A DNA stretch of 63,697 bases, filler included, from Octopus bimaculoides (taxonomy: Eukaryota): NCBI RefSeq assembly GCF_001194135.2. It is 7 parts of 7 records of this genome, joined end to end, with 100 filler letters (N's around TTAATTAATTAA, not from the genome) between each part and the next. Parts side by side here need not be neighbours in the genome. Positions count along the whole stretch, not along the records: positions 27,591 to 33,405 come from NC_068999.1; 6 more parts are not named here. The stretch is one strand, 5' to 3'. The notes under the pieces were generated by a model that was not told the DNA's origin, searched no databases, and worked only from the letters and a program-made list of their open reading frames with translations. This document shows positions 1-63,697 of the stretch, in pieces (within the stretch, counting starts at the first letter, position 1; every line of letters starts with the position of its first letter). A program made the position numbers and the translations under genes.

Positions 1-31
<31 letters not shown>

Positions 32-1505
32 GTATGTGTGTATGTATGTATCTATGTATCTATGCGTGTATGATAGTGCATAAGCTCACTGTGAAGGTCC
101 AATTTCGAGTAAATGTCCTGAAACATGTAGGTATGGATGGATCAGTGTGTTCATGGAGGTATGATTCAAGACATGTAAACTGATTGCTGAGGTGTTGGGC
201 TCAAAGTGATGAGTTCGATTTCAAAGACATGATATACCAGCTTGGGTTTTTTTTAATATTTGCCTTTTGTAATTTTTATATGGCATAATATGCTCTGCTA
301 CAATGAATAATAGCAAAACGCACCGTTCTTTCCCCATGTACATTCAATTGTATATTTGTACATTACTAAATACATGCTTTAGACAAAGTTGTGTAGTACG
401 ACTAAGATAGCCTGTAATTACATACATGTTTACAATGCAGATGTATATGTATTTGTGAGTATGTGTGAATGTTTGCAAGTATGCATATATATATGTATAT
501 ACTGTAGTAAAAATGCGATGTTGTGCCAAAAACAGACATTATTTGCTAGCCGAAGGATTACTGAATCTTTTGATACCTCATAAGTCAAAATCTACAACTC
601 ACATTCAAATCGCACACAGCCAAATAAAATATCTTTATTGCGCAACAGCACTTTTTTACTACAAAAATAACCTCAAAAACGAGGTCGTGTCGCACAATTT
701 TGAGGTAATTTTGGGCAATATTTGGATTTGCTTCTAATCTATGTTGCAATTTTAATGTTTCTGGTGTCAGAAAATGCAGCAATGTACAAGGTCTTTTATG
801 TGTGCATTTTCGATGCATAAAACTCTATATGTCTAGAGAAAATGACCAAATAACATGCTTTTTTGGAACACTTATTGGTGCATCTTCCATGAAGAATGGT
901 CTTTGTGCCACAACCACACTGCCAATGTAAACGTCTTCAGTATTCTATGGTTAAACAATATCTTTGAAGTATTGTGATGTAATTCCGTTGTACAAAGCCC
1001 TATTCTTCAACAGAAAATTGAAAATGAACCGTGTTTCTGGAATAATTCCGACCGCTTCAGGCATTGTTACCGAAAAGAATTTGTTCATGTAAATTTTCCT
1101 GGTAGGAAGCCACTCAGGATGTGTGTGCATAGTTATATAAATATATATTCATGAATACAGATTTACATATATACATATATATATATACACACACATGCAT
1201 GTACAAACATTATATATACATGTATGTATGTATATACATATCTTGTTATTATTCACTTACATGTATTTATATGCAGACAAATATCTACCTACACATATAC
1301 ATACACACACATAAACACATACATATATATATATGCACGTATTTATACATACATATACATATGTGCATACATGCATATATAGATACACAAAGGCACATTT
1401 ATATATGTGACTGTGCTCCAGCATGATCACGACTGCATGAATGAAAGAGTAAAAAAGTAAAACAGTATAAATACATACATATATATATTATATAAATATA
1501 TGTAC

Positions 1506-1558
<53 letters not shown>

Positions 1559-2005
1559 CATGTGTAATATCTATTGTTGTATGAAATAGAAGTGAGGAGA
1601 TATCACCATCATGTTTCTGATATGTTGTTTTCCAATCTCTCCTGTCTTTCTGTTTTCCCTATGAATCTAAACCTGCCACATCAAAAGTGTTTCTCACCCT
1701 TGTACTTATTTATCTTATGCTTATTATTTATCTTATCTATATTTTCTTGTCCCAGATATTTGGACTACGGGCATGCTGCAATACCACCTTGAAGTATTTT
1801 AGTCGAACTAATCGTAACTAGAATTTATATCTTTAAAACCTTGTATTTACTCCATAAGCCTCTCATGAAGAAACGTTAAGTGACTGGGATGTAAGCACAA
1901 ACCGACATTGGTTATCAAACACTGGTGAGAGACAAAGACAAATACATAGATGTGCACACGCTTGCGTGCGCACATACTCACGCACACTATCACACACAGA
2001 TACAC

Positions 2006-2045
<40 letters not shown>

Positions 2046-3339
2046 NNNNNNNNNNNNNNNNNNNNNNNNNNNNNNNNNNNNNNNNNNNNNNNNNNNNNNN
2101 NNNNNNNNNNNNNNNNNNNNNNNNNNNNNNNNNNNNNNNNNNNNNNNNNNNNNNNNNNNNNNNNNNNNNNNNNNNNNNNNNNNNNNNNNNNNNNNNNNNN
2201 NNNNNNNNNNNNNNNNNNNNNNNNNNNNNNNNNNNNNNNNNNNNNNNNNNNNNNNNNNNNNNNNNNNNNNNNNNNNNNNNNNNNNNNNNNNNNNNNNNNN
2301 NNNNNNNNNNNNNNNNNNNNNNNNNNNNNNNNNNNNNNNNNNNNNNNNNNNNNNNNNNNNNNNNNNNNNNNNNNNNNNNNNNNNNNNNNNNNNNNNNNNN
2401 NNNNNNNNNNNNNNNNNNNNNNNNNNNNNNNNNNNNNNNNNNNNNNNNNNNNNNNNNNNNNNNNNNNNNNNNNNNNNNNNNNNNNNNNNNNNNNNNNNNN
2501 NNNNNNNNNNNNNNNNNNNNNNNNNNNNNNNNNNNNNNNNNNNNNNNNNNNNNNNNNNNNNNNNNNNNNNNNNNNNNNNNNNNNNNNNNNNNNNNNNNNN
2601 NNNNNNNNNNNNNNNNNNNNNNNNNNNNNNNNNNNNNNNNNNNNNNNNNNNNNNNNNNNNNNNNNNNNNNNNNNNNNNNNNNNNNNNNNNNNNNNNNNNN
2701 NNNNNNNNNNNNNNNNNNNNNNNNNNNNNNNNNNNNNNNNNNNNNNNNNNNNNNNNNNNNNNNNNNNNNNNNNNNNNNNNNNNNNNNNNNNNNNNNNNNN
2801 NNNNNNNNNNNNNNNNNNNNNNNNNNNNNNNNNNNNNNNNNNNNNNNTATATATATATATATATATGCATGTATGTTTGTATGTATGTACGTATACATGT
2901 ATGTATATATATAGATAGACACACAGATTCATAGATAGATAGATAGATAGACAGAAATACACATGCTCAGATGCATATTTACATACATATGATAATAGAA
3001 TAGAAAGGCTGTACTCTAAATTATTCAATATCTTTGGCAGACGGAATAACTAAGAGAAAGGAAAGGGGTTGGCAACCACTGTAACAGCAGACAGCCACGT
3101 GATGTATTGGAGACAATTAAGAAATAAATAGTATTTGAAAAATTCTTGGAACAGGTGCTGTAATGCAGCAGAGATCTTGTAGACGGTTGCCTTGGGTAAC
3201 AGTCTTTGTGATTGACGAATGAGATTATGAAGGGAGTAGACAGACAAACAGACAGACAAATAGAAGGAAAAATAAAAGAAAAACAAAAACAAAAAGAAGT
3301 ACATTAATTAATTCAATAAAAATAAGAAGACAATACAAA

Positions 3340-3783
3340 ACAACGACGACAATAACAATTCCATTAAGAAAAATAACAACAGCAGCAAAGACGACGAAGA
3401 CGACGAGGACGAGGACGACAACATCAATAACAACAAGAATTCTATGAAGGAAACTTAACAGCAGCAGCGACAAAATCAACGCCAACAACAACAATAACAA
3501 GAATTTATCAGGACAAATAACAGCAACAACAACAGCAGCAACGGTGATAATGACAACTAACAAGAATTTGGTTTATGGTAAGGTGTCACTTATTACCATA
3601 ATTTTGGGAAAAGTCCTCTCCGCTGCATCTCACTGCCTGATTTACAGGCTTCTGTATCTTGACGTTGACAGCAAAAATTCGCCATTTTACATTTCAGTTG
3701 GCCAATATTCCTCTGGTTCTTTTTTTCTTTTTTTCTTTTTATAATTGTTACTATTGTCAAGGAAAATGTTTTTTTGCTTTATT

Positions 3784-3815
<32 letters not shown>

Positions 3816-3966
3816 NNNNNNNNNNNNNNNNNNNNNNNNNNNNNGTGTATCATTTCATGATTTGTCTTTTGGGGGGGGGCTGATTTTAATTTTGCTTTCG
3901 TGTTTTTTTTTTGGGGGGGTGCTGGCAATTAAAGAATGAGTTACTACTATTGTTACTATTGCTGCA

Positions 3967-3998
<32 letters not shown>

Positions 3999-4343
3999 AA
4001 CTGCTACTATCACCACTAACACCATCACCTCTACTACTGTAACTACTAATACCCCCGCCAACAACGCTACTACAGCAACTACTACTACAATCACCACAAC
4101 CATCATCACCACAACCACTACTAATTCTACTACTAATGCTATCACCACCACAACCACAACCAACATTACCACCACCAGTAATACTACTACTCTCTCTATC
4201 ACCACCACTACTATTATTATCACCACCGCTATAACGACTACTACCACTACCAACACCAACTCTACCATTACTACTATTTCTACTTCTAAAATGACGACGG
4301 GATGATGACGACGACTAGTACTACCACTACTACAATTTTTACG

Positions 4344-4410
<67 letters not shown>
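3340..4410. repeat. Degenerate trinucleotide simple repeats (AAC/GAC/CTG/CAC/TTA)
   Basis: Directly visible; produces the poly-V, poly-L and poly-I pseudo-ORFs. Confidence 0.95.
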
Positions 4411-4414
<4 letters not shown>

Positions 4415-4416
4415 AA

Positions 4417-4826
4417 GGCGGTGAGCTGGCAGAATCGTTAGCACGCTTGACGGAATGTGCAGCGGTATTTCGCCCATCACTACGTACTCAGTTCAAATTC
4501 CGCCGATGACGACCTTGCATATCATCCTTTCGAGGTCGATAAATTAAGTATCCGTGAAAGTCTGGGATCGATGTAATCGACTAGTCCCCTCTCCTCAAAT
4601 TTCAGGCGGCTAGCTGGCCGAATCGTTAACACACCGGAGTAAATGATTGGCAGTATTTCGCCCATCTTTACGATCTGAGTTCAAATTTTACCGAGGTCGA
4701 CCTTGCCTTTCCGCTTTTTCGGGTTCGATAAAATAAGTGTCATTTTAAAACTGGGGTCAATATCATATAATCGACTCACCATCTCTCCACGAAATTGCTG
4801 GCCTTGTGACAAAATTCGAAACCAAT
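4417..4826 (+). mobile_element. Two head-to-tail tRNA-SINEs (family 1, Meta/MESC-like core)
   Basis: GGCGG.GAGCTGGCAGAATCGTTAGC head, GAGTTCAAAT B box, and core GAGGTCGAC(T/C)TTGCCTTTCATCCTTTCG.GGTCGATAAA.TAAGTACCAG. The Meta/MESC assignment is from memory. The second copy starts at about 4605. Confidence 0.85.
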
Positions 4827-5290
4827 ATCATCGTACTCATCATCACCATCATGATCATCATCGTCACCATTGATCGCACCATCATCATCATCATGGTTTA
4901 CTTCAGCATATCATTTATTATTATTGTCAATATTATTGTTATTATTATCGTTATTAATGTTATCAATACTATTTCCGGTTATATAATTGCCATTCATTTT
5001 ATTATTATTATTTTTGTACGTGTCACTATCATCATCATCGTTATCAACTTCATCATCTTGTCTTAATAATTCAATTAATATAAATTAATATGATTACTAT
5101 TAGAATTAGTCTAATTAAAATTCTGCCCCTGTGGCAAATAAATACACATTTTTTTGTGATAATTAACATGTTAAAATAGTTATTATTCTTGTTATAATTA
5201 TTTTCATAATTTTAACCATGATAAATTTTATATGCAGTAGCAGTGGTGGAGGAGGTGGTCGTAGTTGTAGCGTTAGTGTTGGTGGTGATT

Positions 5291-5353
<63 letters not shown>

Positions 5354-5474
5354 ATTAATATGTTGATGTTAGAGTTCTGAAGTATTTTGTGCATAGTGTT
5401 AAAAAATTATCTTGGGCTTCATCCTCATCCTCATCGTCCTCACCATCATCATCATAATATTGATTATATTTAAA

Positions 5475-5690
5475 GGCCGCGAGCTGGCAGAAACGTTAGC
5501 ACGCTGGGCGAAGTGCTTAGCGGTATTTCTTCTGTCTTTTCGTTCTGAGATCAAATTCCGCCGAAGTCGACTTTGCCTTTCATCCTTTCGGGGACGATAA
5601 ATTAAATACCAGTTGCGTACTAGGGTCGATCTAATCGTCTGCTACCCCCTCCCCCAAAATTTCGGGCCTCATTCCGAGAGAAGAAAACAA
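5475..5690 (+). mobile_element. tRNA-SINE family 1
   Basis: Near-consensus head, B box and core. Confidence 0.9.
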
Positions 5691-5964
5691 TACTAATTAT
5701 AAGTACTATCATCATTATTAGTTTTATTACTATTATCAATTGGTATTATTAACAGAGAGGGGAATCTGTGGAAATATAATGAACTCTAAATGTTATTTTC
5801 TTTTGTGTTGTATATTTTCATGCACAAATAATTTTATTTGAAATAAATTATTTCGTTATGCTAAAAATTCCAAATCTTTACTTATCGTTTCATAAATAAA
5901 ATTGTTCAAAAACGTGTCACTCGAACATCTACACTATGTTACTGAGTAACTAGTAGAGTAATTC

Positions 5965-6370
5965 TTTCTCCTAAAATACAAGGCCTGAAATTTGATGGAA
6001 GAGATTAGTCAATTACGTGGCCCACAATACACAGTTGATATTTATTTTTTCAACCCGGAAAGAATGAAGGACAAACACGACCTCAGGAGAATTTGGACTT
6101 AGCTGGAAGAATGTCACGAAGCATATTGTCAAACACGCTAACAGTTCTGTCATCTCAATCCGTATTTTTCGAAATAATCTTTTCGACTATTGCCACAATG
6201 CCTGAAATTTTAATGGAGGCGGCTAATCGATTGAATTGACTCCAGTGATTGATTAGAACCTGTTTTATTGACCCCGAAAGGATCACTAGTAAAATCGACT
6301 TTGGTGGTATTTAAACTCAGAATGTGAAACTGAAAGAAATGTTTTAAGCATTTTACTCAATCTTGCAGCC
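5965..6370 (-). mobile_element. Two degenerate family-1 SINE copies
   Basis: Reverse-complement core fragments (TTTATTGACCCCGAAAGGAT...AAAATCGACTTTGGTGG). Confidence 0.65.
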
Positions 6371-9300
6371 ATTAAAACGTAGCAGAATTATATACATTAT
6401 TATTAATTTCAGGGGTCACAGAATAATCCCTATTATAAATGTTCGAATTTCTATAAATTTCTATAGATTATATAGACTTGCTCGTTGTTGTTTGTGCTAA
6501 ACATATTCGTTTTGCCTTCGATTTCGTTCAATAGTTCAGGTCGTTTACAGCGTAACACATGCATATATGTATGAAGACACTTAATGAAATGTAAGATAAT
6601 ATTGTAGATATTACTAATTCAAATTACTGTGCAAACGAGTGCATGAAAAATAACCACCACAGCGACAACAATTACTAGAATAGGAGCATACAGATCATCT
6701 TCTTATCTGCACTGTTCTCTTGAAGGTAAACAGTGCAAATTAAGGTAAGAGAACATGACTGTGTGCAGTGGAGCAGGATTTCCCGGTAGCTTTCTTTGTA
6801 GACTAAACAGCGTTTTCCAATTTCTGTTTTGTAATCCTGCTTGGCCATATTTGGAGGGGATTACCTCAATATAGGGAACTTGCGTCGGTTCCGAAGGAAG
6901 GGAACTTAGATCAATCAGCATAAATGAAATAGCTACTAGTGAGACCATAAGCTTCGATACTCTCCATGCCTCTCTGCGTATTTGCAATAGTGAATTTCGG
7001 AAAATACTGGGATTGCCAGAGTAAGACGTTTCTCCAGTACCCTGGTATTGTTGTTTCTGGTCACGAACAACAGTAATTTGAGTTTTGCAAGCTTTATTCT
7101 CCGACTGTGGCTGGCAAAGCTAAGATTCTTCAGGCGTCTTGAGTTGTTGTTCGGAGCATCCATTGTTGGAGTAGACGATACTACATGTCTGTATTTAGAT
7201 GGTGATAAGGCTGGGTGTTAGCAGTCTGAGTTGGCTTTCCTTTCCTTCGCTTTCTTCTTACATTTTTAAAAGAGGTAACCCACAACGCAAGAGTTATTTG
7301 CACTCAACGTCGGCCAACTGGTAAAGACAACAGTTATATTACCTCTAATTTTCTGTCTGACTGCATTAATCATTAACTGGTGAAAATGTATGTTTTCTGC
7401 AAAACTTTTCAGAAAGTTAAGGCTCTTTTGCATTATTACTGTGATTCATAATATACCCCGTTATATAATTTGGTGTTCACGTCGAATAAAAATTAATTAT
7501 TTTTCAATCTAAGATGTTATCATCTGAGAAAGTCTGCGTTCTTGCAATTAACCGTTCATTTCCGAGCTATTTCAATGTAAGCTTTGAAAAGTAGACTTTT
7601 GATACTATCAATTACTGAATACTTCCAACTTAAGTAAAGTTTGCGCATTGCTACAACGCTAATTGGTGTCCTTGTCTAAAAGCATTTCTAGTGTCTGCCA
7701 TGTCACATCCAACATTTCAGTAATCTGTAACAATACGATGTTCACTTCAGAGACTGTATATGTGATTGGTGTTGGTGGTGTTGGCGTTGGTGGTGGTGGT
7801 AGTGGTGGTGGTGGTGTAGGGATTCAGTATTACTTAAGTCGTTAATTCTTTGATTTTTATATTTACTTTCTTTTTGCAGGTTTTGTTTCAAAACTTATCA
7901 GCTCTCTGTCTTTCAGTAGTTATGGAGTTATTACTTAAAATACTAGACATCATTTGTAATTGTAGCATTATCAATAAAGATTAATACAAGATATTGTACA
8001 GCAAGAAAACTACAGGATCGTCTCTTTCTGTCTGTCTAGCAATCTTCTTATAGAGATTTATTTATTACATAACCCATCAGAACGTTCATCTGCATTTGAC
8101 GCCCACAAAATAACGTGCAGTGGCTGATGTTATAGAGACAGGCGCTAAACCTAACACCTCGGTATATACTCCTAAATGAAAACAGCGTTGAAGCGGCTGG
8201 CTCGCCGTCTGTGTGTGAGACACGTCTTTCAGAATGTCATCACTTTGACGAAAGTGGAGTTCTGGATCAAACATAGAACGTAATTGGGCCTATGATATTT
8301 GGCACGATGCAAGACGCTTATTCCTTTCTACCAGCCAGACAATACGATATAACTGATAGAAAAGCTGAAAAGCCAACCCTTTCAATCTAACGTGAGTTAA
8401 CGGACATTATTTCAAATAATAGATTGGGAACGATGTGAGTAGTATTTTCTATTACAGACCGATAGGGTAGTATGGCTAATTTCTAGGCATCATTGGCTCA
8501 GTGTAGAGAGCATCGCTTGTTCAGAATAATATTGTCTACAGGCATGGTCGCGTTGAAGACGCCAAAAACCGAAGATGACCGAGGTGCAAACGGGAGTAAA
8601 CGACCGAGTTGAAGATATATCATACCCAGTTTTTATGACATGCTAGACTGAAACAATTACCAACTGAATTTATTGTGAAAACCGAATCAGCGTCTTCCTT
8701 TGCTAGGTGAAACATCAGATAGTCTAGTATTGTGCAGTAGTTATTGGCTAAAGATGCAGTTGAAAAGCTTGAAGATAAAGGGCTTTCTTTCAGTCTTATT
8801 GACTTATTGAAATAAAAGTGAAAAAGGAAAGTACGGTTAAAAACGATGGTGTTAGTGTTTTATTAAAGATGGGTAACAGTGATGATATTGGCGTGTTTAA
8901 ACAGAGCACATAACTTAAGAGCAGACGAGAGCGCGGAAGACATTACAGGAAAAGACACTTGACATTGGTTAACCCAGCGTTATGTACACAGGGATTGGAA
9001 ATCTCTGAAAATCTTTGTAATTGTTCTGCATTTAGTATTTAGTATTTAGTTATTTTTACGTAATATACTAATGATAATTAATATTATTCATTTACTAATC
9101 TCTCGTTAATACTATTAAGTTGGTTTCATACTATTACAAAATGTGACCCCTCCCACACACACACCGTTTCTTGTATGTTATATTCTTATCTATTTCGCAT
9201 ATTTGCTGTCTCCTACATATCGGGTCCGCCTCAGCAATAAACGAAAGCATCATCATCATCATCATCATCATTATTGTTGATATTATTGTTGATGCTGTAT

Positions 9301-9618
9301 TTTGGGAAAACAAAGACTAAATCAAGTTTATCTGTCTCTGTCCGTCTGTCTGCCTGCCTATTTGTCTGTCTTCTAATTGTATCGCATCTGTACGTGTGTA
9401 TGTGTGTGTATGTGTGTGTGTGTGTGTGCGTGTGTGTACCTTAATATGTATGTATGTGTACACATGTGTATGTGTTTATGCGTGCTGATGTCTACCGAAT
9501 ATGTGTATATTGTTCTAGGATTACACGCAAACATACACACTCAAGCATTCGTACATAAATAAGCACGAATATACGTATATGTATACATACACATATGTAC
9601 ACGCACGCACACACAAAC

Positions 9619-9666
<48 letters not shown>

Positions 9667-10194
9667 GCACGCATCATACATGCGTGTGTATGTGTGTGCC
9701 TACGAGAAGCTGTATGCGAGATGTGTGTGGCTGTCAATGGTGGCCTTAGCGGAGGACTCATATAAAATTCTTCGCATAGAAATTGCAATGCCAAGATTTC
9801 AGCCTGTCATCAGAGACTGCCTTCTTAATTAGTATAGATGTCTGCAACGAAAGAAAGGGATGTAAGCCTGACAAAAGTTTTAAATTGAACTGAGAACGCT
9901 GTATAGACTAATGGGCCTCCAGGGAACAGTGCATATCTCGCAGGGCAGATGTATGTCTCCCAAACTACATTGGGCCACACTCATACACAGAAAAACACAT
10001 ACATGCATGCATACATACATACATGCATACGTACTTGCATACATACATGTAGTAAATATATAAATACATATACACGTACTCGAGCGCATATATATATGTA
10101 CATAGATTTGCAGAAAGATAGATATACACATATAGTAAATGTAGATAGATAAGTAGATTGATGGATAGAAATACAGAACGATCAGGTTAGACAG

Positions 10195-10203
10195 ATAGAT
10201 AGG

Positions 10204-10262
<59 letters not shown>

Positions 10263-10334
10263 GCAGCAGTAGTAGTTACAGATCGGGAAACTGAGAAAAC
10301 TGTTAAGTGTAAAAATACAAACACATCTCTCTCT

Positions 10335-10381
<47 letters not shown>

Positions 10382-10437
10382 TTATCTATCTATCTTTACA
10401 TATATATGTATATAGTTCTATTCATGCAGTGCTCTTC

Positions 10438-10480
<43 letters not shown>
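10195..10480. repeat. (GATA)n and (CT)n microsatellites
   Basis: Directly visible. Confidence 0.95.
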
Positions 10481-10485
<5 letters not shown>

Positions 10486-11466
10486 ATGTATATATGTAGG
10501 GAGAGAGAGAGAGAGACAAACAGACAGAGACAGAGACAGAGGAAGAAGGATGGAGAGAGAGAGAGATTATATCTTTGTATAATATCATGTTATATCAATA
10601 GGTTATATCAAATGCATATATGTATCTATGAATATACCTGTATTGATTTGAATGTCTGTGTTCATCTGCTTGAGACGGTGATCGATGGATCAATAAATAC
10701 CTAGATTTTAAAGGAATGAGAACTAGAAAGACATGAACATATGGTTTATTTTCACATTATTCTTAGAAATTTGAATATATTCTTCTTACAGCTACACAGT
10801 TGTATCTATAAACACATGTACGTCTCAGAATTTTGAAGACCTATTCATATCCATTATTATCAGAACAAGCAGCAAAGGTACTTCATTTTTCAATTATAGA
10901 AATTTTAATTAATTTATTTATTCATTCATTCATGTTATATATTTGGTGACGGTGAAACATCATTAAATAATCGATGACCAATTCTAGTCCAAATAAAGAA
11001 AGGGAGACAAACACTGAATTTAAATAAAGTCCATTTACTCTAAAATTATATTCGGTTTGAAGTGAGTCTGATCTTTGTTATATAATAACAATACTTGAGA
11101 GATTTCGTTTTCATAAGACAACATCCGTGAATTTCATTTTACTTGCTATTTTCATATATAAAATTCTCAGGATATTTAACACTAATAGAAAGGGGTAGAC
11201 TGTGTCACTGATGATGTCGAATATGGCGTAAAAATTTCTCTGTTGAAGACAAGACTGAAACTCTAATTCACAGCATTTTTAGTTAATTTTTATGAATAAT
11301 AAAATCCGAAATTGCCTCCCTTGAAATTTTTGAAAACATATAATCATTTAGTAAATATTTTTGAAAAGGTGAGCTTATAGTATCGTGAATTCTATGCATA
11401 AAAATATATATGTCTTTGGTAAAACTGTCGGAGACAAATGCACAAAGATACATGCTTGCATGCGCG

Positions 11467-11517
<51 letters not shown>

Positions 11518-11899
11518 ATATCACACACTTGTCTACATGAATAGCGACATGAAGCACTACCAAAGACAAGATGGAAGCGACTATTTTTAATTTGGTTTAA
11601 TTAGTTTAATTTGGTTTAATTAGTATCGAGATGGCCTTATTTGAATTTCTTTTTACAATAATCATTTATTTAATACTTTTACTCATCATCATTAAGGATA
11701 CATTTTTAATGAATTTAATTAATGATTCGTAACAATAAGTATATCTACGCCCACTTCACCTCTTCATTTTCATGCAGCAGTCGTCTCTGAGCTCACAATT
11801 ACACATACAAATACACATTCACACACTCATGTATGTATAAACTTTTTTCATCATCATAAAGATTCATAAACTTCCGAAAGTAAACCGATTTTTTGGAAC

Positions 11900-12045
11900 A
11901 GTGGAACTCGAAGCATATATAGTTATTCCTAGTAGCATATACAACCCGAGTTGAAAACCCTTTCGGATACAAAATATCAAACGCTTTGTGCACTTCGAGA
12001 TCCACTGTTTCTTATAAGATAATGCACATGTACAATTATATACAA
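11900..12045 (-). mobile_element. Possible Penelope-like endonuclease C-terminal remnant
   Basis: FDILYPKGFS resembles xDTLxPxGLN; heavily degraded. Confidence 0.3.
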
Positions 12046-12059
12046 ATATGACACAAGTA

Positions 12060-12094
<35 letters not shown>

Positions 12095-12348
12095 NNNNNN
12101 NNNNNNNNNNNNNNNNNNNNNNNNNNNNNNNNNNNNNNNNNNNNNNNNNNNNNNNNNNNNNNNNNNNNNNNNNNNNNNNNNNNNNNNNNNNNNNNNNNNN
12201 NNNNNNNNNNNNNNNNNNNNNNNNNNNNNNNNNNNNNNNNNNNNNNNNNNNNNNNNNNNNNNNNNNNNNNNNNNNNNNNNNNNNNNNNNNNNNNNNNNNN
12301 NNNNNNNNNNNNNNNNNNNNNNNNNNNNNNNNNNNNNNNNNNNNNNNN

Positions 12349-12381
<33 letters not shown>

Positions 12382-13059
12382 TATGACGGACTCTCCTGTC
12401 GAAGATGACGTATAAATGCTCAGCGTAACCGAACGACCTGCACAAATCCTTTGTTTATAGTATTCAAAAGTTTCTACTGCGTATTAGATCACTCTCTTCA
12501 TCAAATCGACGTTGTCTGAACAGGTACAAGGTGTATCAGGCGTCAGGTGTTCAAATGGACGCAGAGCAACGTGAGATAAAGTGTTTAGCTCAGGAATGCA
12601 ACGAATCATCTGGTCTAGGAAACTACGATCTCGCGATTATGGGTGCCGCTCCCCAACCAGTAGGGCATGCGCCTTCACATATACATATAACTAAAATTTT
12701 CGTGAATTATTATGGCTATCCTCCTCAAAACGCTTGCAATGCATCTTAATCGTGAATCCCTAAAATTTTAAGCGTTAAATATAAAGAGAACGTAGTTTAT
12801 TTAATAAGGTTGGTATTTATTTTAACTATATTAAGTAGTAATGAAACACGAAACAGGATCTGGAGGGATTGGGCGTAGATAGTTCAGACAAGTAATTTCA
12901 GGTCAACGTATCTTCTGATGCTCTTTCGGATGTAAATTTACGCCGTCATTCATTCGGAAGAAGGATATCGATAATTGGTCGTATACGTATTTTTATAATT
13001 ATGAATAATAGTAGCAGTGCTATTGGCGCACATTTATGCGTGTATATAAATGTATGAAT

Positions 13060-13171
<112 letters not shown>

Positions 13172-13551
13172 GCATGTGTGCATGCGTGTTTGTATGTGTA
13201 TGAGTGCTACGTTGCTAGACATATTTAGATGCAGATACTTGCATAAAACTCAGCTGAACACCCACATGCTTCCACACATTTATACATACACACACATACT
13301 GTCAGATACATACACATTCATATACACACACATACATATACATACTCACACTCGTATATGTTATGTTTAGAAAGAGAGCGATATAAAGTGCTTGAGGCAA
13401 AAATCTGTTTCAATTCTCTATTCTTTCTTTCTTCAATCGTCCTTGAAAAGTTTAGAGCATTTCTCATGCACACAAACTACGTACGTACACACAAGAGACA
13501 CAGGCACGCATCTATGGACGCTGTACACATGCATATACACTCAGATTTATA

Positions 13552-13615
<64 letters not shown>

Positions 13616-14062
13616 CAGCACATAGATAGAGGCACATATACAGATATGGACACATAGAATAGATACAAACATCTATCCAAAAAAGGAGGGGATTGGTGTT
13701 GATAGACATCTACGTTTCCTATGTTATTTATTCCATCATTCTTGCTAATAATATCGGAAGTGTAGACAATAAATATTATTTCATACTCTGCATAGTATTC
13801 TTCCTTCGTTTCCAACAGCAGTAATGCCCACTATTGAAATACTTATGATTTTATTTGCAATAACGATGTAATTAAAATAAAATTATTAATAACTTAAGGT
13901 ACACGTATTAACGAAATATGACGACGGTAGTAGTTACTATAAAGTCTCATAGAGAGCCTCTATGTATTTATTCGATATGCTAGAAGTAATAACTACACAG
14001 TCCAGTCTTTGACTGAGGTACGCTGGACAATGTGCTTCTGTAGTAGCAACAGCAGCAGCGGC

Positions 14063-14094
<32 letters not shown>

Positions 14095-14122
14095 CAGCAG
14101 CAGCAGCAGCAACATCAGCGGC

Positions 14123-14179
<57 letters not shown>

Positions 14180-14485
14180 AGTATATGCTAATGTCATTCT
14201 AAAATGACCATGTCCACAATCTAGAGGACATTATTATCATGCTTTTCTTTATTATATTATTATTATTTTCATCAGCAATAGTCTCATTATTTCTCAACGA
14301 CTCTACTAACAGCCTGCTCCTCACAGATTACAGACTCTTAGACATCCACATCTGCGCCCCAATTGAAACACATTTTGATCTCTTAAAAATATGCTTCAAA
14401 TATTTCCTTTTCTCTGGTGCCACTAAGACACTATGCAATGGATGTACTTCTTGGACAAATAATGCTTTGTTCTCTCTCTCGCTCG

Positions 14486-14539
<54 letters not shown>

Positions 14540-15664
14540 NNNNNNNNNNNNNNNNNNNNNNNNNNNNNNNNNNNNNNNNNNNNNNNNNNNNNNNNNNNNN
14601 NNNNNNNNNNNNNNNNNNNNNNNNNNCTCTCTCTCTCTCTCTCTCTCTCTCTCCTTTGGCTTTTTGCTGCACTCATTCCTCATTTCAATTTCAAATTTGT
14701 TCTTCCGTAGTTCTGTGAATTAGAAAAACTTTCAATTATTTCTTCAAATAACTTTTGAAATGAGCAAAGGATAAATTATGAAAATATCTCCCACACGAAT
14801 TGTATTAAAAAGTGGTTGTTTGTTCTTTGCGATTCTTCAAAGCTAAAGATTTGATGTCAATAAACAAACGTTCTTATATGCGCGGACACACACACGTACA
14901 CACACACGTACGCATACACATGCCCACAGATATATGAGTAGATGTGTGAGAGTATCAACCCACACATACATACACACACACATACACACACACACACACA
15001 TATATATATTTATATATATATTTATATATATACATACACATACGTATATATATATATATATATATATATANNNNNNNNNNNNNNNNNNNNNNNNNNNNNN
15101 NNNNNNNNNNNNNNNNNNNNNNNNNNNNNNNNNNNNNNNNNNNNNNNNNNNNNNNNNNNNNNNNNNNNNNNNNNNNNNNNNNNNNNNNNNNNNNNNNNNN
15201 NNNNNNNNNNNNNNNNNNNNNNNNNNNNNNNNNNNNNNNNNNNNNNNNNNNNNNNNNNNNNNNNNNNNNNNNNNNNNNNNNNNNNNNNNNNNNNNNNNNN
15301 NNNNNNNNNNNNNNNNNNNNNNNNNNNNNNNNNNNNNNNNNNNNNNNNNNNNNNNNNNNNNNNNNNNNNNNNNNNNNNNNNNNNNNNNNNNNNNNNNNNN
15401 NNNNNNNNNNNNNNNNNNNNNNNNNNNNNNNNNNNNNNNNNNNNNNNNNNNNNNNNNNNNNNNNNNNNNNNNNNNNNNNNNNNNNNNNNNNNNNNNNNNN
15501 NNNNNNNNNNNNNNNNNNNNNNNNNNNNNNNNNNNNNNNNNNNNNNNNNNNNNNNNNNNNNNNNNNNNNNNNNNNNNNNNNNNNNNNNNNNNNNNNNNNN
15601 NNNNNNNNNNNNNNNNNNNNNNNNNNNNNNNNNNNNNNNNNNNNNNNNNNNNNNNNNNNNNNNN

Positions 15665-15711
<47 letters not shown>

Positions 15712-16646
15712 TGTCTATATGTATACATATCGTTACGTATATATAGATATAGACATGTATATACGTATGCATGTACGTAGGTATGTGTGTATGTATATCG
15801 ATTGACTTAATGATTAGAATCGATAAATGACTATTTTGTGTTAATAGTTCCTCTCCATTGCATTCTGAATTCAAATCCTGTCGAAGTCATCTTTATTACC
15901 GTTCTAGGTAAAAAGATGCAGCTTTTTATATAAATGATATATTTAAACTTGTAGACAGAGCAAACATATTTTATAATAGCTGTGGATTGGCTAGTATTTT
16001 TAGAGACCCAGAAAAATGCCAGCTGTTATCTGATGCCAGCTTTTTAGTTTCAAAACTCAGAGAGGTCAAATTCAACTTTTAACCTCTCAGAATCAATAAG
16101 ATATTACCATTCAAGATCTGAGTTTAATTTGATCGACTGATGTCAATTTGATCCCTAAATCCAACCCCAAGGTGCTGGGCTTGTGCCTATATAAAAGTCA
16201 ATTATTATAAAAGATGAGAATAAATTTAAAGTTGTGTGTGGCCGTATTCATATTGATTCAATTAAATTTTATCTATAATTCCAAGAGGGGGTTAGTTTTC
16301 ATTTAAGATCTTTGGAGACAAAGAAAACAAAGCTAATATGTCTGAATTGAATTTTATGGATTTCATATTTCTTTATCCATCGCTGTCCTTGGGTCCGATA
16401 TAAATACTGTTATAAACACTCCCTTTGATGTATTGACCGAATTATTAGTGCGATGCACACAATATGCCTTGTGGTATTTAGTTACGTTCTTTTACGGTTT
16501 GGATTCAACCTTACATTTGAGCCCTTTAGGGATGCTAAAATAAGCCCCAGTTAATTACCGGAGTTGATTTAATTGACTTCTTCTCTGAATTGAATATATA
16601 GCCAGTTGCCAATGCTAGCAATCAATATTCTTAGGTAGCTTAATTA

Positions 16647-17470
16647 GGTGGCGAGCTGGCAGAAACATTAGCACGCCGGGCGAAATGCTTAGAGGTATTT
16701 TGTCTGCTGCTGCGTTCTGAGTTCAAATTCCGCCGAGGTCGACTTTGCTTTTAATCTTTTAGCGGTCGATTAAATAAGTACCAGTTACGCACTTGAGTTG
16801 ATATAATCAACTTAATCCCCTCTGTGTGTAGCACCTTGTGGGCAGTAAAGAAATAAAGAACATTAGCGCTCTGCCTAAAAATATTTAGCAGCATTTCGTC
16901 CGTCTTTTCGTTTTGAGTTCAGAATCCACCGTGGTCGACTTTACTTTGATCCCTTTCGGGATCGATAAAATAAGTACGTAATTGGCTTAGCCCCTACCCT
17001 GAAATTGCTGGCCTTGTGCCAAAATTTGAAACCAATATTATCAGATTTTTCTTTTTAAGCGGCGAGCTGACTGAATTGTTATCACACCAGGCAGAATGCT
17101 TAATAGCATTAGGTTCGTCCTTCCGTTCTGAGTTCAAATTCGATCCTTTGAGGTCGATAAAATAAGTACCAGTTGAGCACATATGGATCAATGCATCGGA
17201 TTTGCGCCGTCCCTATAATTGCTGGCTTCATGCCAAAATCTGAAACCAGTATTTTTATAAGGCGGGTGAAAGTGTGGAATCGTTAGCACGCAGGAAAAAA
17301 AAAATTCTTCACAGTATTTCCTCTTCCTTCACTCTGAGTTCAATTCTGCTGATTTCCACTGTACCGTTCATCCTTTCGGCGTCTATAAAATAAGTAATCA
17401 CTTGAGTACACTGCGTTTAATGTAGTGGATTATTCCCCACCCCCAAAAAATTCAAACCTTGTGGCAGCTG
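16647..17470 (+). mobile_element. Tandem cluster of four family-1 SINEs
   Basis: Heads or cores at about 16647, 16861, 17059 and 17260, all in the same orientation. Confidence 0.85.
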
Positions 17471-18189
17471 TAAAATGAAGAAACATATTTTACAACGAAC
17501 CTAATAAAACAAGTTATATACTTCCAACAAAGATAGTAATACAGTTTCCATCACCAGATGAAGCTTGTTCATTTGATGTGCTACGCGAAAGCTTTTGAAA
17601 ATGAGACGAATTTCAAAAATTTCCATTTTCTTTATATCAAAAACATAACGCTGTATTTCTAGCATATTTTAAGTAGCAATACAAAATTCAAAACGTTTTC
17701 TTTTCAATCAGAATACAAAAGAGACGGGAAAACAGAAAATTCTTTATATGACAATGACATATATGTTGTTGAATTAAAACCATTGTATTAAGTGCATTAA
17801 TTAATTAAATTAGATGCATATAGTTCCTAGAGCGATTTTTCTGCAATTCTCATTATGATATAAATTCTGAATTATACAGATGCCGCACTGTTTAGTTGAT
17901 TAATTAACGATTTAAGTCTCGGTTAATTTTAGCTTCCACATTCCAACTGCGATGGTCAATTTAAACATGATTCATTGGATATAGTAAAAAGGTCACATAA
18001 TATTTTCATTGTGTTAATGTATGTCACCTTGAGTAATGGCAAATGGAATTTGAAACTTCGGAAGATTTAACGCCGCCATCAGAGCTATGATTAGAAACAC
18101 CTCAGGAACAATCTCGTTTAAAAATACACTTCTGTATTTAATATTAGCACCATGTGCCAAAGCAGAATCGATGGATCTGCTTGCAATAC

Positions 18190-18385
18190 TGGTTTCAAAT
18201 TTTGGTACAAGGCCAGCCAATTCAGGCTGGAGCTAACTCGACTACATAGACTTCAGTGCTCAACTGGTACTTATTTAATCGACCACGAAAGAATTAAAAG
18301 CAAAGTTGATCCCGGCTGGTTTTCTGCTCAGAACTTATAGACAAACGAAATGCCATTAAGTATTTTGCCCGGCGTGAAAAAGTTA
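18190..18385 (-). mobile_element. Family-1 SINE, degenerate
   Basis: Reverse-complement tail and core (TGGTTTCAAATTTTGGTACAAGGCCAGC...CTGGTACTTATTTAATCGAC). Confidence 0.75.
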
Positions 18386-18517
18386 AGTGGACCTCCGCGA
18401 AATGTGAACTTAGAACGTGGAGAGTCGGAATAATTACCATGAAGCAGTTTGCTTGACCCGCAGACACTATCTGCAAATGGCAGCCGCTGATCTGCTAGTA
18501 ATATTAGCCGTATCTAA

Positions 18518-18733
18518 GGCGGCGAGATGACAGCAAGGTGAGTACGCTGGGCAAACAGCTTAGCGGCATTTCGTGTGTCTGCACGTTCTGGGTTCAAATT
18601 CTGCCGAGGTCGACTTTGCTATTCATCCTTTCGGGGGTCGATAAATTAAGTACCAGCTGGACACCGGTGTCGGTGTAATAGACAAGCACCCTCCCACAAA
18701 ATTATTGGCCTTGTTCCAAAATTTCAAACCAAA
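18518..18733 (+). mobile_element. Family-1 SINE
   Basis: Head, B box, core and tail are all recognisable. Confidence 0.85.
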
Positions 18734-20809
18734 ATTAGCCACATTTGGCTTCCCTCGAATAACATAGTACTGTATTTAAACAGGAATGATACGTTGTATA
18801 ATGTGATCCTTGATATACTACATCGAAAAACAAGACGAGCCGAGTTCAACTAGCCTTTCGTCCTTTGCAGTTTCATAAAATTAAAAGCCAATAAACTAAT
18901 AGTTCCCCTCTAATCAAATAGATTCTTGCCACCAGATTACTTGTGCAAGTGTTGACAATCGAAAGTTCCGCATACCGGACACCAGAAGATTTCAGAGGTC
19001 ATCCTGAAGGAATACACGCCATTTCGAAGTCTCCCCCTTGACGTCTTTGTAATTCAGTAGCGGTCCGCTCTGATCTGATATTACTACCTACTTCGAAGGA
19101 ACATCAGCCCGAGTATTTATCGATCTACAGTGGTTTCAATCCTGTGATGATTCGCTTAGTGTTTTCATGGCTGGATGATCTACACCGCTTCGACGTCTTC
19201 CATTGGAAGCCAGTAGGTTCCACGGGTCAGCAGGAAGTATGCGCACCGTTTCACGGCTCTCTTTTCAGCGTCTTTACAGGGAATCGGCTCCCCACCATTT
19301 CCTGTCGTACGTCCCTACCTCCAGGATTGACTGATTAATATTTAACCACTTTCCTCTCCAAGGGTAGTTGATTCAGTGCTTAAACTACAAATCAATATTT
19401 GTCTTAGCCAAGGCCTTGGTGTGTCTATTTGCCCCACGAACGCTCAACACTTCAGCCTAAAAACTCATAGATTTATCAGTAGGCCATCTTCATTTCCTAC
19501 CATCTTAGTGTTATCAATACACAAGCACTTAGAGAGATGTTTGGTATTGAAGTAGATCTTAATTAGGTAACGTCTCACATGATAATTTATCACAAACTTC
19601 AGACATAATAGAATTAGTGGTTTTGAATGGTTTTGATTTAATAAATACTTCAATACATTTTATAGTTTTAAATTGAATTGCTTACTTTATTATTCATTCA
19701 GTTCATATGTACGTGTAAGAGATTTATGTACAGAAAACGATATAAAGATAAATCTATGACAGAATGTGTCTAGCACACACCCAAATATACACATATATAT
19801 ATATATATATATATANNNNNNNNNNNNNNNNNNNNNNNNNNNNNNNNNNNNNNNNNNNNNNNNNNNNNNNNNNNNNNNNNNNNNNNNNNNNNNNNNNNNN
19901 NNNNNNNNNNNNNNNNNNNNNNNNNNNNNNNNNNNNNNNNNNNNNNNNNNNNNNNNNNNNNNNNNNNNNNNNNNNNNNNNNNNNNNNNNNNNNNNNNNNN
20001 NNNNNNNNNNNNNNATAACCACGCTCAGACAACGAGTATATGAACGGATGCAATGAATATTGAGTAGATGAAAAAATAATAATAAAAATAATTTTTTTAA
20101 ATGACACGATTATCGACAACTGAGTGCCCAGGGAATATCGAACCCATGATTTCTTTGTTACTACTTTCGTATTATTACCGCTCTTTCATAAACCCTTTTA
20201 TCATGAAATATATTCCAGCTACTTAAGTTTCAATGAATCTCTGCTTTTAAATTGGCTCTGTATACGCCTGCCCAAGCCTCACTGACTAGCAATCAATCAA
20301 TTCTTGTTTACACAATCAGCAAACGACAATAATCTATAAATTCACTTGTTTAGGTTCTAGATCTCAACTGGAAACTGAGATATGCGTTCGTTAAAAAATA
20401 ACTTGAGTCCTATTGAAATTCCGCAAGTGAAAAAAAGCTAGCCTCGTCTATATTTTCGCTCGACTTGCTAATTTTCTTTCACTAAATATTCAGTGTTGTT
20501 GGTGCTTTCAAAGAAAGCTCTTTCTGACCAAGGACAGGACACCTTTATCATATATCTAGCTAATCAAGGCTGCCCTGTGGTGACCAACAACAAAACAATT
20601 ACAAATTTTAGGGAGATTCAGGCAAATATGTTAGCGTATGGAAGGATATATTCGAAACGTTTGAATCAAAAGAACGCTGTTCGATCTCCATTATCCACAG
20701 AGTGTACCGTTGTTTTCTTTTTTATAGACTTTCACCGCAGATATGGCAAAACAATTTGTTTAATAAGCATGTATCATTTGAGATCTTATTCTTATATATA
20801 ATTGCAGAA

Positions 20810-21015
20810 AACCAAAACAGTTGCAGGGGATGGATTAAATCGATTACATCGACGCACCCCTCTCCCCATGGTTCAACAGGCATTTATTGCATCGACCTTG
20901 AAATGATGAATATCAAAGTCGACTTCAGCGGAATTTGAATTGAGAACGTAAAGACGAACGAAATAACGCTAAGCATTTTGTCCGGCGAACTAACGATTCT
21001 GCCAGCTCGCTGCCT
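20810..21015 (-). mobile_element. Family-1 SINE
   Basis: Reverse-complement copy ending ...CTAACGATTCTGCCAGCTCGCTGCC. Confidence 0.85.
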
Positions 21016-21167
21016 TAGCCAATGTATTATGTATTAAAATTGAGTGTACTTGTTCATATACCGAAATACTCATGTTTGACTTAATCAACCAACACCTACT
21101 GCAATATTTGTATTCTTGTATCTTTGTCAGAAAGTAGCATTATACGTACCTGGATGAGATAAATGTG

Positions 21168-21756
21168 GGATCTTTTTTAAAACGGGGGCCACATTTTTCA
21201 TTAATGTTTTACGTAGTGCTTTTGGTACCGAAAGACTTTCAAACTTCGTATACTTATCTATTTTGTGTTATAGATCAGAAAAATATTTTTGTATTCGAAT
21301 TTATTTCATGTAAAAAATTGTCTTATTTCGATAATTTCAACCAATCACTGACGTCCATTCAGCCGATATACATTAAGTGCCGACTACATAAACAAACGAT
21401 TCTTCGTTTTATTTGCTTTTTTCATTTTAAATTTGCTTTAACCCTAACCCTAACCCTAACCCTAACTCTAACCCTAGGGTTAGGGTTAGGGTTAGAGTTA
21501 GGGTTAGGGTTAGGGTTAATTGTTTCAGAATCGTTTGTTTATGTAGTCGGCACTTAATGTATATCGGCTGAATGGACGTCACTGATTGGTTGAAATTACA
21601 GAAATACGACAACTTTAACATGGAATAATTTATGGATTTCTTTTTTTTAAAGAAGACTAAGAGAAAAAGATGTTTTATATGACACATTCTACCAGTGTTC
21701 CAAGTTTCAAAGTGTTTCGTTAATGAAAAATGTGGCCCCCGTTTTAAAAAAGATCC
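21168..21756. mobile_element. Non-autonomous foldback DNA transposon with central telomere-repeat palindrome
   Basis: Perfect 37-bp TIRs GGATCTTTTTTAAAACGGGGGCCACATTTTTCATTAA. 8-bp TSD TAAATGTG at 21160-21167 and 21757-21764. Inner inverted repeat of about 105 bp (about 21298-21402 vs 21527-21632). Core (TAACCC)6 TA (GGGTTA)7 at 21439-21518. Confidence 0.9.
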
Positions 21757-22081
21757 TAAATGTGAAACTACGCATATTCTGACTCTATTTAACTTTGTTT
21801 ACCCGTGTTCATATTTCCAATCTTACCGGAGACAAATTGCTTGATTCTACTTCCATTGACAATAAATGACTGGTAAAATTATCATGGCTCATTCGAGACG
21901 TATATACACGCAGCCTTTTACAGTTGGAGCCTTCTTATAACAATGATTATTCTATAGTTTCCTTATATATATCTAAAATTATACTCTAAATAACCTTAAC
22001 AATGGAACAAGAAAAAAGGCATAAACGAAATCTTTAAAATAAGGAAAGAGTAAACCTTTATTAATTTACTCGTTAAAATAA

Positions 22082-22185
22082 GTTGGCGAGCTGGCAGGTC
22101 CGTTAGCACGCAGAACAAAATACTTAGCAGCATTCCGTCCGTTTTCTCGTTCTGAATTGCTGGCTTGTGCGAAAATTCGAAAGAG
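22082..22185 (+). mobile_element. Family-1 SINE with internal deletion
   Basis: Head joined directly to the tail (GTTCTG|AATTGCTGGCTTGTGCG); the core is missing. Confidence 0.7.
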
Positions 22186-22978
22186 AAATGAAGAACGTGG
22201 TATAACATAGAATTTCCGCAGATCTCACTAGTAATTGTTATAAACAAAGATAGAGAATAAATTTGCCATTTGTACTCTAAATAATTAACCAGACTTCCAT
22301 AGTTAAAATGAAATTTCTTTAAAATATCGGCCTTAATACATAGTGTCTTTAATCCATTCAACTATATATATATATTCAAGATGTAGTGAAATACAAGTAA
22401 TTATATTCTGTGTTATCTCTTACGATCAATATGCAAATAAGTGAAATAATAAATAACGTGAATTTGAAAACGAAACGAGCAATTCATCAAATTAATTAAA
22501 TTATTTAATACATCTATTTGTCTTACTTTACACTGTACTTTTTAAATCATGTTAACACATCGTCAATACTCTCTGCTTTATATCGAATCATGCTAGCATG
22601 ATCTTAGCTATATATTTTATCTGTAAAATTCTGCAGGACATTTGATATTGCGTTGGATTTCTAATTTTCTCTTCGTTTTGATTTGGAACGTTTCATTCAC
22701 ATACTTCAATGCGATTACTATCTTATACTTGCCCTCTGTTGTTTCCATAACTATTATTCATTTCAAGTCACCTGATGAGATGCCTTTCTCGAAATCATTT
22801 GTCCGTCTTCACAAATAGCATACTAAATACTTATTCCATGCATTCATTTACAACAGTAGATCTAAATAGAACTTCTACAGACTAATGCGTTTTTCTTTCT
22901 TACACTGTTTTGTAACAATTTTTTCAAGTCGAGTAACCCATCCCGCTCAAAAGGTCCCTGAATAAGGTTTGTTTAAAG

Positions 22979-23210
22979 ATGTTATTGGAGACATTCAAAT
23001 CCCTATATGGTCATGAACAAACACTTTGGTTACGGTTCATTGATGACGTCTCTTTTTTATCTGGGAAGGGTCACAGGATAGTCTAAATGCCTTCCTGCAT
23101 TTCTGTGACTGCTATGCTAAAAACTATGGCTTTAAGTCCAACATAAAATTTACGTCTAGTATTTCAAAAACTAACGTTGAATTTTCGGACACAAAAGTCA
23201 ACTTACATCG
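22979..23210 (+). mobile_element. Penelope-like retroelement reverse transcriptase fragment
   Basis: LWLRFIDDVSF, frameshift, then IWEGSQDSLNAFLHFCD...NIKFTSSISKTNVEFSDTKVNL. This matches the Penelope RT RYIDD...IW...IKFT...FLD pattern. Confidence 0.8.
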
Positions 23211-23649
23211 ATCGCTATATTCTCTCCTAGTTACTTAACTACAACACTACAAAAGATCTGATAGGGTTAAGAAGACCAACTTTCAGAGAAGAAATTTAAA
23301 ACAATATGCCAGCTTAATATTCACGCGTACTGCAACTATGAGTTGTGTGCATTTATAACATTAATGATAAATGAAAATGCTTTTCACATTATTTGCCAGT
23401 AAATATCAATAACACTAACGTTTTACGACTTTATCAATCGATTGTAAGATAGTAGATAAAAAAATAACTGTCTTCGTCAGTATTATTCATTGCATTACCT
23501 TCTATAGATAATACAATATAATAGTGAAAATAAAGAAGAGCTCCACTTCAGCGACATATGGTCATAGGCCATTCATACGATTATAAATTTTCGAACTATA
23601 AACCGAGGCCTTAGATACACAAACTGTATTAATATTTGCATCCACATAG

Positions 23650-24062
23650 GGTAACGAGTTGCCAGAATCGTTAGCACGCCGGGCGAAATGCCTAGCAGTA
23701 TTTCGTTTGCCGTTACGTTCTGAGTTCAAATTCCGCCGAGGTCGACTTTGCCTTTCATCCTTTCGGCGTTCGATAAATTAAGTACCAGTTACGCACTGGT
23801 GTCGATGTAATCAACTTAATCCCTTTGTCTGTCTTTGTTTGTCCTCTCTATGTTTAGCTCCTTGTGGGCAAGAAAGAAATAAGAATCGTTAGTACTTTGG
23901 GCAAAACGCCTAACGTTCTGAGTTCAAATTCTGCCGAAGTCAACTTTTGTTGTTATCCTTTCGGGGGTCGCAAAAATAAGTACCAGTTGAGAACCGGAGT
24001 CGATATATTCGATGTATAATCTCACTCGAAACTGCTGGCCTTGTGCCAACTTTTGAAAGCAG
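23650..24062 (+). mobile_element. Two head-to-tail family-1 SINEs
   Basis: A near-consensus copy followed by a 5'-truncated copy starting at about 23883. Confidence 0.85.
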
Positions 24063-24309
24063 TATATAGATCTGTGCTGCATATCGATCTGTTTCATAAC
24101 CATCAAATCATTTCATTCTAGTTGCGTACATAGTAACAGGCTCAATCTAAACTAAAACTGTTATAAACACAGAGTTGTAACACACTAAGCTGCAAGACAC
24201 TCACACAGTTAATGATTCGTTTTTCAATTGTTTGAGAATTAGTTCATTTGGACTAAGCTATCTCATACGTTTTCTATAAAACCCATCAGCATTTTTACAT
24301 TGACAAATA

Positions 24310-24784
24310 CTGTAAATCCTCGAGTATAATCCGCATTTTTCCCCCTAAATTTAAAGGTTAAAATCCCTAGTGCGTACTATATACGAGGTTAAATAGGAAA
24401 AATATTTCCTAAGCAATGTCCGAGTCTCTATTTGCTGTCCGGCAATGTTTATTCAGACGCATTTTGTAATCTCTGGCTTGTAACTGATAGTGATAAATAT
24501 GTAAAGGCAATTTACTTAATATTTATTTTTCACTGTTATTTCTTTATTTTCTGCAAACAAAGTGCACAAGAATCTACACGTTTGCATTATGTTATATATA
24601 CAATAATAATAAAGACATTACCGTATATATGTTTACAAACCAAGGACGTTATATAGACAACCTTGACTCAAGTTAGAGAAGGAGTGCGTATTATACACTA
24701 GGTTTTGATTTTTTCAGGGGTACAGCCCCCTAAAAATCCCCTGTGTATTATACTCAAGGGCGGACTATACTCGAGGATTTACGG
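24310..24784. mobile_element. Tc1/mariner-pogo-like MITE
   Basis: 25-bp TIRs CYGTAAATCCTCGAGTATARTCCGC (2 mismatches). TA on the left flank and TT on the right. Subterminal GTGCGTA.TATA repeats; no ORF. Confidence 0.75.
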
Positions 24785-26659
24785 TTCCTACAACTCGAAA
24801 ATATATTTCTTTGTATAAAAGAAGTGAGTTATCTTCAAAATACACGCCTTAGCAGGAAATACTCAGATCATCATATAAGACCTATGATCACGATTGAAGA
24901 TAACAGGGGGGCAAAACCGCAATGCGTAATGTAAATGTGAATAATTGTCAGAGAAAAATCATGGAACTTTCAACATACGCATCTTAAGTAATATGCTTAG
25001 AATTAAAACCACACTTGGCAAATATGAAACTAAAGTTAAATCTACCGAAAATAGACTATAATATACGAATTAAATAAGTAATCTCTTTTAAAAGGGGACA
25101 AGAGTGTCTCCAAAGTGCCTGAACAGAAGAAAGTCAAAAGTACGTAATGAGAAGAGAAATATTTAACGCGGGGGAGGCCAAATATGTACGAAATTATAAA
25201 CTGTCATAGCATAAAATCTAGTTTTTATAGCTGACAGAAAACCATGATCGAAAATGAGAAATATCAAAGCTTGACTACATCTTGTGATTGCTATAATCCT
25301 ACCCATTAGTCCTAGTGCTAGTAATGGAGTGAAAGTATTTCATTACGTATTATCTATATGATAAAATAATATAAACATTATACTGACACAAACAGTTATA
25401 AGTCATTACCTGAACAATACCTTGACAAAGTCTTAAATCTTCAGAGATATTTTGGAAGCGCTTTTTATAACATTTACTGGCAAATAGTTTGGAAATCAGC
25501 TTAGTGTGTCTGCTTAACCGAAAACATTAATGTAAACAGCTTAAAGTAGAAGTATTTCTACTACACGATAATGGACAAGAGCTTTACAGTGCATGGTTTA
25601 AAAATAAACTCCTCCTTAGCTCAACACCAGTTCGGTATTATCTAGGAATAAAGCAACTAATGACGGCTGGAGGTTGAAACGTAGTTTACCGATAAATATT
25701 AAGTAATTTTACTTTCACATGAATAATTAATAAGCGTATTGATAATACGTTCATATAGACATTTATATATTTAATCATCGGTTAAGATTAAATATATATA
25801 ATATGCTATGTTTAGAAAGACATGTCGTTGTCAGATATATTTACATACGTTACAATTAATATATAATTTAAAGTATCTATGTTACAAAGACAGCCAAATT
25901 CACAATACACCGTGCTATCAAAGATCCCATACAATGTTCAAAATGACCAGTAAAATAAATAAGTTAATATATTTTTTTTATCTAAAAAGTATATATATAT
26001 TTTATTACTATATAGTTATTACTACTGTTATACGTTTCTGACTGTCGTTTCACATACTTTTAGGTTATACAGGCAGTCAGTACATACATGATTATTATAT
26101 NNNNNNNNNNNNNNNNNNNNNNNNNNNNNNNNNNNNNNNNNNNNNNNNNNNNNNNNNNNNNNNNNNNNNNNNNNNNNNNNNNNNNNNNNNNNNNNNNNNN
26201 NNNNNNNNNNNNNNNNNNNNNNNNNNNNNNNNNNNNNNNNNNNNNNNNNNNNNNNNNNNNNNNNNNNNNNNNNNNNNNNNNNNNNNNNNNNNNNNNNNNN
26301 NNNNNNNNNNNNNNNNNNNNNNNNNNNNNNNNNNNNNNNNNNNNNNNNNNNNNNNNNNNNNNNNNNNNNNNNNNNNNNNNNNNNNNNNNNNNNNNNNNNN
26401 NNNNNNNNNNNNNNNNNNNNNNNNNNNNNNNNNNNNNNNNNNNNNNNNNNNNNNNNNNNNNNNNNNNNNNNNNNNNNNNNNNNNNNNNNNNNNNNNNNNN
26501 NNNNNNNNNNNNNNNNNNNNNNNNNNNNNNNNNNNNNNNNNNNNNNNNNNNNNNNNNNNNNNNNNNNNNNNNNNNNNNNNNNNNNNNNNNNNNNNNNNNN
26601 NNNNNNNNNNNNNNNNNNNNNNNNNNNNNNNNNNNNNNNNNNNNNNNNNNNNNNNNNNN

Positions 26660-26691
<32 letters not shown>

Positions 26692-27230
26692 TACATATAT
26701 GTATGTATGTATGTATGTATGTATATAAATGTGTGTGTGTGTGCGCGCGTATGTGTGTATGAGAGAGTATGTATGCGTGTATATATATATATTAACGTTG
26801 AATCTTATACTGCCCAAATATTTGAGAACAATACCCACAATTAAAATGTTCTTGTCTCATCCATTTCCAACGATGCAATATAAATTCAATAAACGATATT
26901 TTATATGATCATTTCCAGTTTTGCTTAACGAACAGTTAAATACCCCTCCCTGTCTCATTCTCTGTATCTATCTATCTATATATCTATCTACATATATATA
27001 CTATCTATCTATTGAGCGATCTATCTTTCTCTCTGATTTGCACTTTCTCTCTCTCATTCTCCCTTCTCTTTCTCTCATTTTCTCTCGCGTCATCTGTTCC
27101 CCCTTTTCCTACGGATTTTTAATCATATAAGACATTTTCAACATCAGCTTTACCGACATTTTCACTAGATTTCATTTATTATTAACTTAGCTGTATATTT
27201 ATGTGTGCTTCTGTGTGCATGAGCTTCTGT

Positions 27231-27265
<35 letters not shown>

Positions 27266-27534
27266 CCGTGTGTGTTTGTATGCATGTGTAGGTATGTATA
27301 TGCATATATGTAGGTATAAATATATATGGAGGTATGTACATGTATATATGTACATGTATGTATGTATATGTATGTGTATGTACATACATGTATACATACA
27401 TACATGTATACATACATATATACATACATACATACATACATACATGCACACGTACGTACATACATGCATGTACATATGTATATATCGGATNNNNNNNNNN
27501 NNNNNNNNNNNNNNNNNNNNNNNNNNNNNNNNNN

Positions 27535-27546
27535 TTAATTAATTAA
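27535..27546. other. Assembly gap linker TTAATTAATTAA (also 33450-33461, 54575-54586, 56852-56863, 60293-60304, 62488-62499)
   Basis: An identical 12-mer with stops in all six frames, centred between two 44-N runs six times. Confidence 0.95.
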
Positions 27547-28429
27547 NNNNNNNNNNNNNNNNNNNNNNNNNNNNNNNNNNNNNNNNNNNNGACTACCGTA
27601 ATTCTGTCTTTTTTCTTCCTTTAAATCACAAGCTATTTCGGCTCAAACGAGGAAAAAGACAGAAGAGAAGAAAGAATAAGGGTAGTCTTACCTGTCGGTC
27701 CGGAGAAAGGGTCAATTTCAACATCCACGTGCTGTCACGATCTCCGAGGTTCACTCCACGTCCACGTGCGCTATCCGATGCTCTACCTTCTCACACGTCC
27801 ACTCTGATGTGTTGTTCGCCGCCGACTGACCCTCGTGCTTCCCTGAATACCGCATGTCCACTGCGGCACTTCCAGTAGGATCCACAGGCCCCACTTCCGA
27901 CAGCACATGCCTACTTCCGATCCTTCCCTACAACACAGCCTGGCCCATAACACCACACTGAATATGTTATAGGGTTTCCTAATGCATTTATAGCTGGTCA
28001 TTTGCTTAGCTGATATAGTTTTTATAAAGTAATAAACATTTGTAAAATGTGTTTTTTCTCAAAGTCAAAAATGCAGTAAATTTTATTCGTTGTACCACAG
28101 CCGTCCCTATTGCATTTGAAGACATAGTATTCACACGGGTATATTAGACGAATCCCAATTTCAGCAACACATATTCGAGAATAGAAAATGGTTTTCGTGC
28201 ATTGAAGTTCGTATTATAGACCCAACTTCGCATATAGAGCACCATGACTTTTTAACACAATTCTTTAAGAAAATAAATTGCGTTTTATATGCCATCAAAT
28301 ACAGTGTGTTGAAGTAGTTTCTGAAGTTGGGTCATTCAACGACAAAAAGAGTCAGAATTAAATACAGTGAATAATGAAGTAAGAAGTAATATGTCTACTG
28401 TGGCAGACGGGTTAACAGGAAATAAATCT

Positions 28430-28620
28430 TTTCTACTTGAGATACAACGCTTGAGATTTTGCGGGGAGGGGAATGTCGGTTACATCGGCCCCAGTGCTCA
28501 ACTGGTACTTATTTCATCGACTCCGAAAGGATAAAAAGCAAAGTCGACCTTGGTGGAATTTGAACCCAGAACGTAAAGGTGGATAAGTGTCAATAAGCAT
28601 TTTGCCCGGCGTGTTAACAT
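28430..28620 (-). mobile_element. Family-1 SINE
   Basis: Reverse-complement core CTGGTACTTATTTCATCGACTCCGAAAGGATAAAAGCAAAGTCGACC. Confidence 0.8.
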
Positions 28621-28805
28621 TTGTATCAGAGAGATGGAAATTTTGAATAATGAAAAAAAAAAAAAAAAAATCAACTGAGCAAGGGCAATAACTCAAGATC
28701 AAGATCTATTTGTTATAGGAAAGAAAAATGCAGTTTATTATTCTTTTATATGGTTCAACCTTGAGGCTGTGGCCATGCTGGGGCACCGCGATTGTAATCA
28801 CGTTT

Positions 28806-29440
28806 TAATTGGCCAATTCTGTGGATTTGGCTTCTCGTGAAGGAGTGAGTACGATATCGCTGCAACTCTTTTGTGTTTCCTGCCTTGATATTGGTTCATC
28901 TGGGATCTTGGATGGTAAGGGGTCAAGTTGTTTCTTGAAAACCTCTACTCCCATTCCATGGAGGTCCCTCAGATGTTTTGGCAAGGAGTTAGATAGCTGT
29001 GGGCCTTTGAACCCCAAGCTATTGCAGTACATTGTCCTCGCCCTAGATGAGACAGCTGGGACTTATGGAACAGTGCAATGACGTCCATTTCGCGGTCTGG
29101 TATAACACTCAATTCCAAAGTTCGGTGCCAGCCCCTCCAGTATCTTCCATTCATATATCACTGCGTACCTCTCGCTCCAAGAAGTACAGTCGTAGCTCTT
29201 TCGGTCTCTCCTAGTAGCTTAGCTGTTCCATTGATGCAATCTTCCTCGTGAAGTATCTCTGAACCGCTCCAAGCTCTGCTATTAATCCTACAGTGCAGGG
29301 TGACCATAATTGAAAGCAGTAGTTTAAAAAATAATAATTTCGAACAATTTATATTAGAAAAGGATATTACAGTGATTGGGGGAAACAATAATCTGATCTT
29401 AGGTAAACACAATGAAAACTACAGCTATACTTCGATCTGA
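28806..29440 (-). mobile_element. CR1/L2-like LINE 3' fragment
   Basis: ERPKELRLYFLER...WKILEGLAPNFGIE...NSLGFKGPQLSNSLPKHLRDL...FKKQLD...IPDEP; a degraded CR1-type C-terminus. Confidence 0.75.
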
Positions 29441-29505
29441 TGATACAATAGGGCCATAAATCCAACATTTTATAACATATACAATATATATATATATATA
29501 CGTAA

Positions 29506-29667
29506 TACACGTGTATAAGGGATGACAACTAGGTGGACATCCAATATGCTAGAAAGAGGTTCGTCAATTTTTCTGGAGAACATTATTTTTCTTTGTGGTT
29601 GGCTCGTTGATGACCTCTTTCTAGCATATTGGATGTCCACCTAGTGGTCATCCCTTATACACGTGTA
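29506..29667. mobile_element. Small MITE-like hairpin element
   Basis: 55-bp inverted arms (29506-29560 and 29613-29667) with one mismatch and a 52-bp spacer. The outer TA could be the TSD, with the TIR starting CACGTG. Confidence 0.7.
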
Positions 29668-29697
29668 ATATAATTTTTTCTGAATTTTCAGATTTTT

Positions 29698-29703
29698 TTT
29701 ATT
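29698..29703 (-). terminator. Candidate polyadenylation signal of the tubulin gene
   Basis: AATAAA on the minus strand about 290 nt downstream of the stop codon; the first one I found after the stop. Confidence 0.35.
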
Positions 29704-29990
29704 TTTTATGTTAGGCGACTTGGTCTTAAATTGAATTAATATTCAATTTATCACCCTATATATATAGATATAGATATTAAAAAGAAATGATACTGAATAA
29801 ATTCAATAAAAATTGTCCAGGATTTTTGTTAGTACAAGTTAACTTTTAATGAAATCCGAGATGATATTGAATAAAACGTTTATGTAATAAATGATGACGA
29901 TGGTAGAGATATAAAATGGAAGGAAGATTATATCCAGAGATATCTTTAAAGGGAAGCAATTCTTTCGAAGGGAGATAATTCCTGTGCTCT

Positions 29991-30062
29991 TCATGATGTA
30001 GCCAGTGCTTCATAATTGTCAATGATACTTTGTACCGTCTCAAACGCATTCTCAAAATCATT
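29991..30062 (-). CDS. Zeta-tubulin-like gene, terminal coding exon
   Basis: Strong acceptor tctttttcttttctttttgtttcttcag|, phase 0. Encodes NDFENAFETVQSIIDNYEALATS* (tubulin helix H12; no acidic tail, as in delta/zeta tubulins). Confidence 0.9.
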   Translation of the reverse strand, partial: NDFENAFETVQSIIDNYEALATS

Positions 30063-30612
30063 CTGAAGAAACAAAAAGAAAAGAAAAAGAAAATACGTAA
30101 CGAGTGAATAGGATCAAATTTGATTTTTGTTTTTTGTAAAGAAAGGAGAAACCAAGCAGTTAACTTGGAGGACAATAGACACATGGTCGTCTTTAAGTTC
30201 TGCGTTCAAATTTAGCTGAGACCGACTTTGCCTTTCAACTTTTCGAGGCCTATAAAATAAAGTATCAGTTGAGCCCTGAGGTCTTGTAACAAAATAAGAA
30301 AAGAATATCTAATCCTTTAGGATAGGTGTGTATCCCAGTGATTGTGGTGGTTGGGGGTGGGGGTCTATTCACGATCATAAGGAGTGGATTCTTAGGCATC
30401 GAGCAGTGAGCTATGTTCTTGAATACGATACTTTATTTATGTTGTTCCAGTTTACTCAGTCGTAAATGAACACCACCTGAGTATTCGTGCATCTCTCTCT
30501 CTCTTTCTGTCTGTCTGTCTGTCACTGTCTATCTATCTATCTGTCTGTCTGTCACTCTGTCTATCTATCTATCTATCGATCGATCGATCGATCTACATAT
30601 CTATCTATCTTC

Positions 30613-30644
<32 letters not shown>

Positions 30645-30712
30645 TTGTCTGTTTAGTTACATATCTATCTATCTATCTATCTATCTACCTATCTATCTAT
30701 CTACCTCAATCG

Positions 30713-30999
30713 TGGATCAGAGACGAGCTGCAGTCATGGATCAAACAGAGACCGGGGCTAGGCGAATGGCACCGCGAGTGCCGCCTTGCTCTCAAGCAAC
30801 TCTGCCATCTGGGACCAAACTTGTGCAGCTTCAATTCCATGAAGGCATTCTATAGAGGATTATTGGAGAGGAGATGTGACGACGTTCTCGGGGAGAATCT
30901 GGGCAACGACGAGGAACTTCAGGGCAACTTTAGAGCTGGGACCTATGGACAATCACCAGAGATCCCTAGCTTGGAAGTGCTATCAAGAAGCATTGCCTG
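30713..30999 (+). mobile_element. L1/Tx1-like LINE fragment inside the last tubulin intron
   Basis: GC-rich block reading WIRDEL...SMKAFYRGLLERRCDDVLGENLG, then by frameshift PMDNHQRSLAWKCYQEALP, which resembles the LAWxC..xALP motif preceding zf-RVT. Confidence 0.55.
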
Positions 31000-31125
31000 A
31001 AATATTTTCGTCAGATCTCCTGTGTATTATGAAATAACAAAAAGCAAGTAAATAAAGATTCATTAAGCTTGCAATTAACAATGTAAAATGTAAATTCAGC
31101 AGAAACAACCAAACCCAAATATATC

Positions 31126-31505
31126 AAAACAGCCATCTATGTATCATACTTAATGTATATACATTGTTGAGAGAGAAGTTGCTGCAGCATTTGCTTTGAG
31201 GTAACATCTTTTATGGACTTGCTGTGTTAAAAACACAATAAATATCAGAGAAACATGAAAATAGAGATGATGAAATGGAGATGATAATTTGGTTGTGAGT
31301 ACATGTATTGAAGAGGTGCAAAAATGCTGAAATGCATCTGATGCTCTCATTAGCCACTGCTGAGGCAAACTTCCATCTCTCTCTGATACTTATTGTATTT
31401 TTAACACAGCACATCCATAATAGATGTTATCTCTGGACAAATAGTGAAGTAACTGGCCTACCGACTGTGTATATACATTTAGTGTGATACATAGATGGCT
31501 GTTTT
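31126..31505 (-). repeat. Long intronic inverted repeat (126-nt gapless arms, 128-nt loop)
   Basis: 31126-31163 pairs with 31468-31505 (36/38). 31211-31251 pairs with 31380-31420 (37 Watson-Crick + 3 GU of 41 on the minus strand). The intervening 47-nt blocks pair at about 30/47. Confidence 0.9.
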
Positions 31506-31563
31506 AATTAAATATTGCCTCAATTGTTTATACTGAACTTTCCAAATAAATCATTTCTTTTAC

Positions 31564-31721
31564 CTGTGAAGCTCCATGCTTCCAGTACCAATGTAAATAT
31601 GCCTTATTTTCATGCATTCTTTTAGCTTTGTATAAAGTTTTCTCCAAAAAGTCAGTTACATAGCCAGTGTTGGATGCCAGCGTCAGAGAAGAAACTTTCT
31701 CACCAGGAAGACAGTGATCGG
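31564..31721 (-). CDS. Zeta-tubulin-like gene, penultimate coding exon
   Basis: Acceptor cttgttgtttag|CC completes GCC (Ala) with the upstream phase-1 G. Encodes DHCLPGEKVSSLTLASNTGYVTDFLEKTLYKAKRMHENKAYLHWYWKHGASQ; the KAYLHWY helix is a tubulin hallmark. Donor CAG|GTAAAA, phase 0. Confidence 0.9.
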
Positions 31722-32033
31722 CTAAACAACAAGAAAGGTACACATGGACGTTTAATTATTTCTTTTAGATTTTCAAGTTACATTGATGATGAAGAGATCC
31801 TACAGCATGCTGGCCGATCTCCTATGATTGAAACCCTCCGTCATCATCATCATCGTTTAACGGCTTCCATGCATGCTATGCATGGGTAGGACAGTTCACA
31901 GGTAAAAAAACTGGCCAGGTAAAAAAAACTATCCCATGCTACTCTGTTTTTACAGTAAATGTTTCTATAAGACCCGCTGGTAACCTTCGTGTGAAACAAT
32001 TTTTTCCAAGTGCATTCAATATATCTCACCCCC

Positions 32034-32152
32034 AAAGATTTGGCTGCTCCATCTGTCACGCCCTGCTACCACGTAACAGTTATTTACGATAAAGGATCTG
32101 AAATACTTGTTATGTAGCAGCAGGGCATGCAAGAAATAGCAGCCAAATCTTT
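32034..32152 (-). other. Intronic pri-miRNA-like stem-loop
   Basis: 52-nt gapless arms (32034-32085 and 32101-32152) with a 15-nt loop. 41 Watson-Crick + 4 GU pairs on the minus strand. Confidence 0.7.
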
Positions 32153-32596
32153 CGCTTTCTGGGGAAAGGAACCGTTTACGTGTGATTTTGATGTCACATT
32201 CGTTGAAAGCATGCGAAATAACCTGGAAAGGAAAAAAAAAACCACGAAACAAAACTCCATTGCTGAGAAACTCAGACTTTCCCAGTGACACAACAGGTCA
32301 CAGGTAGTCTAGCACATCATATTTGTAATATGTGTAATTTATATAATTATGAAGTATTTTATAACATAATTTTATTATTAAGATGGTGCTAGGAGCATAA
32401 ATTAACATAAAGTAACAAGAAATTTTTATAGAAGGTTTTAATCTTGATCCTTCTAAAACAGGGGGTTTGTATCATAGAACCAATGGCAGTATCATATGGG
32501 TTGATATCAAAAGTGTTAGGGAAGAAGAAGAAGAAGAAGAACAACAACAACAACAAAAATAAACAAATACCTTGATATTTGTTGATACAATCTTAC

Positions 32597-32738
32597 CTGA
32601 CCAATAGTCGACTGGACACGGATTCCATGAAACGCAATTCAGGTTATTTTCAATCTGTTGTTGCCGTTTCTGTATGGCTTGTATGAAGTCATATGATTGG
32701 TTCTCACCTCGACCAACCAAAATATTTGAAACAGATTT
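32597..32738 (-). CDS. Zeta-tubulin-like (delta/zeta class) gene, internal exon; most 5' exon visible
   Basis: Translates KSVSNILVGRGENQSYDFIQAIQKRQQQIENNLNCVSWNPCPVDYWS plus 1 nt (142 nt). Donor is TCAG|GTAAGA, phase 1, matching the next exon. The xxVxRG and WNPxPVDxW segments resemble zeta-tubulin as I recall it. The 5' boundary is inferred from a non-canonical AC acceptor. Confidence 0.8.
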
Positions 32739-32764
32739 GTATGAGCAAAACATTAAGGGAAAAA
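32739..32764 (-). promoter_or_regulatory. Candidate U12-type branch point and AC 3' splice site
   Basis: Minus strand reads tttttCCCTTAATgttttgctcatAC|AAATCT. The branch-like A lies about 14 nt from the AC, and there is no AG between this exon and the SINE upstream. Confidence 0.6.
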
Positions 32765-33899
32765 TACGGAAATTATAATAAAAAGGTGCAGGCATGGTTG
32801 TGAGGTGAGGATCCATACTTGGTAACCATGAGGTTTCAGGTTCGGTCCCATTGCTTGGCACCCTGGACGAGCTAACCAATACCTTGTGGGTGAATTTGGT
32901 AGATGGAAACTGTGTGGAAGTCCATCATGTGTGTGTGTGTATATATATATATATATCGTTTAACGTCCGCTTTCCATGCTAGCATGGGTTGGACTACACA
33001 TATATATGAAATGCCTTAACTGAGGATGGTTTACAAAATGGATGTATTTCCTTTTATATATTACACAAACCTGAAACATACGTATTAAATGATTTCAAAA
33101 TATCACTATATATGCGTATATATATATATATATATACATATATATCATCATCATCATCATCATCAGTAGCAGCAGCATCATCATCATTATGACGTTCAGT
33201 TTTCCATGGCTCAGACAGAATTAAATGACACAAATTTTCTACAGCTGGATGCCCTTTCTGTCACCAACCCTTCCTGTCCATATTTCCCCATGGCCAGACA
33301 TACTTGCCAAGAAGACTGCAAACGAAGAAGAACGGAAACCGCTTTGCAATGTAAAGACAACGAGAGAGTAACACACATGCACGTACACACACATACAACA
33401 GGCTTNNNNNNNNNNNNNNNNNNNNNNNNNNNNNNNNNNNNNNNNNNNNTTAATTAATTAANNNNNNNNNNNNNNNNNNNNNNNNNNNNNNNNNNNNNNN
33501 NNNNNCGTAATAATTTACGTAGAAATATTCCACAGGAAATACGTATAGTGTGAGCGCGTGTATGTATGTGTATGTGTGTATGTATGTGTGTGTATGTATG
33601 TATGTGTGTGTGTGTGTCTATGTTTGTGTATGAGTACGTGAATGCATATGTGTGTGAAGGTATGAGTGTATGGCGTATGTATATGCGTGTGAAAAAGAGG
33701 GGAAGGGAAGAGAGTGACATTAGAGAGACTCAGACAAATATGAAAAATAAATTATAACTTATTAAATAAATAAATTAGTAAGTAAATAAAAGAAGCTAAT
33801 AAAATCTGCAGCGAAAGCCAAGGCAGTAACGTAGAAAGGAACGATAATGTTTACGATAATTAAAACAAAAAATTGCATATAGCACGATGATTACATTTG

Positions 33900-34133
33900 C
33901 AATACCATAGTGATGGAGGTGGTGTCGGTGGTGGCGGTGGTGGTGGTGGTGGTGGCTGATGGTGGTAGTGATGCGGTGGTAGTGTTCGTGTTGGTGGTTG
34001 TGATGGTATAGGTGGGGGCTGATCTAACGGCATTGGTGGTGTTCTCTACGACTAGTGGTAGTGGTGTTAGCGTAACGGTGTCGTTAGTAACAAGTAATGG
34101 CGGAGGAGGATTTAATGGCGGTGACGTAGTAGC

Positions 34134-34204
<71 letters not shown>

Positions 34205-35080
34205 TAGTAGTAGTAAGAGCAGCTTAGGTTTACAATGCATAAAATGTATGGTGCCCAAAATACTAATGAAGATGAGTATTTCGGCTTAGATTCGCTGCAG
34301 TATTTAGTTTGGTGGTGGTGCTGGTGCTAGTAGTAGTGGTGGTAGTGGTGGAGTTGTGGTGGTTGTGTGATGGCGGTTTGGCGTCTATAGTATGGCACTG
34401 TTAGTGATCGTGGTAGTATTAACAGGAATAGAATTTGGTCGTGATTGCAATCTGGAATCTGATGTTTGCTTTAGAAATGCTGGCAATGAGGATTGGATGA
34501 ATGTAGTGGTGGTTGTACCGCTACTACTACTGTTTGTTGTTGTTGTTGTAATCGTTGCAGCTGTCGTTGTTGTTGTTGTTGTTGTTGTTGATGATGATGA
34601 TGATGATGATAGTAATGGTGATGAGGATGATGACAATGATGATGATGAGGATGATGATGATGATGATAAGGATGATGATGATGATGACAATGATTATGCC
34701 ATTGCTAGTGGTGTGTTGTAATTTCAGTGGTAGCAGCTACATAGTCACGTGGGGTTAATGGAAATTCTGGTGCAGTTTGTAGTGGTGGTAACTGATGGTG
34801 TTAGTGGTGCTTCTGGTAGTGGTGATGATGGTAGTGACGACGGTGTCCGTGGTGGTGGTGGTGATAGTGGTGTTGGTGTTAATGGTGATGGTGATGACGG
34901 CGGTAGTGGTGATGATTATGTTAGTGATTATGGTGTTGGTGATGATGGTGATGCTGCTGAAAGTAATGGTGGTGGTGAGAGTAATAATAGTGTTATTGGC
35001 GATGATGATGATGGTAGTATGATTGATAATGTTAGTAGTGGTGTTGGTATTGGCGTTGATGGGGGTGATGAAAGTTATCT
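33900..35080. repeat. GGT/GTA/GAT/GTT trinucleotide low-complexity island
   Basis: Directly visible. Confidence 0.95.
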
Positions 35081-35943
35081 TTAATACTAATAATATGTGT
35101 GTGCCAATGCTGCGAAAGCAATCAATAAAATACTCTACCATATTCTTGATGACTAAATTTCTCGATGTATCGATCAAGCCATCAGATCTTTTAGGCCATC
35201 TCTGTGTCTTCTGATGACTAAATCTAATCATGCAGATCATGGGAACCGTCCGTATTATATTTTGGGAGCCAAAACTAATTTCTAGGACATGTGATTCAAT
35301 AATATAAACGAAACGAAAATCGTAACTTCTTTATCGATTACATGAATCTTACAAGCTATTGGTCATTCAAACTACGTCATCAAACACGTGACCACCTCTA
35401 TGTTATTAGTGGTTGATATTGCGATATTACTTCTCATGGATGACTAGTTGATCTTCACCCTTATTATTAGAGTTCACCGATAAAGAAAAATGACCGAAAC
35501 TTATTTTATCGATTTCGCATAATTCCAAATCAATGGAAAAAGGAGAAAACTTTTTGAAATAGGAATACGGTTAACTTTGTTTTAAGGGAGCTGGTAAAAT
35601 CGATTATATCGATTAAATCGATCCAAATATAATATTGGCGCTTATTTTATGGGACTCGCAGAAAGATATAAAAAAGAAGTCGATCCCTGGAGGGAATTTG
35701 ATGTCAAATCATTGATGTACCAAAATTTGAACGCCGTGGCATGACACGATGGTGGGGAAGGGGGGGCTAACTTCTCGAGGGATAATCGAAAATATAGAAC
35801 CAGCTCTTGGAGCTTACCATATAAAAGTCCTGACGTTGGTGATAGAAAATCAACACATCAAACATGCATCTCACATAAAAAAATCAACTTCAGATAATCT
35901 TCGACCTATATTATCATTATTATTATCATCATCATCATCATCA

Positions 35944-36006
<63 letters not shown>

Positions 36007-36599
36007 TCATTGCTGTTGTTGTTTTTGTTATTATTGCGATCATTATATGAAATTGAGGGACGGTAGGAACTATAGGGCTATACGACAAAGTGACGCACAG
36101 CATTTGGTTACATCCCTTTATATTCTAAGATCAATTCCCGCTAGAACCTATTTTGCAGTGATCGATAAAATTAAGTGGCTGTATTTAAGAACTGGTTACA
36201 ATCACGTCTGTGAGGTTAAGTTTGCTCCATAGCTCACTGGTTTTGGTGTTCGATTCTAGTGTGTGGTAGCATGATGAATATCTCCCATCACAGACTCAGG
36301 ACGACCGAAGCTTTGTAAATAGAATTGGGTCGCCGGAAACTGTGTGGAAGCCCGTATAAGAAATCGATCGTATTGTTTGGTGTTAGCCTTAATTCATGGT
36401 TCGATTTTTTACGGTCACGGGTGCCTTTAGCGGAGTCCCATATATTGCAAACATTTGAACTAACTTTCCGCTTTGAATACGGCCTTCTTTATACTTATTT
36501 AAGACGAACTGAAAAGGTTCATGGACACTGCTGTTGCCTCACTGACTAAACGATGCATCTACCTATCGAGTATGTGACCTTGATCCCTTTTCAAAATCT

Positions 36600-36734
36600 A
36601 TTATCATTATGTAATGAAAACACACAGCTTATTTTGGTGGGCGTGATGGTAAGTGTCAGCTGTCCATCTCCAGCAGACTAAGGTGACACTTGTTTACTCG
36701 ACAAGCTTCAAGAATCCTGCGAAGAATTCTTGCA

Positions 36735-36735
<1 letters not shown>
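36600..36735 (-). mobile_element. Short 5'-truncated copy of the LINE 3' end at 43700-43830
   Basis: Shares AAGTGTCAGCTGTCCA...CAGACTAAGGTGACACTTGTTTACT...CTGCGAAGAATTCTTGCA with 43741-43830. Confidence 0.75.
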
Positions 36736-36803
<68 letters not shown>

Positions 36804-36824
36804 CATTATTATTATTCAGTAGTC

Positions 36825-37250
36825 TTATTTTTATCACGTGCTTTCACTGCACTTCTGAGCGCANNNNNNNNNNTAGTCTTATTTTTATCACGTGCTTTCA
36901 CTGCACTTCTGAGCGCAGCTCTGTGTGCCTTGGATATGTGCTGTGGTTTGTTGTGATGCTCTTATTTTCACTGTATTGAAAGCGTAGGATGTGTGCAGTG
37001 CCTAGTAGTGCTATTTCCAGTAAGTTATATATGCTTGTAAGTCCTGGTGCGTTTGCTATATATTTGTCTGAATATTTTTTTATCATACTTAATGCGCCTA
37101 CTATGATAGGAATTGTTTCTGTTTTTAGACTCCACATTCGGGTTACCTCTATTTCCAGCTCTTGTATTTTGAAGGTTTCTCCGTTTCTTTTAGTGAAACA
37201 TTGTCATTTGTTGGTATTGATATATCAATTAGAAAGCATTTGTTTCTTTT
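36825..37250 (-). mobile_element. R4/Dong-like REL endonuclease 3' end
   Basis: KCFLIDISIPTNDNVSLKETEK...WSLKTETIPIIVGAL...IALLGTAHILR, ending at a (TAA)n tract. Confidence 0.8.
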
Positions 37251-37292
37251 ATTTTTATTTTTATTATCATTATTATCATTACCATTATTATA

Positions 37293-37338
<46 letters not shown>

Positions 37339-37450
37339 GTTGCTGCCTCTGACATTACATCAAAGGATGTTAAAATTCTAGGAAAGAAGAGTTCAGACTG
37401 TTTCAATAATTCTCGATAGTTTGATATTTCCAATATTCCTCAAGATTCTA

Positions 37451-37650
37451 GGGCGGCAAACTGGCAGGATCATGCTTAATAGCATTTCGTTCATCTTTAC
37501 GCTCTAAGTTCAAATTCCGCCAAGGTCGACTCTGCCTTTAAACCTTTCGAGGTGGATAAGAGAAGTACCAGTTGAGCACTAGGGTCGATTTATTCACCTT
37601 ACCTCCTACTATCGAAATTGCAGGCCTTATGCCGAAATTTGAAACCAATG
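37451..37650 (+). mobile_element. Family-1 SINE
   Basis: Head, B box, core and tail present. Confidence 0.8.
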
Positions 37651-39491
37651 TTAGGCAAGATTCTCTCTCTTCTTAATAAAACAGTCTTCATGAAACTTCC
37701 TCATGCCTTTCCTTATTTATAACTAAATTTCTTACCAATTATTCAGGCATAGTCATTCTCAGGCATTCTTGTACCAGCTTATCCAGCCGTTATAAATGCA
37801 TCACATTCATTCAAACATTCCAAAGTTTAGCAGTTCATTCTTCTGTCTTTCGTTTGCTATTTTTAATGAAATTTGTCGTAATTTTACCGACATTTTCTCT
37901 CATTGATATGGATCATATCAGCGTTGGTATAGACCCTTGAGAGCCATATAAGATTCTGGGGAGTCCATATAGGATTCCGGAGTTTTTGTGCAAGCAAATT
38001 AGCAAATTGGGGATCCACGGTAGCATTTTAAGAGTCCAAAAAAAGTTTGATTTACAGGTATTTATTGCAAGAAACAGTTCAGTTTCTTTCTCTAATGTTT
38101 TACATGATTCAATCTATACAAGTAAACGTGTGAGAAACATAATAGGAATTATGAAAGAAATATCTATAAAAACTAGGTTTTAAACATCGAATGGCTGGGG
38201 GTGGGGCTCCACCAGAATGAAATAATAAGCAAAGGAGTCCATAGATAACAAATGGTTGAGAACCCCTGGTATAGATTATATCAGCAACCTACATCTACTT
38301 TTGCCGGATATTTTCTTATACGAAATACAAACTCCTAATAAAAGATTTACATAGGTTAGTATTAAAGAATACTAACAACCGCTTCTATTTTTCTTTATTT
38401 TCTATTGGACGTCATCTACTCCATATGATTTTAAATGACAACGTATGTTTTCTCAATCATTTTTGTTGTTTTTGCCCATGCTACAGCAGCAAACATCAAT
38501 ATGTAGGTATAGATTTTACCATAATCCTTCTCTGCAAGTATTTGATAGCCAGTCATCTGGTGGAATATTTCTATTTTTTTCTTGTTGCTGTTGTTACGTA
38601 GCTTGTTCAGATTGATGTCATAAGAATCTCTCTCCATTTTTTGCACTCTCTCGTCACTATCGTTTGTTTTTTTTCTGTCAATGATGGAACAGCATAATCA
38701 ATGAGCTGTTGTTGTTGTTGTTGTTATTATTATCATTATTATTTATAATTCCAATCTGCCAAAGACGTTACGCTATACAGCATTTATCTTTATACTACTC
38801 AAGACGCCGTTATTCAGTTAAAAAAAAAATACCTTAGATTCTACCAAATTTTCTTTAATATAAAATCCAGTTATTTTCTTCAAAATACATTCCCCAAATT
38901 TCTTTATTACCGTTTTTCTTCGATGTTTCTTTCTCACTTTTTATACAATAATATTCTTTTCTGATTTCCATCTTTTGTGCATTTCTTATCCACTCACCAT
39001 TTTTCATTGCCGTATAGCACGCCACTGCCTCCATTCATAGACACTTCTTTCATATTCTTACCATTTCTCTCTCAGTTATTCTTACCAGGAATTATCCTTC
39101 ATCACTAACTTGTCTACCAAACAGAGGATTTTCTACTTAGAAATATCATATCTTAATAATTTCATCCAACATCTCTGGAATCGATGTGAAGTATGAAACC
39201 ACATTTATCATATACCCACCCACGGAAACTGCTTCCCACATTGTAAATTTTGGTAGATTTTTGTCCAATTGTTCCAACTTGACAAGTAATTCTGTACAGA
39301 TTCTGATTTCAGTCGAAATTTTAGCAACTTATAGATCATATTTACCTGGATCAACTAATATCATTGTCCTAATATTAGAATTACCATAGAAGAAGAGGAA
39401 GAAATAGAAGAAGCGGAAGAAAGAGAAGAAGAAGGAAGAGGAGAAGAGGAGAAGGAGAAGAAGAAGGAAGAGGAGAAGAGAAGCGGGAGAA

Positions 39492-39552
<61 letters not shown>

Positions 39553-39819
39553 GAGTCAAAATTAAAAGAAGAGTGCCACCGTTATCTAGGGAACGATATT
39601 TTGACATCTCGTGTGTCTTCAACTGGTTCAAAAAATAAATTTGTCAATCTACTTCATTTTGGTTAATATAGATAGGATTCAGTGGCACTCTTCTTTTAAT
39701 TTTGACTCTATATCTTCAGGAGTTACCTCAATCCTTTCTATATTAATAATAATAATAATAATAGTAATAATAATAATAATAATACTGATAATAATAATAA
39801 TAAATAAATCATATTATCT

Positions 39820-39958
39820 CTGGCTGCCCAGTCCTGGCTAAGAAGGAATATATTCACAGACACGACAGAGCTGGGACCTATATACACTGGAAGCTATGCC
39901 AACATTATGGAATAGCAACAGAAAAAAGATGGTATAAACACACGCCAGAAAAGGTCAC
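39820..39958 (+). mobile_element. R4/Dong-like fragment cut by an assembly gap
   Basis: KKEYIHRHDRAGTYIHWKLCQHYGIATEKRWYKHTPEKV. Confidence 0.75.
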
Positions 39959-40787
39959 NNNNNNNNNNNNNNNNNNNNNNNNNNNNNNNNNNNNNNNNNN
40001 NNNNNNNNNNNNNNNNNNNNNNNNNNNNNNNNNNNNNNNNNNNNNNNNNNNNNNNNNNNNNNNNNNNNNNNNNNNNNNNNNNNNNNNNNNNNNNNNNNNN
40101 NNNNNNNNNNNNNNNNNNNNNNNNNNNNNNNNNNNNNNNNNNNNNNNNNNNNNNNNNNNNNNNNNNNNNNNNNNNNNNNNNNNNNNNNNNNNNNNNNNNN
40201 NNNNNNNNNNNNNNNNNNNNNNNNNNNNNNNNNNNNNNNNNNNNNNNNNNNNNNNNNNNNNNNNNNNNNNNNNNNNNNNNNNNNNNNNNNNNNNNNNNNN
40301 NNNNNNNNNNNNNNNNNNNNNNNNNNNNNNNNNNNNNNNNNNNNNNNNNNNNNNNNNNNNNNNNNNNNNNNNNNNNNNNNNNNNNNNNNNNNNNNNNNNN
40401 NNNNNNNNNNNNNNNNNNNNNNNNNNNNNNNNNNNNNNNNNNNNNNNNNNNNNNNNNNNNNNNNNNNNNNNNNNNNNNNNNNNNNNNNNNNNNNNNNNNN
40501 NNNNNNNNNNNNNNNNNNNNNNNNNNNNNNNNNNNNNNNNNNNNNNNNNNNNNNNNNNNNNNNNNNNNNNNNNNNNNNNNNNNNNNNNNNNNNNNNNNNN
40601 NNNNNNNNNNNNNNNNNNNNNNNNNNNNNNNNNNNNNNNNNNNNNNNNNNNNNNNNNNNNNNNNNNNNNNNNNNNNNNNNNNNNNNNNNNNNNNNNNNNN
40701 NNNNNNNNNNNNNNNNNNNNNNNNNNNNNNNNNNNNNNNNNNNNNNNNNNNNNNNNNNNNNNNNNNNNNNNNNNNNNNNNNNNNNNN

Positions 40788-40899
40788 GAAGAAGAAGAAG
40801 AAGAAGAAGAAGAAGAAGAAGAAGAAGAAGAAGAAGAAGAAGAAGAAGAAGAAGAAGAAGAAGAAGAAGAAGAAGAAGAAGAAGAAGAAGAAGAAGAAG
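40788..40899. repeat. (GAA)n microsatellite bordering a gap
   Basis: Directly visible. Confidence 0.95.
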
Positions 40900-40904
40900 G
40901 CACT

Positions 40905-41290
40905 GGCTCTTTTGGCTTCTGATCTTAACTGATTGGAAGTGTTGTCATGTACATGTTTTGTCTTGGTGTAAAAGATGGACTACAGCAAATATGCTGCTTA
41001 ATACCACAGATTTGGTAGTCAGTTGCTTGACTTTTACCAGTTGAACATGTCCCTTGGTGGTTAACGATATGTGCATATCTGATTATGAGCAGAAGTATTG
41101 GGAGTGCATCATAGCTATGTGTTGAGAGGAAGTTTGGAGGGTTTGACTAATTCACCACTGGAAACATGGGTGTTTCGTTCGATATCTTAAACAACCCTTA
41201 TTCAGGGACCTTTTGAGCAGGATAGGCTTCTCGACTGAAGAAAATTCTAAATGGGCCCCACCTGTCATGTCATGTGCTGTCTATCTTTCG
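40905..41290. repeat. Interspersed repeat; its end recurs inverted at about 22935-22980
   Basis: CCTTATTCAGGGACCTTTTGAGC at about 41200 is the reverse complement of GCTCAAAAGGTCCCTGAATAAGG at about 22945. Confidence 0.6.
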
Positions 41291-41339
41291 ATGCCAGTAT
41301 TGTGCTCTCAGTTTACTTTTTAAATGCTCCTTTCTTTAA

Positions 41340-42360
41340 CCAGTCCCAGCTATGTTCTCCAGCAACTTTAGTTATATTTACATGAAACTGATTGTCTAGT
41401 CCCTTGTTGCATATGCTTCTTCATGTCCTTCTTTTACCTTTGTTTTTATTTTTATTTTTACCTGCCTTCAACATGTCCTCATCTATAACTTCCACTAGCA
41501 AGGTTTCCTCATTTTAGGTTAGATATCTCAGCCAAGCCTCACGTTCAATATGCACACAATCTACCTCATTTATCAGTCTTCTATCTACCACTAGCTTTCT
41601 TCATATATTGGTGATGAAGGTTTGCACGTGGATGATGGGCTCCATGCATGGTTAGAATCTTTCTTGTCTTCCTGTTCAACTCTTTTAGCTCATCCTTTGT
41701 CCACTTCAGAACCCCAACTGCATACCAAACTACTGTGACTCCGTGCAAGTTTTGCTGAAATTATGTTTCTGGAATTCAACGTTGAATCCAATATCTTTTC
41801 CAATTGCTGTAGATACTTTTCCTTTGTCTCATTATGCTTAATTCCATCTGCCTCAAATATTCTTATGTATTTATATCCGGATTCTGTTCAATTACCTTCA
41901 TCATTTCCTCGTCTCATCTCCATCCCAGCTCATTTTGTTGAAAGTCTAACTATCTTGATATCATCTCAGAAAATTCGCACAAAATGGACTAGACTGTCCA
42001 GTTCTACCTCACTTTTTGTAAACAACAATCAATAAATAGTAGATGATTAAGCTTTCCTTTATCACTTCCCAGATCATATCCCCAACTTTGTCTTGTGCAG
42101 TATTTCACTCAAGGGAATCATTCCCAGCACAAAGATCAATGAGGATGCATTGCTCCCTTCCTCTCCTCACTTTCAATTCTCCAAACACTTGATTTACCTG
42201 TTGTCAGTTCAGTTCTACATTTCATACTATTCCTTATAAGGAATTTGTGTACCTTCTCTCGCAGTTCCTGATGATTTATCTTGTCAATTTTAAGCTGGTC
42301 TGTCATTCTTCGGTTCCTCTTTCGACACCCTTTCTTTTCAGTTAGTGCAGTTTCCACATT
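41340..42360 (-). mobile_element. R4/Dong-like RT remnant
   Basis: Degraded GYKYI...EADGIKH...KEKY...LNSRNII and HPRANLH motifs typical of this clade. Confidence 0.6.
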
Positions 42361-42544
42361 AGCTGAAGACACGTTATTGGTTGAAAGCTGAATATAATAT
42401 TACCCATTCCGAAATCTTTGACATATAACATATATGCTTTATCTAATAACCTTGGAATTTTATTATTTACATTATTTACATTTGACGGATATTTGTTTAT
42501 TGGGTATATCAGCCGAAACGTGTTAACAACAAACAGGCTGCAAA

Positions 42545-42830
42545 GACTGCGTGTACTCCATCCTATGCAGCTGTGGTAGGATATACAATGTCGAAACATG
42601 CTGCCCCTCAAAATAAGGGTAAACGAACATCGCAAAGCTGATATAGCTGATCATGTATGGGGAAATGGAGACCACCTTCCTCTGTGGGATGATGTTAAAA
42701 TAATAGAGAACACCACTGGAAAATACGAAAACTAAAAGAAGCAGCACATATGTTAGGACACAACAACCTCCTAAGCAGACCGAGTGCATATATAAGCAGC
42801 ATATGGGAACCGGTATTAAGGAAGGATAGA
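42545..42830 (+). mobile_element. Penelope-like GIY-YIG endonuclease fragment
   Basis: VYSILCSCGRIYNVETCC, frameshift, then LKIRVNEHRKA...IADHVW; resembles VYxIPCxCGxxYIGETxRxLxxRxxEH. Confidence 0.7.
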
Positions 42831-42877
42831 AAAATATTAGACTTATAAGCCCTAAAATTCACTCCCTAATTGCCCAC

Positions 42878-43215
42878 GGGCATATGGCGTAGTAGTTAAG
42901 AGCGCGGGCTAATAACCCCAAGATTCCGAGTTCGATTCCAGGTAGTGACCTGAATGATAATAATAATAATAATAATAATAATAACGATAACAACNNNNNN
43001 NNNNATAATAATAATAATAATAATAATAACGATAACAACAACATCAAAAAATACCTTAGGAATGAGAACCCAGTTTCGAAATTTCTCTAAGTCACCTGCA
43101 GAAGGCTGGAGGGTATATCAGCCGAAACGTTGTGTTAACAACAAACAAGATGAGAACAAACATCCGTCAAATGTAAATAATGTACATAATTCCTCATCTC
43201 TTAATTATAGAACTG
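42878..43215 (+). mobile_element. tRNA-derived SINE with hammerhead-like, Penelope-type 3' tail
   Basis: A-box-like TGGCGTAGTAG and B-box GAGTTCGATTCC, then a (TAA)n spacer, then CAC CTGCAGA A GGCTG gagggtatat CAGCC GAAAC GTT GTG at 43093-43134. Confidence 0.7.
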
Positions 43216-43262
43216 TATTGGAGTTTTATGTATCTGTCTTTTTATATTTTCTTATTTCTTTA

Positions 43263-43445
43263 CTACCCACAAGGGACCAAACATAGAGGGGACAAACAAG
43301 GACAGACAAGGGGATTAAGTCGATTACATCGACTGCAGTGCGTAACTGGTACTTAATTTATTGACCTCGAAATGATGAAAGGCGAAGTCGACCTTGACGG
43401 AATTTGAACTCAGAACGTAACGGCAGACGAAATACCGCTAAGCAT
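43263..43445 (-). mobile_element. Family-1 SINE
   Basis: Reverse complement of the copy at 23650-23882. Confidence 0.85.
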
Positions 43446-43699
43446 ATTCTGCTCTGTCTAAATTGTTTTGTTCTATTGTCCTAATTTGCCAATTTTGCCT
43501 TGATTGCTACAGTACTTTGTTTCAATTCTTCCACTATTACATCATATTCTTTATTTTTTTTTCTAAATATTCTTTTCATTCTAATTCTTATTTTTTCGTT
43601 TTATAATTACCCCCTTTTTCAATCTATCAGCTTATCTCAAATATCTGCGCCAATATGGTTCTTTACCTACTGTTTGATCTATTCTTTTGTATCGAATTA

Positions 43700-44760
43700 T
43701 TATTTTTTGATGAAAACTCTCAGCTTATTTTGCTGGGTATGATGGAAAGTGTCAGCTGTCCACAACCAACAGACTAAGGTGACACTTGTTTACTGGTCAT
43801 GCTTAAAAACCCCTGCGAAGAATTCTTGCAGTTCCAAGCAATGCTTATTTCTATAAGTGTTCTATCCTTATATTTGTACCAATGTTTTTGATCCATGTTG
43901 CTAGTTGAGTGCTGATACTTCAAAGTTCGCCAATTACTATTGGTATCACGTCTACTCTCCTCATTGACCCCAACCTCCGTATTTCCTACTTCAAATCGAC
44001 GTAGTTCAGTTTTTCTTCTTTCTCTTTGATCCTGTTGTCATCGGGACATGTTATGTCGATTATCATGCAAGTTCTATCTTTTTTATTCACCACAACAATG
44101 TCCGGTTTCCGATATCTGGTCAGATGATAGCAATGAATCATTTGAATCCCACAGGATTTTCAACCTTCATTCTGGACGACTCCTTCTGGGGTTTGCTCAT
44201 ACCATGACTTTACTCTTTGTAGGCAGTGATTTCCACTAAGCTCCCAATGAATCACTCTTGCCACATTGTCATCTTTTGTAATCACGTTCTGTCAATTTCG
44301 GGTATTCGCTAACAATGTGCCACACCGTTTCGCGCCCTTCACCACACATTCTGTGGTTGTCGCTCTCCGTAGTGTTGTCGACTCTACACTTCACATAGTC
44401 CTTAACGCTTGTTCTTGTGCTGCGATATTAGCGCTTCTGTCTCTAACTTCAGGTCACCCCTCCTCATCTATAGCTCAGGTCACTCCTCCTCATCTATATC
44501 TGTCTTGGCATTCGTATCTCTTGCAAACTGACCGTACATTTTTCTCCTTCTATGATGTTTCTTTTTTTGTTTTCTTTATCTCTTTAAGTTTTTCTTTATT
44601 TATACAATTATCAATTTTGATGACGCCGAACGTTTTTATATGTTTCAACAATGGTTCCACGGTATTTTTTGCAGTCCACCCTAAACTGGTTTCCTCTGTT
44701 TCGATACAATCCTGGCAACTGATCAAACCTCGCCCACCCTTTCTTCTAAACAAGCACCGC
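43700..44760 (-). mobile_element. R4/Dong-like non-LTR retrotransposon, 3' portion, degraded
   Basis: GGRGLISCQDCIETEE...AAQEQALRT...DDNVARVIHWEL...WYEQTPE...KPDIVVVNK: RT tail, zinc-knuckle region and REL endonuclease, with many stops and frameshifts. A (TTA)n/(TTG)n tract abuts it. Confidence 0.8.
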
Positions 44761-44761
44761 C

Positions 44762-44810
<49 letters not shown>

Positions 44811-46492
44811 GTTGTTGTTGTTGTTGTTGTTATTACTGTTGTTGTTGTTGTTGTTGTTGTTGTTATTGTTGTCGGTGTTGTTTCTGCTGTTGTTGCTGCT
44901 CTTCTTGTACTTTTATATTTTGAGTTCAAATCCTGTTGGGCACAAATTTATCTTTCATCTCTCAAGGATTGACAAAAATAAGCATGAGTCAAGTCCTGTC
45001 ACCCATTCTATCAACGGCTCTCCTACTTTTCTTCCCCTTACCATCCATAATATTGTGTTCACTTCCAGCTCCCTCATGAACCACTATGCGCAGCCCTTCC
45101 ACCTCGGAACTTTGATCCACTAGAATTCCCTCCCTACACATGATATTCTTTTGTCCGCTGATTTACATCTATTCAAGAGGAATGATCGGGTATCAGTGAT
45201 GAAGTCCTGTAAATGTCAAGCGCACTCCTTCCTCCGGCACCTCAAAAAACAACATAGGACTTAGAGTCGTCCCTCAAGATAAAGATGACCTTCTTGTGAG
45301 TAGAAGTAACAATACAGTTTCAAATCATGTGAGAAGTCTCTTAATTTGTCTTATAAAACTAATACAACTTTTAGAAACGCACGAACGTCCCACATTCTCT
45401 CTCCCCCACTCCTAGGTGAGGATCAGATACCGCAACAGTTTCTGGGTTCAAAGTCCACAGCTCTTCAATGTAATTCCAAAAGAATTAAGAAATCTACACA
45501 TTAGACGTTCTCCTACCCACGATACTAAATGAACCATCGTCCCGGGCGGGTGTGAAATGAAAGAAACTTGGTCGTTATTTCTAGCAATTCCAATCAATTA
45601 TGAAGAAGACTGTGTGTAAGTTCAGAGAAATCTGGGATAATCTTATCCCAACTCCCCTGATAAGTCTGTGAACGTATGAGTGACATGAGATTATAGGAGG
45701 TTCATGCTTGTCTAAAAGACAGGTGTATAAGAGAAGTTAAATGATTTCAAGCATGATTAGACACGACGTTGCCATTTCTGCTCGCCAGGAGCTCATTTTG
45801 TTGTCATTTCTAGCATTGTAGCAACCACGTTGAATGTCCCTCGTTTTCACCTGGCTAACTGATATTGGCCAGGGCGTAAACAGGCAAAATCGACAACGTC
45901 TATCAGTGTTCGAATTTGGACACCGAACATGAAAACCAGAAACGAAATATAAGCAATGAACAAATCTAGTGAGTTATCACACTAACCAAAGCTTCAGCCT
46001 TTTGCTTGTCTCCATATTAAGTAACGGCGGCGGCAAACGTCTTCCATTAATATTTTACTTTCCTCCATAATGGCGAACAAAAACATGTTATCGATTATGA
46101 GCGCTGCTCGGTGGGAAATCGGTTAAACCTAACTTAGTTGCACACGTAGTGGAGCGTGTTATTGTATTTTGGTGTCCAATGGTGCGTGACAAGGAGGAAT
46201 ATAAAAGATGAGTTAAGGATTGGAACAAGCGGAACATGAGAAACACAACGTTTATGTATGTGTGTGTAGTTATATGTATTTCTGTGTATGCGTTTGTGTG
46301 TGTGTATATGTTTGTGTGTTTGTGTATGTTTGTGTGTGTGTGTATGTTTGTGCTTGTGTATGAAGTGGGAGGTAAGAAAAGTGAGTGTGAGAACCAAGGA
46401 AAGTAACGAAAACATGCACACAGAGACAAGTCGACAAACACACGTATATCTATGTGCATGTATATATATACTTACATACGCACATATACGTA

Positions 46493-46540
<48 letters not shown>

Positions 46541-47193
46541 NNNNNNNNNNNNNNNNNNNNNNNNNNNNNNNNNNNNNNNNNNNNNNNNNNNNNNNNNNNN
46601 NNNNNNNNNNNNNNNNNNNNNNNNNNNNNNNNNNNNNNNNNNNNNNNNNNNNNNNNNNNNNNNNNNNNNNNNNNNNNNNNNNNNNNNNNNNNNNNNNNNN
46701 NNNNNNNNNNNNNNNNNNNNNNNNNNNNNNNNNNNNNNNNNNNNNNNNNNNNNNNNNNNNNNNNNNNNNNNNNNNNNNNNNNNNNNNNNNNNNNNNNNNN
46801 NNNNNNNNNNNNNNNNNNNNNNNNNNNNNNNNNNNNNNNNNNNNNNNNNNNNNNNNNNNNNNNNNNNNNNNNNNNNNNNNNNNNNNNNNNNNNNNNNNNN
46901 NNNNNNNNNNNNNNNNNNNNNNNNNNNNNNNNNNNNNNNNNNNNNNNNNNNNNNNNNNNNNNNNNNNNNNNNNNNNNNNNNNNNNNNNNNNNNNNNNNNN
47001 NNNNNNNNNNNNNNNNNNNNNNNTATATATACATATATGTATATATATATATATATATATAGATCTCTCTCTCTCTCTCTCTCTCTCTCACATAAATACA
47101 CACACACATACAAGCATGTGTTCGTGTGTGTGTGTCTCTCTCTCTATATATATATATATGTGCATGTGTGTGTATACATATGTATCTTTTATC

Positions 47194-47644
47194 TTTTACT
47201 TGTTTCAGTCATTTGACTAAGGCCATGCTGGGGCACAGCCTTGACGAGTTTTTAATCGAACAAATCGATCCTAAAACTTTTTTTTTAGCCTAGTACTTAT
47301 TCTATCAGTCTCTTCTACCGAACCGGTAAGTTACGGAGACGTAAACAAACCAACACCGGTTGTCAAGTGAAGATGAGAGACAAACACAGACACAGAGTCA
47401 CACACATACACACAAACACATACACACGCACACACACACATAACACATACATACACACACACTCACATATATATATACGACGGGCTTCTTTCAGTTTCCG
47501 TGTACCAAATCCATTCACAAGCTTTTGGCCGGCCGAAGGCTATAGCAAAAGACACTTGCTCAAGGTGCCCAGTGTGGCATCCAACTGAGCCCTGAACCAT
47601 GTGATTAGGAAGCAAGCTTTCTACCACACAGCCACGCCTGCGCC
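47194..47644 (-). mobile_element. Adjacent family-2 repeat (47194-47378) and family-3 tRNA-SINE (47476-47644)
   Basis: TTTACTTGTTTCAGTCATTTGACT...TAGTACTTATTCTATC block and CAGTTTCCG...AAGCAAG...CACAGCCACGCCTGCGCC block. The same pair recurs at 55235-55662. Confidence 0.8.
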
Positions 47645-48608
47645 TATATATATATATGTGTGTGTATGTGTGTGTGTATAAATATACGTATATATACGAG
47701 TGAGTGGACGATGAAAGAACGGCACTCAACATATTATTGAGAGCTCAAATTCAAAAGCGCTGACGACAAGCATCAGGCTTGAAACTCAAGAGTGCCAATG
47801 AATATGAATCAAATTGTTTTGATCGATATATATNNNNNNNNNNNNNNNNNNNNNNNNNNNNNNNNNNNNNNNNNNNNNNNNNNNNNNNNNNNNNNNNNNN
47901 NNNNNNNNNNNNNNNNNNNNNNNNNNNNNNNNNNNNNNNNNNNNNNNNNNNNNNNNNNNNNNNNNNNNNNNNNNNNNNNNNNNNNNNNNNNNNNNNNNNN
48001 NNNNNNNNNNNNNNNNNNNNNNNNNNNNNNNNNNNNNNNNNNNNNNNNNNNNNNNNNNNNNNNNNNNNNNNNNNNNNNNNNNNNNNNNNNNNNNNNNNNN
48101 NNNNNNNNNNNNNNNNNNNNNNNNNNNNNNNNNNNNNNNNNNNNNNNNNNNNNNNNNNNNNNNNNNNNNNNNNNNNNNNNNNNNNNNNNNNNNNNNNNNN
48201 NNNNNNNNNNNNNNNNNNNNNNNNNNNNNNNNNNNNNNNNNNNNNNNNNNNNNNNNNNNNNNNNNNNNNNNNNNNNNNNNNNNNNNNNNNNNNNNNNNNN
48301 NNNNNNNNNNNNNNNNNNNNNNNNNNNNNNNNNNNNNNNNNNNNNNNNNNNNNNNNNNNNNNNNNNNNNNNNNNNNNNNNNNNNNNNNNNNNNNNNNNNN
48401 NNNNNNNNNNNNNNNNNNNNNNNNNNNNNNNNNNNNNNNNNNNNNNNNNNNNNNNNNNNNNNNNNNNNNNNNNNNNNNNNNNNNNNATACATACATACAT
48501 ACATACATACATATGAGGCTTCGGAGTTCACCTGACTCCAATTTCTTGCAACGGTGGTACTTTTTAGTACCATAACGTTTTTAAACTTGCCTGAACGGCA
48601 AGTATGTA

Positions 48609-48656
<48 letters not shown>

Positions 48657-48971
48657 TGTGTGTGTGTGTATGTGTGTATAATCCAAAAGACGGAGAAAAA
48701 GCACACGAAAAAAACAACGTGAGGACGTGGTACATGAAAAGTATTAATAAAATGCTCAGGGAAGAAAAGAAAGGGTGGTTGTTTTACATTTCGAGCAAAG
48801 AACTATAGAAACAGGAGACAGAGGAAAGTCCAAAAGAAAAGGATGACGGAAGAAAAAAATCACCAACAATCCACGTGTTACATATATATACATATATATG
48901 TATGTGTATATAGGTAAAATATACATGTATACATATGTTCATACACATTATATTAGTATACATATATGTGT

Positions 48972-49005
<34 letters not shown>

Positions 49006-49440
49006 NNNNNNNNNNNNNNNNNNNNNNNNNNNNNNNNNNNNNNNNNNNNNNNNNNNNNNNNNNNNNNNNNNNNNNNNNNNNNNNNNNNNNNNNNNNNNNN
49101 NNNNNNNNNNNNNNNNNNNNNNNNNNNNNNNNNNNNNNNNNNNNNNNNNNNNNNNNNNNNNNNNNNNNNNNNNNNNNNNNNNNNNNNNNNNNNNNNNNNN
49201 NNNNNNNNNNNNNNNNNNNNNNNNNNNNNNNNNNNNNNNNNNNNNNNNNNNNNNNNNNNNNNNNNNNNNNNNNNNNNNNNNNNNNNNNNNNNNNNNNNNN
49301 NNNNNNNNNNNNNNNNNNNNNNNNNNNNNNNNNNNNNNNNNNNNNNNNNNNNNNNNNNNNNNNNNNNNNNNNNNNNNNNNNNNNNNNNNNNNNNNNNNNN
49401 NNNNNNNNNNNNNNNNNNNNNNNNNNNNNNNNNNNNNNNN

Positions 49441-49474
<34 letters not shown>

Positions 49475-51417
49475 TGATATATACATGTTCTGCTGTGTCT
49501 GGGGAAAGTCATTTTCTTTTTGTGTCTTATAATTTAACACATTCACCCGTAAAATATCCACTTATTCCTTATTTTTATTTTCCTAAAATTTTCATTGCGT
49601 TTTGCAACCTTTTAATAGTCTTATCATCAGGCTGTAGCTGGTATAATAAAACAGAAGCTTTTGTATGCATATTCAAAACGTTGCCCGTAAATGAAATTAA
49701 ATGTTATTTATACATGACAAGCTGGATTATTTTGTGCTTAAGTTATTAGTTAAATTTATTCGTGGAGCAGTGAATGTTGTCTTCTTTTTACATTCCAATT
49801 TACTGACAACGAACAGTGCAAAGATACCACTTTATATGTCTCATTAGACTTTTAAGACTGATGTAGTGCCGTGGTTCAGCTTGATTTTTCTGCAGTTTAT
49901 GCTTGTCGAGAAAATGAGGCAAGGTATATGCTCCAGAAAGTGCTCCTTGGGGTGGGAAAATGTTTCAGGCAAAGTGCTTAGAACGGTATTTAATACATAA
50001 GCCTCAATAGGGGCGAAGAGAGAAATGGAGATGGGTGAAAGTGGTGAGCATGGGCGTTACACAGTTTATAAGTTTACAGTAACTATAACGACAGTAATGG
50101 TGGTTGTAGGGATAGAGGTACGATATAGAATATTGGTGTGCAGTGGGTGCAATTCATTAATGAGGTTTGAAAATCAGCCATTTCGTTGCGTGAAGAGCAG
50201 CTGCTCCGTTGAAGATATGTGTGCGGTAATTTAGTGCAGCGTTTGTTCAAAATATCAACGTTGCTAGATTTATGCCTCAATTTTATTAAAAAATGCTTTT
50301 GCTTTTATTCCGGTAGTGTAATATCTCGACTACCATCAGCTTTCTCTTGATACCTCACTCAGTCTTTGTACATGCAAGTAGCTATCTATTTTAGACAGAT
50401 GTATTTGGAGGCTTATAGAGATAGATAAATAGATAGATGGCTAGATTGATGATTAGACAGATGTGTATGTGTGTTTACGTACACAAATACGCACACATAC
50501 GCACGCACACATGCACACACACACACACATGCATTCACACATACACACACACATATAGAGAGATAAATAGATAGATGTCTAGATCGATAGATAGGAAGAT
50601 GACACAAATATATATATATATATATATATANNNNNNNNNNNNNNNNNNNNNNNNNNNNNNNNNNNNNNNNNNNNNNNNNNNNNNNNNNNNNNNNNNNNNN
50701 NNNNNNNNNNNNNNNNNNNNNNNNNNNNNNNNNNNNNNNNNNNNNNNNNNNNNNNNNNNNNNNNNNNNNNNNNNNNNNNNNNNNNNNNNNNNNNNNNNNN
50801 NNNNNNNNNNNNNNNNNNNNNNNNNNNNNNNNNNNNNNNNNNNNNNNNNNNNNNNNNNNNNNNNNNNNNNNNNNNNNNNNNNNNNNNNNNNNNNNNNNNN
50901 NNNNNNNNNNNNNNNNNNNNNNNNNNNNNNNNNNNNNNNNNNNNNNNNNNNNNNNNNNNNNNNNNNNNNNNNNNNNNNNNNNNNNNNNNNNNNNNNNNNN
51001 NNNNNNNNNNNNNNNNNNNNNNNNNNNNNNNNNNNNNNNNNNNNNNNNNNNNNNNNNNNNNNNNNNNNNNNNNNNNNNNNNNNNNNNNNNNNNNNNNNNN
51101 NNNNNNNNNNNNNNNNNNNNNNNNNNNNNNNNNNNNNNNNNNNNNNNNNNNNNNNNNNNNNNNNNNNNNNNNNNNNNNNNNNNNNNNNNNNNNNNNNNNN
51201 NNNNNNNNNNNNNNNNNNNNNNNNNNNNNNNNNNNNNNNNNNNNNNNNNNNNNNNNNNNNNNNNNNNNNNNNNNNNNNNNNNNNNNNNNNNNNNNNNNNN
51301 NNNNNNNNNNNNNNNNNNNNNNNNNNNNNNNNNNNNNNNNNNNNNNNNNNNNNNNNNNNNNNNNNNNNNNNNNNNNNNNNGTATGCATGTATGTATGTAT
51401 GTATGTGTGAATGTATG

Positions 51418-51449
<32 letters not shown>

Positions 51450-52163
51450 TTAAGGAAAAAGGAAAAAGCTTTTTGTAATACAAGTATTCGTAGGCATTAT
51501 TATGCCCCACCTCTACATATCAACGTGTGATCGCTCATTGTTCTCTTTTTTTCTATCTCTACCCGTCACACATTTTGAATATAAATACGGTGATTAATCG
51601 ATTGGAGGTAATATTTATTGGTTTATAAATCGATTTTTCTCAAGATTCATCAAGGGATATGCATGCATTTAGGTTTGAATATGCAGGTCATGTTTATGTG
51701 TGTGCACGCACACACACACATACACATACACACACACACGCATACATATATAGATACACAGGTAAATATATAAATATATATATGCTCGCATACCTACTTA
51801 ATATATATACATATGTATATACACATACACGCGTGAAAATATACATGTATTTATATATGTATATATATTTCTGAATCAATATTGTGTATTACACGCCTAC
51901 CCCACTACACACACACAAACATGTACACACATTGTGTTCGAAATTGTCTGACAAAATACTGAAACCGAAATCATGTGTTGAAACAAATAGTCTCGCGTCA
52001 ATTTGCTAATATAAACACATACACTGATTTTAATTCACTTCCTTATTAATACATACTTAATAGATTAATTATTGATTAGAATCTTCTATCACACATCTGC
52101 GAGCTTTTCAATGGTTTCCCTGTCGACAAGGGGTTTTCTTCCCTGTCAAGTTCAGTATTTATA

Positions 52164-53362
52164 CAGTGTGCGTAAGATTTATGTTTATAAAAAACAGAAA
52201 CTGATATATAACAACAGATAATAACTTTGTTTATCAAAAAATGCTATGAGGATAAAAATAAACCTTCTTTTCTATAATGTTATTCAATAAAGCGACCTTC
52301 AGCTTCAGCAACTGATTCTATATGAGATCTAAATCATCTACATGCTCGAATTAAGTGGTCCTTGTTCATTTTGGACATTACTCTGACTATGGCAGCTTTC
52401 AAAGAATCTTTGCTGTTATGGGCATGTTCATTGAACTCTCTCTCAACAATTCTCCACATGTAATAGTCCAATGGATTCAGATCTGGGGGATTAGGAGGCC
52501 AAATGTTAGGGGTTACGAGATCATGAACATTTTCAACCATCAATTCCTGTGTTACTAGAGCCATGTGTGATAGTGAAGAGTCTTACTGAAACACATATGG
52601 CCTTCCATTGCATACACTGTCTATCCAAGGCTTAACAATTGTTTCCAGGACCTCAATTTAAGCGGTAGAGTTAACTTTAAGTCTTTGTGGAAAAANNNNN
52701 NNNNNNNNNNNNNNNNNNNNNNNNNNNNNNNNNNNNNNNNNNNNNNNNNNNNNNNNNNNNNNNNNNNNNNNNNNNNNNNNNNNNNNNNNNNNNNNNNNNN
52801 NNNNNNNNNNNNNNNNNNNNNNNNNNNNNNNNNNNNNNNNNNNNNNNNNNNNNNNNNNNNNNNNNNNNNNNNNNNNNNNNNNNNNNNNNNNNNNNNNNNN
52901 NNNNNNNNNNNNNNNNNNNNNNNNNNNNCTTATATCTGATGTCTTCATGGATAAAATTTCTGACTGTTCCATCTGACACATGATCTTTTGCAATTGACCT
53001 CATAGACTTTCTGGAATTGTAATCAATGGTTTGTTGAACTTGCTGGATAAATCCAGGTGTTCTGATGATTTCAGAGCAATTAGAATGCTTTTTATGCTTT
53101 GATACTGGTGATACGTTTCCATCTTCGGTCTTTAACTCCTTACAAACTTTGTAAATGAAAGATCTGGCATCTTTTAAAAATCGAGATATTTCTAAATCGC
53201 TGTGCTCAGCCTTTATAACCACAATAACAGCATGCCTCTTCATTTCTTGAGTAAGCTTAGGGTCTAGCATTACTATTTTCTGAAACAAAGATTATGTAGA
53301 GTTAGCAAAAAATGTAGCAATGACCCAAAAAGGGCATATGCTCAAATACCTTACGCACCCTG
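52164..53362 (-). mobile_element. Defective Tc1/mariner transposon, DD37D (maT) type
   Basis: TA-flanked TIRs (CAGTGTGCGTAAG... / ...CTTACGCACCCTG). HTH-like N-terminus MKRHAVIV...HEDIRYK. C-terminus FQ*DSSLSH...WPPNPPDLNPLDYY has 37 residues between the second and third D. In-frame stops are present and an N gap covers the first D. Confidence 0.85.
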
Positions 53363-53734
53363 TACATATTTTATTATGTGTGATTGTAATTGTTTTAATT
53401 CACAATTTGGTGAACTAAATATCATTGTGGAGCGTATATGTGTTTGATTTTTGTTACTTTTTATACGCACAATTTATAGTGCTACAGTTTATATATTATA
53501 AAATTATATATAAATTGTTAAGCAAGTTTTAAAAAAAATTTTTTAGTAGATACAACGTCAAGGTAGTTTATAAAAAGAGAAGGAGGAGAAAGAAAGAAAT
53601 TAGTAATAGTGGAGAGATAGAGAGCGATAGGGGAATTAGAATAAAGCCTATAGGCATGGAAGTAGATATATTTAGTGGTATTGAAATGTAAGAAGACAGT
53701 CAAAGATCGAATTTTATAGAATGTTAGAAATCAA

Positions 53735-54180
53735 TTATAGAAACTAAAGGTATGTTTCTGTCAATGTTTGCAACGATAAACGCGCTCTATAAACGTGTTT
53801 CCAAGGAGATTCTCTGAGAACAGGATAAAGTATTCTCACTGTTACAAAGCAGACAAACAGATTTACTTTTATCATTTGGAAAAGACAGAAAATATTCCAT
53901 TCCAAATCAAATTGTTTATTTTGATCCTTTAGATACAAGATTAATTTACTAAACCCAGCATTGTTGCGTTTATTGGTATGTCTAAATGTAGAGTAAAGAT
54001 TAGATTTTCTTTTGGACAAATGAGATGAAAAAAATGAGGTATAAAAAAAGACGTCAGAACCGGAAGTAATTTTACATTAAAAAATATCAATAAACGTAAC
54101 AATACTGGGCTTAGTAAATTAATATGGTATCTAAAGGATCAAAATAAACAATTTGATTTGGAATGGAATATTCTCTCGGT
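53735..54180 (-). mobile_element. Penelope-like C-terminal fragment with inverted partial duplicate
   Basis: Minus frame STFRHTNKRNNAGFSKLILYLKDQNKQFDLEWNI resembles the Penelope ELSKxIWxLKD...WxI motif. About 85 bp is repeated in inverted orientation (53889-53974 vs 54089-54173). Confidence 0.7.
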
Positions 54181-54384
54181 ATCTTTTAGCTCCATTTATT
54201 TATTTATCTATATTATTCAAAAACATTTCACCTAAACCTTGAGTTTCTACCTTTATAAGTAGGCTGTTACATCCTTAGTACTTGTGTGAATTTTTGCTAC
54301 CCTGATAACTATTTATTTATTTTTTCCGTGTTATTTGAAAACACTGAGAAACACACATACATTTATATATATGGGAGAATATAC

Positions 54385-54530
54385 AAAAAATAACAACAGA
54401 CGAGGACAGGTGGTGTAAATAACAAAAGTATATATTAGTATGACGCTCGGGAATACGGAAAGTCTTTGACGTTTCGAGCTACGCTCTTCAACAGAAAGAA
54501 TACGGAGACAAGGAGAAAAACACGGAGAAA
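54385..54530 (-). mobile_element. Penelope pLTR-like terminus with hammerhead-like motif (related copies at 56925-57105 and 48680-48870)
   Basis: The three copies share the ...GAGGAC...GACGCTC...GACGTTTCG... layout. Minus strand 54499-54463 reads TCTTT CTGTTGA A GAGC GTA GCTC GAAAC GTC AAAGA. Confidence 0.55.
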
Positions 54531-55234
54531 NNNNNNNNNNNNNNNNNNNNNNNNNNNNNNNNNNNNNNNNNNNNTTAATTAATTAANNNNNNNNNNNNNN
54601 NNNNNNNNNNNNNNNNNNNNNNNNNNNNNNATATATATATATATACATACATACATTTCTCTCTATATATAATTGTAGATAAGTATGTGTATCCAGGATT
54701 CCGAAAGGTTTGTTGGAATGCATTTGTCATTATGAAAGCTTGTCTGCTTTACCAAAATGACACTATAATATATATTTAATGGGTCTATCCCCGGATTTCC
54801 GCCATTCCACTGCACTAAATAAATAAATTAATACACTACAAAGGCAAAGAACAAGATATCAACCATTAGTGAATACCCGAACATTATTGCTTACTCTGCT
54901 CCACCCTGGCCGTATATTTCTGAAGAACGTATACATAGGCGCAGGCGTGGCTGCCTGGTAAGAAGTTTGCTTTCCGATTGCATGGTTCCGGGTTCAGTCC
55001 CACCATCGTGGGTCTATAAAAACAATAAGAATAGATGTTGGAATTGGTGTGGCAACTGCATTTAGTTCTATGGAGATCTGAAAATGTGCAAAATTTGTAC
55101 AAAGTTTGATCCCTGAGTTGTTAGTGACGAGAATCCTGGTAAGCAACTACTTAGCAGGAATGGGAATCGAAACCGTCCTCACTCCCTTCAGTCTAGACCT
55201 TGTTACCTATTCTTTTATGCATTTATTGTTTTTT

Positions 55235-55662
55235 TTCTCTTACTTGTTTCAGTCATTTGACTGCGGCCACGCGGGAGCTTCGCCTTAGACGGTTTTTCTC
55301 GAAAAAATCGACCCCAGGACTTATTCTTTGTAAACCTAGTACTTATTCTATCAGACTCTTTCACTGAACCGCTAGATTACGGGAACATAAGCACACCAAC
55401 ATCGGTTGTCAAGCGATAGTGAGGGTACAAACACGGATACACATGCATACGCATACACACACATATATGTATACGCACACACACATACACACATTTATAT
55501 GACGGACTTTTTTCAGTTTCCGCCTACCAAATCTGCTCTCAAGACTTTGGTTGGCCCGAGGCTATAGTAGAAGATACTTTCCCAAGATGCCACGCAGAGG
55601 GACTGAATCTGGAACCATGTGGTTAGGAAGCAAGATTCTTATGACACGGCCACGCTCGCGCC
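55235..55662 (-). mobile_element. Family-2 plus family-3 SINE pair
   Basis: Same order and orientation as 47194-47644. Confidence 0.8.
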
Positions 55663-55734
55663 TTTTTTGTTTTATTTTTTCTTTGTCTACGCTGACGAAG
55701 GACCCCCAGGAGCTATCGTTCTGGAGATAAAGAT

Positions 55735-55900
55735 GGCTGTATTAAAAATTCCTGGACTTTCACTTTAGGGGATTTCCATGGGTGGCTTTGGACGAAGTTG
55801 CTGGAGCGCTACAACGAGTGCTTGATGTGAAAGTATCCTTCTTTGAAGGATATCAGAGTTTTCTACTTATTTGAAATAAACAAATGTCTCTCCTGGAAAA
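55735..55900 (+). mobile_element. Internally deleted mariner remnant
   Basis: TIR-like GTATTAAAAATTCCTGGACT followed by a degraded mariner C-terminus (KLLERYNEC...FEG-like). Confidence 0.4.
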
Positions 55901-56143
55901 AAGTCTACAAGCGTCAGGAATGTACCTTGCCTATAGGAATCGTCTGGAATATTTCACACACATACACGACAGACATGCATGAGACCAAACACACACACAT
56001 ATATATATATATATATGAAGTTACGTATACTCATTACGAGAAACACGTACACACATGAAACGTTACACGCTTAGATACGTTTTCTATACACTCATATACG
56101 TATACAAACAAATAAATTCATATATATATATGCATATGTATGC

Positions 56144-56182
<39 letters not shown>

Positions 56183-56631
56183 ATATAGATACATATATAT
56201 ATGATATATGTATAAAAACATACGTGTGTATGTGTGTTTANNNNNNNNNNAGAAAGCGAAAGCATCAATTTACCAATTTACATTCTTCTTCAATCCATTA
56301 CTTCATAAACACATTATCTCAGAGTTACCCAGGTCAGTCTGTAAATTTTTATATATTTCTATCCGTCAATGTTACAGTACCCGACATTGTCATCGAGTAC
56401 TTTTTCTTTATATTGCATAGTTTTACTTCATATATTAGGTGTTTTTTGTTTGTTTTTCATGTTTTCTTATATATTTTGTGTTCCTTGCTTCTTTTATACA
56501 CTTGCTAACTTCACGTTAATGTTATGAAACGGCAGACTACAACAGTTATCGGTCACTTAGCGCAGTCATATATACTCCCTCCAACGTATATCTATATAAA
56601 TGTATGCGTAAATAACATCGTATATAAATGT

Positions 56632-56666
<35 letters not shown>

Positions 56667-57104
56667 ACACACACACACACAGATATACATGCTTACAAAC
56701 ATATATACATATATACACGTATTAGTGCATACATGTAGGTGCATGTTTCTCTTTGTATATCTGTTTTTGTCTCTCTCTCTATATGAGTGTGCGTGTGTAT
56801 CCGCGCGNNNNNNNNNNNNNNNNNNNNNNNNNNNNNNNNNNNNNNNNNNNNTTAATTAATTAANNNNNNNNNNNNNNNNNNNNNNNNNNNNNNNNNNNNN
56901 NNNNNNNTATATAGTTCAAAAACACAATAACAAAAAAACAAAAAAACAACAAAGTGAGGACGTGATATGGATAGTATTATTGGACGCTCAGGAAAGGAAA
57001 GAGAGAGTGTATGACGTTTCGGGCGTAGCCCTTCGTCGGAAAGATGGAAAGTTCGGAGAATGGAAGAACGGAGAAAGAGGAAAATGGTACCGATGCCCAC
57101 GAGG

Positions 57105-57161
<57 letters not shown>

Positions 57162-57661
57162 ATGTATGTATATATATATGTGTGTGTATACAGGGTAGTC
57201 GCTAGAAAAGCGGAAAATTCGTGAAATGTCCATTTATATTTTTACAAGATCTATTTGAGGTAAACAATAAGCATCAAAGTTTCTGCTTTTCTGGCGACCC
57301 CTAATATATACTAGTTTCTTTTTCTTCTTTTACTTGTTTCAGCGTTTGGACTACGGTCATGCTGGATTACTTCCTTGGAGTGTTTTACTCGAACAAATCG
57401 AATTCAGTATTTATTCGTAAGTCTGAGACATAAGTAGAAAACATAAAAATAAAGACTTGGGTCTATTGGTCTCAAGGGGACAAACACAGACACAAAGACG
57501 CACGCGCGCACGCACGCATGCACGCACACACGCACACAGACGCACAAGGACATACGCATATGGCACACACATATACATACACAGGGAGACAAGTCACGTC
57601 TAACATGTTTTCCTTTCCAACTATGTTGTCTTTAACTCTATCCCGGACACGAGCAGGCTTA

Positions 57662-57705
<44 letters not shown>

Positions 57706-58127
57706 TGCACATGTATACACATTCACATACACATAAACACACACACACACACGCACACACACACACACACACAGACACACACACACACACGCACTGTACA
57801 CAGAGACATAATCAATATTGCTTCACTTTCACCTCCTACCTCCATTCGCCTCTTCCTACTCCTTTTTCTCCCTACAGTCACCTCCTCCCACACTCAAAGA
57901 CTCTACCCTTGTATATAACTTCCTCTTTTCCCCCTTTTCCTTCTCGTCTCTCCTTGCTCTTCCTTTTACTTCCCTGCCAATATATATCTCCACCCCTTTT
58001 TTATTGCTATTTCTCACTCTACGATTCCTCCTACGCCTCCCACTCCTCATTACTTCTGTAACTCCCTCAATCTCAACGCCGATATCTCACTCATCTTTTC
58101 CTCTTATTTTACCACAGCTTCGGTCAC

Positions 58128-59165
<1,038 letters not shown>

Positions 59166-59479
59166 AGAAATGACCGAATCAAGGAGTTTATTACGTCACT
59201 GAATTTTCTCTATTGCGCAAGAGAAAAAGCTCAGTAACACCAACGACACCGGCGGCGGCGGCGGCGGCGGCGGCGACGTCAATCGTAACAGCAAAAACAA
59301 TGCAAGAAACTTAAAGACTGCCCAATCGATAGATGTTTCCACAACAAACCAAAGCGTTGAGAATTCGGATCTTGTGATTGGCACTATATAACGAGACGGT
59401 CCGATTCACAAAACTTTAAGAGATATAGCTACGTCTTCCATTCCTATTATAATTCATTTTACGTTTAGGAAGCTATATG

Positions 59480-59620
59480 CAAATATTAAATCATCGCAGG
59501 TAATTGACTGGCGTTTATTTTATTGTATCATCTCCCTGAAATGATGAAAGACGATGTGAACTGCTGCTGGATTTGAACCCAGAACGTAAAATACCGTAAA
59601 TAAATGCCGCATGCATTTTG
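59480..59620 (-). mobile_element. Degenerate family-1 SINE (another partial copy at about 61335-61409)
   Basis: GAAATGATGAAAG...GGATTTGAACCCAGAACGTAAA. Confidence 0.6.
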
Positions 59621-60017
59621 TTGTTATATCCCCGTCGTATGTAGCTGAGAGTTAAGTATAACAGGCGTGAGCAGACAACGGTGAGTTAAAAATAACCCAG
59701 CTATCGTGGGTCCAAGATTTGGGGCAAGACAGGGGCAAAGAACCACTTTTGATCAGAGGCTGTGGGGAAGTCTCCTTCTAAGCAGAGCATCACTCTGGTT
59801 TATAACTCTTCTATTACGTTGTAAGTACATTATAAATGCTACATGTGAATATATATGTGTGCATGTATGTATGTATGTATGTATGTATGTATGTATGTAT
59901 ATGTGTATGCATGTATATGTGTATGTATGTATGTATGTAGGTAGGTAGGTAGGTAGGTAGGTAGGTATTTATGTATGTATGTGCATCTACCTGTCTATCT
60001 ATCGTTCTATATGTATA

Positions 60018-60177
60018 GGCACAGGTGTGGCTGTGTGTTAACAAGTTTGCTTTCCAGCCGCATAGTTCCAGGTTCAGTCCTACTGCGTAGAACCTTGGGC
60101 ATGTGTTTTCTACTATAGACTCAAGCTGACCAATGTCTTGTGACTGGATCTGGTAGACGAAGACTGAAAAAAGCTCG

Positions 60178-60178
<1 letters not shown>
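60018..60178 (+). mobile_element. Family-3 tRNA-SINE (partial or degenerate copies at about 54947-55015, 32790-32935 and 36240-36355)
   Basis: AGGCACAGGTGTGGCTGTGTG...GGTTCAGTCC head, ending in (TG)n. Confidence 0.75.
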
Positions 60179-60248
<70 letters not shown>

Positions 60249-63149
60249 NNNNNNNNNNNNNNNNNNNNNNNNNNNNNNNNNNNNNNNNNNNNTTAATTAA
60301 TTAANNNNNNNNNNNNNNNNNNNNNNNNNNNNNNNNNNNNNNNNNNNNACCGCGAGTCCGCTGCCCTAACCACTGGGCCATTGCGCCTCCACACAAGGTA
60401 AGATTACTACCTGCTTTTATAGGAAGTCGACGACAGATATCTCAAAAAGAACTAATCAACATCATTGGTTGTCACTGAGTTACTGGTTTTACAACGGAGC
60501 TTTCCTTCTAAAGCGATGCCCTAACAAGGACTAGGGGGTCACTCACTCCCAGTAATATGGTACATCATGCCTACATATTAATTCACATGGTTCTCTACAA
60601 ACTAAGCCTGTTGAGCTTGCCCATTATTGAAAATGTCTCAATTCTCTGCGCAGCCACAGTATTTTCTGCATCAGAGTCACCAGGTTTTCAATGCTTCTTG
60701 CAGGAAATACCGCAGTCTATGAGAAATACCAGGATGAATCATATGGACAGTTTGGATGGCTGTTGATTTTAATGAGTTCATCCGCCCTTTGACAGGTTTT
60801 GTTTTACGTCTTGCAGGGTGTCTCAGTCACCCTCATCATTAAGCAAGCTTTGTGGGGACTGCCAGTTTTGTCGCCGACGGTCCGACCATGTCACAGGTTG
60901 TAGTGGATTACATGTTACCAGTAGCGCTCACAAGTGACCTGACATATATAAGTAAAACTACATAATTGAATTTTCAAGATGAAAAGTACAGTGGTCAGCA
61001 CCTAGATGTTTAGCTCTTGACCCTTAAATCTATTGGTTTATCGCCCAGCCATTAAGGAAAAACGCCCTCAAATGTTTATAAAGCGTAACTAATTTAAGAA
61101 AGATAAGTAAAGAGGATACGTAACGCTCAAATAATACCACATATGAAACGAATGTAAGCCACAACGCTATTGAGTATGGATAAATCATCGTCATTTCAAC
61201 AACTTCTGATGATAACAGCTAATTTTGGGATCATAAGCAAACCAACACCGGTTGTCAAGCGTTAGGTAAAAGAAACACAAACACACAAAGAAACACACAT
61301 AGATATATAGACATATTTATACATATGAATAATAATTTCAAATTTTGGCACAAAGCCAGCAAATTCGAAGGTGGAGACAACTCGATTACATTGGACCCCA
61401 GTGTTTAACNNNNNNNNNNNNNNNNNNNNNNNNNNNNNNNNNNNNNNNNNNNNNNNNNNNNNNNNNNNNNNNNNNNNNNNNNNNNNNNNNNNNNNNNNNN
61501 NNNNNNNNNNNNNNNNNNNNNNNNNNNNNNNNNNNNNNNNNNNNNNNNNNNNNNNNNNNNNNNNNNNNNNNNNNNNNNNNNNNNNNNNNNNNNNNNNNNN
61601 NNNNNNNNNNNNNNNNNNNNNNNNNNNNNNNNNNNNNNNNNNNNNNNNNNNNNNNNNNNNNNNNNNNNNNNNNNNNNNNNNNNNNNNNNNNNNNNNNNNN
61701 NNNNNNNNNNNNNNNNNNNNNNNNNNNNNNNNNNNNNNNNNNNNNNNNNNNNNNNNNNNNNNNNNNNNNNNNNNNNNNNNNNNNNNNNNNNNNNNNNNNN
61801 NNNNNNNNNNNNNNNNNNNNNNNNNNNNNNNNNNNNNNNNNNNNNNNNNNNNNNNNNNNNNNNNNNNNNNNNNNNNNNNNNNNNNNNNNNNNNNNNNNNN
61901 NNNNNNNNNNNNNNNNNNNNNNNNNNNNNNNNNNNNNNNNNNNNNNNNNNATATATATATATATATATACGTGTTTAGTATACCTTTCTCTGCTACTGTT
62001 ATACAAATTGGCCATACATAATAACCTCTCTTTCCTCATTTACGTTTTAATTATAGAAGTTATTCTGGTCCTTGAATATTCTCTTAACTTTTGTCTGTCT
62101 GAAGACGTGGTAAATGAGACAACTGCTGTGCTGACGAAGCCTACCGAGGCAGAAACATGTCTCACAACACTATTCTTATTCTTAATGATATGTCAACCCC
62201 GGAAAATTGGTGATTGCTTCAGATTTTATCCGTTTTTCATTCAGAGACAATTACAATTGCTGTTAAGTGTTTGTTTACTTTCTCTCAAAGCGAAGTTTAA
62301 GTTCAATAATTCAACAATTTAACTTGTGTGCTATTTAGCACACCATTCTTTGTGCCTATATTTGCATATGTGTATATGTGTGTATTTATGTGTGTGTGCA
62401 CTACTGTGTGGTGGTGGTGGTGGTGGTGGTGGTGTGTGTGTGTNNNNNNNNNNNNNNNNNNNNNNNNNNNNNNNNNNNNNNNNNNNNTTAATTAATTAAN
62501 NNNNNNNNNNNNNNNNNNNNNNNNNNNNNNNNNNNNNNNNNNNGTTAGAAGAAAAAGTAATGAAAAAAATGTGTTGAAAGGAAAAAAAATCTCAAAGTGG
62601 GGAGGTGTTGTGGCGGGACGTCCTCAGGGAAGAAGTGGGCTGGTCCACTACTAGTAGTGGACCGGTCAGTAGGGTCAGTCCACGTGATATTTTTTGAATC
62701 ATTTTTGATTCTTGTCAGTTAAATTGATATATACTTGTTGAAGGTCTCTCGTAAGGGTGAACCTACTTGTTGAATAGCTATTGTTTTACCGTGAGAAAAG
62801 CGCTGTTGAAGTGTTAAGTGAAATTTGGCAATCGAGGATCGAATCCACGCTGTGCCTGCATGAAGCCACTACAAATACGTTGTGGAGTAAAAAATTTATC
62901 TACTGTCATGGAGAAAGTGTAACTGTAAAAATGCAGCATTATCGGAGTAATGGGCATTCAAAAAAGTATATATGTATAAAAATATATGAATGAAGAGATT
63001 CAAATTAAGGAAGCGCAATAATAATGTTTAGCAGTACAAAATTGTGAGTAGTGAAATGCAGAATTAGGTTGGCTGATCGTTGATTCAAAGTAATCGAACA
63101 TAAACAATGAAATGTGTTATTTCCCTTGAGTGTTTAAAAAATATTGAGT

Positions 63150-63390
63150 TGGTGGTATGAGTTATTTCCCTTACGTGTTAAAAAAATTTAGTTATATAAG
63201 GTATATATAAAGGTCCCTTCCAGGAGCCGTATTATCGAGTTTTTCAACAATCTAAGTATGTCACGAGGTTTCCATACATGAGTTCTACTCACGTGTCAAG
63301 TTTCATCAAAATCAATAAAAAGATGTAGGAAGAGTTACATAACAACACCACAAACAACCACACCGATTTCCCACATATATAGTAGATATA
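63150..63390 (+). mobile_element. Possible non-autonomous Helitron/Helentron-like 3' end
   Basis: GTGTCAAGTTTCATCAAAATC...GGAAGAGTT...CATATATAGTAGAT layout resembles such elements as I recall them; weak. Confidence 0.3.
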
Positions 63391-63697
63391 TAAAAATATA
63401 TATATATATATATATATTGTTACACTGCATGCGGCCTTCCGAAACCACCTACAACACAACAGTCTGTGTCCGATAACTCAGAAGATCGCGTAGGTGAGCT
63501 CAACAAACCAACTTGCTTAGAGCAGAAGAAGTAGTAGTCAAAGAAGTCAGGAGAGTTGAAAATAACAATCAAAACCGTTGAGTATAAGCAAAATACAAGA
63601 AAATTAAGAGGTCAATAACATTTATAGAATAAATAAACAGTTAAGAGAGTTTTTTTTTAGAGAGTTTTTTCATTTACCTCTGAAATGTGTAGACTTC

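What the first reader, a model, noticed from the sequence alone, without database searches (positions are those of the whole stretch)
31126..31505. 380-nt foldback in the last intron with sense-strand G-U bias
Two 126-nt arms align without indels. Two blocks are almost perfect (36/38 and 40/41 paired) but are separated by a much more diverged block (about 30/47), which is odd for a neutrally decaying inverted repeat. In the inner block, 3 of 4 differences are G-U wobbles only on the minus strand, the strand of the pre-mRNA. I saw no TSD or coding remnant. It is a candidate hairpin-RNA/endo-siRNA precursor, ADAR substrate or splicing structure.
Basis: partly seen in the sequence, partly recalled or inferred. 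Interest (0 to 1): 0.7.

Follow-up and report, generated by a model that had tools for sequence, protein, structure and literature searches.

The report
Old intronic foldback in octopus delta-tubulin
A real 386-base foldback, probably a transposon relic, lies in the last intron of the octopus delta-tubulin gene; two octopus species share it, and its arms change about three times more slowly than its loop, so it is an ordinary kind of double-stranded-RNA (ADAR-editing) substrate with a modest hint of being kept by selection.

Summary
The foldback is real. The arms are 31123-31260 and 31371-31508 (138 nt each, no gaps, 110/138 Watson-Crick), with a 110-nt loop. Both strands fold far better than shuffled sequence (z about -15).

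The piece is Octopus bimaculoides chromosome CM046619.1. The host gene is delta-tubulin on the minus strand. The foldback starts 55 nt into its last intron (31563-30063).

The sense-strand G-U bias holds only in the inner block. Over the whole stem the counts are 10 versus 7, and the stem energies are -147.5 versus -143.5 kcal/mol. The clustering of mismatches into a diverged middle block is significant (scan p about 0.005).

Random sites show such a repeat 0.4% of the time. This favours a transposon (MITE-like) origin.

O. vulgaris has the same foldback at the orthologous site with no indels. Of the 28 arm mismatches, 27 are shared. The arms differ by 2.9% between species, against 9.1% for the loop and for background. 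No change is compensatory.

Published surveys report no siRNA pathway in molluscs, so an endo-siRNA precursor is unlikely. A passive ADAR substrate is the best reading. An exapted, editing-inducer-like element is possible. Copy number, editing and small RNAs could not be tested here.

The parts
31371..31508 (-). 5' arm of the foldback in the pre-mRNA (the right arm in window coordinates)
   Evidence: Inverted repeat I1; in-register pairing. O. vulgaris differs at 5 of 138 positions.
31261..31370 (-). 110-nt loop
   Evidence: It differs from O. vulgaris at 10 of 110 positions (9.1%), the same as the background rate.
31123..31260 (-). 3' arm of the foldback in the pre-mRNA (the left arm in window coordinates)
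   Evidence: O. vulgaris differs at 3 of 138 positions.
31211..31260 (-). Inner block, which pairs with 31371-31420. It is nearly perfect on the sense strand, where its non-Watson-Crick pairs are almost all G-U. Neither arm of this block has changed between the two species.
   Evidence: Pair classes. Sense stem -68.4 versus antisense -45.5 kcal/mol. List of substitutions.
31164..31210 (-). Mismatch-rich middle block, which pairs with 31421-31467. It has 29/47 Watson-Crick pairs.
   Evidence: Scan test for mismatch clustering: p about 0.005. The same mismatches are present in O. vulgaris.
31123..31163 (-). Outer block (the terminal inverted repeat proper), which pairs with 31468-31508.
   Evidence: 38 of 42 Watson-Crick pairs over 31123-31164; stem energy about -53 to -55 kcal/mol on either strand.
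31116..31122 (.). Candidate target-site duplication, left copy: CAAATAT
   Evidence: Read directly from the sequence. Chance frequency.
31509..31515 (.). Candidate target-site duplication, right copy: TAAATAT
   Evidence: Read directly from the sequence. Chance frequency.
31564..31721 (-). Penultimate coding exon of delta-tubulin. Its 5' splice site (GT at 31563-31562) lies 55 nt upstream of the foldback.
   Evidence: Translation and splice sites; mapping of protein P0002. All 4 differences from O. vulgaris are synonymous.
30063..31563 (-). Last intron of delta-tubulin (1501 nt, GT...AG). It holds the foldback.
29991..30062 (-). Last coding exon (NDFENAFETVQSIIDNYEALATS plus the stop codon)

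Best explanation
The foldback is an old relic of a non-autonomous foldback or MITE-like DNA element. It inserted into the last intron of the octopus delta-tubulin gene before O. bimaculoides and O. vulgaris split.

It lies inside the pre-mRNA, 55 nt downstream of the penultimate exon. The sense transcript should therefore fold into an imperfect duplex of about 140 bp: two nearly perfect helices of roughly 40 and 60 bp, separated by a mismatch-rich segment. In octopus, duplexes of this kind are the standard substrate for promiscuous A-to-I hyper-editing by ADAR. They are not expected to yield siRNAs.

Shown: the anatomy, the intronic position, orthology in a second species, and slow evolution of the arms.

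Inferred: the transposon origin (from the terminal inverted repeats and a flush 7-nt direct repeat), folding in vivo, and editing.

The slow arm evolution suggests some constraint, but it does not yet prove a selected function.
For: - Anatomy and folding.
- No coding capacity. No Rfam family matches the foldback; the only two sub-threshold matches in the piece lie at 29503-29701.
- Candidate 7-nt TSD flush with the ends of the repeat. Such a match occurs at 0.37% of random sites; a perfect 6-mer allowing shifts of up to 2 nt occurs at 1.4%.
- Species, gene and intron are identified.
- Foldbacks and inverted repeat pairs are common in this locus. The piece holds two more short foldbacks, and the 38.6-kb locus holds 194 inverted pairs of at least 35 nt within 1 kb of each other. 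One of the foldbacks (29503-29670, arms 97% complementary) is missing from O. vulgaris, which suggests recent foldback insertion or loss in these lineages.
- The orthologous copy in O. vulgaris has no indels and shares 27 of the 28 arm mismatches, so the element is old.
- Literature: octopus has exceptional hyper-editing and an exceptional density of loci that can form long dsRNA, and palindromic repeats are edited on their own (PMC5625713). Editing is mostly in introns and 3'UTRs rich in hairpins (PMC9699675). Repeat-derived dsRNA is the main ADAR target across animals (PMC9989829). Molluscs have no siRNA pathway (PMC12479628).
Against: - No second copy of the element was found in 30 kb of O. 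bimaculoides plus 73 kb of O. vulgaris DNA, whereas SINE-like repeats of the same piece recur many times there. Membership of a repeat family is therefore unproven.
- The TSD is imperfect (6 of 7) and AT-rich.
- Neutral decay from a perfect palindrome does not explain the block-wise mismatch pattern.
- A purely passive relic does not predict arms at 2.9% divergence against 9.1% for the loop and the background.
- PMC9989829 stresses evolutionarily young repeats as the main editing targets, and this element is old.
- No RNA-seq evidence of transcription, folding or editing was available.
Confidence: 0.5

Rival explanations
1. The foldback is an exapted structured RNA element kept by purifying selection. 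One version is an ADAR-recruiting 'editing inducer element' that raises editing in the adjacent exon or transcript. Another is a duplex that modulates splicing of the last intron.
For: - The arms show 8 substitutions in 276 nt, against 23.5 expected from composition-matched background (Poisson p = 2e-4). The loop, at 10/110, matches the background exactly (arms versus loop, Fisher p = 0.015).
- There are no indels across 386 nt.
- The inner block of about 105 arm nt has not changed at all.
- A control foldback in the neighbouring intron (32034-32152) evolves at 11.4%.
- The block architecture, including the mismatches, is the same in both species.
Against: - With empirical controls the signal is modest. 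1.6% of template placements elsewhere in the locus have arms this conserved, and 2.8% show as large a loop-minus-arm contrast.
- Another 720-nt non-coding block, which includes SINE sequence, is at 4.3% divergence. Regional rate variation therefore exists.
- The flanks outside the duplex are equally conserved.
- There are no compensatory changes. Five of the 8 arm substitutions break a Watson-Crick pair, and the O. vulgaris stem is about 20 kcal/mol weaker.
- Mismatched positions are not faster than paired ones: 1 of 36 mismatched positions changed, against 6 of 220 Watson-Crick-paired positions.
- Nothing is known about editing of this exon.
Confidence: 0.22
2. The foldback is not transposon-derived. 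It is a local inverted duplication, for example from replication template switching, and it later behaved as in the main explanation.
For: No other copy in about 103 kb of octopus sequence. The arms align without any indel.
Against: The flush 7-nt direct repeat at both ends is what transposition leaves behind, and template switching need not leave one. No single-copy 'parent' segment adjoins the repeat.
Confidence: 0.15
3. The foldback is a precursor of small regulatory RNAs: hairpin-RNA/endo-siRNA, or an unusual miRNA.
For: A long, nearly perfect stem and conserved arms.
Against: - Molluscs, including O. bimaculoides, lack siRNA-class Ago and Dicer and lack siRNA-like reads (PMC12479628).
- The hairpin is 386 nt with a 110-nt loop, far from miRNA geometry.
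- No Rfam match to the foldback.
- Six 12-mers from the arms are absent from the held supplementary files of the octopus miRNA study. This is a weak negative, because some of those files were cut when stored.
Confidence: 0.04
4. The conservation reflects a DNA-level or antisense function, such as a regulatory element or part of a read-through transcript of the convergent neighbouring gene. It does not reflect the sense RNA structure.
For: - Both strands fold equally well overall.
- Conservation extends into non-palindromic flanks.
- A convergent gene on the window's plus strand ends near 29729.
Against: The loop between the two conserved arms is at the neutral rate. The inner block is much more stable on the sense strand. 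There is no evidence of antisense transcription this far (about 1.4 kb) past the neighbour's annotated end.
Confidence: 0.05

Closest known systems
MITEs and foldback-type non-autonomous DNA transposons (for example the palindromic Harbinger-derived repeat of Xenopus, which is heavily edited; PMC5625713)
   Same: Short (386 nt) and non-coding. It has long terminal inverted repeats that make the whole element a hairpin, it is AT-rich and intronic, and a short direct repeat lies flush at both ends.
   Different: No family members were found in the roughly 103 kb that could be searched. The TSD is 7 nt with one mismatch, so no superfamily can be assigned. The arm identity is patchy, and the arms evolve more slowly than neutral DNA.
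Inverted-repeat dsRNA substrates of ADAR hyper-editing (inverted Alu pairs in primates; intronic hairpins in octopus)
   Same: An intramolecular duplex well over 30 bp long, inside a pre-mRNA intron, in the animal with the highest reported hyper-editing.
   Different: Here a single self-complementary element forms the duplex, not two separate repeat copies. Editing itself was not observed.
Editing inducer elements (the Gabra-3 intronic duplex; PMC3479170, PMC5654063)
   Same: A long intronic stem a short distance downstream of an exon, conserved between species, and separate from the exon.
   Different: No edited site is known in the adjacent exon, no functional test exists, and no such element has been described in cephalopods. 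The resemblance rests on position and conservation only.
Drosophila hairpin-RNA (hpRNA) endo-siRNA loci
   Same: A long inverted repeat that can fold on itself.
   Different: The host clade lacks the Dicer-2/Ago2-type pathway (PMC12479628). No target gene is evident. The element is intronic, not a dedicated transcription unit.

Membership tests
MITE / foldback DNA transposon | Terminal inverted repeats | tested here: met
   138-nt arms; the outer 42 pairs include 38 Watson-Crick pairs.
MITE / foldback DNA transposon | Target-site duplication flanking the element | tested here: inconclusive
   CAAATAT/TAAATAT lie flush with the ends, matching at 6 of 7 positions. The frequency at random sites is 0.37%. 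The repeat is AT-rich and imperfect, and no empty site is available for comparison.
MITE / foldback DNA transposon | Small size without coding capacity | tested here: met
   386 nt. The translated ORFs have no homologues.
MITE / foldback DNA transposon | Many dispersed homologous copies in the genome | not testable with these tools
   No copy in 30 kb of L002 or 73 kb of L003. The whole genome is not searchable here. The scans of metagenome and prokaryote-genome collections gave only a chance 24-mer in a bacterial contig.
ADAR hyper-editing substrate | Long, mostly paired intramolecular duplex in a transcribed region | tested here: met
   Sense-strand MFE -163.5 kcal/mol, z -15.5, with a 34-bp uninterrupted helix. 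It lies inside an annotated intron.
ADAR hyper-editing substrate | Clusters of A-to-G RNA-DNA differences on the transcribed strand | not testable with these tools
   No RNA-seq access.
Editing inducer element | Long intronic stem near an exon, conserved across species | tested here: inconclusive
   It lies 55 nt downstream of the exon. The arms are at 2.9% divergence against 9.1% for the loop and background. Only two species are available, the empirical p is about 0.02-0.03, and there is no covariation.
Editing inducer element | A site-selectively edited adenosine in a nearby exon whose editing depends on the stem | not testable with these tools
   No editing data. A search of the supplement of PMC8382921 for delta-tubulin found nothing.
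hpRNA / endo-siRNA precursor | An siRNA pathway (siRNA-class Dicer and Argonaute) in the organism | tested here: not met
   From the literature, not from a computation here: PMC12479628 reports none in 32 molluscs, including O. bimaculoides.
hpRNA / endo-siRNA precursor | 21-23-nt duplex reads from the arms | not testable with these tools
   No small-RNA data.
Canonical miRNA precursor | Hairpin of about 60-80 nt with a stem of about 22-35 bp and a small loop, or a match to a known family | tested here: not met
   386 nt with a 110-nt loop. No Rfam match to the foldback. Arm 12-mers are absent from the held supplementary files of PMC9699675.

The most novel reading that the evidence does not exclude
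A transposon-derived intronic duplex has been kept by selection since before the split of O. bimaculoides and O. vulgaris, with its pattern of helices and mismatches preserved. On this reading it works as a cis-acting ADAR-recruiting (editing-inducer-like) or splicing-modulating element for the delta-tubulin transcript. As far as I know, and none turned up in my literature searches here, it would be the first such element described in a cephalopod.
Probability: 0.15. Interest if true: 0.6.

Novelty: new member of a known kind. Interest (0 to 1): 0.35.

Why it matters
Octopus edits its RNA more than any other animal studied, and most of that editing falls in intronic hairpins whose role is unclear. 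This foldback is old, its orthologue in a second species is known, and its arms evolve about three times more slowly than its own loop. That makes it a small, well-defined test case. With public RNA-seq and a few more octopod genomes, one can ask whether some repeat-derived intronic duplexes are maintained, for example as ADAR landing pads next to exons, or are merely tolerated. If the conservation signal disappears with more species, this is one more ordinary intronic foldback.

Tried and rejected
- Global sense-strand G-U bias: rejected. Counts are 10 versus 7 (11 versus 7 with the 31261/31370 pair, p = 0.48); MFEs are -163.5 versus -166.2; stem-only energies are -147.5 versus -143.5. Between the two species, A/G and T/C differences on the sense strand are equal (7 each).
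- External copies. The terminal 21-mer was scanned in metagenome and prokaryote-genome collections. The single hit (L001) is a 24-nt chance match in a GC-rich bacterial contig with no further similarity.
- Searching for other copies through translated ORFs of the hairpin in the protein collection: nothing at E <= 10.
- Contig look-up of the old 149-aa gene model: not on record. The newer 474-aa model worked.
- Pfam on the C-terminal 113 aa: no hit. The PDB sequence search gave weak but consistent tubulin matches.
- Rfam at a permissive threshold: only two chance-level hits, both on the other foldback at 29503-29701.
- A predicted long-range helix (31785-31750 with 31114-31079, -29 kcal/mol) that would enclose the exon and the hairpin. 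It beats shuffles of its own sequence, but 4.5% of random window pairs in the locus do as well, and it is weaker in O. vulgaris. It was dropped.
- Known miRNA: arm 12-mers are not in the held supplementary files of the octopus miRNA paper. This is a weak negative.
- Known editing in delta-tubulin: nothing in the held supplement of PMC8382921. The key cephalopod editing paper, PMC5499236, is not held.
- Covariation: with two sequences, none of the 120 pairs changes on both sides. This is uninformative.

Full report
**Where the piece comes from.** The only real DNA is window 27591-33405. Three open stretches on the minus strand join through canonical splice sites into a peptide. That peptide is 100% identical to an Octopus bimaculoides protein (sequence). 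The protein's cluster also holds the current RefSeq model, XP_052830668.1, 'tubulin delta chain', 474 aa. A contig look-up with that model returned 38.6 kb of chromosome CM046619.1 (L002). The piece matches L002 25212-31026 at 100% identity in reverse orientation, so L002 coordinate = 58617 minus window coordinate. A PDB sequence search places the C-terminal exons in the tubulin fold, and the protein aligns end to end with Patella delta-tubulin.

The penultimate exon is 31721-31564. The last coding exon is 30062-29994, followed by the stop codon at 29993-29991. The last intron is 31563-30063 (GT...AG, 1501 nt), read directly. The foldback occupies nucleotides 56-441 of that intron, so 'last intron, sense = minus strand' is correct.

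**The observation.** The repeat finder reports arms 31123-31260 and 31371-31508: 138 nt each, 80% complementary, 110 nt apart. An in-register comparison without gaps gives 110 Watson-Crick pairs. Ten further pairs would be G-U in the minus-strand RNA and 7 would be G-U in the plus-strand RNA. The remaining 11 are transversion mismatches.

Both strands fold far beyond chance: -163.5 and -166.2 kcal/mol, z -15.5 and -14.7, with 0 of 100 shuffles folding as well. The concentration of mismatches in the middle block is statistically real: 24 of 5000 permutations reach the observed scan statistic.

**The claimed strand bias.** It does not hold for the stem as a whole. The counts are 10 sense versus 7 antisense wobbles, or 11 versus 7 with the next pair inward, 31261/31370 (p = 0.48). 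With the arms joined by a tetraloop, the stem energy is -147.5 (sense) against -143.5 (antisense).

The bias is local. The inner block is 23 kcal/mol better on the sense strand: over 31204-31262 there are six sense G-U pairs and no antisense ones. The middle block is 12 kcal/mol better on the antisense strand. A local 6:0 split picked out after the fact is weak evidence. From established knowledge of transcription-associated mutation asymmetry, an excess of A-to-G and C-to-T changes on the coding strand would produce the same pattern without selection.

**Ends of the element.** CAAATAT (31116-31122) lies immediately outside the left end of the repeat. TAAATAT (31509-31515) lies immediately outside the right end. 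In the two octopus loci, a flush 7-mer matching at 6 or more of 7 positions occurs at 0.37% of random placements. A perfect 6-mer, allowing shifts of up to 2 nt, occurs at 1.4%. Together with the terminal inverted repeats, the small size and the lack of coding capacity, it points to a foldback or MITE-like insertion. The 7-nt length does not identify a superfamily.

**Copy number.** This could not be settled. No second copy exists in the 30 kb of non-N sequence of L002 or in the 73 kb of L003. The SINE-like repeats of the same piece recur many times there. Scans of the metagenome and prokaryote collections gave only a 24-nt chance match in a bacterial contig. A search with the translated ORFs found nothing.

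**Base rate.** Foldbacks are common here. The piece holds two more: 29503-29670 (58-nt arms, 97% complementary) and 32034-32152 (57-nt arms, 77%). It also holds an inverted pair of SINE-like copies. The 38.6-kb locus has 194 inverted pairs of at least 35 nt within 1 kb of each other, and the studied foldback is the longest. PMC5625713 reports that the octopus genome has an exceptionally high fraction of loci able to form long, nearly perfect dsRNA.

**Comparison with a second species.** A full-length protein search found the O. vulgaris delta-tubulin, and its locus was fetched (L003, 73 kb). The loci are colinear. Window 31939-30994 aligns to L003 60903-61841. The foldback is at L003 61326-61711, without a single indel.

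Substitution divergence by region:
- Arms: 8/276 (2.9%).
- Loop: 10/110 (9.1%).
- Adjacent exon: 4/158, all synonymous.
- The 55 nt between the splice site and the foldback: 2/55.
- The next 63 nt on the far side: 1/63.
- All other aligned non-exonic DNA of the locus: 1534/16831 (9.1%).

With composition-matched background rates, the arms should show 23.5 substitutions and the loop 9.5. The observed numbers are 8 and 10 (Poisson p = 2e-4 for the arms). A foldback of comparable age in the neighbouring intron (32034-32152) shows 13/114 (11.4%). The young foldback at 29503-29670 is absent from O. vulgaris. Twenty-seven of the 28 arm mismatches are shared by both species. The imperfect, three-block architecture therefore predates the split and has hardly changed since. 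The inner block (about 105 arm nt) has not changed at all.

**How strong the conservation signal is.** It is only moderately strong.
- I slid the same arm-loop-arm template over all other aligned non-exonic sequence of the locus. 1.6% of placements have arms with 8 or fewer substitutions, and 2.8% have as large a loop-minus-arm contrast. None combines both features.
- Another 720-nt block (L002 21078-21800) is at 4.3% divergence although it contains SINE-like sequence. Regional rate variation is therefore real in this locus.
- The substitutions give no support for pairing. None of the 120 pairs changed on both sides. Five of the 8 arm changes break a Watson-Crick pair, always in O. vulgaris, whose stem is about 20 kcal/mol weaker.
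- Mismatched positions are no faster than paired ones.
- Two species cannot decide this question.

**Mechanism.**
- Shown: a duplex-forming element of about 140 bp lies inside the delta-tubulin pre-mRNA, and it is old.
- Inferred from published work: in octopus, such intramolecular duplexes are hyper-edited by ADAR. Octopus has the highest hyper-editing signal among the species surveyed, and palindromic repeats can be edited on their own (PMC5625713). Most editing is in introns and 3'UTRs rich in hairpins (PMC9699675). Repeat-derived dsRNA is the main ADAR target across animals (PMC9989829).
- The endo-siRNA reading is unlikely, because molluscs, O. bimaculoides included, lack siRNA-class Argonaute and Dicer and lack siRNA-like reads (PMC12479628).
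- A miRNA reading fails on geometry and has no database support.
- The most interesting reading still open is an exapted element comparable to the mammalian editing inducer elements. Those are conserved long intronic stems near an exon (PMC3479170, PMC5654063). Position and arm conservation fit. Nothing else could be tested.

**Verdict.** The foldback is real, transposon-like and ancient, and it belongs to a well-known class of intronic dsRNA-forming repeats. The global strand-bias argument fails, and a TSD candidate exists. The arm-versus-loop conservation is a genuine but modest hint of constraint, and it is worth a cheap follow-up with public genomes and RNA-seq.

Noticed in passing
window 29503-29670: A second, much younger foldback: 58-nt arms that are 97% complementary, with a 52-nt loop. 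It is embedded in a (TA)n tract about 320 nt downstream of the delta-tubulin stop codon, between two convergent genes. It has no counterpart anywhere in the 73-kb O. vulgaris locus, so it is a lineage-specific insertion or loss.
   Followed up: partly
window 32034-32152: A third foldback (57-nt arms, 77% complementary, 5-nt loop) in the preceding intron. It is present in O. vulgaris and evolves at about the neutral rate (13/114 substitutions). It served as a control.
   Followed up: yes
window 32708-32909: The RefSeq 474-aa delta-tubulin model reads straight through this stretch. Residues of roughly 273-350 have no counterpart in Patella delta-tubulin. The stretch overlaps a dispersed SINE-like repeat (32868-32994). 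The first AG upstream of the conserved coding part is at about 32709-32708. The exon is probably over-extended in the annotation; the O. vulgaris model is only 351 aa.
   Followed up: partly
window 28480-28622 and 30193-30283; also 31841-31898 and 32868-32994: SINE-like repeats with many copies in both octopus loci. The first two form an inverted pair 1.6 kb apart that brackets the 3' end of the gene, and they could form another long duplex if co-transcribed.
   Followed up: no
window 30477-30722: A compound (CTGT)n/(CTAT)n/(CGAT)n microsatellite of about 250 nt in the same intron. The region 30434-30994 does not align with O. vulgaris.
   Followed up: no
L002 21078-21800 (outside the window): A 720-nt intronic block with only 4.3% divergence from O. 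vulgaris and no indels, although it includes tRNA-derived SINE-like sequence. It shows that low-divergence blocks occur in this locus without obvious function.
   Followed up: partly
window 31750-31785 with 31079-31114: A predicted long-range pairing (-29 kcal/mol) between the intron upstream of the penultimate exon and the flank just beyond the foldback. It would enclose the exon and the hairpin. 4.5% of random window pairs in the locus pair as well, so it is not significant.
   Followed up: yes
window about 27591-29729, plus strand: A convergent neighbouring gene (275-aa product in the annotation) ends near 29729, about 260 nt from the delta-tubulin stop codon. The two 3' ends probably overlap or abut, which allows sense-antisense pairing.
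   Followed up: no
L001 7779-7802: A 24-nt exact match to the foldback terminus in a GC-rich bacterial metagenome contig (LSQX01396254.1). There is no similarity beyond it, so it is a coincidence.
   Followed up: yes
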